DNA of 64,000 bases from an uncultured Bacteroidia bacterium. Lineage in GTDB: Bacteria; Bacteroidota; Bacteroidia; Bacteroidales; CAJPTX01. This document shows, piece after piece, positions 1 through 64,000 of the stretch. Position 1 is the stretch's first letter. Each line of letters starts with the position of its first letter. The notes below the pieces were generated by a model that searched no databases, was not told the origin of the DNA, and saw nothing but the letters and a program-made list of their open reading frames with translations. The stretch is taken from contig CBDEMG010000012.1 of the NCBI GenBank assembly GCA_965240855.1, positions 2,307 through 66,306 on the forward strand. The letters are read 5' to 3'. Position numbers and translations under genes: made by a program.

Positions 1-2
1 AG

Positions 3-479
3 ATGTTGGTGGGGCGAATAAAAGTGCCGCTTGTCTCTGCGGGAGGATATATGAATGGCTATGGTCTTGCAGCTGCACTGGCTTTAGGTGCAGATGGTAT
101 CCAGATGGGGAGTCGTTTTGCTTGTACTGTAGAATCGGCTGCTGGGCAAGCATACAAGCAACACTTATTGCGCGTAGGTGAATTGGGAACGGTGCTTACC
201 TCTCACGGTTGGGGTCCTACGAGGGTAGTGCGCAATGCATTCTCAGATGCTCTGCAAGCGTTGGAGAGAAGTGGAGCGAGCGTAGAAGCGCAGCGGGAGT
301 ACATCGGAACAGGACGTAGCCGACGTGGTATGGTGGAGGGCGATTTGGAAAATGGAGAACTAGAGATCGGACAAATTGCTGGAGCATTTACCGATGTACT
401 TACAGTAAGTGGAGTAATGGAACAAATTGTGCACGATTATCAGGACGCAGTTTCTAACTTGCAACGTGCACTCTCATAG
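3..479 (+). CDS. Nitronate monooxygenase / FabK-like FMN oxidoreductase, C-terminal fragment (5' end outside window)
   Basis: The ORF is open to the window edge. The motif GGYMNGYGLAAALALGADGIQMGSRF is typical of the NMO / enoyl-ACP reductase II TIM-barrel family. Confidence 0.7.
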   Translation: MLVGRIKVPLVSAGGYMNGYGLAAALALGADGIQMGSRFACTVESAAGQAYKQHLLRVGELGTVLTSHGWGPTRVVRNAFSDALQALERSGASVEAQREYIGTGRSRRGMVEGDLENGELEIGQIAGAFTDVLTVSGVMEQIVHDYQDAVSNLQRALS

Positions 480-524
480 TTACTTAGCAAGCTTATGTAT
501 CGCACATTGTGAAAGGTGAGAAAT

Positions 525-1754
525 ATGATACATTTTGAGCGATTTACACTACCGAATGGTTTGCGAGTCTTGGTTAATTCGGATATGCGCACGCCATTGG
601 TATCGATGACGGTGCTCTATGATGTGGGAGCAAAGGACGAGGATGTAGAACACACCGGATTTGCGCACCTCTTCGAGCATTTGATGTTTGGAGGGAGTAT
701 TAACATCCCTGATTTTGATGCGGCTCTGCAACTAGCTGGGGGTAGCAACAATGCGTATACGACGAACGATTTGACGTGTTATTACTGTACTCTTCCTGCT
801 TCGAATCTTGAGACAGCCTTTTGGTTGGAGAGCGATAGGATGCTATCCTTAGCCTTTTCGCCTAAGAGTTTGGAGGTGCAACGGAGTGTTGTAATGGAGG
901 AGTTCAAAGAGAATTATCTGAATACTCCTTATGGTGATATTTACCATTTAGTACATGCGCTAAATTATGAGGTACATCCCTATAGATGGCCGACAATCGG
1001 ACTGAAATTGGAGCAGATTGAGCATGCGACCATGGATGAGGTTCGTGCCTTTTTTGCAGCTCATTATTTCCCAGCCAATGCGATACTTGTGCTCTCGGGT
1101 GGAGTAACACTGGATCGTGTACGAGAGCTCTGCGAAAAATGGTTTGCACCTATCGCGAGTAGGGCTAAAATCGAGCGGAGTTTGCCTGTAGAGCCATTAC
1201 GCACTGCATATAAGCGAGAGGTGGTAGAGCGCGACGTCCCTAATGATGTACTTTATATGTCTTTTGCAATGCCTAGACGCACAGATGAGAGCTATGTTCT
1301 CTACGATATGCTAACAGACATTTTAAGTTTGGGACGAGGAGGTCGTTTAGCAGCCGAATTGGTACGAAAACGTAAACTCTTTTCATCGATAGATGCTTCG
1401 GTCTCGGGCACAATAGATCCTGGTGTTGTTTCTTTCTCGGGGATGCTCTTGTCTGACGTATCGTTAGAAGAGGCAGAAATGGCAATATTTGAGGAGATAG
1501 AGAAGCTCGGGAAGATTTCGTCAGAGGAGTTGCGACGAGTTCAAAATCTTTATGAGACGGATACGCAGTATCAGGAAGTACAAACCTCTCGTCGTGCGGA
1601 ATTGCTAGCAGAGTACGAACTTTATGGCGATGCTTCGCAAGTCAACCAGCGAATTGCAGCACGAGCACAAGTGACAACGGGTGAGTTGGAAGAGTGTGCT
1701 CGGAGGGTATTCAGAAGAGAGAATTGTAGAACCTTGTATTACAAAGCAAAATAG
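525..1754 (+). CDS. M16 family zinc peptidase, catalytic-type subunit
   Basis: It carries the inverted zinc motif HxxEH (FAHLFEHLMFGG) and has the length of a pitrilysin-family protein. The track ORF starts at GTG 516; the first ATG is at 525. Confidence 0.9.
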   Translation: MIHFERFTLPNGLRVLVNSDMRTPLVSMTVLYDVGAKDEDVEHTGFAHLFEHLMFGGSINIPDFDAALQLAGGSNNAYTTNDLTCYYCTLPASNLETAFWLESDRMLSLAFSPKSLEVQRSVVMEEFKENYLNTPYGDIYHLVHALNYEVHPYRWPTIGLKLEQIEHATMDEVRAFFAAHYFPANAILVLSGGVTLDRVRELCEKWFAPIASRAKIERSLPVEPLRTAYKREVVERDVPNDVLYMSFAMPRRTDESYVLYDMLTDILSLGRGGRLAAELVRKRKLFSSIDASVSGTIDPGVVSFSGMLLSDVSLEEAEMAIFEEIEKLGKISSEELRRVQNLYETDTQYQEVQTSRRAELLAEYELYGDASQVNQRIAARAQVTTGELEECARRVFRRENCRTLYYKAK

Positions 1755-1775
1755 GAATTGAAGGAGGGAAGTGCG

Positions 1776-3077
1776 ATGGTCTTGGATCGGAGTAAAGCTC
1801 CTGCACTGGCCTGGATGGGGAATGTTGTACTCCCTGAAATTGTTACGACAGAGCATCGAGGTCTTTTGATGTCCCAATTTGTGGATCCAGTACTCGAGGT
1901 AGTGGATCTACGTTTTGTCTTTGCTCGAATAGATGTGTCGCCTAATCCGTTGGTAGCCGATGCCGCGATGGAATTACTTCTTCGCGGTACAGAGTTCAAA
2001 AGTGCAGAGCAACTCTATATGGCATTTGAGTTGTATGGTGCACGTATCAGTGCAAAGGCTACAGCAGATTTCAACGTAGTCCGCATTGGAGTATCGGTAC
2101 ACAACCTTTTTCCAGTACTCGAACTTGTGGAGGAAGTTCTTTTTCATCCACGTTATTCGGAACAGGATTTTGATCAATGGTTGGGTAAGGAGCTGGCAGA
2201 TTTCAAAGTTGCATTGGAAGATCCGACTTTTTTGGTTCAGTGTGAATTTCAGAGACGAATTTTTGGTCTGCAACATAGATATGGTCGGACTGCGACGCTG
2301 GAGGCATACGATACGTTAACTCTTGCAGAGATTCGTAGCTACTGGCAGAGTAATATAGTGGGAGGGATGCCGGAGCTCTTGGTTGCTGGAGGTACGGAAT
2401 CTTTAGCGCATAGTATTTTGCAAAAGGTTGCATTGTGGTCTTTTGCGAATAAAGATTACTTAGATACGTACGGAGTGTTTTGCGACTCTTCGGTCGGATT
2501 TTATAGATCACCCGTTGAACAGGGGACGCAAGTAGCTTTACAGTTGGGTTTGCGCTTGCCCTCCTCTCCGATGGTAGATGAATTCGTTTTGCAGGTAGCT
2601 GTGGCATTGTTGGGGGGCGTTTTTAGTAGTAGATTGATGCAAAATCTTCGAGAAGATAAAGGGTATACCTATGGCGTTCGTGCAGGAATAACGTTTTTTG
2701 AAAAAGGGGGAGTGCTAAAAATCCGTACGAGCGTAGGCAATGAGTATGCTCAAGCAGCCTTGGACGAGATAAGTCTTGAACTCCGTAAGATGCAAACGAA
2801 TCCTGCTACAAGCGAAGAATTGGCTATTCTTAGTGGGCAACTTCGCGGTGAGTTTTGTCAGAGTTTGGATGGAGTTTTGAATGCAGTAAGGAGTGTGTAT
2901 CGGTTTGGTAAGCCTCCGCAGACATGGCTGCGCTATATAGAAGAGCAGCTCGCGGCAATTAATAGTACGACCCCTGGCGAGATTGTTAGGGTTTCGGAAC
3001 GATGGTTAAATCCGTCGAATTTTAATATATGTGTGGCAGGCGCGGCGGAGATAATCGCACCCTTGCAATGGCGATAG
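1776..3077 (+). CDS. M16 family peptidase-like protein lacking HxxEH (non-catalytic partner)
   Basis: It sits immediately downstream of the active M16 gene and has the M16 C-terminal pattern (REDKGYTYGV) but no HxxEH motif. ATG 1776 is preferred over the track's TTG 1758. Confidence 0.8.
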   Translation: MVLDRSKAPALAWMGNVVLPEIVTTEHRGLLMSQFVDPVLEVVDLRFVFARIDVSPNPLVADAAMELLLRGTEFKSAEQLYMAFELYGARISAKATADFNVVRIGVSVHNLFPVLELVEEVLFHPRYSEQDFDQWLGKELADFKVALEDPTFLVQCEFQRRIFGLQHRYGRTATLEAYDTLTLAEIRSYWQSNIVGGMPELLVAGGTESLAHSILQKVALWSFANKDYLDTYGVFCDSSVGFYRSPVEQGTQVALQLGLRLPSSPMVDEFVLQVAVALLGGVFSSRLMQNLREDKGYTYGVRAGITFFEKGGVLKIRTSVGNEYAQAALDEISLELRKMQTNPATSEELAILSGQLRGEFCQSLDGVLNAVRSVYRFGKPPQTWLRYIEEQLAAINSTTPGEIVRVSERWLNPSNFNICVAGAAEIIAPLQWR

Positions 3078-3130
3078 AGAAAAGTTTGAGTGAGTGCCAT
3101 ATTTTGGAATAGAGAATTGAGATTGTGATA

Positions 3131-4732
3131 ATGAAAGAATTAAATAAGCACTATCTAGTACAAAAAGGGCTCTTGAGCCTTTTGAGTCTTTTTATTGCAG
3201 TGCAGGTATGTAATGGTCAGGGTAATCCGTTGTGGAGTGATCAGCCTTTGCCACCGAATTTTCGTGTAGTAACCGTGGATCCTAATACGGGGAAAACAAC
3301 GTTAACTTGGGATAAGCCAAAGCCGAGTGATTACAATCCTGAGCCGCAAGGATATATAATCTATCGTGGCGAACGGGATGCTTCGGGAAATATAGATTTT
3401 CAAAAAGTCGCCGAATTACCCCCCTCGCAGTTTTCGTGGATAGATGATGATGCAAAAGGGAAGGAGGGCGTGGTGCAGTATCGGATGGCGACAAAAGGTC
3501 CGGACGAGAAGAAACCTAGTAAGCTGACCGATCCCCATGCGACGATTTATCTGACGGTGGAATATTTACCTTGCTTGAACAAGATTCGTTTACATTGGAC
3601 TCAATATGGAGGTTGGAACAACGCAATAGAGCACTATGTAGTACATGCGGGTGACCATCAATCGTGGTCTACATTAGCAGAAAAAGCTACATTAAAAGGG
3701 AATATCTGGGACTATGAGTTTGATGCAGAGCAAGACAAAACGTGGTACATCTTTATAGAAGCTCGGCGTAGTGGTAGTAGCGATGTCACGCGATCGAATA
3801 TGCAGGAGGTTAAAACACGTAAGCACTATATTCCCTCAACCATTTTGTTGGATACGATAGAAAGTAGTCCCAACCAGAACCGCGTGACATTGAAGATGAA
3901 TTTGAATACGAACCCGGCATATTTTAGACTAGTACGGCAAAATGTATTCTCGGAGAGTGAAGGTAAGTTGGATGAAATAGATGTTGTACGGTTTACTAAT
4001 CCGAATACTCGGGTGCTTATCGATACAGTTGGTGCTTATCAAATACAGGGACGTAAACGTTTTTATTCGATAGTGGCTATGGATGAGTGTAACGAGGAGG
4101 TAGATCGTTCGCAAAAGAGTAATAGTATCATTGTTCGTGTGGCAAGCCGTGGTCGTAGGAATGTAGTGAACTGGGATCAACTGGAGGTGGAGGACGGGAA
4201 TCGAGCAGAGTATCGCATTTATCGTATACTGACCAAACCCACGGGCGTAGAGGAGGTAGAGTTAGCAACGGTTAATGGGGGGCAACGTTTAGAATATGTG
4301 GATGATCTCACTTCTTTGGAAGATGTAGGAGTGACGAACAAATTTTGCTACAAAGTGCTGGCTTATGAGTTAACCACGGATAATAGTACTAAACGCGTGA
4401 GTATCTCGAGTCCGAATTGTACGCAAGCAGAGTCGAAGATAGAAATACCAACCGCGATATCTCCGCTCGAGACTGCGTCTTCGGGAAGTACTCGTGTAAA
4501 GCGTAATGTCTTTGCGCCGAAGACTACCTACGATACGGATTATAAACTTTATGTATACAACCGGAGTGGCGAGCTCATATTTACGGGCATCAGTCAGGGG
4601 TGGGATGGTAGACTCAGGAATGGCGCTTATGCTCCAGAGGGTGCTTATATTTACCGAATCGAATTCTCTTTTGCAGAGCGGGGATCGCAGACACGTACAG
4701 GTTCATTTATGGTGGTATATCCTACTCGGTAG
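3131..4732 (+). CDS. Secreted protein with Fn3-like repeats and a T9SS type B (gliding-motility-associated) C-terminal sorting domain
   Basis: There is a signal peptide (LLSLLSLFIAVQVCNGQ). The C-terminus YKLYVYNRSGELIFTG..GWDGRLRNG..EGAYIYRIEF..TGSFMVVY matches the type B CTD pattern. Confidence 0.8.
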   Translation: MKELNKHYLVQKGLLSLLSLFIAVQVCNGQGNPLWSDQPLPPNFRVVTVDPNTGKTTLTWDKPKPSDYNPEPQGYIIYRGERDASGNIDFQKVAELPPSQFSWIDDDAKGKEGVVQYRMATKGPDEKKPSKLTDPHATIYLTVEYLPCLNKIRLHWTQYGGWNNAIEHYVVHAGDHQSWSTLAEKATLKGNIWDYEFDAEQDKTWYIFIEARRSGSSDVTRSNMQEVKTRKHYIPSTILLDTIESSPNQNRVTLKMNLNTNPAYFRLVRQNVFSESEGKLDEIDVVRFTNPNTRVLIDTVGAYQIQGRKRFYSIVAMDECNEEVDRSQKSNSIIVRVASRGRRNVVNWDQLEVEDGNRAEYRIYRILTKPTGVEEVELATVNGGQRLEYVDDLTSLEDVGVTNKFCYKVLAYELTTDNSTKRVSISSPNCTQAESKIEIPTAISPLETASSGSTRVKRNVFAPKTTYDTDYKLYVYNRSGELIFTGISQGWDGRLRNGAYAPEGAYIYRIEFSFAERGSQTRTGSFMVVYPTR

Positions 4733-4759
4733 GGCGCGTGTGTAATAAACAGGAGTCTG

Positions 4760-7069
4760 ATGGATTTTAGTGTCACAGAGCGGCTCTATAGGACAGAGGA
4801 GGAGGTGGCGGAGCTTTATCAGAAGCTCATCGATATGAATGCGAAGTGGCTTGCAAACTTGCCGGCCGCGCGTGAATTGATAGATAGGGCATACAAGATA
4901 GCTTACGATGCACACAAGAATGTGCCTCCTCGCAAATCTGGCGAGCCATATATAATACACCCGATAATAGTGGCGATGTATGCCTCGCAGATATATCCCG
5001 GTGATATAAACATCATACTTGCTGCGCTGCTTCACGATGTTGTAGAGGATACTCCAATTACACTAACGGATATAGCGCAACGCTTCCCCGATCGTCCTGG
5101 TTTAGAACAAATAGTGGATGGGGTTACAAAGCTTAAGGAGGTGCATGATACGGGAGATTCGAGTCAGGTAGAGAACTTCCGGAAACTACTCAACCAGACG
5201 ATAAATGACAACTCGCGTATTATCCTGCTCAAACTAGCAGATCGTCTGCACAACATGCAGACCTTGCAATATCAGGAGAGTATAAAACAGCAGAAAATAG
5301 CGAGTGAGACGCTAACTTTTTATGTACCGATCGCCGAAAGATTGAATCTTTATACGATAAAGACGGAATTAGAGAATTTGAGCTTTAAGTATCTCTATCC
5401 CTCGGCGTATAAAAATATTGAGGCACAATTCGAAACACACAGAGCCCGGCTAGCAGAGGTACACAGAGTAATTTCAGGACAGATAGATCAGCTACTCTCC
5501 ACCACAGGGCTTGATTACAAGATTACAAGTAGAGAGAAAACTCCGTATTCGACCTATAAGAAACTCACGAATAAGCATATACTCTTTGAAGAAATCTACG
5601 ATTTGGTAGCCTTTCGTATCGTATTTAAACCCCATGAGGGTATTCCAGAGAGCACACAATGTTGGTTTATCTATATGTTGTTAACGGATGTCTACCCTGC
5701 TCTCCATGAGCGGACACGAGACTGGGTATCGGCACCGAAAGTGAATGGCTATGAGGCACTCCATTGCACCCTTATGGACAAGAATGGTCAATGGGTTGAG
5801 GTACAGATTCGTACGGAGCGTATGAATGAGAATGCGGAGAATGGGGGCGCTTCGCACTGGAGATATAAGCGAGAAACTGATGTGGATGATGAGGGGATAT
5901 TAAGAGATATTGGCGATAATCTGGGCAAATTATACCATGCAGCAGTTGCCTCTTCGCAGTTTATGGCGCATATCAACACCGATTTTTTGAAGAAAAAAAT
6001 TACGGTCTACGAACGTCTTATGCAAGATAAGGATGACGAGGATTCTACTTCTACGCGTCGTGAATTTATTTTACCCCGCGGCTCAAGTGTACTTGATTTT
6101 GCTTATCTGAAAAGTCAGAATGCGGGCGATCACGCTTTAGGAGCACGGGTGAATGGGATTCTAACAAGTTTACGAAGTATTTTGCACGCAAGCGATGAGG
6201 TAGAACTTATCGTAGCAACAACGCAATATCCGACAGAGACTTGGAGTAAGATTGCACAGACTCCCTACGCACGGAATTTAATAAGTGAGTCGTTGCATAA
6301 GCAAAAGGAGATTTTTGCAAAGCAGGGCGAACAAGTACTCCGCGAGATGTTTAATGCATTGGATGCACCGTACTCTGAATCGGTGGTGGAGAGCTTATTG
6401 CCCCATTTTAGGGTAGAGACTTTGAGGGAATTTTACGATGAGGTACATGATGGGTATATAAATAGGGAAATCGTTTACCGCGAACTGCGTCGCGCCATTC
6501 GTAGAGAGAGAGTGCTTGCGACCTCTCGTCGTCTTAAAGGTAATAGAGGTCTTGCGGGCGATGCCGAATTAGAGTACTCGCCATCTACCCCATTACATAG
6601 TACGACCTACACTTTGTTGACTTCGCCTTGTTGTTACTCTCTTCCGGGTGATATGGATGTAAAGTGTTTGCGTGATCCGTCGACGGAGGGGAAAGTCGTA
6701 CGTGTGCATAAGGCGAATTGTTTGGAAGGGGAACGGATAGCATCTGAGCATGGCGATTGGCTTGTGAAGGGGATCGATTGGTCTGTGCGTCAGATGAATA
6801 GCTATCCGACGCACATTTTTATTGAAGGGGAGGATCGTAAGAATTTATTATCAGAGTTGTTTGCCAAGTTTGCAGATGTTTGTAAGACGAATATCTCTCG
6901 CGTAGATTTGCGCAGTGATGGGACACAGTTTCGGGGAATTATTTCGTTTTCTGTATATGAGCTCTCGGAGTTAGAGAATTTGATACAGAGTTTGTATCAG
7001 GTGGATAGCATTCATGCGATATACCGTTTGGATGTGCCCTCTACCTACGAATTTGTGGATAGCTTTTAA
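4760..7069 (+). CDS. Bifunctional (p)ppGpp synthetase/hydrolase, RelA/SpoT (RSH) family
   Basis: It has the HD hydrolase motif (LLHDVVEDT), the synthetase core (GYEALHCTL..WVEVQIRTERM), a TGS region, a Cys motif (CCYSLPGD..VHKANC) and an ACT-like C-terminus. Confidence 0.92.
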   Translation: MDFSVTERLYRTEEEVAELYQKLIDMNAKWLANLPAARELIDRAYKIAYDAHKNVPPRKSGEPYIIHPIIVAMYASQIYPGDINIILAALLHDVVEDTPITLTDIAQRFPDRPGLEQIVDGVTKLKEVHDTGDSSQVENFRKLLNQTINDNSRIILLKLADRLHNMQTLQYQESIKQQKIASETLTFYVPIAERLNLYTIKTELENLSFKYLYPSAYKNIEAQFETHRARLAEVHRVISGQIDQLLSTTGLDYKITSREKTPYSTYKKLTNKHILFEEIYDLVAFRIVFKPHEGIPESTQCWFIYMLLTDVYPALHERTRDWVSAPKVNGYEALHCTLMDKNGQWVEVQIRTERMNENAENGGASHWRYKRETDVDDEGILRDIGDNLGKLYHAAVASSQFMAHINTDFLKKKITVYERLMQDKDDEDSTSTRREFILPRGSSVLDFAYLKSQNAGDHALGARVNGILTSLRSILHASDEVELIVATTQYPTETWSKIAQTPYARNLISESLHKQKEIFAKQGEQVLREMFNALDAPYSESVVESLLPHFRVETLREFYDEVHDGYINREIVYRELRRAIRRERVLATSRRLKGNRGLAGDAELEYSPSTPLHSTTYTLLTSPCCYSLPGDMDVKCLRDPSTEGKVVRVHKANCLEGERIASEHGDWLVKGIDWSVRQMNSYPTHIFIEGEDRKNLLSELFAKFADVCKTNISRVDLRSDGTQFRGIISFSVYELSELENLIQSLYQVDSIHAIYRLDVPSTYEFVDSF

Positions 7070-7109
7070 TACAAAATAGTTGTGTTAGTCTAGTGTAAAA
7101 GAGGTTCTC

Positions 7110-9032
7110 GTGGTGAGGAAGATTGTAGTAGTGTTGACACTTGTAGTGTCTTTGTTGCAAGGTTTTGGAGTGAAAGCTCAGCTGAACCGTTACTATTTTT
7201 ATACTAAAACGCAAAAATTGTATCAACGAGGAGATTATACGGGAGCAGTAGGAGCGATAACGGTTTTTCTGGAATACCAGAGTGAGGATGAGATCGCGCT
7301 TTATTTTCGAGCACTCGCTAAATATCAGTTGGATGATTGGCGAGGAGCCTTACAAGATTTGGATAAACTGTTGCTTCATAAACCCTTTATGACCGAGGCA
7401 CTTCTTTTGCGGACAGCTGTCCGCAATCAGTTGGGGGATCATAGCAATGCCATGGTTGATATACGATTGGCGTATGAGTTGCGACCGAATGAGCGTGATA
7501 TACGCTATATGCGAGCCATCACGTACTTTCTTTTGGAGGACTACGTACAAGCCATAGAAGATTTTACTGCGACTTTGCAGCATGATCCCGAACACTTGGA
7601 TGCTCGTTTGAATAGAGGAACCTCTTATTTGCTTAGGGGTGATACACTACGCGCAGTAGAAGATTATCAACAAGCCATACAAACAAACCCCTATTCGGCA
7701 GGTCCGCATATCAACTTGGCGCGTGTCTACTATTCGCAAAACCGCCTTGAAGCAGCTCTGGCTTCGCTCAATAAAGCGTTAGATATAACGCCGAAATCGG
7801 GACAAGCACTACTAATAAAAGCGTTGATAGAGCACGACTTACACCGTAATAAAGAGGCTTTTGCCTCGATTAATAAGGCGATAGAGTACGCACCACGGAG
7901 TTCGTTGGCCTATTACAATCGTGCTATTATGTATGCGGAGAAGGGAGATCTTAGCGCTGCGTTGCAAGATTATGAGCAAGCTGCCCGAATTTCTCCTAGC
8001 AATGTATTTATCCGATATAATGCGGGCATAACGTATCTAGAGGCGAAACGCTATCGTGAGGCGGCTGATGCCCTCTCGTATGCAATAGCCCTCTATCCGC
8101 AATTTGCGCGTGCGTACTCCCTGCGAGCAAAGGTTCGTTTACTATTGGGAGATAAAGCTGGCGCTAGGCTCGATTACGATTCGGCTCAAGTGCAAATAGA
8201 GCGATATGCTCATCTACAGGAGAAAGAGGCACAGAGGAATAAGTGGAGCGACACGACAGCGAATTTTTCTCGATTGATCGCATTCGAGAATGACTTTTCT
8301 ACGCCCTCTGAGCTAGTACTTCCCGCTTTTTTGCGAGAATATGATGAGTTGCTCCCCTTGGCGAGTATTAGAGTGGGGCAGTTGCAAACCTATACGGAGT
8401 GGAAGCCAGTAGAGCGGGTAGATAGTGTGGCAGGAGCGCCCTATTTTTCTTTTGTAGTACCGAACGAAGATACGGCTCGTCGCATAGATCTCTCGTTATT
8501 TCCTCAGGTGCGCGATGCACATGTAATCAATCTAATGCGCGGAATCTTTCTCTCCGAACAACGAGAATATGCACAGACTTTAGCTTTGTTAGATTCGATA
8601 CCTAGACATAGTGTAGCTTGGCCGTTAGGGCGTGTAGTTAGAGCGGTAACACAGATTTCTCAAATACGTTTCGCTCCGGCGAAGCAAGTCACATTGTCGC
8701 TGACGAATTCGTATACTTCTCGATCTCAAGTAGTGGATTATAGCGAGCCTCTGAAAGAGTTGGAGATGCTAAGTAGTGAGTATGGACAGAGTGCCTATTT
8801 GTATTATACTTTGGGGATAGGGTATTATCTCTCGCGAGATCTTTTAGCTTCGGAGCGAGCTTTTGATCAAGCCTTAGCTTTGGAGAGTAGTTTTGCAGAA
8901 GCTTTGTTTAATAGGGGATTAGTGCGTATCTTGTTAAATAAAAATGACGAGGCGTGTCTCGATTTGAGTCTTGCTGGTCAGTTAGGATTGGATCGAGCCT
9001 ACCGCGTGATAGCAGATCATTGTAAGCGTTAG
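7110..9032 (+). CDS. Tetratricopeptide-repeat protein, secreted
   Basis: There is a signal peptide (VVLTLVVSLLQGFGVKAQ) followed by many 34-residue A..Y/F..A..P repeats. The start is GTG, with no ATG nearby. Confidence 0.8.
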   Translation: MVRKIVVVLTLVVSLLQGFGVKAQLNRYYFYTKTQKLYQRGDYTGAVGAITVFLEYQSEDEIALYFRALAKYQLDDWRGALQDLDKLLLHKPFMTEALLLRTAVRNQLGDHSNAMVDIRLAYELRPNERDIRYMRAITYFLLEDYVQAIEDFTATLQHDPEHLDARLNRGTSYLLRGDTLRAVEDYQQAIQTNPYSAGPHINLARVYYSQNRLEAALASLNKALDITPKSGQALLIKALIEHDLHRNKEAFASINKAIEYAPRSSLAYYNRAIMYAEKGDLSAALQDYEQAARISPSNVFIRYNAGITYLEAKRYREAADALSYAIALYPQFARAYSLRAKVRLLLGDKAGARLDYDSAQVQIERYAHLQEKEAQRNKWSDTTANFSRLIAFENDFSTPSELVLPAFLREYDELLPLASIRVGQLQTYTEWKPVERVDSVAGAPYFSFVVPNEDTARRIDLSLFPQVRDAHVINLMRGIFLSEQREYAQTLALLDSIPRHSVAWPLGRVVRAVTQISQIRFAPAKQVTLSLTNSYTSRSQVVDYSEPLKELEMLSSEYGQSAYLYYTLGIGYYLSRDLLASERAFDQALALESSFAEALFNRGLVRILLNKNDEACLDLSLAGQLGLDRAYRVIADHCKR

Positions 9033-9053
9033 TGTGTGTATATAGTCAGTAGG

Positions 9054-10034
9054 ATGAAAGAAGAGGATAAGAAGAGTCGTAGTGAGGTCGCATACGGCGA
9101 TTCGTCGCACGAGGTTATCGCCGATCCGTTAGCGATAGAGGCTGAGTTACATGCAGGACATTTTTTACGTAAGGCGAATTTTGGAGGTAATGAGATCTAT
9201 CATTTTCGCGCCTCGGAGTGTCCTATAACGATGCGAGAGTTAGGTTTGCTACGAGAAGAGACTTTTCGTAATGCTGGTGGTGGAACAGGGAAGATTCTCG
9301 ATATAGATTCTTACGATAAGGGTGCAAATCCTTATACACAATTGATTGTATGGAATCCCGAGGATAAGTTGATCTTGGGGGGGTATCGCTACATCATCCC
9401 TACTCCAGATGGCAAATATGCTTCGCATCTTGCTACGAGCGAGTTGTTTCATTTCTCAGAGCGGTTTGAGAAGGAATATCTCCCTTATACCATTGAGCTC
9501 GGTCGTTCGTTTGTGCGAACGAGTTATCAATCTACTCGGGATGCTCGTAGAGGAATGTATGTTCTTGACAATTTGTGGGATGGTCTGGGTGCGTTGTTAA
9601 TTCTTAACCCTGAAATAAAGTATTTTTTTGGTAAGGTAACGATGTACCCGAATTATAACCAGTCGGCTCGTAATTTGTTGCAAACTTTTCTGCAGAAATA
9701 TTTTCGCGATCCTGATGGGCTCGTAACGCCGATCGTACCGTTAGATCTAAATATAGATCCGACATTAGAGGCGAGGGTATTTATAGGGGGTAGCTATAAG
9801 AACGATTTTGAGATCTTGATGCGCGAGTTGGGAGAGTTTGGAGAGCGAATTCCTCCCCTTATTAAGTCGTATATAAGTTTGAGTAGTACTACGCGAGTTT
9901 TTGGCACGGCTGTTAATCATGAGTTTGGTAATGTGGAGGAGACAGGGATATTGGTTGCAGTGAACGATGTCCTACCCGCCAAACGCAGTCGACATATAGA
10001 TACTTTTCAACCCCAAGAGTACGAAAATAAGTAG
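9054..10034 (+). CDS. GNAT-fold 'hemolysin-like' N-acyltransferase (OlsB/GlsB-like N-acyl amino acid synthase family)
   Basis: Its size and pattern (LREETFRNAGGGTGK..D.D.YD; ELGRSFV) match the Acetyltransf_5/OlsB-like family as I remember it. This was not checked by any search. Confidence 0.6.
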   Translation: MKEEDKKSRSEVAYGDSSHEVIADPLAIEAELHAGHFLRKANFGGNEIYHFRASECPITMRELGLLREETFRNAGGGTGKILDIDSYDKGANPYTQLIVWNPEDKLILGGYRYIIPTPDGKYASHLATSELFHFSERFEKEYLPYTIELGRSFVRTSYQSTRDARRGMYVLDNLWDGLGALLILNPEIKYFFGKVTMYPNYNQSARNLLQTFLQKYFRDPDGLVTPIVPLDLNIDPTLEARVFIGGSYKNDFEILMRELGEFGERIPPLIKSYISLSSTTRVFGTAVNHEFGNVEETGILVAVNDVLPAKRSRHIDTFQPQEYENK

Positions 10035-10052
10035 GAAAAAAGGTAGAGAAAG

Positions 10053-10985
10053 ATGCCGCGCGTACTAGGGTTAGGCAATGCTTTAATGGATGCGATAATC
10101 CCACTAACGGACGACGAGTTGCTCTCTACTTGGTCTCTTGTAAAGGGCGAGATGCAAGTTGTGGAGCTTGATACGTTGGAACAGTTGCATCGGAGTGCGT
10201 GGAAAGAGGAGATGGTTCGTAGTGTAGGCGGGAGTGCTTGTAATGCTATACGCGGAATTGCCCATTTGGGATTGCAGACGGGTTTTATAGGGAAGGTCGG
10301 GCATGATGAGACGGGCGAACGTGTTTTTGCCGCCTTGCGAACGGCAGGGGTTCAGCCCTTGTTGCGGTATAGTCGTGCTCGGACAGGTGAAGTTCTTGCA
10401 CTCGTTTCGCCAGATTCGGAGCGGACACTGGTTACCTTTCTTGGTGCTTCTGGTACATTGAATGCGGCTGATTTGCAGGAGGATGAGTTTGTTGGTTATG
10501 ATCATCTACATTTGGAGGGGTATACAGTCCTCAATCATGATCTTTTTCTGCGCGCGCTAGAGCTCTCGGATCTTTGTCATCAGTCGGTCTCGTTAGATTT
10601 GTCGAGCTCAGATATTGTAGATATGAATCGTGAGTTGCTGGGGCGTATCATCCCCAAGTATATTGATATACTATTTGCAAATGAAGGAGAGATCCGGGCT
10701 TTTACTGGACGCGATGTCGAACCTGGGATGAAGGAGTTAGCGCAAAGCTGCAAAGTAGTTGTTGTGAAATTGGGTAGCAAGGGTGCTATTGCTTGTTGTG
10801 GAGAGTCGTTTGCCTGTAGTCCGAGTTTGCCAGTATGTTGTGTAGATAGTACGGGGAGTGGCGATATGTTTGCTGCAGGTTTTTTGTATGGTTATTTGCA
10901 GGATTGGACGCTGGAGGCATCGTTAGCTTATGCGAACAAGATGGCTGCAGAGGTAATACAAGTCTATGGTACGGGAATTAGTTAG
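10053..10985 (+). CDS. PfkB family carbohydrate/nucleoside kinase
   Basis: The N-terminus is LGLGNALMD and the C-terminal PfkB signature DSTGSGDMFAAGFLYG is present. Confidence 0.85.
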   Translation: MPRVLGLGNALMDAIIPLTDDELLSTWSLVKGEMQVVELDTLEQLHRSAWKEEMVRSVGGSACNAIRGIAHLGLQTGFIGKVGHDETGERVFAALRTAGVQPLLRYSRARTGEVLALVSPDSERTLVTFLGASGTLNAADLQEDEFVGYDHLHLEGYTVLNHDLFLRALELSDLCHQSVSLDLSSSDIVDMNRELLGRIIPKYIDILFANEGEIRAFTGRDVEPGMKELAQSCKVVVVKLGSKGAIACCGESFACSPSLPVCCVDSTGSGDMFAAGFLYGYLQDWTLEASLAYANKMAAEVIQVYGTGIS

Positions 10986-12897
10986 TGTGTTATGGTTAAT
11001 CGTCTGTTCGTTGCCTCTATTTTCGCAGATGCGACAATATACGATAAAGGATAAAAAAGCGATAGAATATTACGAAAAAGGGCTATCAGAATACCACTAC
11101 GAGTATTATGCTAAGGCACTTAATTCCTTGGAGAAAGCAAAACGTCGCAATGCCAAATTTCTTGAAGCTTACCTTCTTTCTGCACAAATATACGAGACGC
11201 TGCAGCAGTTTGATGAGGCATATATAGAGAATATTAAAGCTTTATCGCTCGATAGTACTTTTTATCCTAAGGTACAGTTGGATGCAGCTCGTATGGCTTA
11301 TTATTCCCAGCAATATGCGCTTGGAGCGGAGTTAGCAGCGCGTTATCTCTTAAAGATAACGCCGTCGGATCGTGGCTATATTAATGCATCGTTGATACAA
11401 CGGAGCTGCTTGTTTGCTATGGAGACAATTAAAAATCCCGTTGCGATACAACCTGTAGCCTTGCCACCCAGTGTAAATACAGTAAACGATGAATACTTCC
11501 CGTCGATAAGTGCGGACGAGCTTACGATATCCGTAACACGATTGTTACCTACGATTTCTCAAGGGCGGCGCGAGGCTATGCAAGAGGATCTTTATCTAGC
11601 CAAGCGTTTGAATCGAGATGATATATGGCAAGAAGCCGAGGATATAGGCGCCCCTGTTTCTACGCCTTACAATGAAGGCTCGCAATCGCTCTCCTCTGAT
11701 GGCAAGCGAATGTACTATTCCTTTTGTAATGGTCCGTGTAAGATCTATTGTTCCACCCTTAATGAGCAGGGGGTGTGGTCAACGCCCGTAGCTCTACCGC
11801 CGACTATCAATGTACCCTACGTGAGTACGAAACAGCCAAGTATATCGGCTGATGGACGGACGCTCTATTTTACGAGCAATCGTCCTGGAGGGTACGGCGG
11901 TTATGATCTTTGGGTGGCGCACCAGAATGAAAAAGGGGAGTGGGGAGAGGTTCGGAATCTCGGAGCAACGATTAATACACCGTGGGAAGAACAGTCGCCT
12001 TTTATTCATTTTGATAACAAAACACTCTATTTCTCGAGCAATGGACATCCTGGACTTGGCGACCTTGATTTGTACAAGACCGAACGACGTAGTCGATCGG
12101 ATACAGTTTGGTCTGAGCCGCGAAATTTAGGTTATCCTATTAATACTCCTGCGACGGATATGGGGCTTGTAGTTGCAGCCTCGGGCGAGAATGCATACTA
12201 CGCATCCTCTCGTAACGAACGTCAAGGGATGGATATCTATACTTTTCGTTTACCCGATTCGCTACGTCCGAGCCCAGTCTCTTACCTCCGAGGCACAGTA
12301 CAAGATGCTACGAATGGCACTCCCTTAGCAGGCGATTGTTTACTAGTAGATCTTACTACAGGGGAGGAGGTAATGCGTGTACAGGCAGATGTGCTAGGTA
12401 ACTTCTTGGTATGTTTGCCCATGGGACGACAGTATGCGTTGTTTGCGAGTTACAAAGGATATTTTGATTACTCGTTACATTTCGATTTTGTTGGTACACA
12501 CAGTGCCAGTGAGCCTTTTCAACAAATAATCGGTCTGATGCCGATACGAACGGGAGTTTCGTTAACCTTGCGTAATGTGTTCTTTGATATAGATGCAGAT
12601 GTATTGAAGCCAGAGTCGCATCTCGAGCTTGATCGGTGGTGCAAAGTGATGCAAGATCGTCCAACTATGCGGATACAGATAGAAGGGCATACGGATAATA
12701 GTGGGAGCGTTGCACATAATTTGCAGCTCTCGGAGCGTCGAGCTCGGAGTGTGATGGAGTATTTGCGCGGTAAGGGAATAGAAGCCTCTCGTCTTTCATG
12801 TAAGGGTTTTGGTGCTAGTAAACCTGCTCAGAGCAACAATAGCGAAGCGGGACGCGCAGCGAATCGACGTACGGAGTGTAGGATTATAGCGCTCTGA
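10966..12897 (+). CDS. OmpA family outer-membrane-associated protein (TPR + PD40/TolB-like repeats + CarboxypepD_reg-like + OmpA domain)
   Basis: There are repeated S.DG..LYF.S.R.GG.G..D(L/I) beta-propeller motifs. The C-terminus carries the OmpA/MotB domain (IEGHTDNSGS..N..LSERRA..V..YL..NRRTE). ATG 10966 overlaps the upstream gene by 20 nt; GTG 10987 is an alternative start. Confidence 0.85.
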   Translation: MVRELVSVLWLIVCSLPLFSQMRQYTIKDKKAIEYYEKGLSEYHYEYYAKALNSLEKAKRRNAKFLEAYLLSAQIYETLQQFDEAYIENIKALSLDSTFYPKVQLDAARMAYYSQQYALGAELAARYLLKITPSDRGYINASLIQRSCLFAMETIKNPVAIQPVALPPSVNTVNDEYFPSISADELTISVTRLLPTISQGRREAMQEDLYLAKRLNRDDIWQEAEDIGAPVSTPYNEGSQSLSSDGKRMYYSFCNGPCKIYCSTLNEQGVWSTPVALPPTINVPYVSTKQPSISADGRTLYFTSNRPGGYGGYDLWVAHQNEKGEWGEVRNLGATINTPWEEQSPFIHFDNKTLYFSSNGHPGLGDLDLYKTERRSRSDTVWSEPRNLGYPINTPATDMGLVVAASGENAYYASSRNERQGMDIYTFRLPDSLRPSPVSYLRGTVQDATNGTPLAGDCLLVDLTTGEEVMRVQADVLGNFLVCLPMGRQYALFASYKGYFDYSLHFDFVGTHSASEPFQQIIGLMPIRTGVSLTLRNVFFDIDADVLKPESHLELDRWCKVMQDRPTMRIQIEGHTDNSGSVAHNLQLSERRARSVMEYLRGKGIEASRLSCKGFGASKPAQSNNSEAGRAANRRTECRIIAL

Positions 12898-13871
12898 TGC
12901 ATACAATGTGTGGCGAGAAAGAGTATAAGAGGGGAGTATATCCTTGGGGAGATACGCGTCCCTTGTATACGTATACAAGATATATCCGTAATATATTTGG
13001 AGCGCGCGTACAAAAATTGGCACTTGATGCTGGTTTCTCGTGTCCTCATCGAGGAGCTGGTCGTTTAGTGGGGGGATGTACATATTGCAACAACGATGCA
13101 TTTAATCCGTCGTATTGTACTCCTTCCAAATCTGTCGCACAACAATTGAGGGAGGGGATAGAATTTCATACGAATCGGTATCGCAGAGCGAGTAGTTATT
13201 TAGCTTATTTTCAAGCATATACTAATACGTTTGCTGGCGTAGATGCGTTACGCAGATTGTTCTCGGAGGCTCTGGCAGTCCCAGGTGTAATAGGTTTAGT
13301 CATCGCTACGCGCCCTGATTGTTTAGCCCCGAGTGTAGTGGAATACCTTGCAGAGCTAGCAAGTGAATATTATGTATTTGTAGAATTGGGGGCAGAGAGT
13401 TCGCATAATAGAACTTTAGAGGCGATACACCGTGGTCATGATGTTGAGACTACGGAGACGGCAGTCAAGATATTGCGGCGCGAGGGGATCTCTGTAGGAG
13501 TTCATCTCATTTGGGGCTTGCCCACAGAGACACGCGAGATGATGTACGAGACGGTATCGTGGGCAAGTGCCTTAGACATTCAGAGTGTAAAATTTCACCA
13601 GTTACAGATTTTGCAAGGCACGCAGATGGCTAATACTTGGCAAGAGAGACCAGAGGAGTTCGCTCTTTTTGATTTAGAAACGTATCTTGACTTCTTAGTT
13701 GGAGTAGTAGTAAGGTTGCGAGCTAGTATAGCGATTGAACGTATCTGTGCAGAAGCGCCTCCGCGTTTTTTGTTAGCACCCAATTGGGGGTTAGTTCGCA
13801 ATGATGAGATTCTACGAAGGTTTGAGGGACTTCTCCTAGCGAGGGGTTGGTATCAAAGTATGGTCTCCTAG
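12897..13871 (+). CDS. Radical SAM protein, TIGR01212 (YhcC-like) family
   Basis: The pattern FGARVQKLALDAGFSCPHR...GGCTYCNN is typical of the family. The start overlaps the upstream stop in a TGATG arrangement. Confidence 0.8.
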   Translation: MHTMCGEKEYKRGVYPWGDTRPLYTYTRYIRNIFGARVQKLALDAGFSCPHRGAGRLVGGCTYCNNDAFNPSYCTPSKSVAQQLREGIEFHTNRYRRASSYLAYFQAYTNTFAGVDALRRLFSEALAVPGVIGLVIATRPDCLAPSVVEYLAELASEYYVFVELGAESSHNRTLEAIHRGHDVETTETAVKILRREGISVGVHLIWGLPTETREMMYETVSWASALDIQSVKFHQLQILQGTQMANTWQERPEEFALFDLETYLDFLVGVVVRLRASIAIERICAEAPPRFLLAPNWGLVRNDEILRRFEGLLLARGWYQSMVS

Positions 13872-13907
13872 ACTCTTACAAATCCAAAAGTGTTTTTCTT
13901 TTTTGCC

Positions 13908-13915
13908 TAATTTTG
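13908..13915 (+). promoter_or_regulatory. Bacteroidota -7 promoter box TAATTTTG upstream of lgt
   Basis: This is an exact TAnnTTTG match, 31 nt upstream of ATG 13947. Confidence 0.45.
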
Positions 13916-13946
13916 CTGCCATGGAGAATAGAAAAAGAGTAGTAGA

Positions 13947-14786
13947 ATGCTTTTAGGTTTTGTAGAGTGGGATGTCTCGCCAGAGCTTGTGCATATTGGG
14001 AAGCTGAGTATACGTTATTATGGCTTGTTGTGGTCGCTCGGCTTGTTGTTAGGTTATTATCTTTTACACCGTTTTGCTAAAGTAGAGAAATTCTCCTCAG
14101 AACTCTCCGATAAGATCGCTCTCTATGCTGCTATCGGAGTCCTTATTGGAGCACGCTTGGGGCATTGTTTGGTGTATGATCCGGTCTATTACCTCTCGAA
14201 CCCTGTAGAGCTATTCTATTTTTGGGAGGGAGGGTTAGCGAGTCATGGTGGAGGCGTAGGAGTACTTTTAGCGCTTTGGATACTCTCGCGTCAAGTAAAA
14301 GTGCCGTTTCTTTGGATAATGGACAGGATCGCTGTTCCGATAGCACTCATTGCTTCTATGATTCGTCTGGGAAATTTGATGAATAGCGAGATCTACGGAC
14401 ATGCTACAACCTCGCCTTTAGGTTTCATTTTTACGCGTGCTGGCGAGACCGTACCGCATCACCCCACACAAATTTATGAGGCTAGTGCTTATTTAGTAGT
14501 CTTTTTTCTTCTCATATTTCTCTATTTCAAACGTCCAGTGATGCGAACCTATCGAGGATTGCTTTTCTCCCTCTTTTTGATTTTGATGTTTACTGCGCGT
14601 TTTCTACTTGAATTTGTGAAAGAACCTCAGAGTTCTTACGAGGTGGGAATGCCTCTTAATATGGGTCAAATATTGAGTATCCCGTTCTTAGTATTTGGTT
14701 TTTATTTGTTGATTCGAGAAATTCGGCGCGGATCTCGCGGAATCTTGGTAATCTCGCTCCCCAAAAAGCTTAAGAAAAGACGTTAA
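13947..14786 (+). CDS. lgt: Prolipoprotein diacylglyceryl transferase
   Basis: It is a multi-pass membrane protein with the Lgt motifs (IRYYGLLW, WEGGLASHGG, HPTQIYE). Confidence 0.92.
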   Translation: MLLGFVEWDVSPELVHIGKLSIRYYGLLWSLGLLLGYYLLHRFAKVEKFSSELSDKIALYAAIGVLIGARLGHCLVYDPVYYLSNPVELFYFWEGGLASHGGGVGVLLALWILSRQVKVPFLWIMDRIAVPIALIASMIRLGNLMNSEIYGHATTSPLGFIFTRAGETVPHHPTQIYEASAYLVVFFLLIFLYFKRPVMRTYRGLLFSLFLILMFTARFLLEFVKEPQSSYEVGMPLNMGQILSIPFLVFGFYLLIREIRRGSRGILVISLPKKLKKRR

Positions 14787-14790
14787 TACC

Positions 14791-15777
14791 ATGCGACATT
14801 GGAGTTATTGCTTCCTGTTTTTTGTAGTGTTATGGCTATACAGTTGTGGTAGTGGGGAGAATTCGTTAACGAATAATACTACGGGCAGGGCTGGTGAGAT
14901 ACTCGTTGTTTCGCCTGTTGATATATCTCGTACTGCGTTGAAGGATACGCTAGAGGCAATTTTACGCTCGGAGTATCCTTATATTCCCCAATCAGAACCG
15001 AGTTTTACCACCATTTATGTCACCGATCGTGCTTTTGGACATGTATTAATGCCTTTCCGTAATATTCTAATGGTGCGTTTCCATGCCGATTCGGTACACC
15101 CTTCACTACGTCGCGAGGCAGATCGTTGGGCTAAAGGACAGCAAATAGTTTATCTGACGGGACGCGATCAACGTTCTGTAGCCACTTTTTTGAGTGCGCA
15201 TCGAGAGCAGTTCTACCAATTGTTTGAACAGATAGAGTGCTCTCGTCTGCAAGAAGCGAATAGAAAAATATTGGAGCCACTCATCTCCGATTCTATTGCG
15301 AAACTCTTTGGTGTGGAGTTGGAGATCCCTAAGGGCTATTTGTTACGAAGAGCTGCAAGAGATTTTCGGTGGTATTCGATCGAGACTCCAGATATAAGTC
15401 AAGGACTACTGATTTACAAGACTCCTCATACAACGGGTATATGGAGGGGGGATACATTGGTAGCTCGTCGTAACAGGTTTACGCGCGAGTATGTACCAGG
15501 ACCGACGCAGGGGACGTACATGGAAGTAGCAGATGTCGTACCTCCGAGCCTAGTTCTCAGTGTGCAAGCAGGCGATACGATCGCTTATTTGCGAGGTTTT
15601 TGGGAAGTGCACGGACATGCAATGGGGGGATCTTATATTAGCTACTCACATTTGAATAAGCGAGGTGATTCGTTGATTACCACTGAGGGTTATATCTATG
15701 CACCACGTTTTGCAAAACGCGATTATATGCGAGCTCTGGATGCGATCTTGTTGACGCAGTTTCGCAAAGAGAGGTAA
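14791..15777 (+). CDS. Lipoprotein of unknown function (DUF4837-like, family recalled from memory)
   Basis: It has a lipoprotein signal peptide with a lipobox (VVLWLYS-C). No catalytic motifs were recognised. Confidence 0.6.
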   Translation: MRHWSYCFLFFVVLWLYSCGSGENSLTNNTTGRAGEILVVSPVDISRTALKDTLEAILRSEYPYIPQSEPSFTTIYVTDRAFGHVLMPFRNILMVRFHADSVHPSLRREADRWAKGQQIVYLTGRDQRSVATFLSAHREQFYQLFEQIECSRLQEANRKILEPLISDSIAKLFGVELEIPKGYLLRRAARDFRWYSIETPDISQGLLIYKTPHTTGIWRGDTLVARRNRFTREYVPGPTQGTYMEVADVVPPSLVLSVQAGDTIAYLRGFWEVHGHAMGGSYISYSHLNKRGDSLITTEGYIYAPRFAKRDYMRALDAILLTQFRKER

Positions 15778-15798
15778 GAGAGCTGGCAATACAAATTT

Positions 15799-15826
15799 GA
15801 CGCGTTTTTTGCTGCGTCTTTTTTTC
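15799..15826 (+). terminator. Intrinsic terminator after the lipoprotein gene
   Basis: The stem GACGC/GCGTC has a 10-nt loop and is followed by T8. Confidence 0.6.
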
Positions 15827-15845
15827 TTGTATTAGAAGAGCAAAA

Positions 15846-17693
15846 ATGGCAGAACAAGTAGTTAGTTATACAGAGGATACTATTCAAACCCTTGAATGGA
15901 ACGAGCATATCCGTCATCGTCCCGGTATGTATATAGGGAAGCTCGGTGATGGAACACAGCCAGATGATGGGATCTATGTACTCCTGAAAGAGGTATTTGA
16001 TAACTCTCTTGATGAGCATATGATGGGTTTTGGCTCTCGTATTGATGTACAAATAGACGTTGCAATGGGGGAGGTTTCTGTACGTGATTTTGGGCGCGGT
16101 ATTCCCCTAGGGAGTTTGGTAGACGTAGCTTCTAAAATGAATACGGGCGCTAAGTACGAGGCGGGTGTATTTACCAAATCGCTCGGTCTCAATGGCGTAG
16201 GGATTAAGGCGGTCAATGCGCTATCATCTAGCTATGTAATCACGAGTTTTCGCGAACAACGTGGAGCTCGTGCTACATTCTCTTGTGGTAAGTTATTAAA
16301 CTTTGAGGAATTTGATGCTCCAGAAGAAAAATCGGGAACCTATACCATATTCCATCCCGATGCAACATTGTTTGTGAACTATAAGTACGATCTCGCCATC
16401 GTACAAACCATGCTTCGTAACTATACGTACTTGAATACGGGATTAACGATCTCGCTCAATGGCGAAGAGTATCGTTCGCGTGGGGGACTTCTTGATTTGC
16501 TTGCAGAGAATATGGTTCGTGATCCTCTTTACGAACCCATACATCTGTTAGGTAAGGATATCGAGATAGCCTTTACACATCGTGATGCGTATGGCGAAGA
16601 TTATTACACTTTTGTGAATGGACAGCATACCTCGCAAGGTGGTACCCACCTCTCGGCTTTTCGCGAGGCACTGGTTCGTACTATAAAAGATTTTTACCAC
16701 AAAGATTTTGAGGCAGAGGATATCCGCATGTCTGTTGTGGGAGCCTTAAGTATACGCGTTCAAGATCCTGTGTTTGAGTCGCAAACAAAGACCAAACTCG
16801 GGAGTAAGGATATGAGTGCTGGGGGATCTACGATTCGTCAATATATAGGAGACTTTGTAAAGGAACACTTAGATAACTATTTGCATAAAAATCCGCTTGT
16901 GGCGGAGAGTTTGTTGCACAAGATACAGGAGAGCGAGCGTGATAGGAAGTCAATGGCAGGAATTCGCAAATTGGCTAAAGAACGAGCTAAAAAATCAGGA
17001 CTCAATAATCCGAAATTGCGCGACTGTAGAGTACATTACAATTCGAACCATGCACAGGCTGGCGAGACGATGATTTTTATCACAGAGGGCGACTCGGCGA
17101 GTGGATCGATCACCAAATCGCGCGATCCCAATCTACAAGCGGTTTTCTCCTTACGTGGTAAGCCCAAAAACACATTTGGCTTGGACAAGAAGATCGTATA
17201 TCAGAACGAGGAATTCAATTTATTGCAAGCCGCTTTGGATATAGAGGACGGGATGGATAATCTCCGCTACAAGAAGGTGATTATAGCAACCGATGCCGAT
17301 GATGATGGGATGCATATCCGCTTACTGCTCGTTACATTCTTTTTACAATTTTTCCCAGATCTCATTCGTCAAGGGCATCTTTACATATTTCAAACGCCCT
17401 TATTTCGGGTGCGTAATAAAAAAGTGACACACTATTGTTATAGTATTGCGGAACGTGATGCTGCAGTAAAGAAATTGGGCGATAAGCCAGAGATTACACG
17501 CTTTAAAGGTCTTGGTGAGATCTCGCCCGATGAATTTAAAAGTTTCCTCGGTGAGGATATCCGTCTGGATCAAGTACGACTCTCGCGCGAAGACTCAATT
17601 AACGAATTATTGAGTTTTTTTATGGGGAATAATACACCTTTTCGGCAGGATTTTATTATTAACAACCTGCGTGTAGAGGAGACGGATATCTAG
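15846..17693 (+). CDS. parE: Type IIA topoisomerase B subunit, ParE-type (topoisomerase IV subunit B)
   Basis: It has a GHKL ATPase N-terminus and TOPRIM motifs ([29 protein letters not shown]). At 615 aa it lacks the long GyrB insertion. Confidence 0.85.
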
Positions 17694-17704
17694 CGAGGGA
17701 TAGT

Positions 17705-18376
17705 ATGCAAACCGAGGAGATCACGATACAAACGACTGCAGATGGTTCTCCAACCCTGTATTCTTTTCGCTTCAATGAAACGTATCACTCGGTTCGAGGG
17801 GCTTTAGCCGAGTCGCGCTATCTTTTTGTAGAGAATGGCCTTGCACAACTCTCCCCCTCTTCTTCTATTCGAATTCTTGAGATTGGCTTTGGGCTAGGAG
17901 TAAATTTCCTAGTTACAGCAGAGTGGTTGCAAGAGCACAAAGATGTATTCTTGGATTACTCGACCTTGGAACTATATCCCGTCTCCGAGTCGATATATAC
18001 TCAGACCACGTTTGGAGTAAGTGATATTGCGTATCAGCTATGGTTGGCAGCGCACAGAGCAGAGTGGAATCGTCTGTGCAAACTCTCGGAGCATCTTACG
18101 ATACACAAACGGCGTGAGGATTTTTTACGGTCTACCTTGCCACAAGATGAATTTCATCTAGTATATTTCGATGCCTTTAGCCCTGCTCGCGTTCCAGAGC
18201 AATGGGAGAGCGCTTTTTTTAAGCGTATTTACGATGCGATGGTTAATGGAGGACTCTTGGTGACTTATAGTGCACAAGGCAAAGTAAAACAAGCGTTGCG
18301 TTCGGTAGGTTTTCTGGTATCGAGGCGTAAAGGAGCGCTGGGTAAGCACCACATGCTTCTGGCTACGAAACCCTAA
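17705..18376 (+). CDS. mnmD: tRNA (mnm5s2U34) methyltransferase, stand-alone MnmD (MnmC methyltransferase domain)
   Basis: TADGSPTLYS..FNETYHS..GALAES..LFVENGL is the characteristic N-terminus, followed by a SAM-MTase fold (ILEIGFGLG, VYFDAFSP). Confidence 0.8.
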   Translation: MQTEEITIQTTADGSPTLYSFRFNETYHSVRGALAESRYLFVENGLAQLSPSSSIRILEIGFGLGVNFLVTAEWLQEHKDVFLDYSTLELYPVSESIYTQTTFGVSDIAYQLWLAAHRAEWNRLCKLSEHLTIHKRREDFLRSTLPQDEFHLVYFDAFSPARVPEQWESAFFKRIYDAMVNGGLLVTYSAQGKVKQALRSVGFLVSRRKGALGKHHMLLATKP

Positions 18377-18462
18377 AGTGCAACTTTCGATAGGCTCTAC
18401 CGTTCTCTAATACATAGGCAGTTGCGTAGTATAATAAAAATCTACAGCATTCCAAAAATGCC

Positions 18463-18470
18463 TACCTTTG
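18463..18470 (+). promoter_or_regulatory. -7 promoter box TACCTTTG upstream of the SPOR gene
   Basis: This is an exact TAnnTTTG match, 38 nt upstream of ATG 18509. It is flanked by an imperfect direct repeat, TCTACAG(C/T)ATT, at 18441 and 18481. Confidence 0.45.
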
Positions 18471-18508
18471 TTAATAATATTCTACAGTATTGGTAAAGAG
18501 AGTCTTAC

Positions 18509-20101
18509 ATGGATTTGTCGTTAATAGAAGAACTAGTACGTCGATATGGTCGTCTGATTTTACCTGAGTTGGGTGCTTTTTTAGTGGATAACTTTGAATC
18601 TGGGTACGCCTTGGAGCGAGTAACGTTTAGTCCTTTTCTTCGCTACAACGACGGGAAATTTGAACAATACCTTGAGATCGATTATGGTTTTTCGCGTCAG
18701 CGCGCCATAGAAGAAGTACGACATTGTGTGGAATATATTCGTTCAGTACTAGAAGCGCAAGGGAAGTGTGAGTTACCCAAACTTGGAGCATTAGTACAAT
18801 CTAGTATCGGACAAATTTCGTTTTTTACTGCTTTGCATAAGCAAGATACTAATACGGTAGAGGGAAGCGAGATATTAACTACATCGGAGCATCCATCGGT
18901 GTCTTTTGATATCCCACTCATCAGTGAGATAGAAAAACCTACGACAGCCACGGTTGGGGGATGTACTACTATATCGGATGGAAGTCTCAGTACGATTACA
19001 ACGCCGCCTATTATAGAGGAAAGGTGTGCTGCCATAGAGTCGGAGAATGTGGAATCAGCAGCAGAGACAGCATTTTCGTTGGACGAGATGCTTTTAGGTG
19101 TGAAAACGACGGAATATGCCACTCCTGCTGTAATTGAGGGCACATCGAGTACAGCAAACGAGAATTTTCTTGATACGATGTTAGCCTCTCCTGTTGAAGC
19201 GAAGTCTAAGGGAGGTTTTGATATCGATACATGTGTGGAAGCATTGGAATCGTTGGAAAAGGCTTCAGGACGTAATGAGGAGACTGGAGTTGAACAAGCC
19301 CCTCCGTCGCAAGATCTTGACGTGAATTGTACAACAGATACTACTGAGCAGACAATATCGCAAGAGAGGTTTGCAACTTATACGGCGCAAGAGAACTTTC
19401 AAAACAAAGAATCAGGTAGCGGAATCCACGTTTCCGAAACAGAAACTACGGGGGTGGAGTCCTCTGCCTTGAACACCCCTTGGGTGGCAACGAGCGTCAC
19501 AAGACCACCGCATAAAAAGCATTTAGGTTTTTGGATATCACTCGTCCTACTCGTTGTTGTAGGGGGTATCGTTAGCGATTTCTTTTGGTTCAAAGAGTTT
19601 ACTCCTTATCTTCTCGCCACGCTAGAAGAGCATGGTATCGTACTGCAAGAGCCGCCTTCTGTAATGCTGAACCCCGTAGCTACTAATACCGTGACGGAAA
19701 CACAGAGTGCAACGCCAGAGGTTGTTGCTTCAACTTCTACACAGTTTGAAAAGGAGTTTCAAGAACGAGTGGCAGAACAAGAGAAAAGTACTCTTAATAA
19801 TAAAGAGCAACTTCCGCAACACCCTAATACACTACAGGAATCATCTAAAGACAAGTTAAGAACTCTCCCAGTATCACCGCGAGGACATTTTTATTTAGTA
19901 TTTGGATGTTTTCGTAGTTCGCTAAATGCTGATAATTACCTTGATGAGACTAAGCGAGCTGGATTCCAGACTCAAATAATAAAGCAAGAGTCGGGGATGC
20001 ATGCGGTTGTTATGGGGGCCTATACTACGCGCATCGAGGCAGCAAGTGTATTGACCACCGTGCGCGATCAATATCCTAATGTATGGATCTTGAAATTATG
20101 A
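18509..20101 (+). CDS. SPOR domain protein with an HU-like N-terminal domain, an acidic low-complexity linker and one TM helix
   Basis: The N-terminus (LPELGAFLV..) resembles HU/CCDC81-type domains. A TM helix (WISLVLLVVVGGIV) is present. The C-terminal SPOR pattern is FYLVFGCF.....A......AGF...I......HAVVMGAY..R.EA. Confidence 0.75.
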   Translation: MDLSLIEELVRRYGRLILPELGAFLVDNFESGYALERVTFSPFLRYNDGKFEQYLEIDYGFSRQRAIEEVRHCVEYIRSVLEAQGKCELPKLGALVQSSIGQISFFTALHKQDTNTVEGSEILTTSEHPSVSFDIPLISEIEKPTTATVGGCTTISDGSLSTITTPPIIEERCAAIESENVESAAETAFSLDEMLLGVKTTEYATPAVIEGTSSTANENFLDTMLASPVEAKSKGGFDIDTCVEALESLEKASGRNEETGVEQAPPSQDLDVNCTTDTTEQTISQERFATYTAQENFQNKESGSGIHVSETETTGVESSALNTPWVATSVTRPPHKKHLGFWISLVLLVVVGGIVSDFFWFKEFTPYLLATLEEHGIVLQEPPSVMLNPVATNTVTETQSATPEVVASTSTQFEKEFQERVAEQEKSTLNNKEQLPQHPNTLQESSKDKLRTLPVSPRGHFYLVFGCFRSSLNADNYLDETKRAGFQTQIIKQESGMHAVVMGAYTTRIEAASVLTTVRDQYPNVWILKL

Positions 20102-20844
20102 GATTTCATTTTGTATACGAAAACGATTTGCCGCCCTTAGGACATGTAGAATTGAAATGGCATGCCTCCGCTTCTACACGGAAATTGATGTTGAAACGTT
20201 TGCGTGTGCAGCCAGCATTGTTGACATACCCTAGCAATTTATCGACCGAAAGAATTCTCAAACTCCTTCCCGAGATTCCACTCTACCTCTACCTAAAGGG
20301 TTTGCAAGAATCGCCAGTTCGTAACCCGATACTTGATGGATATCGGACGCGTAAACATGTAATACATATCGAACAGCGTAAATCGATAAAAACGATAACC
20401 TCTCAGTTTACTTCAGATCATGGTATTTGCCTATTCGTTCCAGAAAACCAAGCGATAGATAGCTACCGAGTACAACGAATAGCCTACGAATATCTATTTC
20501 AATTTTTGCAAGAAGAAGCTTATTCCTTGCTTCGTCCGTATGTGGCGAAGTGTGCACAGACCCTTGGTCTTTCGTATTCGAAGATTAAGATCGGGATGCC
20601 AGCATTGAAGTGGGGGAGTTGCTCTTCGGCAGGTTCGCTAAATTTCTCAGCTTTTGCGATGCTCTTGCCTGATGAGTATTTGCAATATTTGGTCTTGCAC
20701 GAACTGACCCACCTCACCCATTTAAATCATAGTACAGCTTTTTGGACTCTCCTTAGCGAATATCTCGATCGCGATGCACGAGTGGTAGAAGAGGCTTTTA
20801 ATCAGTATAGTTCGCACTCTCTCCCTATCCCCGAATTGTTTTAG
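20098..20844 (+). CDS. YgjP-like (DUF45/WLM) zinc metallopeptidase
   Basis: The HExxH motif is present in HELTHLTHLNHS. ATG 20098 forms an ATGA overlap with the upstream stop; ATG 20083 is an alternative start. Confidence 0.75.
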   Translation: MRFHFVYENDLPPLGHVELKWHASASTRKLMLKRLRVQPALLTYPSNLSTERILKLLPEIPLYLYLKGLQESPVRNPILDGYRTRKHVIHIEQRKSIKTITSQFTSDHGICLFVPENQAIDSYRVQRIAYEYLFQFLQEEAYSLLRPYVAKCAQTLGLSYSKIKIGMPALKWGSCSSAGSLNFSAFAMLLPDEYLQYLVLHELTHLTHLNHSTAFWTLLSEYLDRDARVVEEAFNQYSSHSLPIPELF

Positions 20845-20848
20845 AGTT

Positions 20849-21868
20849 ATGCAGCTAGGTGCTATAGATTTAGGAGCACATCCGTTGCTACTTGCTCCAA
20901 TGGAGGACGTTACAGATCAGTCGTTTCGTCTCCTTTGCAAGCGTTTTGGCGCCGACCTCGTTTATACAGAATTCGTAAATTCTGATGGCTTGATTCGAGG
21001 AGCTGCCAGTAGTCTAGCTAAGCTAGAGCTTGTGGACGAGGAGCGTCCTATTGCAATTCAGCTCTATGGTCAGCATCTCGGGGCGATGGTAGAAGCTGCT
21101 CGTATGGCTTGCGAAGCTTCTCCGGATATCTTGGATCTCAATTTTGGTTGTCCAGTGAAAAAGATAGCAGGTCGAGGTGCAGGTGCAGGAATGTTACGAG
21201 ATATTCCACTCCTACTGCAGATGGTACGCGAGGTGGTACGAGTGGCGAATTGCCCAGTAACAGTAAAAACGCGTTTGGGGTGGGATCAAGATTCTATTTG
21301 TATTGATACGCTTGCAGAGCAACTGCAAGATGAAGGTATTGCAGCACTAACCATTCATGGTCGTACGCGTGCACAGATGTTCACTGGAGTGGCCGATTGG
21401 GATACTATAGCACGAGTGAAAGCGAATCCGCGTATACAGATCCCCATTATTGGAAATGGTGATATAACTACGGTCGAGGCTGCTTCTAAAGCTTTTGAGC
21501 AGTATGGTGTTGATGGCGTGATGATTGGTCGTGCGACCTACGGACGACCATGGATTTTTCGCGATATTAAATATTATCTGCGAACAGGAGAGCGTCTCCC
21601 TAACCCTACATTGGAAGAGAGGGTCGCTATAGCGCAGGAGCATTTACGCCTCTCGTTGAAAGTAAAAGGGGAGGTTCGCGGTGTCTTCGAATTGCGTAGA
21701 CATCTAGGTTGCTATTTCAAAGGTCTTCCCGATTTCAAACCACTGCGCCTTGCACTGCTTACAGAGTGTAATCCTGATAGGATTGCGATACTCTTGGATG
21801 AAATAAAAAAACGCTATGCTGGTTGGCAAGCACAAGAACAGGAGGAAATGAATGCTCCTTGGGAGTAA
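20849..21868 (+). CDS. dusB: tRNA-dihydrouridine synthase
   Basis: Motifs LAPMEDVTD, LNFGCPVKKI and TIHGRTR identify it, together with the C-terminal helical domain. Confidence 0.9.
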   Translation: MQLGAIDLGAHPLLLAPMEDVTDQSFRLLCKRFGADLVYTEFVNSDGLIRGAASSLAKLELVDEERPIAIQLYGQHLGAMVEAARMACEASPDILDLNFGCPVKKIAGRGAGAGMLRDIPLLLQMVREVVRVANCPVTVKTRLGWDQDSICIDTLAEQLQDEGIAALTIHGRTRAQMFTGVADWDTIARVKANPRIQIPIIGNGDITTVEAASKAFEQYGVDGVMIGRATYGRPWIFRDIKYYLRTGERLPNPTLEERVAIAQEHLRLSLKVKGEVRGVFELRRHLGCYFKGLPDFKPLRLALLTECNPDRIAILLDEIKKRYAGWQAQEQEEMNAPWE

Positions 21869-21910
21869 ATATTCTTGTTTTTTTGTAACCTCGTGGAGAA
21901 TAATATAAGA

Positions 21911-22849
21911 ATGAATAGACAAGCCACGCGGCAAAACTATTTATATCTTGGAGCAGCGTTGCTAGCTTGTATTCTTTGGTCGCTGGCGTTTGTCTTTATT
22001 AAAATAGGATTGGAATATATGCCTCCGTTGCAATTTGCTGGCATACGTTTTCTATTATCGGGGTTAATTTTATCACCATTAGCTTATCATCAGTCACGTA
22101 AGGAGAACTATACACCTTACGCACTCGTACGTTCCCTACCTCGTCATTTTACGCTTGGAGTCTTGCAAATTGGTTTGAAATACGGATGTTTTTATATCGG
22201 AGTCGCTTTGTTACCTGCGGCGTTGAGTGCTTTGATATCAGGAACGAACCCGCTTGTTGTAGCGCTTTTAGCGCATTGGGTTACTAGAGACGATAAGCTT
22301 ACACCTCGTAAGTTATTTGCACTTCTTTTGGGAGTCGTGGGGGTACTCGTGCTTACGTTCACGCGCAGAGAGATGGGAGCAATAGGAGAGTGGGCTCTAT
22401 TGGGGATATTCTTATTACTTCTGACAAATATCCTCTCTGGAATGGGTGATTTATGGGTACGTCGTGAGAGCCAACATACTCCGAGTGCATTGATAGCCTC
22501 TTTGTCTTTGTTATTTGGTGGTTTGTTCTTACTCCTAGTTGGGTGGAGTTACGAGGGTATTGCACATATCCCCACCTCGTTCGTTTTCTATGGAGCATTG
22601 TTACTTCTTTGTATTATTTCTTCAGGTGCTTTTGCACTTTGGTTTTGGATACTCCAGAGGTCGGGAGTAAAAGTGTCTAATCTCAATATGTGGAAATTCT
22701 TAATCCCACTACTTGGGGCACTATCTGCTTGGTTTATATTGCCTAATGAGCATGCATCTTTGGGGGCTCTATTGGGTATGAGCTTTATTGTAAGTTCGTT
22801 AGTAGTATTGTTTTGGAAGCGGAATGTAAAGAAGGAAAGAATTCGTTAA
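21911..22849 (+). CDS. EamA/DMT family transporter
   Basis: It has about 10 TM helices with a duplicated EamA pattern. ATG 21911 is preferred over the track's TTG 21875. Confidence 0.8.
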   Translation: MNRQATRQNYLYLGAALLACILWSLAFVFIKIGLEYMPPLQFAGIRFLLSGLILSPLAYHQSRKENYTPYALVRSLPRHFTLGVLQIGLKYGCFYIGVALLPAALSALISGTNPLVVALLAHWVTRDDKLTPRKLFALLLGVVGVLVLTFTRREMGAIGEWALLGIFLLLLTNILSGMGDLWVRRESQHTPSALIASLSLLFGGLFLLLVGWSYEGIAHIPTSFVFYGALLLLCIISSGAFALWFWILQRSGVKVSNLNMWKFLIPLLGALSAWFILPNEHASLGALLGMSFIVSSLVVLFWKRNVKKERIR

Positions 22850-22870
22850 AGAGAGTGTTCTCTTGGAAAG

Positions 22871-22912
22871 AAAAACGCTCCAGAGCATCGTGTTAGGAAG
22901 ACTCCAGAGCGC
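22871..22912 (-). terminator. Putative intrinsic terminator of the cyd operon (may act bidirectionally for the EamA gene)
   Basis: On the minus strand, GCGCUCUGGAG..16 nt..CUCUGGAGCGU forms an 11-bp stem that includes 3 G-U pairs, followed by UUUUU. Confidence 0.45.
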
Positions 22913-22938
22913 AGGTTGTAAATAAATAATAGACTTAT

Positions 22939-23043
22939 TTAAGCGTCATTCTTTTCTACACGTTTTATAGCCCAGCGTATGATGAGGTAGCTCCCCAGAA
23001 TAAGGATGGGCCACATGAGAAATTCCAATACCAATAATACCAT
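22939..23043 (-). CDS. Unannotated 34-aa single-TM ORF directly after cydB (candidate CydX-like small subunit)
   Basis: The product is MVLLVLEFLMWPILILGSYLIIRWAIKRVEKNDA. ATG lies 18 nt after the cydB stop and is preceded by AAGGAG plus an 8-nt spacer. The putative cyd terminator follows the ORF. Confidence 0.5.
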   Translation of the reverse strand: MVLLVLEFLMWPILILGSYLIIRWAIKRVEKNDA

Positions 23044-23061
23044 GATTTTGACTCCTTCTTG

Positions 23062-24225
23062 CTAGTATGCTTCTTGTTCTTCTTTCCCTTCGTGTAAAGC
23101 AAATTCCTCGGCTGTCATCTTCTTCTTGTCCATCTGATGCCATGCGTACCAGATATAAGCTAGTACAAATGGGATGAGAAGCGAGACAATGCTCATTGCC
23201 TTTAGAGTGAATTCGCTTGAAGAGCTATTGTAGATGGTAAGGGAGCTTTGTAGGTCGGCAGTAGAGGGATAGAAAGCCGTATTGTTATAACCAACAGAGA
23301 GGAGTAGCATAAGAACGGTAACAATAGTTCCGATCCCTGTAAACCAGATTCCCTTACGTGTGCGATGTAGCAAAGTTGTAATGATACCGAACAAGACCGA
23401 GAGTACACCCAAGAGGAAGAATACTAGGAGTATCGGCATCTCTATAAAATTGATAAAATATTTATAGGGTTGTAAGTATACATGCGCTTGTTGGCGAGTG
23501 TAATCTACCGCAAAACCGTCGCTAAGGAAAATGGAGACAACGAAGCCAACGAAAAAGACAACAAAGGGTAGAGCGTTGTATAATAGAAGCTTGTGTGCAC
23601 GTTTTTGTATAGTCTCATCGTCAATGAGATTGATGTAATAGAGCAATCCGAGTACACGCGCTAAGAAGCAAATCGCAAAGCCTAGCATTAAGTTGCGAGC
23701 ATCGAGTACGGCTTCGAGACCGTGCCAAGGGTTGTTCCAGTAGGAAATAATGGGTTGAGAAAAATCGGTAAGAGAGGAGAGGCGCGCTATGAAATCGGAA
23801 CCTGTGAAAAAAGTACCCACTGCCGTACCGAGCAAAATTGTACCTAAAATACCATTGAGGAAGAGGAAGACTTCAAAGGAGCGTTTACCGAGTATATTTT
23901 TAGGTTTTGTACGAAATTCGTAGGCAACAGCTTGAAGCACAAAAAGGAGTAGAATCGCGATCCATACCCAGTAGGCTCCACCAAAACTCGTAGAGTAGAA
24001 GAGTGGGAAAGATGCAAAAAATGCACCTCCGAAGGTCACAAGAGTGGTAAATGTGAATTCCCACTTGCGCCCCATGGCATTAACGAGCATGAGGCGCTCG
24101 CGTTCGTTGCGAGCGAGGTTGAAAAGAAAGCTCTGTCCCCCTTGTACAAAGAGTAAGAATACTAGCAGGGCTCCTAAGAGTGAGACTAGAAACCACCAAT
24201 AGTGTTGTAAAAAATCGTACGACAT
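23062..24225 (-). CDS. cydB: Cytochrome bd ubiquinol oxidase subunit II
   Basis: It is a 387-aa polytopic membrane protein following cydA, with the N-terminus LQHYWWFLVSLLGALLVFLLFVQGG typical of CydB. Confidence 0.9.
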   Translation of the reverse strand: MSYDFLQHYWWFLVSLLGALLVFLLFVQGGQSFLFNLARNERERLMLVNAMGRKWEFTFTTLVTFGGAFFASFPLFYSTSFGGAYWVWIAILLLFVLQAVAYEFRTKPKNILGKRSFEVFLFLNGILGTILLGTAVGTFFTGSDFIARLSSLTDFSQPIISYWNNPWHGLEAVLDARNLMLGFAICFLARVLGLLYYINLIDDETIQKRAHKLLLYNALPFVVFFVGFVVSIFLSDGFAVDYTRQQAHVYLQPYKYFINFIEMPILLVFFLLGVLSVLFGIITTLLHRTRKGIWFTGIGTIVTVLMLLLSVGYNNTAFYPSTADLQSSLTIYNSSSSEFTLKAMSIVSLLIPFVLAYIWYAWHQMDKKKMTAEEFALHEGKEEQEAY

Positions 24226-24247
24226 TTTTGTAATCTCTCCGCTAGGT

Positions 24248-25804
24248 TTATTGTTCTTTTGGTCCGAGTTTGATCTGCTTGATCATAATACTCAACTCAG
24301 CAATGAGCAACACAGTAAAGAGTACAGCAAAGATCGCGAAAGTGATCTGTACCGCACTCGCATCGATACGTGATACGGCAGAGACGGTAGGCATTACGTC
24401 CTGTATTACCCAAGGTTGGCGTCCGACCTCTGCAACAATCCAACCCGCTTGACTACAGATATAGACGAGCGGGATCATCACAATAGAGGTGATCAGTAAC
24501 CACCGAGCTTTAAATTTCCGTTTCCATGAGTAATAAATAACAAAGAGGAAAAACAGGAGAAAGAGTCCCCCTAACATTACCATAATGTGGAATGAATAGA
24601 AGGTTAGTGGGATGTTGGGGATGAGGCTATTCGTGTCGTTAAGATACCCGTAGCCGAAATATCTAAAATTTGTTTCGAGATCGGTGCGAGCTAGATCCAT
24701 ACCCTCAGTATCGCCCGAAGCTTTACATTCGGTATATCGTCGTAGTGCATTGATAGCCATACGCCCCATTTCAATTTTTTGCTGAGCAGAGGGTTCTTCT
24801 ATGCGTTCGCCTTGAGTATTAGTATACGCATAGTTTCCATCGATGATATCTTCTACACCCGGGACGAAGGCGTTGAAATCGTGGTAGCCTAACCAAGAAA
24901 GCATGTGCGGGATCTCTATTTTGAAGAGATAAGGATCTTGCTCGTCGCCGACTTTTTTAGAAGGATTCAGTAGACCAATTCCCACGAGAGCTGCACCTTC
25001 TTTGCCACGATAGAGTCCTTCCATAGCCGCAAGTTTCATAGGTTGTTTTTGTGCGACTTGGTATGCGGAGCCATCCCCCGTTACGATTACGGCAATGAGA
25101 GAGATAAAACCAAAAATGCCTGCTATGAGGATGCTGCGTTGTGCAAGGCGCTCGTGTCTCTTTTTGAGTAGAAACCAAGCACTTATTCCGATAACAAAGA
25201 TCGCAGCTAGGACGTACCCTGAGGTTATAGTATGTAGAAATTTGTTGATTGCGACAGGCGAGAATAAGACATCGAGGAAGCTTATCATCTCGTTGCGAGC
25301 GGTATCGGGGTTGAAGCGCATTCCTGCTGGGTATTGCATCCAGCCGTTTGCTACAAGAATCCAGAGTGCAGAAAGGTTCGAACCGATGGCAGTGAGCCAA
25401 GTAGAAACTAAGTGGAAACGTTTGCTTACCTTATTCCAACCAAAGAACATTATGGCGATAAAGGTCGATTCCATGAAAAAGGCCATAATCCCTTCGATTG
25501 CGAGTGGAGCACCGAATATATCACCGACAAACCATGAGTAGTTGCTCCAGTTGGTACCGAACTCGAATTCGAGGATTAGCCCTGTCGCTACTCCAATGGC
25601 GAAATTGACACCGAAGAGGCGCATCCAGAACTTCGTGGTTTGTTTCCAATGTTCGTCTCCAGTGCGTACGTAGAGTGTCTCCATGAACGCAATGATAAAG
25701 GTCAAGCCTAAAGTGAGTGGGACGAACAACCAGTGATACATAGCCGTGAGTGCAAATTGCGCACGAGACCAGTCCACCAACGACATATCTACTCCTTCTA
25801 ACAT
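24248..25804 (-). CDS. cydA: Cytochrome bd ubiquinol oxidase subunit I
   Basis: The motifs WSRAQFALTAMYHWLFVPLTLG and EVGRQPWVIQ are characteristic of CydA. Confidence 0.95.
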   Translation of the reverse strand: MLEGVDMSLVDWSRAQFALTAMYHWLFVPLTLGLTFIIAFMETLYVRTGDEHWKQTTKFWMRLFGVNFAIGVATGLILEFEFGTNWSNYSWFVGDIFGAPLAIEGIMAFFMESTFIAIMFFGWNKVSKRFHLVSTWLTAIGSNLSALWILVANGWMQYPAGMRFNPDTARNEMISFLDVLFSPVAINKFLHTITSGYVLAAIFVIGISAWFLLKKRHERLAQRSILIAGIFGFISLIAVIVTGDGSAYQVAQKQPMKLAAMEGLYRGKEGAALVGIGLLNPSKKVGDEQDPYLFKIEIPHMLSWLGYHDFNAFVPGVEDIIDGNYAYTNTQGERIEEPSAQQKIEMGRMAINALRRYTECKASGDTEGMDLARTDLETNFRYFGYGYLNDTNSLIPNIPLTFYSFHIMVMLGGLFLLFFLFVIYYSWKRKFKARWLLITSIVMIPLVYICSQAGWIVAEVGRQPWVIQDVMPTVSAVSRIDASAVQITFAIFAVLFTVLLIAELSIMIKQIKLGPKEQ

Positions 25805-25805
25805 C

Positions 25806-26024
25806 CTATTTATTTTGTCGAGTTAATTCCTGCAGGACATACTCACTCTTCGCCTCGTCTGTCGAGAAGTGAGTGCTTAAGAAATTGGGGAAAAAGAAAA
25901 TCCGTAAGATGACGAACATAATAATGAGCTTGATAATAATCAAAAGCCATAAGGTTCGTCCTACTGTCATACTGCGAAAACCATCGTAATAGAAACGGAA
26001 AATCCGCATTAGAAGAGAGCTCAT
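25806..26024 (-). CDS. Small two-TM membrane protein, DUF4492-like, first gene of the cyd operon
   Basis: It is 72 aa and its stop is 1 nt from the cydA ATG. Its position and size match the DUF4492 genes of Bacteroidota cyd operons, as I remember them. Confidence 0.7.
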   Translation of the reverse strand: MSSLLMRIFRFYYDGFRSMTVGRTLWLLIIIKLIIMFVILRIFFFPNFLSTHFSTDEAKSEYVLQELTRQNK

Positions 26025-26067
26025 CGTGTACGAAAATTTATTACCGACTTCCTCTTAATCTGTTACA

Positions 26068-26075
26068 CAAAAATA
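26068..26075 (-). promoter_or_regulatory. -7 promoter box TATTTTTG for the DUF4492-cydAB operon
   Basis: The plus-strand CAAAAATA is an exact TAnnTTTG on the minus strand, 43 nt upstream of ATG 26024. Confidence 0.45.
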
Positions 26076-26538
26076 CATTTTTACGCAATATTTCCATTAG
26101 AAAGAGAGACGCGAATCGTTCTTTCTAAGAAATCTTAGCGTTCTTTTGAAAAGAGTGCCGCCAGTAGTTTTGTTACTGAACTGTCTTTTCTAACAGTGTA
26201 GAGCGGATTATGTTCAGTTATACCATTTTGGTATGTGGATGATGGGTCTTATGCTGACTTTTAGTCGTTAATTGTTTAGCTATTTTAGCTGTATAGGAAT
26301 TCTCACGGGTGGAAGAAATAAGTAGTTGCTGCTGCTCAACTTGCATCGCGATTGCATAAAAATCAAAAAAAGCTGGAGTAGTTTATTATAGAGTGCATTT
26401 TATTTTATCTATTATTTCGAAACCTAGCACACTGCATCCCGTTATTAATTTCATTAATAGCGCCGTAATTTCATAGAGTATCGTAAGAGCTGATATTTCA
26501 ACTCTGCATCTGCGTGTTTACTCTCCATTTTCCTTGTA

Positions 26539-26563
26539 CCTCACTTGCTCAGAGTAAGTGAGG
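26539..26563. terminator. 8-bp stem-loop 5 nt 3' of the tlyA stop
   Basis: CCTCACTT-9 nt-AAGTGAGG. The only T-run (TTTT) lies on the plus-strand side, so it could end tlyA (minus strand, no U-tract) or a plus-strand transcript from the ORF-free region. Confidence 0.4.
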
Positions 26564-26568
26564 TTTTC

Positions 26569-27384
26569 CTAGTTAAGCGATTGTTGTGCTTGGTGTACGG
26601 TGGTCGTTATAGCAGAGGGAGGAAGATCTATGATAGGATTAGCGTTTTTTTCTATTAGAATTAGATATTCAATATTTTTTTGTTTTCCATTTCCGAGCGG
26701 ACTGAAGGTAAGACCTCGTGTTGAGAATCCAGCCTGTGTGGTTGCTAGAAGAGTCTGTTGTAAGATTTCGGGGTGTAAAGAACTATGTACCACACCGTGT
26801 TTGTTCGAAAAGCGTGCGCCAGTCTCAAATTGCGGTTTTACGAGACAAATTGCCCATCCCATCTGTGGCAAACAAAGTGCGAGCGCAGGCAAAATTGCTT
26901 GTATCGAGATAAAAGAGACATCGCAGACGGCTGCGTCGATCCCTTGCGAGGGCTCAAAAAGTTCGGGTGTTACATCCTTAGCATTGAGTCCTTCGATGGC
27001 TTTTATACGAGGATGTGTTTGTAGTGAGGGGTGTAGTTGGTTGTGCCCCACATCGGTGGCGTAGACAATCGAAGCGCCATATTCGAGAACGCATTGCGTA
27101 AAGCCTCCCGTTGATGCCCCTATATCCCATACGCGCAGATTGCGAAAAGAGCATCCGAAAACATTTATTGCTTTTACCAATTTGAGAGCTCCTTGTGAAA
27201 CGAAATGGAGAAGGGGGATGGGCTCAATGGTGATATCATCGTTTGGTGTAACAAGTTTTGCAACATCGTAAACCACCGTAGCATTGATACGTACAGCCCC
27301 TAGGCGAATAACCTTCTGTGCAAGCGTACGAGAGGAGACTCGTTGTTTTTCTACTAAGAAACGATCTAAACGAATTGTTGACAT
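26569..27384 (-). CDS. tlyA: TlyA family rRNA 2'-O-methyltransferase (S4 + FtsJ domains)
   Basis: The N-terminal S4 domain reads RLDRFLVEK..VSSRTLAQKVI..G.V.IN. The FtsJ SAM motif VWDIGASTGGFTQ is present. Confidence 0.88.
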   Translation of the reverse strand: MSTIRLDRFLVEKQRVSSRTLAQKVIRLGAVRINATVVYDVAKLVTPNDDITIEPIPLLHFVSQGALKLVKAINVFGCSFRNLRVWDIGASTGGFTQCVLEYGASIVYATDVGHNQLHPSLQTHPRIKAIEGLNAKDVTPELFEPSQGIDAAVCDVSFISIQAILPALALCLPQMGWAICLVKPQFETGARFSNKHGVVHSSLHPEILQQTLLATTQAGFSTRGLTFSPLGNGKQKNIEYLILIEKNANPIIDLPPSAITTTVHQAQQSLN

Positions 27385-27427
27385 TGCGTAATCTTAGTGC
27401 AAATTTCTAGAAAATAGGCGAATTTGC

Positions 27428-27435
27428 TAACTTTG
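27428..27435 (+). promoter_or_regulatory. -7 promoter box TAACTTTG only 8 nt from ATG 27444
   Basis: This is an exact TAnnTTTG match. Its position implies a leader of a few nt or none. Confidence 0.4.
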
Positions 27436-27443
27436 CGAAAGGC

Positions 27444-28217
27444 ATGAGAGTATACCTTCTTCTTACGTTTGCTTTTTTGCTTCTCGTATTCGGAAGTGAG
27501 CCGTTGTCTGCGCAGCTATCGCATACTTTCTTTGTGGTAAACGGGCAAAACTGTGCAGAGGGAAGCTGTTCTTTAAATATGCTTAATCAGGAAGTAGGAC
27601 GCCCGCTCCCTATCAGACTCTCTGGAGAAATGCCTAGTGGGGGGCTCGATCTCTTTCTTTCGACAGCGGGGAGAGAAAAACAACTTAAAGGCATTTCTAT
27701 AGAATTTCGTGGATATAGCATTGGCGTGGGAGCAGAGCAATTGCATATTCCTGCCTCGCAAGTCTCAGATTTGTTTGGTACGCTGCACCCCTTGCGTCTT
27801 TACTTAGGTGGAGTGAATGCCTCGAATAGTGGGAGTGTGACTTTGCATATGCGACGTAGTGGTCAAACTAGCGATTGGATCTCGCTCACTATACATTTTG
27901 AGGGATTGAGAATTCCGGGGACAGAACAACCGTGGACAAATAATTTTTTACGAAGTGGGACTCCTGTATTAGTGCCGATCTATCCAAATCCTGTACGACA
28001 GGGGCCTATTTTTGTGGATTTACAGACTTTTCCTGGCGCGAGTCAGGGATATGTTACGGTTATGGATCTTTTGGGAACCGAGCTATATCGTGCTGCAGTT
28101 AGTGGTGCTAGTGTGCATCAGTTCTCCTCGGTACAATTCCCTAAAGGGATCTATTTTGTACGCGTGGAAATGGACGGGCTTGTGCAGTATACGGCTCGGT
28201 TAGTTATCGAGCGTTGA
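27444..28217 (+). CDS. Secreted protein of unknown function with a T9SS type A C-terminal sorting domain
   Basis: It has a signal peptide (LLLVFGSEPLSAQ). The C-terminus IYPNPV..GPIFVDL....G.VTVMDLLG.E......G......F.....PKGIYFVRVE..G....ARLVI fits the Por_Secre_tail pattern. Confidence 0.8.
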   Translation: MRVYLLLTFAFLLLVFGSEPLSAQLSHTFFVVNGQNCAEGSCSLNMLNQEVGRPLPIRLSGEMPSGGLDLFLSTAGREKQLKGISIEFRGYSIGVGAEQLHIPASQVSDLFGTLHPLRLYLGGVNASNSGSVTLHMRRSGQTSDWISLTIHFEGLRIPGTEQPWTNNFLRSGTPVLVPIYPNPVRQGPIFVDLQTFPGASQGYVTVMDLLGTELYRAAVSGASVHQFSSVQFPKGIYFVRVEMDGLVQYTARLVIER

Positions 28218-28313
28218 ATTGAGGGGACGTCTGAAAAAAAAACTTAGCGCTACGAACTTTTTTTAGTTAGAATTGTTTCAAAGATATAGTTGGATAAAGA
28301 AATAAAGAACAAA

Positions 28314-28952
28314 ATGAGTGTATTAGTTGGAAAACCAGCGTATAAGTTTACTGCAGGTGCTGTAGTAAATGGTGGTGAGGTAGTAGAGAATTTCTCCTTG
28401 GAGCAGTATGTCGGTAAGAAGTATGTATTGTTTTTCTTCTACCCAGCCGATTTTACATTTGTATGCCCAACGGAGCTGCATGCTTTCCAAGAAGCTCTGC
28501 CTGAGTTTGAGAAACGCAATGTACAGGTGGTTGCTTGCTCTGTAGATTCGGTCTTCTCGCACTGGAAATGGTTGCAGACACCTGCAAATGAAGGTGGGAT
28601 AAAAGGTGTTACTTATCCGTTGGTTGCAGACCAGACACATTTGATATCGGAAAACTTCGATGTACTAGCTGGTGAGCTCGCATACAACGAAGAGGGGGAT
28701 GTCAGCTTTGCGGGAGTTCCACAATCCTACCGAGGTTTGTTTTTGATAGACAAACAGGGGATTGTGCGCCACGAAGTGGTGAACGATATGCCTCTTGGAC
28801 GTAGTGTTGAGGAAGCTATACGTGTAGTAGATGCTCTTCAATTTTTTGAAGAAAATGGCGAGGTATGCCCTGCTAATTGGCATAAAGGTGAAAAGGGGTT
28901 GAAACCTACACAGGAAGGTATCGCAAATTTCTTGGCAAACAAGAAGAAATAA
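28314..28952 (+). CDS. Typical 2-Cys peroxiredoxin (AhpC/Prx1 subfamily)
   Basis: The peroxidatic Cys motif is FTFVCPTE and the resolving Cys is in GEVCPANW. ATG 28314 is preferred over the track's TTG 28290. Confidence 0.92.
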   Translation: MSVLVGKPAYKFTAGAVVNGGEVVENFSLEQYVGKKYVLFFFYPADFTFVCPTELHAFQEALPEFEKRNVQVVACSVDSVFSHWKWLQTPANEGGIKGVTYPLVADQTHLISENFDVLAGELAYNEEGDVSFAGVPQSYRGLFLIDKQGIVRHEVVNDMPLGRSVEEAIRVVDALQFFEENGEVCPANWHKGEKGLKPTQEGIANFLANKKK

Positions 28953-28976
28953 AAGAATATACACAAATATTCATGA

Positions 28977-29010
28977 GAAGCAGGGGGCGACTCCTGCTTC
29001 TTTTATTTAT
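28977..29010 (+). terminator. Intrinsic terminator after the peroxiredoxin gene
   Basis: GAAGCAGG-8 nt-CCTGCTTC is followed by TTTTATTTAT. Confidence 0.8.
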
Positions 29011-29045
29011 TGCAAACGGGAGTTTACTATTATCTGTCATATATA

Positions 29046-29723
29046 CTATAGATTCATTTTCTCAACTAGGTACTTACTGGCTTCTTGTACTGCAATTTTT
29101 TTATTCCTCCCTGTTGCATAGGCTAGTTCCTGTGTATCTATGAGTATTTTGCATAGAAAAAGCGATGGACTGTGGCTTAACTCTTCAAATAAAAAATTAA
29201 TGTCCTTATGTTCTCGTTGCGACCAATGGAGTACTATTGTGCGATAGTCGTAAAGGTCGCCTTGGAGAGTTTTCCAATCAATGTGCCCATTTTCAAGAAG
29301 ATATTGCGTGACAATTTGTTGCGTTGCTTCGAACCCCTGATCTAGATATATAGCTCCGATGAGAGCTTCGTATGTATTTCCGAGAGTATCTATGCTGAGC
29401 TGCTCGAGCGGTATTTTGGTTCGGATGTACTTTTCTAGTGCGATGTGCTGTGCTATACGGTTAAGATTTTTTCGGCACACGATCATCGAACGCATCCGCG
29501 TGAGTTTACCTTCAGCCATTTCTTGGAAATGGCTGTAGAGGTATGTGGAGACCATGAGTTCAAGTACGGAATCGCCCAAAAATTCGAGACGTTCATAAAA
29601 TAATGCCTCCTGCGAAGGTGTGGTAGATTGCTCTGCATAAAAAGATCTGTGTGTGAGGGCTGTTTGATAGAGAGTAGAGGAATGAATATGAGAGAGACCA
29701 AAATGTTCGTGTAATAGAGGCAT
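29046..29723 (-). CDS. rnc: Ribonuclease III
   Basis: It carries the RNase III signature ERLEFLGDSVLE and a C-terminal dsRBD. Confidence 0.92.
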   Translation of the reverse strand: MPLLHEHFGLSHIHSSTLYQTALTHRSFYAEQSTTPSQEALFYERLEFLGDSVLELMVSTYLYSHFQEMAEGKLTRMRSMIVCRKNLNRIAQHIALEKYIRTKIPLEQLSIDTLGNTYEALIGAIYLDQGFEATQQIVTQYLLENGHIDWKTLQGDLYDYRTIVLHWSQREHKDINFLFEELSHSPSLFLCKILIDTQELAYATGRNKKIAVQEASKYLVEKMNL

Positions 29724-29766
29724 AAAAAAAGCCTGCTTACACCCTCGTGAGAAGAAGTGTAAACAG
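29724..29766 (-). terminator. Terminator-like stem-loop between fabF and rnc, with its U-tract abutting the rnc ATG
   Basis: On the minus strand, CUGUUUACAC-14 nt-GUGUAAGCAG (10 bp, one G-U pair) is followed by GC, then U7, then immediately AUG. Confidence 0.6.
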
Positions 29767-29811
29767 ACTGTACGAACTTTCTGCGCAAGTATGCGAGAAA
29801 GAAACTTATTC

Positions 29812-31065
29812 CTACGCGTTTTTCTTGAAAATTAGAGATGAGTTATGACCTCCGAACCCAAAGGTATTGGAGAGAGCATAACGAATCTCGCGCGCTACGG
29901 GTTTGTTCGGCGTCAGTTGCAAGCTTGGGTCTATTGCAGGATCTACCTCGTGAAGGTTGATAGTAGGAGGCACGAGTGAGTGCTGCATAGCCATAATACA
30001 AGCTACGGATTCGATCGCACCAGCAGCTCCTAAAAGATGTCCAGTCATAGACTTAGTAGAACTAATATTGAGCTTCTTTGCATCTTCGCCAAAGACCTTT
30101 AGTACGGCTTTCAATTCGGGGAGATCGCCAGCTGGAGTAGAAGTACCATGTACATTGATATAATCTACATCGCAAGGTTTTATCCCAGCCTCCTCTATCG
30201 CTAACTGCATTACGGTAGCAGCGCCCAGACCTTCTGGATGTGGTGCAGTAAGATGATAAGCATCTGCAGTCATGGCCGTTCCGACCACCTCGGCATATAT
30301 CTTAGCACCACGTGCTTTTGCGTGCTCATACTCTTCCAAGATAAGAGCACCAGCTCCTTCGCCTAACACAAAGCCATCGCGATCTTTATCAAAAGGTCGT
30401 GAAGCGGAGGTCGGATCGTCATTGCGTGTAGATAGTGCTTGCATCGAACTAAAGCCACCCAAACCAGCGGGGTTGATTGCTGCCTCAGAACCTCCCGAGA
30501 TAAATAAATCTGCCTTTCCCAAACGGATAAGATTAGTGGCATCCACCAGAGCGTGCGTAGAAGAGGCACAAGCCGATACTGTTGTGTAGTTTGGCCCTCT
30601 GTAGCCGTATTTCATCGCAATAAGTCCTGCTGCGATATCTGAGATCATCTTTGGGATGAAAAACGGATTGAAACGCGGTGTACCATCGCCTTTAAAGAAT
30701 TCTACAGCCTCGTTCCAAAAAGTATGAATCCCGCCGATCCCCGATCCCCAGACAACCCCAGCTCTCTCAGGGGCAACTACGCCGCTCTCCGTAAGCCCAG
30801 CATCCTGCACTGCTTGCTCTGCAGCAATTAGTGCATACTGAGAATAGAGATCCAGTTTACGAACTTCCTTGCGATCGAAATGTGACAGACTATCGTAGTT
30901 CTTCAATTCGCATGCAAAAGTCGTCTTAAACTTGCTCGCATCAAAACCATGTATAGGGGCTGCTCCACTGCGACCGTTCTTCAACGAATCCCAGAACTCC
31001 GCCAGATTATTTCCGATCGGGGTTAATGCGCCTAGCCCCGTGACAACGACTCGCTTAAGCTCCAT
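29812..31065 (-). CDS. fabF: Beta-ketoacyl-ACP synthase II
   Basis: The active-site Cys is in VSACASS, and the motifs HGTSTPAGD and GHLLGAAG are present. Length is 417 aa. Confidence 0.95.
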   Translation of the reverse strand: MELKRVVVTGLGALTPIGNNLAEFWDSLKNGRSGAAPIHGFDASKFKTTFACELKNYDSLSHFDRKEVRKLDLYSQYALIAAEQAVQDAGLTESGVVAPERAGVVWGSGIGGIHTFWNEAVEFFKGDGTPRFNPFFIPKMISDIAAGLIAMKYGYRGPNYTTVSACASSTHALVDATNLIRLGKADLFISGGSEAAINPAGLGGFSSMQALSTRNDDPTSASRPFDKDRDGFVLGEGAGALILEEYEHAKARGAKIYAEVVGTAMTADAYHLTAPHPEGLGAATVMQLAIEEAGIKPCDVDYINVHGTSTPAGDLPELKAVLKVFGEDAKKLNISSTKSMTGHLLGAAGAIESVACIMAMQHSLVPPTINLHEVDPAIDPSLQLTPNKPVAREIRYALSNTFGFGGHNSSLIFKKNA

Positions 31066-31130
31066 CCTCTGTCTCTGATTTAATGTTCCTGTTTACCGTC
31101 CTTTCGCAGCTCATTCTGTTTGCTACGAAT

Positions 31131-31364
31131 TTAAGCAACGTGCGAATCTACGTATTTAATCGCGTCGCCTACCGTCTTGATGGTCTCAGCGTCTTCATCT
31201 GGAATGGTGATGCCAAAAGCCTTTTCCAATTCCATAATCAGCTCTACTGTATCCAACGAATCTGCGCCCAAATCATTTGTAAAGCTTGCGGTTTCAACTA
31301 CTGCGCTTGCTTCTACACCCAACTTCTCAACAATTATGTCCTTTACTCTTTCTGCTGAACTCAT
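31131..31364 (-). CDS. acpP: Acyl carrier protein
   Basis: The phosphopantetheine-attachment motif [17 protein letters not shown] is present. ATG 31364 is preferred over the track's TTG 31373. Confidence 0.93.
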
Positions 31365-31442
31365 GATTTTCAAATTTTATTATGGTTTACTCTCTAGAGA
31401 ACGATTTTGTTACTTAACAACAAAAAATATCTCTCAGCAATG

Positions 31443-31450
31443 CAAAGGTA
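31443..31450 (-). promoter_or_regulatory. -7 promoter box TACCTTTG upstream of acpP
   Basis: The plus-strand CAAAGGTA is an exact TAnnTTTG on the minus strand, about 78 nt upstream of ATG 31364. Confidence 0.4.
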
Positions 31451-31499
31451 GAGTAATTTTTTCTAATTTAGTGTTGTTATGCATAGTAGAGAATTACCT

Positions 31500-32063
31500 A
31501 TGATTCGTGTTGCTATTTTTGCTTCTGGCAATGGTACTAATGCGCAGGCTCTAATAGACTATTTTAAGGCTTCTAATTCGGTGTGTATAGCGCTCCTTCT
31601 ATCAAACCGACGCGATGCCTTTGCACTCGAGCGTGCAGCAAAAGAAAAGATTCCAGCAGTCCTTCTTACAAAAGACTCATCTCCTGAGGAGCAGCTGGCA
31701 TATTTGCGTGAGTATCATATCGATTTTGTTGTGCTTGCTGGTTATCTAGCCCTTGTCCCCCAAGCGCTTATTAGTGCTTATCCTCGACGGATAGTAAACC
31801 TCCACCCAGCTCTTTTGCCTAAGTATGGTGGTCGAGGAATGTACGGTGAGCATGTGCATCGTGCTGTTTTGCAAGCTCAAGAATTATTTTCAGGCATTAC
31901 CGTACATTATGTCGATGAACATTATGATACAGGGGCTATGATTTTACAAGCAACTTGCGCGGTGTTCTCTAACGATACTCCAGCAAGTCTGGCAACCCGC
32001 ATTCATGCCCTTGAACACTATTATTTACCACGAGTTGTAGATTTACTATGTGCTGCAATCTAA
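31500..32063 (+). CDS. purN: Phosphoribosylglycinamide formyltransferase
   Basis: Motifs IAIFASGNGTNAQ and NLHPALLPKYGG identify it. ATG 31479 is an alternative start. Confidence 0.9.
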   Translation: MIRVAIFASGNGTNAQALIDYFKASNSVCIALLLSNRRDAFALERAAKEKIPAVLLTKDSSPEEQLAYLREYHIDFVVLAGYLALVPQALISAYPRRIVNLHPALLPKYGGRGMYGEHVHRAVLQAQELFSGITVHYVDEHYDTGAMILQATCAVFSNDTPASLATRIHALEHYYLPRVVDLLCAAI

Positions 32064-32202
32064 GCAGACATTGCATACTCGCTCCCACGAAGCATTGTTA
32101 TTTATCATCAAATTTCGTATGATCGCACCTCAGTGGGGTGTATATTCTAACCTACCGTTAAGTAATCTCTAAATGTGTTGTATCAAGTTGCACCCCAATG
32201 TA

Positions 32203-32243
32203 TAAAAAGAGACGCAATAGGAAGAATATCCTGTCGCGTCTCG
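32203..32243 (-). terminator. Intrinsic terminator of rpoD
   Basis: On the minus strand, GAGACGC..GCGUCUC (7 bp plus an inner AGGA/UCCU pairing) is followed by UUUUUAUA, 27 nt after the rpoD stop. Confidence 0.75.
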
Positions 32244-32269
32244 AAAATATATTCTTGAAAAATAAGACT

Positions 32270-33133
32270 TTAGCCCAAATAGGCTTTTAGGTTTTTCGAA
32301 CGACTTGAGTGACGGAGACGACGTATAGCTTTCTCTTTGATCTGACGTACACGCTCGCGCGTGAGTTTAAATTCTTCAGAGATCTCCTCTAAGGTCTTTT
32401 CTTGGCATTCGCCCAGACCGAAGAATGATTTGATAATATCCCTCTCTCGTTCGTTCAATGTAGCAAGCGCGCGTTCAATCTCGCGTTTTAAACTCTCTTC
32501 CATAAGTCCATTGTCAGCTCTAGGCGAATCTGGGTTTGTAAGGACATCGAGCAAGCTATTATCTTCGCCTTCGACAAAAGGGGCATCTATCGAGACGTGA
32601 CGTCCAGAGACTCGCAGACTGTCTGCTATTTTTTCTTTGGGCATATTGGTCTCGTTTGCTAACTCTTCTACCGAGGGTGTTCGCTCGTTCTCTTGTTCGA
32701 ACTTTGCCATCGCCTTGTTGATCTTATTGAGCGCTCCTACCTGATTTAGTGGGAGGCGAACGATACGCGACTGTTCGGCTAGAGCCTGTAAGATAGACTG
32801 CCGTATCCACCATACGGCATACGAAATAAACTTGAAGCCGCGCGTTTCGTCAAACTTCTCGGCAGCTCGGATCAATCCTAGATTTCCTTCATTGATTAGG
32901 TCGGGGAGACTCAGCCCCTGATTTTGATATTGTTTGGCAACGGATACGACAAAACGTAAATTAGCTCGCGTAAGCTTCTCGAGCGACTCGTGATCGCCCT
33001 TACGAATTTTTTGCGCTAATTCCACTTCCTCGTCTGCAGAGATCAAATCCTCCTTACCAATCTCTTGGAGGTATTTGTCTAGCGACGCGCTTTCACGATT
33101 TGTGATAGACTTTGAGATTTTGAGTTGCCTCAT
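32270..33133 (-). CDS. rpoD: Primary RNA polymerase sigma factor (Bacteroidota sigma-A type, 287 aa)
   Basis: The N-terminus [26 protein letters not shown] is characteristic. Region 2 ([25 protein letters not shown]) and region 4 ([23 protein letters not shown]) are both present. The track start at 33142 is TTG. Confidence 0.95.
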
Positions 33134-33355
33134 GCTGTACAAATTTTAAGTGAGACTTTTTGCTTTATACGTTATACACCGTTTGTTGTAAATTACAGAA
33201 TTCTGAATCTTGTCAAGGTTTTCTTTATAGAAAAGAAACGGAGATTAAAAAAAAATGTTGCGAAAAATTCTAGAAATATTCAAGTTTTCTACAATACTTT
33301 TTGTGTGAATTTTAGGAAATTCTTGGTTTAGTTGAGATAATTGATGATAGATCGA

Positions 33356-33991
33356 CTACTCGCTGCAGTTCATATATCCAGTAAAAAAGCTGTTTTTGCG
33401 CCAAAACCCAAGTTTGAATATATCGCCTTTCCGTAGTGGTTTGAGTTGGAGGTTTAGTTCATGGCGGGAGGTTATAGGGTTGTCATCAATGGTTTGTAAT
33501 AAATCGCCTGCATGAAGTATGCACTCACCTCTTTTTGGAACGAGTGATAGTAATACTGGTATTCCGCCACATCGATTCGCCTCATCTACATGATAATGTT
33601 CGCCTATGTACAGGTTTGGTATTCTTTCTACGCGATATTGTTCAACTATTTGAGTACAGATTGCTTCCCTAATGTCGTGCTCTAGGGTGGTGTAGAAGCG
33701 AGCGGCCGTAGGCTTATCTTTTACTCTGGTGAGTGTATTGAGTAGTCCTAAATTACCAGCCATAATTCTAGCAGTTATCACTACGCCTCTGTCGTCATAC
33801 TCTTTTGCGATACGAAAAACCAGCGGTAAGTAGGTTGTCAAATAGCTGTTTAGGGCGATTAGACTCCCGTTTTCTATTCGTTCCCGTATTTGCAACAGTT
33901 CGGATACGGTATAGCCGAAATATTCCTTTTTCGTGAGGTATGCTGATTTGGTGCGATTAGAGCTCGTTGCTACTTTGCAAGACGACCTCAA
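33356..33991 (-). CDS. Hypothetical chimeric protein: sigma-70 region 1.2-2.4-like domain + PDZ-like domain (no regions 3/4)
   Basis: The ORF is colinear with the neighbouring RpoD region 2 (LVFRIAKEYDDRG-8 aa-GNLGL ... IREAICTQIVEQYRVERIP). The C-terminus has a PDZ-like pattern. There is no ATG start: candidates are TTG 33991, which overlaps htrA by 35 nt, or TTG 33895. Confidence 0.5.
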   Translation of the reverse strand: MRSSCKVATSSNRTKSAYLTKKEYFGYTVSELLQIRERIENGSLIALNSYLTTYLPLVFRIAKEYDDRGVVITARIMAGNLGLLNTLTRVKDKPTAARFYTTLEHDIREAICTQIVEQYRVERIPNLYIGEHYHVDEANRCGGIPVLLSLVPKRGECILHAGDLLQTIDDNPITSRHELNLQLKPLRKGDIFKLGFWRKNSFFTGYMNCSE

Positions 33992-35126
33992 CGGTGTACA
34001 ATTCTCTGTTGCGCATATAGGTTACGCGAACTCTCGTGCTGGGTCGTTTACTCCCGATGAGCTTGTTTACTTGTGCGATGCTGCGAATAGCTTTCCCATC
34101 GATAGCTGTAATTACGTCGCCTTGTTTTAGTCCCGCTTTGGCTGCAGCACTATTTTGTTTTATTTGAGCAACAACTACCCCTTCTTGTTTACCTCCCGTG
34201 AGAATTTTCGCTAGGTGGGGGCGTAACTCCGTAAGAACGACCCCTAGCACACCGCGTTCTACAGCCCCGTTGTGCTGTGTAACATTTTCTAAGAATTCGC
34301 GCACAATATTCTCAGGAATACTAAAAGCATAGCCTGCAAATGTTCCAGTAGGAGAGGCTATTGCAGTGTTGATCCCCACCAAATCGCCTTGTAGGTTCAC
34401 GAGCGCGCCTCCACTATTGCCAGGGTTTACTGCAGCATCTACTTGGATGAACGATTCGATCGCTACGCGTCCCGATTGCAAATTGAGTGATCGAGCCTTG
34501 GCACTTACAATGCCTGCCGTTACGGTTGTTTCCAAATCGAAAGGATTGCCAATGGCGAGCACCCAATTCCCAACACGTAAACTATCTGCAGAACCGAAGT
34601 GAATAGCTTTGAGTGGTGTGGTGGGATAGGAGCGTAGTAGTGCGAGATCTATGGCAGGATCGCGAGCAAGCACCTCGGCATTAAGCACCTCTTGACTAGA
34701 TAGTGTTACAGTCACTTTCTTGGCGTTCTCTACAACATGGTTGTTAGTAATAATGAGTCCATCGGTCGAAATAATAACACCAGACCCAGATGAAGAGACG
34801 CGTTGCTGGATATTAGGTTGTGGTCCAAAAAAGAATTCGTAGATAGATCCTCGATAAGGACTTTCGCGCTCAATGATCGATTGTACGCGTACATGTACCA
34901 CAGAAGGCGAGGCTTTGGCTGCTGCATCGATAAACGATTTTTCAAAATCGGTGCACTGGTATCGGTAGCCAAGAGAGTCTTGCCACCCCGTTTCGTTTTC
35001 TGAAGATTTTTGTTTGTGTGCCAATTCGAAGGATTCGGGGAAGAATCGTAGTGCTAACCATGTACCGAATGCTCCAGCTAAGAGCATGAAAATTAATAGG
35101 AAAAGATATTTAAAAAAGCTTCGCAT
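33957..35126 (-). CDS. S1C (HtrA/DegS-like) serine protease, membrane-anchored, single PDZ
   Basis: An N-terminal TM helix is present. The catalytic triad motifs are TNNHV, DLALL and GNSGGALV. There is one C-terminal PDZ (GLKQGDVITAIDGKAI). Confidence 0.9.
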   Translation of the reverse strand: MRSFFKYLFLLIFMLLAGAFGTWLALRFFPESFELAHKQKSSENETGWQDSLGYRYQCTDFEKSFIDAAAKASPSVVHVRVQSIIERESPYRGSIYEFFFGPQPNIQQRVSSSGSGVIISTDGLIITNNHVVENAKKVTVTLSSQEVLNAEVLARDPAIDLALLRSYPTTPLKAIHFGSADSLRVGNWVLAIGNPFDLETTVTAGIVSAKARSLNLQSGRVAIESFIQVDAAVNPGNSGGALVNLQGDLVGINTAIASPTGTFAGYAFSIPENIVREFLENVTQHNGAVERGVLGVVLTELRPHLAKILTGGKQEGVVVAQIKQNSAAAKAGLKQGDVITAIDGKAIRSIAQVNKLIGSKRPSTRVRVTYMRNRELYTVEVVLQSSNEL

Positions 35127-35236
35127 GAATAGGATTTTTTGATATGATGCAACGTGTTTTTTGGTTGCATAGAAAACTTGCTAGTCTATTTTTTATTGTG
35201 TGGTGCAGAGATAATTATGTTAGGATTCTGTTTCTA

Positions 35237-36571
35237 TCAGGCAATTTTGCGTCTATTGAGTAGTAGGAGTGCAATTGTTAGTACACTCCCTTTGAGAATA
35301 CTGGAGACGGAGATTCCCCACCAGATACCAGCCAAGGAGTAGAATCCCCACCAGAGACCGAGAGGGATACGGAGAAGATTGAAACTAATGCCAACAATGG
35401 CGGGTGGTACGGTACGTCCGATTCCGTTAAATACAGCAGCACTTAGGATCTCGAGGATCATGAAGATTTGGGAGAATCCCATAATGAAAAGGTATTCTTT
35501 TCCTAAGCGCATAGCCTCGGCTTCTGGAATAAATAGTCCCATCAGTTCTGAACCGAAAAAGAGAAAAAGTATAGTGCTCACACATCCCATACTAGCCATA
35601 TATCCTAGAGTGATGCGATATCCTTTTTTTATTCGGAGAATATTCTGTGCCCCCCAATTTTGTCCTACAAAGCTTGTTAGTGCAGTGGCAAAGCCGCCTG
35701 CAGTCATCCACGAGATTGCTTCTATTTGTGCACCCACCGACTGTACTGCTATCCCCAAATCGCCCCACCGAGCCACAAAGCGTGCAATAACAAAAGCAAT
35801 GATAGCAAAGAGCCCGTTGTGTAATGTAACAGGAAGTCCTAAACGTACAATGCGTTGTGCAAATGAGCGGGAGAGTCGAAACCCCGACAACAGCTTGTGA
35901 AAGAGCGCTTTCTTTGGTATGTTGAGGATTACAAACATTAGTGCGACAAATGCTTGCGAGAGTGTGGTTGCGAGTGCAGCGCCAGCCACTTCTAATTTTG
36001 GGAAAAAGAGATAGCCTTCGATCAGAAGCGGATCGAGGAGGAGGTTGAGTACTAACCCCGTCCCATTGGCCCAGAAAGCGAGTTTGGCTTTTCCGCGTCC
36101 ATTGTAGAGACCAAAGAAAGTTGCATTGAGAAAAGCAAAAGGACTTCCGATGGCAACCAGTGTAAGGTATTCAATGGCGTAGCGCTTTGCTAGAGGCGAA
36201 GTAAAGGCAAAGTAAGCCACCAAAGGTGTGCGCAGTGCTACAAGGAGAAACCAATATATGAGTCCGAGTAGGAGGGCTAGGAATAGGGCGTGTTGAGCAT
36301 ATCGGTTGGCGCGTTGGTAAGTTCGAGCGCCTATACTTTGCGATATAGTAATTTCCGCACCTACTTTTGTGAGCATCCCCAAAGAGATCCCAAGCCAAGT
36401 AAACATCCCCATGGCTCCTACAGCGGCTGCTGCAATACCACTCAGATGACCGATCCAGTAGAAATCTGCCATATTATAGGCCATCTGAATAAAAGCAGTA
36501 CCCATGATGGGGAGGGCTAGCTTTAAGATTTGCGGTGTAATGCGTCCTCGTGTGAAATCTGATCTATCCAT
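35237..36571 (-). CDS. MATE family efflux transporter
   Basis: It is 444 aa with 12 predicted TM helices and the MATE N-terminal pattern (ILKLALPIMGTAFIQMAYNMADFYWIGHL). Confidence 0.88.
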   Translation of the reverse strand: MDRSDFTRGRITPQILKLALPIMGTAFIQMAYNMADFYWIGHLSGIAAAAVGAMGMFTWLGISLGMLTKVGAEITISQSIGARTYQRANRYAQHALFLALLLGLIYWFLLVALRTPLVAYFAFTSPLAKRYAIEYLTLVAIGSPFAFLNATFFGLYNGRGKAKLAFWANGTGLVLNLLLDPLLIEGYLFFPKLEVAGAALATTLSQAFVALMFVILNIPKKALFHKLLSGFRLSRSFAQRIVRLGLPVTLHNGLFAIIAFVIARFVARWGDLGIAVQSVGAQIEAISWMTAGGFATALTSFVGQNWGAQNILRIKKGYRITLGYMASMGCVSTILFLFFGSELMGLFIPEAEAMRLGKEYLFIMGFSQIFMILEILSAAVFNGIGRTVPPAIVGISFNLLRIPLGLWWGFYSLAGIWWGISVSSILKGSVLTIALLLLNRRKIA

Positions 36572-36575
36572 AGAT

Positions 36576-38222
36576 TTATAGATGTAGAAGAGATTGGAAG
36601 GCCTCTAGTAAGTCTTCGGATTCGATCTCCGAATTTAAGAGGAGGTTGCTCGTTGCGTAACGCTCTTTGACACGTTGCGACATTTGGCGTAGTGAGGTTG
36701 CAAAAAGTTGGTAGACAAATTGGTCGGCATACCCTCCGCGATCAAAGTAGGGTTGTGCTTTTTCATACACATCTCTCAGGGTTTGGTAGGCTTCGGCTGC
36801 TACGTCAATTTCGGCGAGGAGGGCGAGTTGTTTGAAGTGTAGGGAAAGGTGTTGATAGGTATAGGGTACGAAGCGTATGACGAAATTATTGCGCTCCTCC
36901 AACTGAGGGAGATAGTGTTGTATGTAGGCTGAGGATACGAACTCGAATATAAACATCCGTTCATTCAATAGCTCGGAGAGTTGAGTCATTAATGCTCGTA
37001 AGTTTTTTTGTTCGTCTAGAGTGGTTTGCGAGAGTAAGGGGAAATTGTGGAAGTAGATACAGCCCTTTTTGTAGCGATCAAGGAGTTTCTCTTGTTCTTG
37101 GGGAGAGAGCAAGAGTTTTTTCTGAAGATCCCATTCGTAGTAACCTTGGCTGTATGGCCAGTTCTCTATTTGGGAATATTGGTGTCGTAGTATTCTAGCA
37201 GCGTCGCGTTGTCCGAGCCCAGCTTGTCCAATAAAGAGAAAGGTATAGTTAAAGGATTGCTGTTCTTCGATGTATTGTGTGAGTTCTTTTTGAAGGATAG
37301 CAATATCTTCTAGTGGCGATACTTCATCAAAGCGAGGCGAACGTTGGTCTACGTAGAGCTCTGTAGTAAACGAGGCTAGAATCTCATCGCCTTTTACGGG
37401 GCGAAAGAGTAGACTCGCTGTACGGTTGTAGTCCTCTAGTAGACTTGTATATCGTTTTTGTATACGTTCGTCGGCTGTGACAAGGAAGGCGATCATATCG
37501 TTTATCCCCTTCCAAAGTATTGAAGTATCGAATGTATTTAAGCCAATACTCTGTGCAAAGGAATGGAGCTCGAATGGGAAGTTCACATCTGAATTGTCAG
37601 AATATGTACCCAACAAGTTGATTATCGATAGACAAAAGGGGGCGGTGTTGATTTGTGTGATTAGATAATCGAGATCGATCTGGAAATATTCGTTCTGGAG
37701 GAGAAAGTACGACTGTAGGAGGGGGAGACTACTGGGAGCTATCTCTGGAGTGAATTCGAAAACTGTACGCCACAAATAGTTGAGGAAACGGAGGTATTCT
37801 ATCTTCGTGAGCTTACTACGGAGTACTTGTTTGTTACGACGCTGTATGATGTGGAAAATATGTTGTACATGAAAGAGTGAGGCTTGAAAGAAGTCGTTCG
37901 AAAGCTTGGAGCAGGCATCGGATGTTGTACTAGGTACAGGGTACTGCTGTCTAAAGGCATTGGAGAGACGTTCTAGGAGTTCTGCAAAACGTATGTGAGG
38001 GTAGTAGAAGTTGCCTGCAGTGTCCTGTTCGATAAATCGGTGGTGGCGAGCAAAGTCGAGTGTAGAACGGACGATACTTTCGTTAAGATTCAGTTCATGA
38101 CTTATGCGTTGTAGGGGGTGTTGTAAGACCTCGAGTGGGAATTCCTCACGAAGAAATTCTGCGAAGAGTTTGTAGCCTTGTGGCGCTAAGAAAGACGTGT
38201 AGGTTGTGTTTGTTTCTGCCAT
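36576..38222 (-). CDS. Hypothetical protein: unknown N-terminal region + CbbX/SpoVK-like AAA+ module with degenerate Walker A and B
   Basis: The start is ATG 38222; the track's extension to 38363 overlaps the upstream gene. The P-loop position reads GQAGLGQRD (37203-37229) and the Walker B position reads CIYFHNF (37041-37061). The lid helices are colinear with the CbbX/SpoVK family. Confidence 0.6.
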   Translation of the reverse strand: MAETNTTYTSFLAPQGYKLFAEFLREEFPLEVLQHPLQRISHELNLNESIVRSTLDFARHHRFIEQDTAGNFYYPHIRFAELLERLSNAFRQQYPVPSTTSDACSKLSNDFFQASLFHVQHIFHIIQRRNKQVLRSKLTKIEYLRFLNYLWRTVFEFTPEIAPSSLPLLQSYFLLQNEYFQIDLDYLITQINTAPFCLSIINLLGTYSDNSDVNFPFELHSFAQSIGLNTFDTSILWKGINDMIAFLVTADERIQKRYTSLLEDYNRTASLLFRPVKGDEILASFTTELYVDQRSPRFDEVSPLEDIAILQKELTQYIEEQQSFNYTFLFIGQAGLGQRDAARILRHQYSQIENWPYSQGYYEWDLQKKLLLSPQEQEKLLDRYKKGCIYFHNFPLLSQTTLDEQKNLRALMTQLSELLNERMFIFEFVSSAYIQHYLPQLEERNNFVIRFVPYTYQHLSLHFKQLALLAEIDVAAEAYQTLRDVYEKAQPYFDRGGYADQFVYQLFATSLRQMSQRVKERYATSNLLLNSEIESEDLLEAFQSLLHL

Positions 38223-38230
38223 GAGTATTT

Positions 38231-38782
38231 TTATGCTCGGAGGAGTTCGTCTAGGAGTAAGGTTTCGTCCATACTTAGCAATACTCGTGTGGGGAATCGG
38301 AATGGTAGAGGAGTGTCTAATAGTGGGAAGAGTAACCAATCGCCCGCATTGAGGGTCATCCATTCACAAAGTGTTTGTAATCGGGTTTCTAAATATTTAT
38401 AGGAAGGAGGTTTTACTGTTTGCGTTATATCACTATGACTCTCGTAGAGTGTAAAACCTTCAATAGATTCCCATGTAATTTGTTCGAACGAAAGAGTCGC
38501 TCCTGCGATGATAGTGCGGTCTTCGCTATAAATGCGTGTAGGTGTAGCATCTAGCAGAGCGAGTGTCTCATTGGCTAAATGAAAGGCGACTCCGAAACGG
38601 TCGCAAAGTTTGTACAGTTCCCTGCTTACGGTTCGAGAATTACTCTTTATGTGCAAGTATACGCATGGCATAAGACTATAGCTACAATCAGGGTTGTAAT
38701 AGTATACTTCGCCGCGATTGGTGCGTGCGGTATCCGAACAGAGGACGCACCCGTTAGCCTCGAGTATTCGCAATATTTTCAT
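38231..38782 (-). CDS. Hypothetical 183-aa protein with an N-terminal CxxC-x17-C-x6-C cluster
   Basis: The ORF starts at an ATG and its stop is 8 nt upstream of the next gene's ATG. I recognise no family for it. Confidence 0.55.
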   Translation of the reverse strand: MKILRILEANGCVLCSDTARTNRGEVYYYNPDCSYSLMPCVYLHIKSNSRTVSRELYKLCDRFGVAFHLANETLALLDATPTRIYSEDRTIIAGATLSFEQITWESIEGFTLYESHSDITQTVKPPSYKYLETRLQTLCEWMTLNAGDWLLFPLLDTPLPFRFPTRVLLSMDETLLLDELLRA

Positions 38783-38802
38783 TTCTGGAGTCCCGTTCTA
38801 GT

Positions 38803-38850
38803 AAAAAGAAACCAGTTACTGGCAACGCGCGCTAGCGATTCAGTAACTGG
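38803..38850 (-). terminator. Intrinsic terminator after the dnaN-exonuclease operon
   Basis: On the minus strand, CCAGUUACUG-loop-CAGUAACUGG (10-11 bp) is followed by UUUCUUUUU, 21 nt after the exonuclease stop. Confidence 0.8.
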
Positions 38851-38871
38851 CCTTTTAGGTATTCTGTTCGT

Positions 38872-39696
38872 TTAAGCTTTATGCAACTCTTTGTATATCG
38901 TGGTTACAATTTCTTTTACTTGAGCAGAGAAATCAGCTTGCATAATCCAGCCATAGTAACCATCGTTTTGTGCAAAAACATCACGAACCACTTGTCCCTT
39001 ATATTTTCCGAAATTGAAAACAATGTCGTTCTTATCGTTATAAGCTAAACGATTGGAGAGATCCACGCTTTTTTGTCCACTATTGCAAAATTGCGATAGC
39101 CCTTTCACATCTGAGGGGAGATCGTCGTACTTACGCAACTGTGCTGCTAGCACCTCGGCAGTGGCGCGAGTATCTGCAAGAGCGGAATGTGCATTGAAGA
39201 GCTCTGCGTTGCAATAGTAACGATATGCTGCTACTAGATTACGTGGCTCTTTTTGAGTGAAAATAAGATGAGCATCGAGGAGTGCATGATCTGTCAGATC
39301 TAATTTTATCCCAGTACGAGCAAATTCCTCTACAATCATAGGTACATCAAAACGCGTAGAATTGTAGCCTGCTAGATCCGAATTAAAGAAATAGGGTAGT
39401 AATGCCTCTGCTATTTCTTCGAATCTGGGAGCGTCCTTTACGTCCTCATCTGTAATACCATGTATTGCTGTTGTTGCAGGAGGGATCGGGATACCTGGGT
39501 TTACCAGCGTCTCCCATTCTCGCGAAGATCCGTCCTCGAGTACCTGCAAAAGGGCAATTTGTACGATGCGAGAACTTACAACATCCAGTCCTGTAGTTTC
39601 TAAATCGAAAAAGAGGAGTGGGCGACGTAATTCTAGCTCGGAAAACAAGGTACTAGAATATTGACTTTTGGACCAATTAATTGTTTTCACTACCAT
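38872..39696 (-). CDS. DnaQ/epsilon-like DEDDh 3'-5' exonuclease with a C-terminal DUF3820-like domain
   Basis: Exo I is FFDLETTGL, Exo II is AGYNSTRFDVPM and Exo III is HSALADTRATAEV. The C-terminus carries the FGKYKGQVVRDV....YYGWI pattern. Confidence 0.85.
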   Translation of the reverse strand: MVVKTINWSKSQYSSTLFSELELRRPLLFFDLETTGLDVVSSRIVQIALLQVLEDGSSREWETLVNPGIPIPPATTAIHGITDEDVKDAPRFEEIAEALLPYFFNSDLAGYNSTRFDVPMIVEEFARTGIKLDLTDHALLDAHLIFTQKEPRNLVAAYRYYCNAELFNAHSALADTRATAEVLAAQLRKYDDLPSDVKGLSQFCNSGQKSVDLSNRLAYNDKNDIVFNFGKYKGQVVRDVFAQNDGYYGWIMQADFSAQVKEIVTTIYKELHKA

Positions 39697-40879
39697 CGTT
39701 CTGCTCTATTACAAGCGAAGCTAAAGTGATAAGTTGCCAGTACTCGATATTTTCATTAAGTCCGATGGTTGGCTTAATATAAGCAGATCCTCGACTATCC
39801 ATATTGTTGTATGGTTCGGGGAGTACTAGTAATACGTCGTCCGAACTAATATGTTCGAAGGCTTTTTTTAGCGCACTCATCGTAATAGAGATGCGAAGAG
39901 GAGTCGCGTCTTGTGTCTGACAGGCAATTTGTTTGCGCATCCGAGGTACGATACTCGACTGTGAAATGTAGAAATCCATTAGATTATCCGCTATAGTAAT
40001 TACCATAGGGAGATCTTTTTGTACACAGAAAGGCGCAAAGAAATCAATGGTACGTATTACCTCTGCACGCGATACAACGATCTCGTGTAATTCTCCTCGC
40101 GGACAAGCTGTATTGTAGTCAGGGAAGACACTCTCGAGTACGCGCGTTATCAATACAAAGTCTTCTGTCTGAAATGTCGCAAAACGCTCGCTATAAGAGA
40201 GAGTAACTTGGCTCTCTGAACGTTCACGCAAACAATTGAGCAGGTTTTCCATCGCACGAATTGGGAGGCAAATGCGAGTAGGGGTAAGATCCGACATTCC
40301 CGAACATTGCACATATCCGAGATTGCTCCCATCGGTAGCCACAAAATTAATGGTGTTCTCCTTAATTTCGAACAAAATGCACTGAAAGGAGGCTCGTCCA
40401 TTCTTCGATGACGCAAGCGCTGCAAAGGAGGTGTATTCCAGCCCCGTTTTGAGGACGTCCTCTGTAAGAGTGAGCGTATTGGTTTCTTGTTCTTCTTGCC
40501 ACTCCTCGATTACTTGGATATAGGAGGAGGACTTCCCTTCGAGTGAGACATCGAAGCCATTCACACTAACATTGACCTTTACTTGGTCGCCATAGCCGCT
40601 AGGTTCGGTCGAGAAAACGACGGTCTCGTTTTTATCAAAATTCTTTGAAGTGATAGCTGTCATCACCAAGCGTAGTGGAAAGGAAACTTCCCCCTCTTCG
40701 TATACTTCGACCTCGGGGATCTGTACACGCATAATAATCTCGGTGTCGGCTAGTGTTATGGTTAGCGTATTACCTTCGGCTCGCACGACATTACCGTCCG
40801 AGATAAATGGACGTAGCGGTATGCGCTGTAAATAAGTCCAAGCTTCGGAGAGCGCAAGAATCGTTGTATTGAAACGCAT
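39677..40879 (-). CDS. dnaN: DNA polymerase III beta sliding clamp, divergent (400 aa)
   Basis: It is colinear with DnaN landmarks (N-terminal MRF...; VATDGSNLGY for ATDGHRL; RVLESVFPDYNTACP for LIDGxFPDYxxVIP), but many usually conserved positions are replaced. Confidence 0.7.
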   Translation of the reverse strand: MRFNTTILALSEAWTYLQRIPLRPFISDGNVVRAEGNTLTITLADTEIIMRVQIPEVEVYEEGEVSFPLRLVMTAITSKNFDKNETVVFSTEPSGYGDQVKVNVSVNGFDVSLEGKSSSYIQVIEEWQEEQETNTLTLTEDVLKTGLEYTSFAALASSKNGRASFQCILFEIKENTINFVATDGSNLGYVQCSGMSDLTPTRICLPIRAMENLLNCLRERSESQVTLSYSERFATFQTEDFVLITRVLESVFPDYNTACPRGELHEIVVSRAEVIRTIDFFAPFCVQKDLPMVITIADNLMDFYISQSSIVPRMRKQIACQTQDATPLRISITMSALKKAFEHISSDDVLLVLPEPYNNMDSRGSAYIKPTIGLNENIEYWQLITLASLVIEQNDGSENN

Positions 40880-40917
40880 CTAGTAATCGATTATAATTTA
40901 CGAAGGACAAAGGTAGC

Positions 40918-42873
40918 CTATTTAATAAATTCGTTCACTCGAGCGACGATACGTTCCTCTAGTCTTTGGGAGGTATCGTGTTCTAGCTTTTTGCCCACAA
41001 GACGTTCGTATAATTCTAGGTAACGTTCTGAGATTTCTTTAGCCTTGCTCTCTGTGAGTTCGGGTATTTTCTCCCCCTCCTTTCCTGCGAAGCCATTATC
41101 CATAAGCCACTGGCGTACAAATTCTTTGGAGAGTTGTCGTGGTGCTCGTCCAGCACTAATACTGGTATTAAAATCAGAGCTTTCGAAATATCGCGAAGAG
41201 TCGGGAGTATGAACCTCGTCTATCAGATAAACCTTCTCGTCGCGTAGACCAAATTCGTACTTCGTATCGGCAAGTATTAAGCCTCTTTCTGCGGCCAATT
41301 TAGTTCCTGCTGCAAACAGTGCGAGTGCGTAGCGTTCGAGTTGTAGGTAGTATTTTTCTTCTACGAGTCCTTGAGCGATAATCTCCTCACGTGAGATATT
41401 TTCGTCATGTCCTGTTTCGGCTTTTGTGGTGGGCGTTATTATTGGGGAGGGGAATTTGTCGTACTCCTGCATCCCTTCTGGGAGAGTTACGCCACAAAGT
41501 GTACGAGCGCCATTTTTGTATTCTCTCCAAGCACTTCCACAGAGATAGCCTCGGACGATCATTTCCACTGCAAAGGGCTTGCAATCGAGCCCCACCATCA
41601 CCATTGGATCGGGCATCCCGAGCATCCAGTTGGGGACAATATCTTTAGTTGCTTGTAGAGCTTGGTATGCAATACCATTGAGTACCGCGCCCTTGTGTTC
41701 GATGCCGCAGGGAAGTACGACATCGAAGGCGGAAATCCGATCTGTTACCACCAATGCTATCAGTCCGTTAGAGAGGTGGTATACATCGCGCACTTTGCCC
41801 TGAAAACGCGAGATTACACCCTTAAACTTACAATCGGTATGTAGTAGTGTATTACTCATTGCTAATAAATTGAGTTCTTTATTTCTGTCCTGTTCGTTTG
41901 TCGAATTCTTTTTCTCCCAGGTCTGAAATGCAGTAACGATCTGAGAGACGAGCCGATGCCGTACAATATCTTCTACGCGCATCTCTACAATGGCGATACC
42001 CGCGATCTCGCGGACTATATCAATCGCTGTAAGTAGCCCTGAACGGTGAGGATCGGGGAGGTCTATTTGCGTAAGATCGCCTGTTATAATCGCTTTTGCA
42101 TTGCGCCCAAGACGTGTTAGGAACATCTTCATTTGAGGGATTGTCGCATTCTGCGCCTCGTCGAGAATAATGTAAGCATTGTCCAGAGTCCGTCCCCGCA
42201 TATACGCTAAAGGCGAGATTTGTATTGTTCCCTCCTGTAGAAGCGATTTGAGTGTTGCAGCAGGCATCATGTCGTTTAGTGCATCGTAGAGAGGTTGTAG
42301 ATAGGGATCGAGCTTGTCTTTAAGATCGCCGGGTAGGAAACCGAGACGTTCTCCTGCCTCTACTGCAGGACGAGTAAGAATGAGACGACGGATTTTCCGC
42401 TGACGAAGAGCACGAACCGCAAGTGCAATGGCGGTATAGGTTTTCCCTGTACCTGCGGGTCCGATAGCGAATACGATATCGTGCGTACGTTCGGCTTCTA
42501 TAAAGAGACGTTGTTGTGGAGTACGTGCACTGATCCTGTTGCCGCTAGAGCCATATACTATTGTTTCACTACTAGTGTCAGGAATTTTATGAGAGAGAGA
42601 GGAGGGGACTCTTAGTATAATTTGTTCGAAATGATAGTCGTCGATTTCATGTTGCTTCATGTAAAGAGCTTCAAGGGCAAAGATATCCTGCTCGAGGTTT
42701 TGGATAGAGGCGCTATTGCCTTCTACTAGCAAGAGCGAACCACGTGATGCTATGCGGAGTTCGGGGTATTTTTCTTGTATTTGTACAAGCCGTTTGTTGT
42801 CGACGCCAAGGATATCTAGCAGTGCAATATTTTCTAGGGAGATGGTTCGTTGTTCGGTTGTAGTGGCTCGCAT
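40918..42873 (-). CDS. In-frame fusion ORF: PhoH-like ATPase (42873-41860) + SAICAR synthetase PurC (41859-40918)
   Basis: The PhoH part has GPAGTGKTYTAIA and ILDEAQN. The PurC part starts at the internal MSNTLLH and has VTDRISAFD, TKYEFG and HTPDSSRY. No stop codon separates the two parts. Confidence 0.8.
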   Translation of the reverse strand: MRATTTEQRTISLENIALLDILGVDNKRLVQIQEKYPELRIASRGSLLLVEGNSASIQNLEQDIFALEALYMKQHEIDDYHFEQIILRVPSSLSHKIPDTSSETIVYGSSGNRISARTPQQRLFIEAERTHDIVFAIGPAGTGKTYTAIALAVRALRQRKIRRLILTRPAVEAGERLGFLPGDLKDKLDPYLQPLYDALNDMMPAATLKSLLQEGTIQISPLAYMRGRTLDNAYIILDEAQNATIPQMKMFLTRLGRNAKAIITGDLTQIDLPDPHRSGLLTAIDIVREIAGIAIVEMRVEDIVRHRLVSQIVTAFQTWEKKNSTNEQDRNKELNLLAMSNTLLHTDCKFKGVISRFQGKVRDVYHLSNGLIALVVTDRISAFDVVLPCGIEHKGAVLNGIAYQALQATKDIVPNWMLGMPDPMVMVGLDCKPFAVEMIVRGYLCGSAWREYKNGARTLCGVTLPEGMQEYDKFPSPIITPTTKAETGHDENISREEIIAQGLVEEKYYLQLERYALALFAAGTKLAAERGLILADTKYEFGLRDEKVYLIDEVHTPDSSRYFESSDFNTSISAGRAPRQLSKEFVRQWLMDNGFAGKEGEKIPELTESKAKEISERYLELYERLVGKKLEHDTSQRLEERIVARVNEFIK

Positions 42874-42876
42874 TTG

Positions 42877-43392
42877 TTATACCATCGTAGCGTTTTGCTT
42901 GGAGTTTTTAGTACGGAGGATAGCGATGATCCCAGGCAGTCCCATAAAAATAAGTGTGAAAATCCCAAAGGAGAGGGTTTGCCAAAAGAGTGGTATCCGC
43001 GCAAATATGAGGGAGGAGAGAGTACATAGAATACCCGTGTATAATGTAAGACGTTCGCGAGTGAGTATTCCCGAGATGGCAATCCCAGTTCCCAAAACAA
43101 TGAGCTTTGCTACGAGTGGACTAGGGGACTCAAAGCCGATGAATCCGATAGTGGGACCTAAAATACTCCACACTGCCGCAATGGATTTGCGAGCCTCGCC
43201 AAAGAGTTGCACTTTTGAACGGAACTTCCGAATAAGTAAGAAGGATCCCGTGAGACCTAGAATGGGGACAAGTATCCAACCTGCACCTAGGGCAGTAAAG
43301 TGCGTCCAAAAGGTAAGAAATGAGAGAAGGACACTCGTAATAAACGTAGCACCTGCCCAGACTAAAAAGAAATATCCTTCTGGTTTTCCCAT
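42877..43392 (-). CDS. Multi-pass membrane protein of unknown function (171 aa)
   Basis: It has 5-6 clear hydrophobic helices, and its stop is 3 nt from the phoH ATG. The antisense 229-aa ORF looks non-coding. Confidence 0.7.
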   Translation of the reverse strand: MGKPEGYFFLVWAGATFITSVLLSFLTFWTHFTALGAGWILVPILGLTGSFLLIRKFRSKVQLFGEARKSIAAVWSILGPTIGFIGFESPSPLVAKLIVLGTGIAISGILTRERLTLYTGILCTLSSLIFARIPLFWQTLSFGIFTLIFMGLPGIIAILRTKNSKQNATMV

Positions 43393-43396
43393 AGCG

Positions 43397-43404
43397 CAAA
43401 GGTA
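43397..43404 (-). promoter_or_regulatory. -7 promoter box TACCTTTG 4 nt from ATG 43392
   Basis: The plus-strand CAAAGGTA is an exact TAnnTTTG on the minus strand. Its position implies a leaderless mRNA. Confidence 0.35.
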
Positions 43405-43492
43405 GTATTCTTTAGACTTTATAAGATTTTAGGCCGCGGTGTGCAATCACGCATTGCGCGGTAGGAGTTGTATCCGAATTCTGAAAAAGATT

Positions 43493-43500
43493 TAACTTTG
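43493..43500 (+). promoter_or_regulatory. -7 promoter box TAACTTTG for tRNA-Pro
   Basis: This is an exact TAnnTTTG match, 14 nt upstream of the mature tRNA 5' end. Confidence 0.55.
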
Positions 43501-43514
43501 TCTTCGAAATGTCT

Positions 43515-43589
43515 CGGGGCGTAGCGCAGCCCGGTTAGCGTGCATCGTTCGGGACGATGAGGTCGGGAGTTCGAATCTCCCCGCCCCGA
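43515..43589 (+). tRNA. tRNA-Pro (anticodon CGG)
   Basis: I folded the cloverleaf by hand. The acceptor stem is CGGGGCG/CGCCCCG and the D stem is GCGC/GCGT. The anticodon stem CATCG/CGATG carries the loop TTCGGGA, and the T arm is GGGAG-TTCGAAT-CTCCC. The discriminator is A, and no CCA is encoded. Confidence 0.95.
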
Positions 43590-43602
43590 CGAGACAGTTT
43601 GA

Positions 43603-43636
43603 GCAAGTAAACGAGTCCTGTTTGCTTGCTTTTTTT
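43603..43636 (+). terminator. Intrinsic terminator after tRNA-Pro
   Basis: GCAAGTAAAC-7 nt-GTTTGCTTGC (one G-U pair) is followed by T7. Confidence 0.8.
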
Positions 43637-43702
43637 GTTTCATGTATTGTAGTGCTCTGCAGATTTTGAGAGATCTGTTAGGAGGGAGATGCTAAAAATC
43701 AA

Positions 43703-43710
43703 TATCTTTG
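43703..43710 (+). promoter_or_regulatory. -7 promoter box TATCTTTG upstream of nusB
   Basis: This is an exact TAnnTTTG match, 32 nt upstream of ATG 43743. It lies downstream of the track's start at 43689, which argues against that start. Confidence 0.5.
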
Positions 43711-43742
43711 CAGAGATATTTACGTTCTTTGCCAGATCGCCC

Positions 43743-44804
43743 ATGTTAACTCGACGTTTGATACGTGTAAAAGTTTTACAGACCGCCTACTTGTACGAGA
43801 TACACCAAATCACAAACAGCGAGCACACTTTTGGTGCGGAAGAGGTTGTGGAGGCTCTCCATCAGAGTTTGGATGCTTTTTTGTGTCTTGAGTATTTTCT
43901 TTGGGGGCTCTTCCCTTTATTTTCGCAAAAAGCACAAGAGTTTTTATTGGAAGAGGAGCGTAAACATTTCCCTCGTCAAGAAATGGTGGATTGCTTACGC
44001 CCATTAGCAGAGGATAGGTTTGTTCTTGCGATTCATAACAACAATGCACTCTTGGAATCGGGAATTGAAAAAGATTTGCAGGAGGAGCTCAATACCCCGT
44101 CTTTTGCTCATATTTTCCAATCTTTACAATCATTGCCAGCCTATTCAATCTATTGTAAAGCGTGTGCGATAGGGGAGCGTCGCGAGCAGTTTGACGCAAT
44201 GAAGCGCTTGATGAAGAGTTTTTATGAGTGGCTCTTTCAGCAGTGGTATGAGGAGATAGAAGCCGAAGAGAAAATTTTGGAGAGTTTGCCTCACAATAGT
44301 CTCAATTCGGTCTCTTTTGGTAACTCTTATTTTCAGAAGTTCTTTTTGGAGGCTCCTATTTCATATACCTCGGATCTCTATGCAGCAGTGCAACATGTTT
44401 GTGAGCGTATCGATAAGTTAAAGGAGCTTCCAGTATCCGAAACGAAGTTGGCAGGACGCCCTTTGCAAGAGGATGATATGAAGTTTGCGACAAGCCTCTT
44501 GTTGCGTAAGCTTCAACATAGTGCAGAACATCAAGAATTAATTAAGGCAAACCTGAGTTCGGAGTGGACAATTGGACGTCTCAAAAAGCTAGATCTGTTG
44601 ATTATAGAGCTCGCTATTACGGAATTGTTGTATTTCCCTGAAATTCCTATTCGCGTTACGCTCAATGAATACGTAGATATTGCTAGCCAGTTTACAGCTC
44701 GCGAATCGTTAGCATTTATAAACGGTATTGTGGACAATATTTTCCATCAGTTGGATGCGCAGGGGCGTATCCAGAAAAATTTTGAAACCAACGCGAAATC
44801 GTAG
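43743..44804 (+). CDS. nusB: Transcription antitermination factor NusB, long Bacteroidota-type form
   Basis: The N-terminus RRLIRVKVLQTAY and the C-terminus RLKKLDLLIIELAITELLYFPEIP..V.LNEYVDIA......ES..FINGIVD are NusB motifs. A large central insertion separates them. Confidence 0.8.
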   Translation: MLTRRLIRVKVLQTAYLYEIHQITNSEHTFGAEEVVEALHQSLDAFLCLEYFLWGLFPLFSQKAQEFLLEEERKHFPRQEMVDCLRPLAEDRFVLAIHNNNALLESGIEKDLQEELNTPSFAHIFQSLQSLPAYSIYCKACAIGERREQFDAMKRLMKSFYEWLFQQWYEEIEAEEKILESLPHNSLNSVSFGNSYFQKFFLEAPISYTSDLYAAVQHVCERIDKLKELPVSETKLAGRPLQEDDMKFATSLLLRKLQHSAEHQELIKANLSSEWTIGRLKKLDLLIIELAITELLYFPEIPIRVTLNEYVDIASQFTARESLAFINGIVDNIFHQLDAQGRIQKNFETNAKS

Positions 44805-44846
44805 TTGTTACTAGAATAAGTTTAATAATCTCTTAAAATATTGTAG

Positions 44847-45155
44847 ATGATAAATAGTGTATTCTTTCTTCTCCAAGCACAAGCAGGGGGAAGCCCGTGG
44901 ATGTCTGTGGCAATGATTGTGTTGATCATTGTCGTATTTTATTTTTTTATGATACGTCCGCAGATGAAGCGTCAGAAGGAACTCAAACAATTTCAAGAGA
45001 GCTTGAAAAAGGGCGATCGTGTACTTGTAGCTGGGGGTATTTTTGGAAAGGTAGAGGAGATAAAAGACGACTCGATTGTAGTGGAGATTGCTCACGAGAC
45101 TACAGTACGTGTACTCAAGAATGCTGTGTATCGTGATGCTACTGATGTAAAGTAA
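44847..45155 (+). CDS. yajC: Preprotein translocase subunit YajC
   Basis: It has a single TM helix followed by FFMIRPQMKRQKE...L.KGD.V...GGI.G.V. Confidence 0.9.
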   Translation: MINSVFFLLQAQAGGSPWMSVAMIVLIIVVFYFFMIRPQMKRQKELKQFQESLKKGDRVLVAGGIFGKVEEIKDDSIVVEIAHETTVRVLKNAVYRDATDVK

Positions 45156-45180
45156 GTGCAAAAAAAGTAAGAAAACAGTG

Positions 45181-45218
45181 GCGAGCATTTAGTTAGAAAG
45201 CTAGGTGCTCGTCTTTTT
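45181..45218 (+). terminator. Possible terminator/attenuator after yajC
   Basis: GCGAGCA-18 nt-TGCTCGT is followed by CTTTTTC. The loop is rather long. Confidence 0.4.
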
Positions 45219-45232
45219 CAAAAAGGTCGGTC

Positions 45233-46210
45233 GTGTTGTATAAGTATTTACGAACGCTCTCGTATCGAATTTGGCGTAAGCGCAGACTGTTTGCGCTGTA
45301 TTTGGCCTTTGTTGCAATATCAACACTCTTTTGGTTTCTCAATAAACTGAACCACGAGTATACGATAGAACTCGATCGTCAACTCATACTTGATAACACT
45401 GCGTTTGGGTTACGAGTGGTACATCCTGAACAGTATCGAGTACGGTATCGAGTAAAAGGTCACGGATATGCACTACTAGCCTATAGAGGTTTTGTATTCT
45501 CTTCCCCTCTTCGGATCAATTATCAAGACTCCTTGCGTATCTTTAGTATACTGTTAGATAATCATACAACACTTACCAAAACAGAACTTTCGCAAATAGT
45601 TACTCGAACCTTGCCATCGGATTTACAGTTGGTGGATATCGTTACAGATTCGCTTCATTTTATTTTTGATAAACAGATACAAAAGCGTCTCCCAGTGTAT
45701 GCACGTATGCACTACAAGCTTGCAGACCAGCATTCATTGGTACGTCCGCTTGCAGTTATTCCCGATAGTATAGATATTACGGGGACAGAGAAGGATTTGA
45801 AGGAAATAGAACAGATTGCAACGGAGAGTATAGATCTTGGTGTGTTAGCAGGAGATGTGTCAATAAGTGTACCACTGAAGATACCGAGTGGTGTAGTTGC
45901 GAACCAAAGCGAAGTACGTATTAAACTAAGAGTAGAACAATATTCTGAAAAGAAACTTGTAGTACCCATTCGAGTGCATACTACGGATTCTATTCACTTA
46001 CAATTGATCCCAACAACTGTTACGGTATCTTGTTGTCTTCCCATTTCATACTATGACTCGGTGACGCCCCAAAACCTACATTTTTGGGTACGTCCCGATA
46101 CGACACATACATTTTCGCGACTCAAGGTGGAGATGGATTCTGTACCTTTTTATCTCACCAATCTTAGATTTGAACCCATGTATGTTGGGTACTATGTTTC
46201 GCAAGAATGA
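45233..46210 (+). CDS. YbbR-like (CdaR-like) domain protein, membrane-anchored
   Basis: An N-terminal TM helix is followed by repeated beta-rich modules. It occupies the yajC-X-coaE position that I recall for YbbR-like genes in Bacteroidota. The start is GTG. Confidence 0.55.
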   Translation: MLYKYLRTLSYRIWRKRRLFALYLAFVAISTLFWFLNKLNHEYTIELDRQLILDNTAFGLRVVHPEQYRVRYRVKGHGYALLAYRGFVFSSPLRINYQDSLRIFSILLDNHTTLTKTELSQIVTRTLPSDLQLVDIVTDSLHFIFDKQIQKRLPVYARMHYKLADQHSLVRPLAVIPDSIDITGTEKDLKEIEQIATESIDLGVLAGDVSISVPLKIPSGVVANQSEVRIKLRVEQYSEKKLVVPIRVHTTDSIHLQLIPTTVTVSCCLPISYYDSVTPQNLHFWVRPDTTHTFSRLKVEMDSVPFYLTNLRFEPMYVGYYVSQE

Positions 46211-46806
46211 GTAAACTCGTTGCTTATGGAATTACCGGAATCATAGGTTCGGGTAAGACCTTTGTCGCACAAAGACTCGTAGAAGAATATGGGGCAGCCG
46301 TATACAATGCAGATCAGAGAGCTAAGTATTTGGTATCTAACTCTCAAGAACTTCAAGCGCAAATAACTTCTTTGTTCGGTAGAGAGGCTTTTACTAGAGG
46401 TGGAGTTTATAATAGGGAATACGTAGCGAAGCGTGTATTTAGAGACAAGGTGTTATTGACCCAATTGGAAGCGCTGATACATCCTGCTGTTTTTCGCGAT
46501 TTTGGGGAATGGAAGGAACAGTTTGCAGGACTAGCCCCAATAGTTTTTATGGAATCGGCTCTGTTGCCGCGATTAGCATGGCGGGACTATTTACAGGGTA
46601 TAATCGTTGTATTTGCCCCGAGAGAATTGCGAATAGAGCGTATAAAGGTGCGCGACAACTGTACAGAAATACAAGCATTGGAGAGAATAGCGGCACAACC
46701 CGACGAACAAGCCTACCTTCGTTGTGCGAACTATCTAGTAGAGAATTCGTCGCGCTTTGCACTAACTCCACAGCTCGTCCAACTTATAGATATGATAACT
46801 GCGTAG
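46207..46806 (+). CDS. coaE: Dephospho-CoA kinase
   Basis: The P-loop is GITGIIGSGKT. The start forms an ATGA overlap with the upstream gene. Confidence 0.9.
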   Translation: MSKLVAYGITGIIGSGKTFVAQRLVEEYGAAVYNADQRAKYLVSNSQELQAQITSLFGREAFTRGGVYNREYVAKRVFRDKVLLTQLEALIHPAVFRDFGEWKEQFAGLAPIVFMESALLPRLAWRDYLQGIIVVFAPRELRIERIKVRDNCTEIQALERIAAQPDEQAYLRCANYLVENSSRFALTPQLVQLIDMITA

Positions 46807-46807
46807 C

Positions 46808-47626
46808 ATGCGATTGAAAAGTGGCACTTTGGGTTGTTTGTTGGTGATATTTGTCGCCCTGTTTCTTTTATACGGCTTCTGGCCATTTTCTCTTTTTCTT
46901 CTTCCTGTCGTAGCATTAGTGGGCATCTTACCGAGTATCCGTCATATGGGAGAGGCAAACTCTTTTCATCAGACAAGTAATAGATCTGCCACACCCCTTC
47001 TGATACTCTTTGCCGCAATAATGAAGGCTGATGGACGAATTATGCGTACCGAGCTCGTGTATGTGAGTAATGCACTGCATAAGTTATTCCCCACGGAGCA
47101 GGTACCAGCTTTGATCGATGAGTTGAAAGAGATCCTGCATCAGAATTTCTCGATAGGCGTAGCATGTACACAACTCGTACAGATCTACTCTTTGCAGGAG
47201 CGGATCTCTATTTTGTATATGTTGGTGGGTTTGGCACAGGCAGATGGCTATGTAGATCCTCAGGAGAGGTATTTATTGTACCAAATTGCTGCTAGGTTGT
47301 CATTAAATCCAACATACGTAGATGCTTTTTTGCGAGGACACGCTTCTTATACCTACACTACAAGTGGCACCGAGAGTGGTTACAATGATAGCCATTATTC
47401 TGCACCATACAATCGCTCCTCTGCAACAGATCCGTACAAGGTTTTGGGGATCGAACCTACTGCCTCCGATACGCAGGTAAAGGCTGCATACCGTAAGCTA
47501 GTTAATATGTGGCATCCCGATCGATTCCAGAGTAAATCGCAGGAGGAGATTGATAGGGCTACGGAGAAATTTAAAGAGATACAAGCAGCTTACGAGATAA
47601 TACAAAACGCACGTGGAATGAAATGA
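46808..47626 (+). CDS. DjlA-like co-chaperone (TM + TerB-like domain + C-terminal J domain)
   Basis: The J domain reads DPYKVLGIEPTASDTQVKAAYRKLVNMWHPDRF. N-terminal TM helices and a central TerB-like repeat are present. Confidence 0.8.
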   Translation: MRLKSGTLGCLLVIFVALFLLYGFWPFSLFLLPVVALVGILPSIRHMGEANSFHQTSNRSATPLLILFAAIMKADGRIMRTELVYVSNALHKLFPTEQVPALIDELKEILHQNFSIGVACTQLVQIYSLQERISILYMLVGLAQADGYVDPQERYLLYQIAARLSLNPTYVDAFLRGHASYTYTTSGTESGYNDSHYSAPYNRSSATDPYKVLGIEPTASDTQVKAAYRKLVNMWHPDRFQSKSQEEIDRATEKFKEIQAAYEIIQNARGMK

Positions 47627-49005
47627 GTATTGTCAGTATTTCTTCCAACGTAGAACGCCGAGTTCGTGCCTTTATAGACAGAGAGGGGTTGCTTAGCGAC
47701 GCGTCTTATCCTCTACTTACGGTGAGTGGAGGTAGAGATTCGATGATGCTCCTAGCACTTTTTCATAAACTTGGGATTTGGGAGTTTGGAGTGGCGCATT
47801 TTAATTTTCAACTACGAGGCGAGGAGTCGCTGCGCGATATGGAGCATGTACGTATTGCTTGTCAAGTGCGTGGGATCTCCTTGCATCTCCAAACAGTAGA
47901 TACATATAAGTGGTGCGAAGAACATAAATGTTCGATTCAGGTAGGGTGTAGAGTGCTACGTTACGATTTTTTCGAAGCTCTGAGTAGCACATATGGATAT
48001 ACGGAAATTGTAACTGCGCATCATGCAGAAGATCAAGCTGAGACTGTGCTCTTCAATTTGGTGCGAGGAGGCGGTTTAGAAGGCGTACGAGGTATGCGAC
48101 CACGCAATGGGAAATTGATTCGTCCTTTACTTATCTTACGAAGGAGTGAGATCGAAGCTTGGCTAGTAGAAAATGGTGTGCAATATGTTGAAGACTCTAC
48201 GAATGCATCGGACAAATACACACGTAATGCGATACGCCACCATGTGATCCCCCCATTGGAGACGGTAAATAAACAGGCTGTCGTGCACATCAATACCTTC
48301 GCAAATTTTGCGGCGGAAGCTTACCGAAGCTTACAAACAGAAGCAGAGCAACTCTGGGGAGTAATTGCAATTACATCACCTTTCGTATGGGATTACGCTG
48401 CAGAAAACGTACGAGCCCATCCAGGTTTAGCTACATTTTGGCTACGAGAGCGGCTGCAATTTTTACATTTTAGTGAGGAGGATATCGAAATCGCATTGTA
48501 TGCATTCCCGAGCGCGCAGACGGGAAAAAAGATAACAACAGGAGAGTGGGACGCCGTATATGATCGCGGGAAATTGGAGGTGTATCGAGTAAAGTCTGTC
48601 CCGCCGCAAGAGGTATACATGAGTAGTGAGACATCGAATGCTCAGCAAAGTATCTCCTTTGCTGAGGAAGTTTTTCACGAAGCCTTGGCATGGGAAAATC
48701 GACGTGAGTTTCTACAACGAGGAGAGAATTGCGCCGTATTGGATTGCGAAAAGGTATACTTCCCATTGATACTCCGAACTTGGCAGGCAGGCGATGTTTT
48801 TACACCATTGGGGATGCTGGGTAAAAAAAAGAAAGTGAGCGATTTTTTAACCGACATACACTATCCGACGCATTTGCGTCAACGAGTACAGGTACTGGAA
48901 GATGCGCAGAGACGTATTTTATGGGTGGTAGGTTTGCGACTTGCAGAAGTCGCTGCAGTAAGTAAGACAACGCGCGAAATCTTTGTACTTACCTACAAAC
49001 AGTAA
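47623..49005 (+). CDS. tilS: tRNA(Ile)-lysidine synthetase
   Basis: The PP-loop motif SGGRDSM is present. Length is 460 aa. The start forms an ATGA overlap with the upstream gene. Confidence 0.9.
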   Translation: MSIVSISSNVERRVRAFIDREGLLSDASYPLLTVSGGRDSMMLLALFHKLGIWEFGVAHFNFQLRGEESLRDMEHVRIACQVRGISLHLQTVDTYKWCEEHKCSIQVGCRVLRYDFFEALSSTYGYTEIVTAHHAEDQAETVLFNLVRGGGLEGVRGMRPRNGKLIRPLLILRRSEIEAWLVENGVQYVEDSTNASDKYTRNAIRHHVIPPLETVNKQAVVHINTFANFAAEAYRSLQTEAEQLWGVIAITSPFVWDYAAENVRAHPGLATFWLRERLQFLHFSEEDIEIALYAFPSAQTGKKITTGEWDAVYDRGKLEVYRVKSVPPQEVYMSSETSNAQQSISFAEEVFHEALAWENRREFLQRGENCAVLDCEKVYFPLILRTWQAGDVFTPLGMLGKKKKVSDFLTDIHYPTHLRQRVQVLEDAQRRILWVVGLRLAEVAAVSKTTREIFVLTYKQ

Positions 49006-49062
49006 GTAGACAAAACTATAATGCGTATGTCCGAAAAAGCGGAGTAACAAACTTTTTTCAAT

Positions 49063-49070
49063 TACTTTTG
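49063..49070 (+). promoter_or_regulatory. -7 promoter box TACTTTTG upstream of sufB
   Basis: This is an exact TAnnTTTG match, 44 nt upstream of ATG 49115. Confidence 0.5.
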
Positions 49071-49114
49071 TTTTTCTTAAAAAGATTATAAACTATGAGT
49101 GTAACTCCCTTAAG

Positions 49115-50569
49115 ATGACAGAAGAGAAGAAACTCCCGCAAGAGGATGTTATTGAGACAGTGACCTCTGGGGAATATAAATATGGCTTTTATACGGATGT
49201 AGAGACGGAGAGTTTACCTCGTGGTTTGAATGAGGAAATCGTGCGTCGGATCTCTGAACTCAAACACGAACCTGCTTGGATGCTTGATCGACGTTTGCGA
49301 GCTTTTAGACATTGGCAGACGCTTACGATGCCTGATTGGGCGTATCTAAAGATACCTGCCATAGACTTTCAGGATATAATCTATTATGCAGCGCCGCGAA
49401 AGAAAAAACAGTCGCTAGAGGAGGTCGATCCTGAGATTTTAAATACGTTTGATAAATTGGGAATTCCTCTCAATGAGCAGAAGATCCTCTCGGGGGTTGC
49501 AGTGGATGCGGTGATGGATAGTAGTTCCGTGAAGACCACCTTTCAGGAAGCACTAGCTGAGAAGGGGATTATTTTTTGTTCGATGAGTGAGGCAATACGC
49601 AACTATCCCCTCTTGATACAGAAATATCTTGGCTCAGTAGTTCCCGATAACGACAATTTTTTTGCAGCCCTGAATGCCGCAGTATTTAGTGATGGGAGTT
49701 TTTGCTATATCCCTAAGGGTGTTCGTTGTCCGATGGAGCTAAGTACCTATTTCCGAATCAATGCATTGGGAACTGGACAGTTTGAACGTACGTTGATAGT
49801 AGCAGATCGCGATGCTTACGTCTCTTACCTAGAGGGGTGTACTGCGCCGATGCGCGACGAGAATCAGTTACATGCTGCTGTAGTAGAGATTGTAGCAGAG
49901 GAGGGTGCAGAAGTAAAATATTCGACGGTACAAAACTGGTATCCTGGAGATGCACAGGGAAAGGGGGGAATATACAATTTCGTTACAAAACGAGGGATCT
50001 GCAAAGGGAACAAGAGTAAAATTTCTTGGACACAAGTAGAGACTGGATCGGCGATAACGTGGAAATACCCGAGTTGTATATTAGCAGGCGAGAATTCGGT
50101 CGCTGAGTTTTATTCAGTTGCCGTAACCAACCACTATCAACAGGCAGATACGGGAACGAAGATGATCCACCTAGCACCAGGAACTAGGAGTACGATAGTA
50201 TCGAAGGGTATCTCGGCAGGGAAGAGTGACAATAGCTATCGAGGGCTTGTAAAAGTGTCGTCGAAGGCCGAGAATGCGAGAAATTTCTCGCAGTGCGATT
50301 CTCTTTTGCTAGGCGATAAGTGTGGAGCTCATACTTTCCCAGAGATAGATGTAAAGAACTCGAGTGCCGTGGTAGAACATGAGGCGACGACTTCTAAGAT
50401 TGGAGAGGATCAGATCTTTTATTGCAACCAACGGGGTATAAAAACAGAGGAAGCGATAGGGTTGATCGTCAATGGTTATGCACGTGAGGTTTTGAATAAG
50501 CTCCCGATGGAGTTTGCAGTAGAAGCACAAAAACTATTGATGATAAGTTTGGAGGGGAGTGTAGGGTAG
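49115..50569 (+). CDS. sufB: Fe-S cluster assembly protein SufB
   Basis: It is 484 aa and strongly conserved SufB sequence is recognisable throughout (YKYGF, GTAQFERT-like, HEA..SKI). Confidence 0.95.
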
Positions 50570-50618
50570 AAGTGCTTTAGAGAAGATTCGCGGATCGAGA
50601 GAAAGAAAAATTGTAATC

Positions 50619-51374
50619 ATGTCATTACTGAAGATAGAAGATTTGCATGCAAATATCGAAGGACGTGAGATCCTCCGAGGTATTAATCTGGAGATCAATG
50701 CAGGCGAAGTGCATGCCATAATGGGTCCTAATGGTTCGGGTAAGAGTACGCTTAGTGCGGTATTAGCAGGGCGAGATCTCTACGAAGTTACGCATGGGCG
50801 TGTGATCTTTAATGGGAAAGATTTATTGCGTATGCCTCCAGAGGAACGTGCACACGAGGGGCTATTTTTGAGTTTTCAGTACCCAGTGGAGATCCCAGGT
50901 GTTTCGATGGTAAATTTCATGAAAGCAGCGCTCAATGCACATCGCGAACACAAAGGCTTACCACCCGTAACCGCCGCAGAATTCTTAAAAATTATGCGCG
51001 AGAAGAAAGAGCTTGTGGAGCTAGATGCTTCGCTCACAGGGCGTGCAGTTAATGAAGGATTCTCGGGTGGAGAAAAGAAACGCAATGAGATCTTTCAGAT
51101 GGCGATGCTCGAACCAATACTTTCGATTCTCGATGAGACGGATTCGGGGCTAGATATTGATGCTCTCCGTATTGTCGCGAGTGGAGTGAATAAACTTCGT
51201 AGTCCTGAACGCGCAACGATAGTCATTACCCATTATCAGCGCTTATTAGACTACATTGTACCAGACAAAGTGCATGTCCTCTACAAGGGTAAGATCGTAA
51301 AGACAGGCGACAAGAAATTGGCACTCGAGCTCGAGGAGCGTGGTTACGATTGGCTAAAAGAGCAGCAGGCATGA
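50619..51374 (+). CDS. sufC: Fe-S cluster assembly ATPase SufC
   Basis: Walker A is GPNGSGKST, the ABC signature is FSGGEKKR, and Walker B is ILDETDSGLD. Confidence 0.95.
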   Translation: MSLLKIEDLHANIEGREILRGINLEINAGEVHAIMGPNGSGKSTLSAVLAGRDLYEVTHGRVIFNGKDLLRMPPEERAHEGLFLSFQYPVEIPGVSMVNFMKAALNAHREHKGLPPVTAAEFLKIMREKKELVELDASLTGRAVNEGFSGGEKKRNEIFQMAMLEPILSILDETDSGLDIDALRIVASGVNKLRSPERATIVITHYQRLLDYIVPDKVHVLYKGKIVKTGDKKLALELEERGYDWLKEQQA

Positions 51375-52693
51375 CAAATAGCGTATTACCTCCAACCCTT
51401 TCCACCCTTCTCCAAGCCGCGAGTATGCCAAGTTATGGCGTTCTTGGGCGTAGTGAACCGAGTTTTGCAATTCTCTACAAACAAGCCCTGCAACTCTTAC
51501 ACGAGGAGGGTTTGCCTACTCAAAAGGACGAGTCTTATCGTTTTGCACGCCTAGGTGCTATTTTTCAGAATATTCTGCAACTTCCCGAACATAGTGCTTT
51601 GATGGAATATATCCAGCTTCCTTTTTTAGGCTATAATCTGAAGCCAGAGGAAGTATATTCTTTGCGTTGTATTAATGGGAAGTACATTGCGAGTGAGGGC
51701 GAACGTCTGGTACGTCTTCCCTCAGGGATTATTTATGGAAGTACTGCACAAGCTTTAGATGAGTTTCCGGATTTAGTTCTCCCTTATTTGGCACGACGCG
51801 CCACTCAACCACTAGATGCGCTTTGTACTTTGCTAGCACAGGACGGATTCTTTATATATGTGCCCGAGGGAGTGAAAGCCGAAAAACCGTTTTTATTGAC
51901 GCTTGTAGAACAAGGTCCAGATCCGTTGCTTATCAATCAGCGTAGTCTTATAATATTGGACGGGCGTGCAGAGTTGCAGTGCTATGTAAGTGAGCATACC
52001 CTCTCGGAATCTCGTTTTGTATCGAATCGTTCATTGGATTGTTTTGTAGGAACCTCGTCCCATTTATCTGTTTTAGAATTGCAGAATGTGCATAAACAGA
52101 CTACAGTTTTTAATCATCTCGCAGCGCAACTCAACAACCAAGCAACATTCCAACACAAGACGGTAACGCTTCGTGGCGGGTTTATCCGAAACGAAATAGC
52201 TGTAGATTTAGGAGGACAGTATGCCGAAGTAAATCTTTCAGGTCTTGCGTTGGTAGATGCTGGTCAGTATGTAGATACGGTTACACATCTAGATCATAGA
52301 GTAGCCAACGGAAGTAGTTCGCAACTCTATAAGACACTAGTCGATAAAGGAGGCGAGTACTCTTTTTTTGGTCATATTCATGTACATCGTAATGCCCAGA
52401 AAACACAAGCTTATCAGCGCAATGCGAATGTGTTGGTAGAGAGTGGCGGAGTTGTACATACACGGCCGCAACTCCTTATAGATGCAGACGATGTGAAGTG
52501 TAGTCATGGGGCTACAGTAGGGCATCTTGATGAAGAAGCCCGATTTTATATGCTCACGCGCGGTATACCGCAAAATCAAGTAACGCGATTATTGATGCGT
52601 GCTTTTTTGCAAGATGTGCTCACGGATATCAGGCATGCTACAGTACAAGAGCAAGTAGAACAGCTGGTGGATGCGCGTCTGCGCGGTGAATAG
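51371..52693 (+). CDS. sufD: Fe-S cluster assembly protein SufD
   Basis: It has a beta-helix SufBD domain (SHGATVGHLDEEA.FY). ATG 51371 forms an ATGA overlap with the sufC stop. Confidence 0.88.
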   Translation: MTNSVLPPTLSTLLQAASMPSYGVLGRSEPSFAILYKQALQLLHEEGLPTQKDESYRFARLGAIFQNILQLPEHSALMEYIQLPFLGYNLKPEEVYSLRCINGKYIASEGERLVRLPSGIIYGSTAQALDEFPDLVLPYLARRATQPLDALCTLLAQDGFFIYVPEGVKAEKPFLLTLVEQGPDPLLINQRSLIILDGRAELQCYVSEHTLSESRFVSNRSLDCFVGTSSHLSVLELQNVHKQTTVFNHLAAQLNNQATFQHKTVTLRGGFIRNEIAVDLGGQYAEVNLSGLALVDAGQYVDTVTHLDHRVANGSSSQLYKTLVDKGGEYSFFGHIHVHRNAQKTQAYQRNANVLVESGGVVHTRPQLLIDADDVKCSHGATVGHLDEEARFYMLTRGIPQNQVTRLLMRAFLQDVLTDIRHATVQEQVEQLVDARLRGE

Positions 52694-52716
52694 AGTTACT
52701 ATACATGCAGATGTTT

Positions 52717-52764
52717 ACGCGTTGTTTCTGTTAAACAATTTTTACAGAACGACGCGTTTTTTTT
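52717..52764 (+). terminator. Strong intrinsic terminator between sufD and sufS
   Basis: The 14-bp stem ACGCGTTGTTTCTGT / ACAGAACGACGCGT (one bulge, two G-U pairs) has a 12-nt loop and is followed by T8. Confidence 0.75.
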
Positions 52765-52766
52765 AA

Positions 52767-52774
52767 TAGCTTTG
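52767..52774 (+). promoter_or_regulatory. -7 promoter box TAGCTTTG upstream of sufS
   Basis: This is an exact TAnnTTTG match, 35 nt upstream of ATG 52810 and immediately after the terminator. Confidence 0.5.
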
Positions 52775-52809
52775 CAAAAGTATTTTTATTGGTCTAGAGG
52801 GAAAAATAG

Positions 52810-54033
52810 ATGTATGATCCAGCAGAAATTCGTAAGGAATTTCCTATTCTAAATCAGCGTATTCATAACAATCAGTTGGTATACTTAGACAATGCAGCTA
52901 CGACGCAAAAGCCACTGTGTATGTATGAGATGCAACGCGAGATATACGCTCACTATAATGCAAATATTCATCGCGGCGTACACTATTTAAGTCAACTTTC
53001 TACTGAGAAGTATGAAGAGGCGCGTAGCTTAGTAGCGAGTTATATTAATGCTCCAGATAGACGCAGTGTAATTTTTACGAGTGGTACAACCGCGGCGATA
53101 AATATGGCTGCATACTGCATAGCCGAGAGTTTTTTGCATGAGGGGGATGCCATACTCGTATCAGAAATGGAACATCATTCGAACTTGGTATCTTGGCAGT
53201 TAGTTGCCAAGCGCTATAGGCTTCGAATCGTAAAATGGCCTGTGCTGGACAATGCTCAGTTGGATATGGATGCTCTTCCCTCCTTGCTTCAAAAGGGGGT
53301 AAGGTTAGTGGCATTGACGCATATATCGAATGTAACGGGCATTATAAATCCGATAAGTGAGATTGCAACAATACTCCATCGCCAAGATATCTTATTTTTT
53401 GTAGACGGAGCGCAGGGAGTAAAACATTATCCGATTGATGTACAGGCGCTTGGTGCAGATTTTTACGCATTCTCAGGACATAAACTTTACGGTCCTACGG
53501 GTATTGGCGTATTGTGGGGGCGCTACGAACTTGTAGAACATTTTGAACCATTTTTCGGAGGAGGAGAGATGGTTGGCAGAGTATCTTTCGATGAGACCAC
53601 GTATGCCGAACTTCCCTATAGGCTTGAAGCAGGAACTCCCCCGTATGTGGAAGCCATCGCACTCGGGCATGCGATAGCTTTTTACAAGACATTGAATGAG
53701 GAGTTTGAGAATAAGATCTTAGAGCACGAGAATAAATTACTACAAAAAGCTTATCACGAACTTCGTTCGCTCGGCGCAGAGATTTATGGCTACACTCCAG
53801 AGAATGCAGCGATTCTCTCTTTTAATTTTCCACAGATACATCATTCTGATCTTGGAGTGCTCCTAAATCAGTTTGGGATAGCCGTTCGTACAGGTACGCA
53901 TTGTGCCGAGCCATTGATGCAATCTCTCGGTGTAACAGGTACGGTGAGAGCATCGTTTGCACTCTATAATACAGAGGAGGAAGTACAGTGCTTTGTAGAG
54001 GCGGTAGAGCATGCAGTGAAAATGCTCTCGTAA
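52810..54033 (+). CDS. sufS: Cysteine desulfurase, SufS subfamily (class V aminotransferase)
   Basis: The PLP lysine is in FSGHKLYGPTGIG and the catalytic Cys is in RTGTHCAEP. Confidence 0.93.
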   Translation: MYDPAEIRKEFPILNQRIHNNQLVYLDNAATTQKPLCMYEMQREIYAHYNANIHRGVHYLSQLSTEKYEEARSLVASYINAPDRRSVIFTSGTTAAINMAAYCIAESFLHEGDAILVSEMEHHSNLVSWQLVAKRYRLRIVKWPVLDNAQLDMDALPSLLQKGVRLVALTHISNVTGIINPISEIATILHRQDILFFVDGAQGVKHYPIDVQALGADFYAFSGHKLYGPTGIGVLWGRYELVEHFEPFFGGGEMVGRVSFDETTYAELPYRLEAGTPPYVEAIALGHAIAFYKTLNEEFENKILEHENKLLQKAYHELRSLGAEIYGYTPENAAILSFNFPQIHHSDLGVLLNQFGIAVRTGTHCAEPLMQSLGVTGTVRASFALYNTEEEVQCFVEAVEHAVKMLS

Positions 54034-54050
54034 AAGCAGTGTAAATTGCT

Positions 54051-54058
54051 TAATTTTG
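54051..54058 (+). promoter_or_regulatory. -7 promoter box TAATTTTG upstream of floA
   Basis: This is an exact TAnnTTTG match, 30 nt upstream of ATG 54089. Confidence 0.5.
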
Positions 54059-54088
54059 CAGGGAAAGTAATTCAACGTCAGTATTTCA

Positions 54089-55072
54089 ATGGATGTAGCA
54101 TTAATAATTGTTGTGTTAATCTGTTTGCTCGCATTATGGGGTGTGTTGTATTTTATCCCAGTGCGGTTGTGGTTTACGGCACTCGTCTCAGGAGTGCATG
54201 TCTCATTGCTTCAACTAGCGTTGATGCGTTGGCGTCGTGTGCCTCCGCGAGTGATAGTTCAGGCGTTAATTGGAGGCACCAAAGCAGGTTTGACTCTCGT
54301 TCGTAACGATTTGGAAGCGCATCATTTGGCTGGAGGTAATGTAACTAAAGTGGTACAAGCACTCGTGTCGGCTCAGAAAGCGAATATCCCTTTGAATTTT
54401 AAAATGGCGACGGCGATTGATTTGGCAGGTCGTGATGTTTACGATGCTGTGCGTATGTCGGTAATACCGAAAGTAATCAATACACCTCCAGTTACGGCAG
54501 TAGCAAAGGATGGGATACAGCTCATCGCCAAAGCGCGCGTTACGGTGCGTACAAATATTAACCAGCTAGTAGGTGGAGCAGGCGAAGAAACTGTATTAGC
54601 ACGCGTGGGCGAGGGGATTGTTTCATCGATTGGTTCGTCTGTTTCGCATAAAATGGTATTAGAAAATCCCGATTCAATTTCGAAGGTAGTGCTCGAGAAA
54701 GGTTTGGATGCGGGTACGGCGTTTGAAATCCTTTCGATCGATATAGCGGATATCGACATCGGTAAGAATATTGGTGCAGTATTGCAACTTGATCAGGCGA
54801 ATGCAGACAAGAATATTGCACAAGCAAAAGCAGAAGAGCGTAGAGCAATGGCTGTAGCTACTGAGCAAGAGATGAAGGCGCGTGCACAGGAGATGAAGGC
54901 GAAAGTTATTGAGGCAGAGGCGCAGATCCCCTTGGCAATGGCGGAGGCGCTACGTACGGGAAAATTGGGAGTGATGGACTACTACCAACTTCAGAACATT
55001 CAAGCAGATACAGCTATGCGCGAGCATTTGTCTAATGCGAATCCTACCCCACCTGCAACAATAAAAGGATAG
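54089..55072 (+). CDS. floA: Flotillin-like protein FloA (UPF0365/YqfA family)
   Basis: An N-terminal TM helix is followed by [27 protein letters not shown] and then SPFH-like and Ala/Glu-rich coiled-coil regions. Confidence 0.88.
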
Positions 55073-55103
55073 CGAATTAGATGAAATGATTTTTTGAGGA
55101 AGG

Positions 55104-55133
55104 GACGCATTCAGGTTTGAGTGCGTCTTTTTC
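55104..55133 (+). terminator. Intrinsic terminator after floA
   Basis: GACGCAT-10 nt-GTGCGTC is followed by TTTTTCTTT. Confidence 0.75.
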
Positions 55134-55135
55134 TT

Positions 55136-55143
55136 TACCTTTG
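55136..55143 (+). promoter_or_regulatory. -7 promoter box TACCTTTG upstream of a 58-aa ORF
   Basis: This is an exact TAnnTTTG match, 40 nt upstream of ATG 55184. Confidence 0.4.
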
Positions 55144-55183
55144 GAGGGTAGTAAGTAGTAGTAGAGTTCTGATAAATAGTAAT

Positions 55184-55360
55184 ATGGATACAGAAGAACA
55201 AAAACTCGTACTAGAGGGGGGAGTTGGGGTGTTGCAAGATATATCGCTCCGAGGCGAGACCAGTCATTTGTTGGACGACGATGAGTATTGTATCGTAGAT
55301 GCTTGCGACTGTGACTTTATAGATAGAGATCGAAATAGTGAGAACACTGCAAGAGATTAG
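55184..55360 (+). CDS. Possible small acidic Cys-containing protein (58 aa), unknown function
   Basis: The product is MDTEEQKLVLEGGVGVLQDISLRGETSHLLDDDEYCIVDACDCDFIDRDRNSENTARD. It has its own -7 box, but I recognise no homology. Confidence 0.3.
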   Translation: MDTEEQKLVLEGGVGVLQDISLRGETSHLLDDDEYCIVDACDCDFIDRDRNSENTARD

Positions 55361-55371
55361 CATTCACTTTT

Positions 55372-56094
55372 TTAAGTATGCAATATGGTGTGTAAGATAT
55401 CGAGTGTTTTACTCTCTAACGAGATTTCTTGATGTAGGGCGATGTAGTGTATAATTCCTTTTAGGAGTTCCTCGCGTTCTTCGGCAGTGAGGGGAGGCAT
55501 TGTGGAGGAGGGAGAGTGGAGAAGTAAGTCGAAGATTTCGGCTTGTGGTGGTGGTAAGAATTCTTGCGAAATATAGTGGGTATTTGTTTGAAACGCTCCT
55601 GAATTGAGATTGAAGACTGGGGTAAGGGTAGAGTAGCGCCCATAGGGATAAAAACCTAGTTGAGTGGCTAATCCGATTAAAAATAACTGAGGAAAGTAGA
55701 GTAGTTCGGCGGTTGTGTTCAATGTCCGCAGCGAGCTAGCTATATAGTTATATAGCGATTTGTCGCCAGGCATTTTTTTTAGACATTGTACTAAAATATC
55801 GCAGATAAAGATAGCGATACAGCTCCGAGGGAGATCTGTCTGTGTTTTGAATAGGGGAGTGTACGATTCTATTGAGAGCAACTCTCCGATGGGATAGGGA
55901 GGTGTTGGCAGGGAAAAGGTTGCAGAGAGGAGCGAGAGAATTTGTACAGCGCCCTGTGTGATCGAAGTGTCGGAAAAAATAAAGGATTTTACGCTCAGTG
56001 CTAGATATCCGAAATCGGGACTATAAACATGTAGGAGAGCACCATGTTCGTAGTAATCTGCTTTATAGAGTACAAGGATATCGCCTTTTTCCAT
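55372..56094 (-). CDS. recO: DNA repair protein RecO
   Basis: At 240 aa it is colinear with Bacteroidota RecO as I recall it (N-terminal OB fold, FPQLFLIGLATQLGFYP, C-terminal EREELLKGIIHYIALH). It is divergent. Confidence 0.6.
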   Translation of the reverse strand: MEKGDILVLYKADYYEHGALLHVYSPDFGYLALSVKSFIFSDTSITQGAVQILSLLSATFSLPTPPYPIGELLSIESYTPLFKTQTDLPRSCIAIFICDILVQCLKKMPGDKSLYNYIASSLRTLNTTAELLYFPQLFLIGLATQLGFYPYGRYSTLTPVFNLNSGAFQTNTHYISQEFLPPPQAEIFDLLLHSPSSTMPPLTAEEREELLKGIIHYIALHQEISLESKTLDILHTILHT

Positions 56095-58368
56095 TTAATG
56101 TATTACAACGAATTTTCCTGCGTAGGCTTGTTGTGACTTCTCGTGCGATATGAGAAGGAGGTATACACCACTAGCGACTTTATTTCCTCGTCCATTACGG
56201 AGATTCCAAGTAGCACGGCCACCTGCACTCTGTAGTTCGCATACAAGTTCGCCGCCACTATCTAGAATTTTTACGTAACTCTCGTCCATCAAGCCATCTA
56301 TAGTAAGCAAACCGCCAAATTCGGGTCGTACGGGATTTGGGTAGATATGTACATTATTGAAATTTTCTGCAGCAAGGGTGGCGGAGGATACAAGCATATT
56401 TGCACCATTTTGTGTTGCGGCGTAAAGTTTTCCATTGGAACTATCGTATGCAAGATCTTGTATGAGATCAGAAGTAAGTGGCGAATTCGCTTCTTTGAAT
56501 TCGTAGAGGAGTAATTTGCGGTTTGGGTCTACACAACGAATCCCATCCTTTGGAAAAGAAGTCCAGAGACGATTGCCAGGATCAACTACTAGATTATCTA
56601 CAATACCTTTTTCGTAGAGAGCTGTTTGCCCGTCGTTTGGGTCGTGAATAAATACAGCACTCAGAGCGATATTTTTACCTTTGAGCATTTGTTCGGGTGT
56701 ACGTGCGCGTACGAGACCGTCGTTGGTACCAATCCAGAGATCGTCTGTCGTATCGAAAGCCATTGAGAGAGGATGGGCTCCGTGGAACATTTGTTCACCC
56801 ATTAAAAATTGTCTCGCGTGCCCACTTTCGCCCTGCGTAGCGAAAAGTTGTTCGGGATCGAATGCCTCCAAATCGGTTGTTGCTTGATTTCCTACGAGAA
56901 GGTTGCCTTTTTTCGATAATCTCATTGTTGTGATATCGTCTGTGTAGTCGCGATCTAGAGGAGTAGATGTAATCTCATCTTGGCTAATTTTCAGCAGCTT
57001 TTTCCCAGCGATCGCATAGAGGTAGCCTTTTTTGCTATCAGTAGCTAGAGCGCTTATATAGACAGGCGATACGAGATCTTGTGCAAAGGGAATGCCATTT
57101 TGAGTAGAGTAGTGCTTAATAAGTTCTCCGTTCTCGTAAATAAGAATGCCATTTTTTTTTGTAGCAATAGCAACGCGGTTTGTTTTTTTGTTTAGCAAAG
57201 CAAGCGATGTTACTTGTACAGGGTGATCGAAATAGACATTAAGTCCTTCGTCAGCAGATTTTTTAATGAAGAAAAATGGTACATCTGTTGTGCCTGCGGG
57301 ATATGTTTCGCCATTGGTTAGCATCACCTCGTTGTTGCCCAATGCAAGTAGTTTGCTCGTATTTATAAATGCAGGACTTTGAGGAGAGAGTTGTGTTTGC
57401 GAACTTGCATTGTATAGAATAAGTCCGCGATGTTTACTAGCGATGTAGTAAGCATTTTGGTTGCTGGGATAGATAGCTACAGCTCGGAGTTGTTCATGAA
57501 TGGGTCGTGAAAGATCGTTGTATAGTAAACTCTCTTCGCCAGTGAGTGTAATTTGTGCGATACCTTGAGCCTCAGGGACGAAAATTTGTTGTCCATCGAA
57601 TGCAGGCTTGCCCGTACATTCAGTAGCTCTGGAGGCAATGCGTTGCCAGAGGTTATTATTATAGTACCAAAGTTCGTAGCCTATTGAAAGTTTTTTGAGA
57701 GCAATAAGGGCGTCGGCGTAGGATACAAGAGCGGTAATTTCTCCATTTAGATTACTTAGTTTTTTAGGAAGCGGTATACGTTCTTCGATTAAATCGAAAG
57801 CATAGACACCTTCCGAGGTTCCGATGAAGACTTTTTGTTCGTTTGCAGTAATGCAGAGGAGTTTTAGAGGATGTGTATTATTTGTAGCCCAGATACGACT
57901 CTCGTGTAAGAGTTTGTTCTGGCGGAAAAGATAAAGATACTCGTTGCTGAGCCCAAGGAGTTGTTCGTTTGGAATCGTTGTAAGGTGGGTGATAGGCGTA
58001 CGAAGTCCGCGAGTAACCTGTTCTTCTAATAAGGAAAAGGTTAGGGCATGTGTATTAGTGGTGATATAATCGATACGTCCTGACTGGTAACTTACCCAAA
58101 ATTCTCCGGAGGGAGCAAGTGCTACAGTTGCAATATCTGCGGCACTCAGAGTATTTAGTTTTGTGTAACGAGTCCGTTCGCCCGATTCAAAACGAAAGCG
58201 AAGAATGGAATTGCGAGTGAAATTGAGACATTCGTTACTATTCCATACTAATCCTTGGGAGGCATAGTAAGAAAATAAATCGCCCCACTGTCCAGGTTGG
58301 GCGAGTAGGGCGTTACTACACACAAAGGAGAAAAAAAAGATACTCAGTTGTAAAAGACGTTGTTTCAT
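56095..58368 (-). CDS. Two-beta-propeller protein with a T9SS type A C-terminal domain (PorZ-like)
   Basis: It has a signal peptide and repeated propeller blades. The C-terminus is IYPNPVRPEFGGLLTIDGL..SYVKILD.GGELV........GRATWNLRN..G..VASGVYLLLI. Its size and architecture resemble PorZ. Confidence 0.6.
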   Translation of the reverse strand: MKQRLLQLSIFFFSFVCSNALLAQPGQWGDLFSYYASQGLVWNSNECLNFTRNSILRFRFESGERTRYTKLNTLSAADIATVALAPSGEFWVSYQSGRIDYITTNTHALTFSLLEEQVTRGLRTPITHLTTIPNEQLLGLSNEYLYLFRQNKLLHESRIWATNNTHPLKLLCITANEQKVFIGTSEGVYAFDLIEERIPLPKKLSNLNGEITALVSYADALIALKKLSIGYELWYYNNNLWQRIASRATECTGKPAFDGQQIFVPEAQGIAQITLTGEESLLYNDLSRPIHEQLRAVAIYPSNQNAYYIASKHRGLILYNASSQTQLSPQSPAFINTSKLLALGNNEVMLTNGETYPAGTTDVPFFFIKKSADEGLNVYFDHPVQVTSLALLNKKTNRVAIATKKNGILIYENGELIKHYSTQNGIPFAQDLVSPVYISALATDSKKGYLYAIAGKKLLKISQDEITSTPLDRDYTDDITTMRLSKKGNLLVGNQATTDLEAFDPEQLFATQGESGHARQFLMGEQMFHGAHPLSMAFDTTDDLWIGTNDGLVRARTPEQMLKGKNIALSAVFIHDPNDGQTALYEKGIVDNLVVDPGNRLWTSFPKDGIRCVDPNRKLLLYEFKEANSPLTSDLIQDLAYDSSNGKLYAATQNGANMLVSSATLAAENFNNVHIYPNPVRPEFGGLLTIDGLMDESYVKILDSGGELVCELQSAGGRATWNLRNGRGNKVASGVYLLLISHEKSQQAYAGKFVVIH

Positions 58369-58955
58369 GGGCGTGGGTCAATAATATGGAGGAACTCGAC
58401 CATTTTTTTTATAGCTAGTCCGCGGTGGCTGATACGATTTTTTGTGGTAAGATCGAGTTCGGCAAATGATTGTGTATAGCCTTCTGGGCGAAAGATCGGG
58501 TCGTATCCAAACCCCTGTTTTCCTGTAGGAGTAGTAAGAATTTCGCCGTCGACTCGTCCTTCGAATTGGTGGAGTTCGTCGTTGATAATAAGTGTAACCA
58601 CAGTACGAAAACATGCGCGTCGGTCGGAGATATTGCTCAACTCATGAAGGAGTTTTCTCATATTGTCTTCGAAAGAGCATTGGTTGCCAGCATAACGCGC
58701 AGAGTAGACACCAGGAGCTCCGTTGAGAGCAAGAACTTCGAGACCAGTATCGTCAGAAAAAACGGGACAATGCAGGGCATCGTATAAGAAGCGAGCTTTT
58801 TGTGCGGAGTTTTCTTCTAGGGTTTGATAATCCTCGGGAATCTCCCCAGCGAGTTGCATACATTCACTTGCGAGGTATACATGATCTTGTGGGCGCAGGA
58901 GAGCTACCACCTCGTCGCGTTTATGTTTGTTATGCGATGCAAAGACTAAATCCAT
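58365..58955 (-). CDS. rdgB: Non-canonical purine NTP pyrophosphatase (RdgB/HAM1 family)
   Basis: The motifs FASHNKHKRDE, DDTGLEV.AL.G.PGVYSARY and GFGYDPIF identify it. Confidence 0.9.
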   Translation of the reverse strand: MDLVFASHNKHKRDEVVALLRPQDHVYLASECMQLAGEIPEDYQTLEENSAQKARFLYDALHCPVFSDDTGLEVLALNGAPGVYSARYAGNQCSFEDNMRKLLHELSNISDRRACFRTVVTLIINDELHQFEGRVDGEILTTPTGKQGFGYDPIFRPEGYTQSFAELDLTTKNRISHRGLAIKKMVEFLHIIDPRP

Positions 58956-58975
58956 TCTAATCTATTGTTTAAATC

Positions 58976-60700
58976 TCAATCAATGATTGAAGTAAGCATG
59001 TGATCGATTTTTTCCTTGAGAAGGGAGTCAATGCTAGGTGAGTATTCGTTGTTGCACACTCCGATGTAGTATTTTATTTTGGGTTCTGTACCTGAGGGGC
59101 GTATAAGAATTTGCGAACCTTTATCTGTCACAAACTCGAGCACATCAGCTCGTAGCGTAACAGGAGTCAGTTCTTGGTTATTCTGTAGGTTTAGGCTCTC
59201 GCCAGTAGTATAGTCGGTAAAACGCACGACTTTTTCGCCAGCAATTTCGTGAGGAGGAGTGGTACGGAGTTTTCGCATGCGCTCGGCGATTTCTTCGAGG
59301 CCTTTACTACCTTTTCGTACTAACGAATGTTGTGTGTGTTTCCAATAGCCAAATTTGGCATAGATATGTAAAAGGATCTCGTGCAAGTCGGTTTTGTGTA
59401 CAAGAGCCCAAGTGGCAAAATCTGCGAGGAGCAAGGCTGCTTGAACAGCATCTTTATCGCGTACCGAGGAGCCTACTAGATATCCGTGACTCTCTTCAGC
59501 TCCCATAACAAAACGATATTTTGCTTCGGCGAGTGCAATTTCTTGTGCGATATATTTAAACCCCGTGAGAACTTGTCGCATTTCTACCTTGTAGGCTGCA
59601 GCAATAGTATCTAAAAGGGGAGAGGTAACGATGGTCCGTACCATGAAACGCTTTCCTTTGTTGCGACCGAGCTCCTTTTCTTTTTCAAGAATGTAGTAGG
59701 TAAGGAGTGTAGCTATTTGGTTGCCATCGAAGCGAATGAGGTCTCCTTGAGCATTACGCGCATAGAGCCCGATCCGATCGGCATCAGGATCGGTTCCGAG
59801 TACTATATTAGCATTCGTCTCTTGTGCGAGTAGTACTGCCATGCTCATAGCCTCGGGATCTTCGGGATTTGGGGAGTTCACGGTAGAGAAATTACCATCG
59901 GCCTCCTTTTGTTTATTAACGACGTGTATATTTTTGTAGCCTCTCCTTTTGAGTAATTGTGGGATGAGGTTGCCTCCAGTGCCATGTATGGGAGTATAGA
60001 CAATAACTAAATCGTTCGCTTTTGTAGGAAGCTTTTGTAGGCAATAGGGGCTTGAGAGCAGAGAGCTGAGATACACCTCGTCAATCTCATTGCCGATTCT
60101 CACGATATTGTTTGGATCGCCCTTGTGCTTGATCTCTTCGGGTTTAGTAAGAAGATGTACCTGTTCAATAATCCCCTTGTCGTGAGGAGCCACAACTTGC
60201 GCACCATCGCACCAATAGACTTTGTAGCCGTTGTACTCTTTTGGATTGTGTGAGGCCGTGATAACAATACCTGCTTGACAAGCGAGAGTACGCACTGTAA
60301 AACTTAGTTGAGGCGTTGGACGTAGACTCTCGTACAAGAATACTCGTATTCCATTGGCTGCTAGAGTATCGGCAGCAATCTCGGCAAAGCGACTACTATT
60401 GTTGCGACAATCGTAAGCAATAGCAACGCGGAGTTCCGTGGCTTGTGTGTAGTAATTGTGGAGATAATTGGCGAGCCCTTGCGTAGCTCGAGCTACAGTG
60501 TAGATATTGAGCCTGTTCGGTCCCACACCCATTAATCCACGCATTCCCCCAGTGCCGAACTCGAGATTCGAACCGAAGGCTTCCTGCAGACCTGCGGGAT
60601 CGTTTTCGAGTAGATATTGTACGCGCTCGCGAGTATCCGAATCGTATTCATACGAGAGCCACTCTCGTACTCGCGACATCACTTCCTCAGATATCTCCAT
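58976..60700 (-). CDS. Phospho-sugar mutase (phosphoglucomutase/phosphomannomutase family)
   Basis: The active-site loop is TASHNPKEYNGYKV and the metal loop is GTDPDADR. Length is 574 aa. Confidence 0.9.
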   Translation of the reverse strand: MEISEEVMSRVREWLSYEYDSDTRERVQYLLENDPAGLQEAFGSNLEFGTGGMRGLMGVGPNRLNIYTVARATQGLANYLHNYYTQATELRVAIAYDCRNNSSRFAEIAADTLAANGIRVFLYESLRPTPQLSFTVRTLACQAGIVITASHNPKEYNGYKVYWCDGAQVVAPHDKGIIEQVHLLTKPEEIKHKGDPNNIVRIGNEIDEVYLSSLLSSPYCLQKLPTKANDLVIVYTPIHGTGGNLIPQLLKRRGYKNIHVVNKQKEADGNFSTVNSPNPEDPEAMSMAVLLAQETNANIVLGTDPDADRIGLYARNAQGDLIRFDGNQIATLLTYYILEKEKELGRNKGKRFMVRTIVTSPLLDTIAAAYKVEMRQVLTGFKYIAQEIALAEAKYRFVMGAEESHGYLVGSSVRDKDAVQAALLLADFATWALVHKTDLHEILLHIYAKFGYWKHTQHSLVRKGSKGLEEIAERMRKLRTTPPHEIAGEKVVRFTDYTTGESLNLQNNQELTPVTLRADVLEFVTDKGSQILIRPSGTEPKIKYYIGVCNNEYSPSIDSLLKEKIDHMLTSIID

Positions 60701-60718
60701 CTATATTAGTCTTAGTCG

Positions 60719-61600
60719 TTAAAAATAATTCAACTTGTAGAAAGTGCCGTTGTCCTTAGCTAATAAGTGATGATAGCAAGCAGAGACTCCTTCCATCCAA
60801 TTTTGAGCGTTGAGATGCCAAAGTGCACGAGAGTAGGTAGAATCGAGTACGCTAAACGATGGTCGAGGAGCGGCAGCTTTCCATTCCTCAGTATTGATAG
60901 GAACGATGGTGTTGGATGTTCCAGCTAGATAGCGTATAAAACAAGCGAAATCGTACCAAGAACAGATCCCGAGATCTGTATAGTGGAAGACTCCTCGTTG
61001 GGTGAAACCAGAGGTAACAATACTAGAAATGGCATTAGCAAGATTACCTGTCCACGTAGGAGAGCCGCACTGATCAGCTACTACCCGCAGGGATTCGCCA
61101 GCTAAGCATTTTTTGAGAATGGTGCGGAAGAAGTTTTTTCCGAAGTAGGAGTAAAGCCAACTCGTACGCAAGACTATCCCAGTTTCAGTATTGAGCACAG
61201 CAACCTCGCCAGCATATTTGCTTTGAGCGTATATCCCTTCAGGATGTACTACTGCGTGTTCGTTATGAGGGGAGTTGCCAACACCCCCAAAAACATAATC
61301 TGTGGAGATGTGTAGGAGGGCGATTCCTCTTTCGGCACAAGATTCTGCAAGCTGACGTACAGCGTATGCATTAATAGCAAAAGCTAGATCTGGATGGTTT
61401 TGTGCGGCATCGACAGCAGTGTAGGCAGCACAATTTACAATCCATGCAGGTTTTTCGCGCTCTAGGAATTGGCGAACGGCTCTCGTGTCTTGTATATCGA
61501 GAGTATTGTGATCTAGATAGAGTACATCGCTAAACGCTTTTTGCGCTTGCAATGTGCTCCCAAGTTGCCCAGAGCTTCCAGTTACAATCACTTGTGCCAC
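60719..61600 (-). CDS. rfbD: dTDP-4-dehydrorhamnose reductase
   Basis: The Rossmann motif is VIVTGSSGQLGS. GTG 61600 sits 1 nt after the rfbC stop; the track's extension to 61741 overlaps rfbC. Confidence 0.88.
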   Translation of the reverse strand: MAQVIVTGSSGQLGSTLQAQKAFSDVLYLDHNTLDIQDTRAVRQFLEREKPAWIVNCAAYTAVDAAQNHPDLAFAINAYAVRQLAESCAERGIALLHISTDYVFGGVGNSPHNEHAVVHPEGIYAQSKYAGEVAVLNTETGIVLRTSWLYSYFGKNFFRTILKKCLAGESLRVVADQCGSPTWTGNLANAISSIVTSGFTQRGVFHYTDLGICSWYDFACFIRYLAGTSNTIVPINTEEWKAAAPRPSFSVLDSTYSRALWHLNAQNWMEGVSACYHHLLAKDNGTFYKLNYF

Positions 61601-61601
61601 G

Positions 61602-62159
61602 TTAAGCTTCGTTAGATGTTTCGGAATGTTTGAGGAAGTTGGGGTGCTTCTTGTCTTTTTCTGATACAATGATCGCTTGTTCAGGAATTCCCCAATCAAT
61701 AGCCAGAGTGGGATCGTTGTAGGCGATACCTTTTTCTGCAATAGGATTCCAAAAGGCGTCGCATTTGTACTGTACTACGGCGTGTGGACTGTGTACGGCA
61801 TAGCCATGTGCAAACCCATGAGGGATGTAGAGCATGTTGTGTTCGATAGCATCTAGCCATACGGCTACGTGCTGCCCGTAGGTAGGCGAGGCTTTTCGGA
61901 CATCAACAGCGACATCTAAGATTTTCCCTTCTAAAACTCCCACCAGTTTTGCTTGTGGGGATGGGGGAAGCTGAAGATGGAGTCCACGGATAACTCCATA
62001 GGACGACTCGGCTACGTTATCCTGTACAAAAGTATTTTGAAAACCGAGGGCATCCCATCCGAGAGCATTGAAACTTTCGAAGAACGCACCTCGATTATCT
62101 CGGTGTATAAAGGGGTGTACAATAAAAACCCCTTCTAATGCAGTCGCCTCAATTTCCAT
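61602..62159 (-). CDS. rfbC: dTDP-4-dehydrorhamnose 3,5-epimerase
   Basis: It has the cupin-fold motifs FxDxRG (HRDNRGAF), RGLHLQ and GFAHGY. Confidence 0.93.
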   Translation of the reverse strand: MEIEATALEGVFIVHPFIHRDNRGAFFESFNALGWDALGFQNTFVQDNVAESSYGVIRGLHLQLPPSPQAKLVGVLEGKILDVAVDVRKASPTYGQHVAVWLDAIEHNMLYIPHGFAHGYAVHSPHAVVQYKCDAFWNPIAEKGIAYNDPTLAIDWGIPEQAIIVSEKDKKHPNFLKHSETSNEA

Positions 62160-62209
62160 TCTATTTCTTCTCCCTTTTCAATATCATTTGTACTATATCA
62201 ACGACCATG

Positions 62210-62217
62210 CAAAATTA
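62210..62217 (-). promoter_or_regulatory. -7 promoter box TAATTTTG upstream of rfbC
   Basis: The plus-strand CAAAATTA is an exact TAnnTTTG on the minus strand, 50 nt upstream of ATG 62159. Confidence 0.45.
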
Positions 62218-62250
62218 CGACTTTTCTAAATGCAGTTTTACGGAATGTTG

Positions 62251-62306
62251 GGTATAAGGGAGAGAAAGAAAGGTATGACAAGAAGAAAGAGGTAGAGAGG
62301 GGATAG
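62251..62306 (+). other. 56-nt polypurine (plus strand) / polypyrimidine tract
   Basis: The sequence GGTATAAGGGAGAGAAAGAAAGGTATGACAAGAAGAAAGAGGTAGAGAGGGGATAG has 49 purines in 56 positions. Confidence 0.9.
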
Positions 62307-62438
62307 CCGTGTAACTCTTCTTGGAAAAGCTTTCGACTTTTTTGTTTTCTATAATTGAAAATAGGAGAGGATTTTTGTGTACATAGGGTGGTATTTTGTA
62401 AAAAAACGGGGAAATCTGTCGTATTTTTTGGCACAAAA

Positions 62439-62468
62439 TTTGATAAACTCATTTTATCGCTATATTTG
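62439..62468 (+). promoter_or_regulatory. Complete sigma-A type promoter (-33 TTTG, 18-nt spacer, -7 TATATTTG) for the ECF sigma gene
   Basis: TTTG lies at 62439-62442 and an exact TAnnTTTG at 62461-62468, 68 nt upstream of GTG 62537. Confidence 0.6.
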
Positions 62469-62536
62469 CACGAGAGTTTAACGTAAAAAGTAAGAAGCCT
62501 ATCGAGTGATATTTACGTAACCAAGCATTTGCAGAC

Positions 62537-63133
62537 GTGAATACTTCATATTCAGAAACCGAGAATGTAACTCTCATAGCAGAGTTACAGGGAGGAAGTG
62601 TGGAAGCGGCCGAGCATCTTTTTGCCAAATACGAAAATCGGTTGCACAATTATATTTTATCGTCGGTCAAAGACGATACGATAGCTCGTGATCTCCTTCA
62701 AGATACGATGCTTAAGGCTTTTGTATCGATCAAGCGAGGTCAGTATCGTGAGGACGGTCGTTTTGAGCCTTGGCTTGTGCGCATTGCTCGTAATGTATTG
62801 ATGGATCATTATCGAGATCGGAAGCGTTTTCATCAGGTACACTCAGATCGCGAGGTCTCGATGCTCCCAGATACGTTTGCTTCGAATGTAACGCCAGATA
62901 CCGAATTGTTAGCTTCGCAGCAACGTACACAGGTACGCGAACTCATACAGGAGCTTCCTGAAACGCAAAAAGAGGTGGTGATTTTACGCCATTTCTTAGG
63001 GTTGACTTTTCAAGAGATTGCAGTACATACGGGTGTGAGCATCAATACAGCGTTAGGGCGCATGCGTTATGCCCTCATTAATTTACGAAAGATAGCTTCG
63101 GAGCACCAGATTCTAGATTTTACGAGGATCTAG
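62537..63133 (+). CDS. ECF-type RNA polymerase sigma factor (sigma-70 family, group 4)
   Basis: Region 2 is ARDLLQDTMLKAF...W..RIARNVLMDHYR. Region 4 is LPETQKEVVILRHFLGLTFQEIAVHTGVSINTALGRMRYA. The start is GTG. Confidence 0.88.
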   Translation: MNTSYSETENVTLIAELQGGSVEAAEHLFAKYENRLHNYILSSVKDDTIARDLLQDTMLKAFVSIKRGQYREDGRFEPWLVRIARNVLMDHYRDRKRFHQVHSDREVSMLPDTFASNVTPDTELLASQQRTQVRELIQELPETQKEVVILRHFLGLTFQEIAVHTGVSINTALGRMRYALINLRKIASEHQILDFTRI

Positions 63134-63353
63134 TGGGGAGGGAAGAGACTGTATATAACTCTTGGAGTTGGGTATTAACCTAATCGGAGAGTAGGTGTGT
63201 TTGTAGCTTCTCTGATTTGAAGAGGCTTGAGGTGGACGATATGAGTCTCAATTCTGAGCAAATACCTAGTCACTCTGTTGGTGTGTTTGGTGACAATAAA
63301 TTTTAATGCATCTTGTTTAACCCATGTTAATTCGGAAATAAACATTAGAGGAA

Positions 63354-64000
63354 ATGGAAGAGCGGCAAGACGTAGATATTCGAGAATTGAATACACGCAT
63401 CGAGCGGGAGAGTTCTTTTGTGGATATGCTTACGATGGAGCTCTCGCGAGTGATAGTGGGTCAGCGACATCTGGTAGAATCGTTACTTATCGGATTACTT
63501 GCGGATGGGCATATCTTGTTGGAGGGAGTTCCAGGTCTGGCAAAGACGTTGGCGATAAGTACCCTATCTCGTAGTATAGATGGGCATTTTGCTCGTGTAC
63601 AGTTTACGCCAGATTTGCTGCCAGCAGATCTTATAGGGACTATGATTTACAGTCAGAAGCGCGAGGAGTTTGAAGTAAAGAAGGGACCTATTTTTGCGAA
63701 TTTTGTGTTGGCGGACGAAATAAATCGTGCACCCGCCAAAGTACAAAGTGCACTGCTAGAGGCTATGCAGGAGAGGCAAGTAACGATAGGAGAGACAACC
63801 TATAAATTACCAGCTCCGTTCTTAGTACTTGCAACACAAAACCCAATAGAACAGGAAGGAACCTATCCTTTACCCGAGGCGCAAGTCGATCGTTTTATGC
63901 TTAAGGTCGTTTTGGATTATCCGAAGAAGGAAGAGGAAAAATTGATAGTACGCCAAAATGTAACCGGAACGTTTGCAGAGGTTCGTCCTGTGATAAAACC
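63354..64000 (+). CDS. MoxR-like AAA+ ATPase, N-terminal part (3' end outside window); likely first gene of a Bat-type operon
   Basis: This ORF is not in the supplied track because it has no stop within the window. Motifs include [33 protein letters not shown] (Walker A), [23 protein letters not shown] and [22 protein letters not shown]. Confidence 0.9.

What the first reader, a model, noticed from the sequence alone, without database searches (positions are those of the whole stretch)
38231..38850. 183-aa Cys-cluster protein paired with the pseudo-AAA+ gene, insulated from the dnaN-exonuclease operon by a strong terminator
The 183-aa ORF (ATG 38782) carries CxxC-x17-C-x6-C near its N-terminus (NGCVLCSD...NPDCSYSLMPC), which could be a zinc-binding knuckle. 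I recognise no other family features. It ends 8 nt before the pseudo-AAA+ gene. Only 20 nt upstream of its ATG lies a 10-11 bp hairpin plus UUUCUUUUU that should terminate dnaN-exonuclease transcription. I find no TAnnTTTG box between that terminator and the ATG. Expression of the cassette (183 aa, 548 aa and probably the MATE gene) would therefore depend on terminator read-through or on a non-canonical promoter, for example an ECF-type one. Two unknown proteins coupled to an efflux pump and gated this way may form an uncharacterised module.
Basis: partly seen in the sequence, partly recalled or inferred. Interest (0 to 1): 0.55.

Follow-up and report, generated by a model that had tools for sequence, protein, structure and literature searches.

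The report
Degenerate FAH-fold protein after dnaN-exonuclease
The 183-aa "Cys-cluster" ORF is a real, conserved gene, but it is not a zinc knuckle: it is a highly diverged copy of a common metabolic enzyme (the FAH/YcgM/FAHD1 family) that has lost that enzyme's metal-binding and catalytic residues, found in a small group of uncultured, partly oral Bacteroidia.

Summary

The zinc-knuckle idea fails. Two of the four Cys (C12, C33) occur only in this genome and its 95%-identical twin.

The protein has the fumarylacetoacetate-hydrolase (FAH) fold (AF2 pLDDT 84; all top-50 PDB fold hits are FAH-family; hhalign probability 96.7% against canonical Bacteroidia FAH). It is the positional descendant of the YcgM/FAHD1-type gene: 45 of 62 metagenomic loci with that gene have the exonuclease directly upstream.

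The E-x-E...D metal triad, the catalytic Lys and the His/Glu lid segment are gone. C15, C40 and H68 sit at former active-site positions. dN/dS is 0.11, so the gene is still constrained. It is best read as a pseudoenzyme or a re-tooled FAH.

The hairpin and U-tract are conserved with compensatory changes in the ~43-48% GC relatives. The FAH-like, pseudo-AAA+ and MATE trio is conserved in one subclade. Deeper relatives (L097, L098) carry the FAH-like gene as the last gene after the exonuclease, with no AAA+ or MATE gene. The "insulated module" reading is only partly supported. Function is unknown. Interest is moderate to low.

The parts
38231..38782 (-). 183-aa FAH-fold protein. It is a degenerate YcgM/FAHD1-type protein. 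The metal triad and the catalytic lid are lost.
   Evidence: No Pfam or NCBIfam hit. AF2 pLDDT 84.3, pTM 0.82. All top-50 Foldseek PDB hits are FAH family, TMq about 0.75. hhalign against canonical FAH: probability 96.7%, E 3.4e-10. dN/dS 0.11.
38812..38850 (-). Hairpin with 10-11 bp outer stem and 19-nt loop. It is terminator-like.
   Evidence: Homologous hairpins occur in L001, L004, L006/L008 and L009, with compensatory changes. It is not a dispersed repeat. No Rfam family matches.
38803..38811 (-). U-tract TTTCTTTTT. It lies 20 nt before the ATG.
   Evidence: U-tracts also follow the hairpin in the relatives.
36576..38222 (-). 548-aa pseudo-AAA+ protein. It has a helical N-terminal half and an AAA+ core at about residues 320-450, with Walker A GLGQR and Walker B-like IYFHNF.
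   Evidence: Foldseek hits to NSF, ClpC1, p97, FtsH and RuvB, E 1e-4 to 6e-6. No Pfam or PDB-sequence hit.
35237..36571 (-). MATE family efflux transporter. It starts 4 nt after the pseudo-AAA+ stop codon.
   Evidence: PF01554 E 2e-49. TIGR00797 200 bits, above its cut-off.
38872..39696 (-). DEDDh 3'-5' exonuclease (RNase_T plus ExoX-like C-terminal domain), upstream neighbour.
39677..40879 (-). Divergent dnaN (beta clamp), first gene of the ancestral operon.
   Evidence: (89 bits, below the 137.65 cut-off).
40908..40915 (-). TACCTTTG, the only perfect Bacteroidetes -7 box near the cluster. Its 5' end is 36 nt upstream of the dnaN ATG. It is a candidate promoter for the whole dnaN...MATE transcript.

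Best explanation
The 183-aa ORF encodes a real FAH-fold protein under purifying selection. It descends from the roughly 203-aa YcgM/FAHD1-type gene (oxaloacetate tautomerase/decarboxylase family). In many Bacteroidota that gene is the third gene of a dnaN-exonuclease-FAH operon.

In a small, uncultured Bacteroidia lineage the gene lost the catalytic core. The lineage includes Candidatus [Bacteroides] periocalifornicus and a dolphin-oral MAG. The losses are:
- The segment of about 21 residues carrying the GRNYxxHxxE His/Glu lid is deleted.
- The metal triad E-x-E...D became S/x, C40 and H68.
- The active-site Lys and Gln became Tyr and Ala.
- The GTPxGVG loop became FPLL.

The protein therefore cannot carry out the canonical Mg/Mn-dependent chemistry. 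I infer that it works either as a non-catalytic ligand- or partner-binding protein (a pseudoenzyme) or through a rebuilt Cys/Cys/His site at the old active site.

In the subclade that contains this window it is followed at 8 nt by a pseudo-AAA+ protein and then by a MATE exporter. These are probably co-translated and possibly form a complex.

A conserved hairpin and U-tract separates the gene from the exonuclease. In this genome the hairpin has a large loop and no recognisable promoter follows it. It most likely acts as a partial terminator (attenuator). Read-through from the dnaN promoter would then give a lower dose of the three downstream genes.

Shown: the fold, the ancestry, the loss of residues, the selection, the synteny and the hairpin conservation. 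Inferred: non-catalytic function, complex formation and read-through.
For: Fold:
- The family-profile search of PDB sequences gives FAH proteins as its three best hits and seven of its 16 hits (YcgM 1nr9, HpcE 1gtt, 1nkq, FAHD1), E 0.0035-1.2.
- The AF2 model has pLDDT 84.3.
- All 50 best Foldseek hits are FAH-family structures, probability 1.00, TMq 0.64-0.76.
- hhalign against one canonical FAH gives probability 91.6%. Against a 20-sequence canonical profile it gives 96.7%, E 3.4e-10, over 171 columns that reach the last residues of both proteins.

Ancestry:
- In the complete Bacteroidales genome CP070654.1 a 203-aa PF01557 protein overlaps the exonuclease stop by 4 nt.
- Among metagenomic loci holding that canonical FAH, 45 of 62 with enough upstream sequence have the exonuclease directly upstream, and 25 of 41 have dnaN-exonuclease-FAH.

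Residue loss:
- Canonical invariant residues K30, E54, E56, D85, R89, Q92, K106 and T173-P176 align to C15, S36, C40, H68, E72, A75, Y85 and FPLL.
- The triad is required for metal binding and catalysis in YisK (10.1101/2023.06.26.546597).
- K123 and Q109 are catalytic in FAHD1 (PMC12176266).

Selection and conservation:
- dN/dS is 0.110, against 0.025-0.032 for neighbouring genes.
- The exhaustive search returned 12 matches at E<=0.001. Ten were taken as family members; the 4474-aa P0019 and the 87-aa fragment P0016 were not. Eleven columns are invariant in the 11-sequence alignment.

Synteny.

Hairpin: searches show C-G to G-C and A-U to U-A changes in L006 and G-C to A-U in L009.

Precedent for non-catalytic FAH function: the catalytically dead YisK variant E148A E150A still localises and widens cells (10.1101/2023.06.26.546597).
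Against: - No biochemical or expression data exist.
- Pfam PF01557 is not matched at its threshold by any of the 14 members. The best is E 0.0012, in one member.
- I could not measure distances between C15, C40 and H68 in the model. Their clustering is inferred from homology.
- A conserved new motif (C-x-DTAR-x-NRGE) and near-invariant C15, C40 and H68 could mean a new enzymatic activity and not a pseudoenzyme.
- Pairing with the pseudo-AAA+ gene is not universal (L097, L098).
- The read-through idea rests on failing to find a promoter. That test is weak here: rpoD and htrA also lack a TAnnTTTG match.
Confidence: 0.6

Rival explanations
1. Re-tooled enzyme or metal site. The FAH scaffold kept a pocket, but the hard-metal carboxylate triad was exchanged for a Cys15/Cys40/His68 cluster. 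That cluster would bind a soft metal (Zn, Fe, Cu) or act as a Cys-His nucleophile pair, giving a new catalytic or sensing activity. This is the closest surviving form of the first reader's 'metal-binding' idea, using different residues.
For: - C15, C40 and H68 align to canonical K30, E56 and D85. All three are invariant in canonical FAH, and two are metal ligands.
- They are conserved in 12/13, 12/14 and 13/14 family members.
- One member, P0015, has lost all three together (L, I, Q). That is the pattern expected for residues that work as a unit.
- The motif DTARxNRGE next to C15 is nearly invariant.
Against: - P0018 keeps C15 and H68 but has T at position 40.
- P0015 survives as an intact ORF without all three, so the fold's role does not strictly need them.
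- No 3D distances were measured.
- There are no metal or activity data.
Confidence: 0.22
2. A CxxC...C...C zinc-knuckle protein forms, with the pseudo-AAA+ and the MATE pump, an autonomous module. The module is insulated from dnaN-exonuclease by a strong terminator and driven by a non-canonical (for example ECF-type) promoter.
For: - The Cys spacing exists in this genome.
- The hairpin and U-tract are conserved.
- The trio is tightly spaced and syntenic in the subclade.
- There is no TAnnTTTG before the ATG in the window.
Against: - C12 and C33 are not conserved beyond the 95%-identical twin.
- The fold is FAH, not a zinc knuckle or ribbon.
- The gene is ancestrally part of the dnaN-exonuclease operon and still abuts the exonuclease without a hairpin in L010 and L097.
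- L097 and L098 lack the partner genes.
- L006/L008 carry a standard TAATTTTG box, so no exotic promoter is needed there.
- No ECF sigma gene or motif was identified.
Confidence: 0.08
3. A decaying remnant. The ORF is a dying FAH gene that merely remains open. It has no function of its own and is kept only because its translation is coupled to the downstream genes.
For: - Catalytic residues are lost.
- The gene evolves about three times faster than its neighbours: 37-44% identity where the exonuclease keeps 71-76%.
Against: - dN/dS of 0.11 is far below 1.
- The ORF stays intact, at 183-240 aa, across lineages of 43-65% GC that share only 30-44% identity. Eleven columns are invariant and new conserved motifs have appeared.
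- It persists in L097 and L098, where no downstream gene could be coupled to it.
Confidence: 0.05

Closest known systems
YcgM / FAHD1 / YisK-type short FAH-family proteins (PF01557; NCBIfam PRK10691). These are oxaloacetate tautomerases/decarboxylases (PMC10825186, PMC12176266).
   Same: - Same fold.
- Collinear from residue 13 to residue 181 of 183.
- Same N-terminal MKI(I/V) start and same C-terminal LLD-x-x-(R/K) end.
- The GD of the TLxxGD motif and the D of the FD motif are retained.
- Same genomic slot directly after dnaN-exonuclease.
   Different: - About 20 residues shorter. The GRNYxxHxxE segment is missing.
- The E-x-E...D metal triad, the catalytic Lys and Gln, the substrate Arg and the GTPxGVG loop are all replaced.
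- Not detected by Pfam or NCBIfam at their thresholds.
- Evolves faster than its neighbours.
Non-catalytic (moonlighting) behaviour of B. subtilis YisK (10.1101/2023.06.26.546597).
   Same: It is an FAH-fold protein whose cellular effect (Mbl-dependent localisation, cell widening) does not need the metal triad. This is a precedent for an FAH scaffold acting through protein-protein contacts.
   Different: YisK is still an active enzyme with an intact triad, and it uses an extra small domain for localisation. The protein studied here has naturally lost the triad and has no extra domain. No partner has been shown.
Degenerate AAA+ subunits with a dead Walker A (classic-clade AAA such as NSF, p97, ClpC and FtsH gave the fold hits). 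This concerns the 548-aa neighbour.
   Same: It has the alpha-beta-alpha core with the strand order of AAA+. The best fold matches are AAA+ ATPases.
   Different: - Walker A Lys is Gln in every homologue, including the 810-aa L010 protein.
- Walker B acidic residues are absent.
- There is a helical N-terminal half of about 300 residues of unknown fold.
- No sequence-level family match was found.
- The model is of low confidence overall (pLDDT 48.8).

Membership tests
FAH superfamily (fumarylacetoacetate hydrolase fold, PF01557) | FAH C-terminal-domain fold | tested here: met
   AF2 pLDDT 84.3, pTM 0.82. All 50 best Foldseek PDB hits are FAH-family, probability 1.00, TMq up to 0.76.
FAH superfamily (fumarylacetoacetate hydrolase fold, PF01557) | Significant sequence or profile similarity to family members | tested here: met
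   hhalign of family profile against canonical Bacteroidia FAH profile: probability 96.7%, E 3.4e-10, 171 columns. PDB sequence profile hits to YcgM, HpcE and FAHD1, E 0.0035-0.1. Pfam's own threshold is NOT reached by any of the 14 members; the best is E 0.0012.
FAH superfamily, active enzymes (YcgM/FAHD1/YisK type) | Divalent-metal triad E-x-E...(29 residues)...D | tested here: not met
   Canonical E54, E56 and D85 are invariant. They align to S36 (variable), C40 and H68. The triad is defined in 10.1101/2023.06.26.546597.
FAH superfamily, active enzymes (YcgM/FAHD1/YisK type) | N-terminal GRNYxxHxxE segment (His/Glu catalytic lid) | tested here: not met
   Canonical residues 7-27 have no counterpart. 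The alignment resumes at canonical residue 28, matched to residue 13 here, and the protein is about 20 residues shorter.
FAH superfamily, active enzymes (YcgM/FAHD1/YisK type) | Catalytic Lys and Gln (FAHD1 K123, Q109) and the GTPxGVG loop | tested here: not met
   Canonical K106, Q92 and T173-P176 align to Y85, A75 and F/P/L/L. Roles of K123 and Q109 are from PMC12176266.
FAH superfamily, active enzymes (YcgM/FAHD1/YisK type) | Oxaloacetate tautomerase, decarboxylase or acylpyruvase activity | not testable with these tools
   This needs purified protein and an enzyme assay.
   C12 becomes V or F, and C33 becomes Y, S, D, G, H or R, in all homologues except the 95%-identical twin.
   In the model, residues 1-45 form strands of the FAH beta-structure.
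Intrinsic (Rho-independent) terminator | G+C-containing stem followed directly by a U-tract | tested here: met
   An 11-bp stem followed by UUUCUUUUU. The 19-nt loop is atypically long.
Intrinsic (Rho-independent) terminator | Structure conserved in orthologous intergenic regions | tested here: met
   Hairpins of -22.6 to -32.7 kcal/mol, each followed by a U-tract, occur in L001, L004, L006/L008 and L009, with compensatory pair changes. The hairpin is absent in L010, L097 and L098.
Intrinsic (Rho-independent) terminator | Transcripts end at the U-tract in vivo | not testable with these tools
   This needs Term-seq, 3' RACE or a metatranscriptome.
AAA+ ATPase (the 548-aa neighbour) | AAA+ alpha-beta-alpha core fold | tested here: inconclusive
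   Only residues of about 300-450 are modelled with pLDDT 56-83; the overall value is 48.8. Foldseek hits to NSF, ClpC1, p97, FtsH and RuvB have E 1e-4 to 6e-6 but TMq of about 0.25.
AAA+ ATPase (the 548-aa neighbour) | Walker A GxxGxGK[ST] and Walker B hhhhDE | tested here: not met
   GQAGLGQR (Lys replaced by Gln, invariant) and IYFHNF (no acidic pair) in all 8 homologues. L010 has GPPGNGQS.

The most novel reading that the evidence does not exclude
The former Mg/Mn site of an FAH enzyme has been rebuilt into a Cys15/Cys40/His68 site for a soft metal or a redox-active thiol. The protein would use it to sense a metal, an oxidant or an electrophile. Together with its co-translated pseudo-AAA+ partner, it would then control or assist the adjacent MATE exporter. 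This would be a previously undescribed sensor-adaptor-pump unit built from two dead enzymes, grafted onto the replication-gene operon dnaN-exonuclease.
Probability: 0.12. Interest if true: 0.65.

Novelty: new variant of a known kind. Interest (0 to 1): 0.35.

Why it matters
- It turns a 'hypothetical protein' family into a defined case of enzyme-to-pseudoenzyme (or re-tooled enzyme) evolution. The members are annotated as hypothetical by NCBI, and one is mislabelled 'ferredoxin-type' in UniRef.
- The parent enzyme was only recently recognised as a near-universal oxaloacetate tautomerase.
- It documents a widespread dnaN-exonuclease-FAH gene order in Bacteroidota.
- It shows stepwise remodelling in an uncultured lineage that includes oral taxa: loss of catalytic residues, then gain of pseudo-AAA+ and MATE neighbours, then insertion of a terminator-like hairpin.
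- The practical value is mainly for annotation and as a test case for what constrains a pseudoenzyme. It does not open a long-standing question.

Tried and rejected
- Pfam, NCBIfam and PADLOC on the 183-aa and 548-aa proteins gave nothing at threshold.
- The word-indexed homology search found only the 95% twin. The exhaustive HMMER search was needed to find the family.
- Idea that the two genes are degenerate CoaBC and RecN, which follow dnaN-exonuclease in some Bacteroidales (L013). Rejected: the 183-aa protein has the FAH fold. The pseudo-AAA+ has its P-loop at about residue 335, whereas RecN's is, from general knowledge, near its N-terminus. tblastn of CoaBC and RecN against the window found nothing.
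- Idea that the hairpin arms are a repeated element or operator palindrome. Rejected: the motif occurs only at this site in the window, and self-palindromy of the arms is not conserved in relatives (read from the sequences).
- Rfam gave no family at the hairpin.
- The MAFFT alignment of the intergenic regions mis-placed L009, so the hairpins were compared by folding each one.
- C-terminal LLLDELLR as a beta-clamp-binding peptide. Rejected: it is the last beta-strand of the fold and is shared with canonical FAH (LLDFxIK).
- A PDB sequence profile search with the 548-aa family found nothing.
- A literature search for FAHD1 residue numbers returned mostly irrelevant papers.
Full report
**1. Checking the observation**

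The ORF 38231-38782 (minus strand, 183 aa) exists. It carries C12-x2-C15-x17-C33-x6-C40. Its TAA stop (38233-38231) lies 8 nt before ATG 38222. Homologues of 548-575 aa confirm ATG 38222 as the start of the next gene, not the 595-aa ORF from 38363.

Upstream lies a hairpin. The arms are CCAGTTACTG (38850-38841) and CAGTAACTGG (38821-38812), with a 19-nt loop. TTTCTTTTT follows at 38811-38803, then exactly 20 nt, then the ATG.

No TAnnTTTG occurs within 197 nt upstream of the ATG, even with one mismatch.

On this sequence alone the hairpin is unremarkable (z = -1.3 against shuffles). Its long loop makes 'strong terminator' an overstatement.

**2. Is the ORF a gene?**

Yes.

- The word-indexed search found only a 95%-identical twin, annotated as a hypothetical protein in a 'Bacteroides sp.' MAG.
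- An exhaustive HMMER scan of 1.8 billion cluster representatives returned 12 matches at E<=0.001. Ten of them (157-240 aa, 30-95% identity) were taken as family members and aligned. The other two, a 4474-aa protein and an 87-aa fragment, were left out.
- Between two relatives with unsaturated divergence (L001 and L004, dS about 0.7), dN/dS is 0.110. This is clearly purifying. It is about three times higher than for purC, the exonuclease or htrA, which give 0.025-0.032.

**3. The Cys cluster**

In the 14-sequence alignment, C12 and C33 are present only in the window and its twin. C15 is kept in 12 of 13 members, and C40 in 12 of 14. A four-Cys zinc knuckle is therefore not a property of the family.

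**4. What the protein is**

- A family profile searched against PDB sequences gave FAH-superfamily proteins as its three best hits and seven of its 16 hits (YcgM 1nr9, HpcE 1gtt, yeast 1nkq, FAHD1), E 0.0035-1.2.
- AlphaFold2 with the family alignment gave a confident model, pLDDT 84.3 and pTM 0.82.
- All 50 best Foldseek matches in the PDB are FAH-family structures: FAHD1, YcgM, HpcE, Cg1458, YisK and others. Probability is 1.00 and TMq is 0.64-0.76.
- Profile-profile comparison with 20 canonical Bacteroidota FAH proteins gives probability 96.7%, E 3.4e-10. The alignment is collinear over 171 columns and reaches the last residues of both proteins.

**5. Ancestry**

I looked at what follows the dnaN-exonuclease pair in other Bacteroidales. 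The slot is variable: coaBC-DUF4835-recN in L013 and truA in L015.

In the complete genome CP070654.1 (L014) the slot holds a canonical 203-aa PF01557 protein. That protein overlaps the exonuclease stop by 4 nt. NCBIfam types it as YcgM-like (PRK10691).

Scanning metagenome contigs with that protein returned 80 loci.
- Of the 62 loci with at least 800 nt upstream, 45 have the exonuclease directly upstream on the same strand.
- Of the 41 loci with at least 2.1 kb upstream, 25 show dnaN-exonuclease-FAH.

The 183-aa gene thus occupies the slot of a widespread third operon gene and shares its fold. I take it to be that gene's diverged descendant.

The twelve canonical loci I inspected have variable downstream genes, often on the opposite strand. 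tblastn found no pseudo-AAA+ or MATE gene in any of the 80 loci.

**6. What was lost**

Canonical invariant residues map as follows.

| Canonical FAH | 183-aa family |
|---|---|
| Residues 7-27 (GRNYxxHxxE) | No counterpart; accounts for the length difference of about 20 residues |
| K30 | C15 |
| E54 | S36 (variable) |
| E56 | C40 |
| D85 | H68 |
| R89 | E72 (variable) |
| Q92 | A75 |
| K106 | Y85 |
| TGTP | FPLL |
| D109 (retained) | D88 |
| G168-D169 (retained) | G147-D148 |
| C-terminal LLD motif (retained) | LLD motif at the C-terminus |

The E-x-E...D spacing of 29 residues matches the YisK triad E148/E150/D179. That triad coordinates the divalent cation, and its loss (E148A E150A) abolishes activity (10.1101/2023.06.26.546597).

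FAHD1 K123 and Q109 are catalytic (PMC12176266). They correspond to canonical K106 and Q92 at a constant offset of 17 residues.

YcgM, FAHD1 and YisK are oxaloacetate tautomerases (PMC10825186).

The family therefore cannot perform the canonical metal-dependent reaction.

New conserved features have appeared. These are the motif C-x-DTAR-x-NRGE, 'MPC', 'G-x-A-x-H', 'YS-x-DR' and 'LN-x-GDW'.

C15, C40 and H68 sit at former active-site positions. One member, P0015, has lost all three at once (L, I, Q). This hints that they act together. I could not measure their distances because model coordinates are not exposed.

**7. The neighbours**

The 548-aa protein has no sequence-level family match. Only seven homologues were found, at 42-99% identity.

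Its AF2 model is poor overall (pLDDT 48.8). Residues of about 300-450 reach 56-83, with a beta-alpha-beta pattern. Foldseek matches AAA+ ATPases (NSF, ClpC1, p97, FtsH, RuvB; E 1e-4 to 6e-6).

The P-loop is G-x-x-G-x-G-Q-R in all homologues, and GPPGNGQS in the 810-aa L010 protein. The Walker B position lacks acidic residues. 'Pseudo-AAA+' is a fair description.

The MATE gene starts 4 nt after it.

**8. Synteny and its limits**

The block from phoH-purC-dnaN-exonuclease through the FAH-like gene to pseudo-AAA+-MATE-htrA-(sigma/PDZ-like ORF)-rpoD is conserved in all near relatives (L001-L009). Those genomes are collinear throughout, so this says little about functional coupling.

Three deeper relatives are more informative.
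- L010 is a 65% GC dolphin-oral Bacteroidia MAG. It keeps exonuclease-FAH-like-pseudo-AAA+-MATE. The FAH-like gene starts only 20 nt after the exonuclease, with no hairpin.
- L097 (GCA_002754915.1) has dnaN-exonuclease-FAH-like with a 3-nt gap, then a terminator-like hairpin and a convergent gene. It has no AAA+ or MATE gene.
- L098 (Candidatus [Bacteroides] periocalifornicus) has exonuclease-FAH-like followed by a terminator-like hairpin. It also has no AAA+ or MATE gene.

The degenerate FAH is therefore not tied to the pseudo-AAA+/MATE pair. The simplest reading is that it came first and the pair was added later (loss in L097/L098 is not excluded). The hairpin is specific to the ~43-48% GC subclade (L011 lacks the upstream region). 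The order of these steps is my inference from this distribution. No tree was built.

**9. The hairpin**

Homologous hairpins, each followed by a U-tract, are present in L001 and L004 (about 20 bp), L006/L008 (about 20 bp) and L009 (16 bp).

Around the shared GUUACU core, compensatory changes occur. C-G becomes G-C and A-U becomes U-A in L006. G-C becomes A-U in L009. Several G-U intermediates also occur.

It is not a dispersed repeat and not an Rfam family.

L006/L008 carry a perfect TAATTTTG box starting 25 nt before the ATG. L001 and L009 have one-mismatch versions that overlap the U-tract. The window has none.

The only perfect box near the cluster is TACCTTTG, starting 36 nt upstream of dnaN. 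rpoD and htrA also lack a match, so absence of the motif is weak evidence in this genome.

The three downstream genes are under purifying selection and must be expressed. The window's hairpin is the weakest version. I therefore favour partial read-through from the dnaN promoter. This is an inference.

**10. Verdict**

This is an ordinary kind of object with an unusual twist. It is a member of the FAH superfamily by fold and descent, but it fails every test for an active FAH enzyme. It is invisible to standard family models.

In one subclade it is coupled to a second dead enzyme and an efflux pump. Its function is unknown.

My best guess is a non-catalytic binding or scaffold role (confidence about 0.6 for the overall account). 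A rebuilt Cys/Cys/His site is the main rival (about 0.2).

I rate novelty as a new variant of a known kind, and interest as moderate to low.

Noticed in passing
window 39677-40879 (-): The dnaN here is unusually divergent. It scores 89 bits against TIGR00663, whose cut-off is 137.65. The C-terminal clamp domain is not detected by Pfam. It is 24% identical to a canonical Bacteroidales dnaN, although the adjacent exonuclease keeps about 53%. Within the lineage it evolves as fast as the two unknown proteins: 26-51% identity against 71-77% for the exonuclease, and dN/dS 0.081. L097, a deeper relative, has a normal three-domain dnaN. I could not check whether a second dnaN exists elsewhere in the genome.
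   Followed up: partly
window 40918-42873 (-): PhoH and SAICAR synthase (purC) are read as one 651-aa ORF here. In relatives L001, L004 and L006 they are two genes overlapping by 8 nt. This could be a real fusion, an indel or an assembly error.
   Followed up: no
window 33356-33991 (-): A 211-aa ORF lies between htrA and rpoD. Its N-terminal part resembles sigma-70 region 1.2/2 (E 2e-9 against RpoS/RpoD models, far below their cut-offs). It also has a weak C-terminal PDZ_2 match. It is conserved as a 192-193-aa gene in all relatives. This is an odd sigma-fragment/PDZ combination next to a PDZ protease and the housekeeping sigma factor.
   Followed up: no
L017-L096 and L014 6765-7376: The gene order dnaN-exonuclease-FAH (YcgM type) is common. 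It occurs in 45 of 62 informative metagenomic loci, often with gaps of about 20 nt or overlaps. I did not find a description of this linkage between a metabolite-repair enzyme and replication genes.
   Followed up: partly
L006 7395-7437 (also L008): A second predicted hairpin, AGCUCAGAGACUGUAAUUUUGUACUGUCUGAGGGUUGU, lies downstream of the terminator-like one. It encloses the TAATTTTG box and ends next to the start codon.
   Followed up: no
P0018 (L098 811-1533): UniRef labels the Candidatus [Bacteroides] periocalifornicus member '4Fe-4S ferredoxin-type domain-containing protein'. A local C-x2-C-x3-C stretch (CLRCRGVC) that is not conserved in the family may be the reason. This looks like an annotation artefact.
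   Followed up: partly
L001 9724-10680: In L001 the gene after the pseudo-AAA+ is called as 318 aa with no Pfam hit. The otherwise near-identical L002 and L003 have a 428-444-aa MATE gene there. It may be a disrupted MATE gene or an assembly problem in that sample.
   Followed up: no
window 43397-43404 (-) and 43515-43589 (+): A perfect TACCTTTG box starts only 12 nt upstream of the ATG of a 171-aa membrane-like ORF (42877-43392), which suggests a very short or absent leader. A tRNA gene lies just beyond it on the other strand.
   Followed up: no
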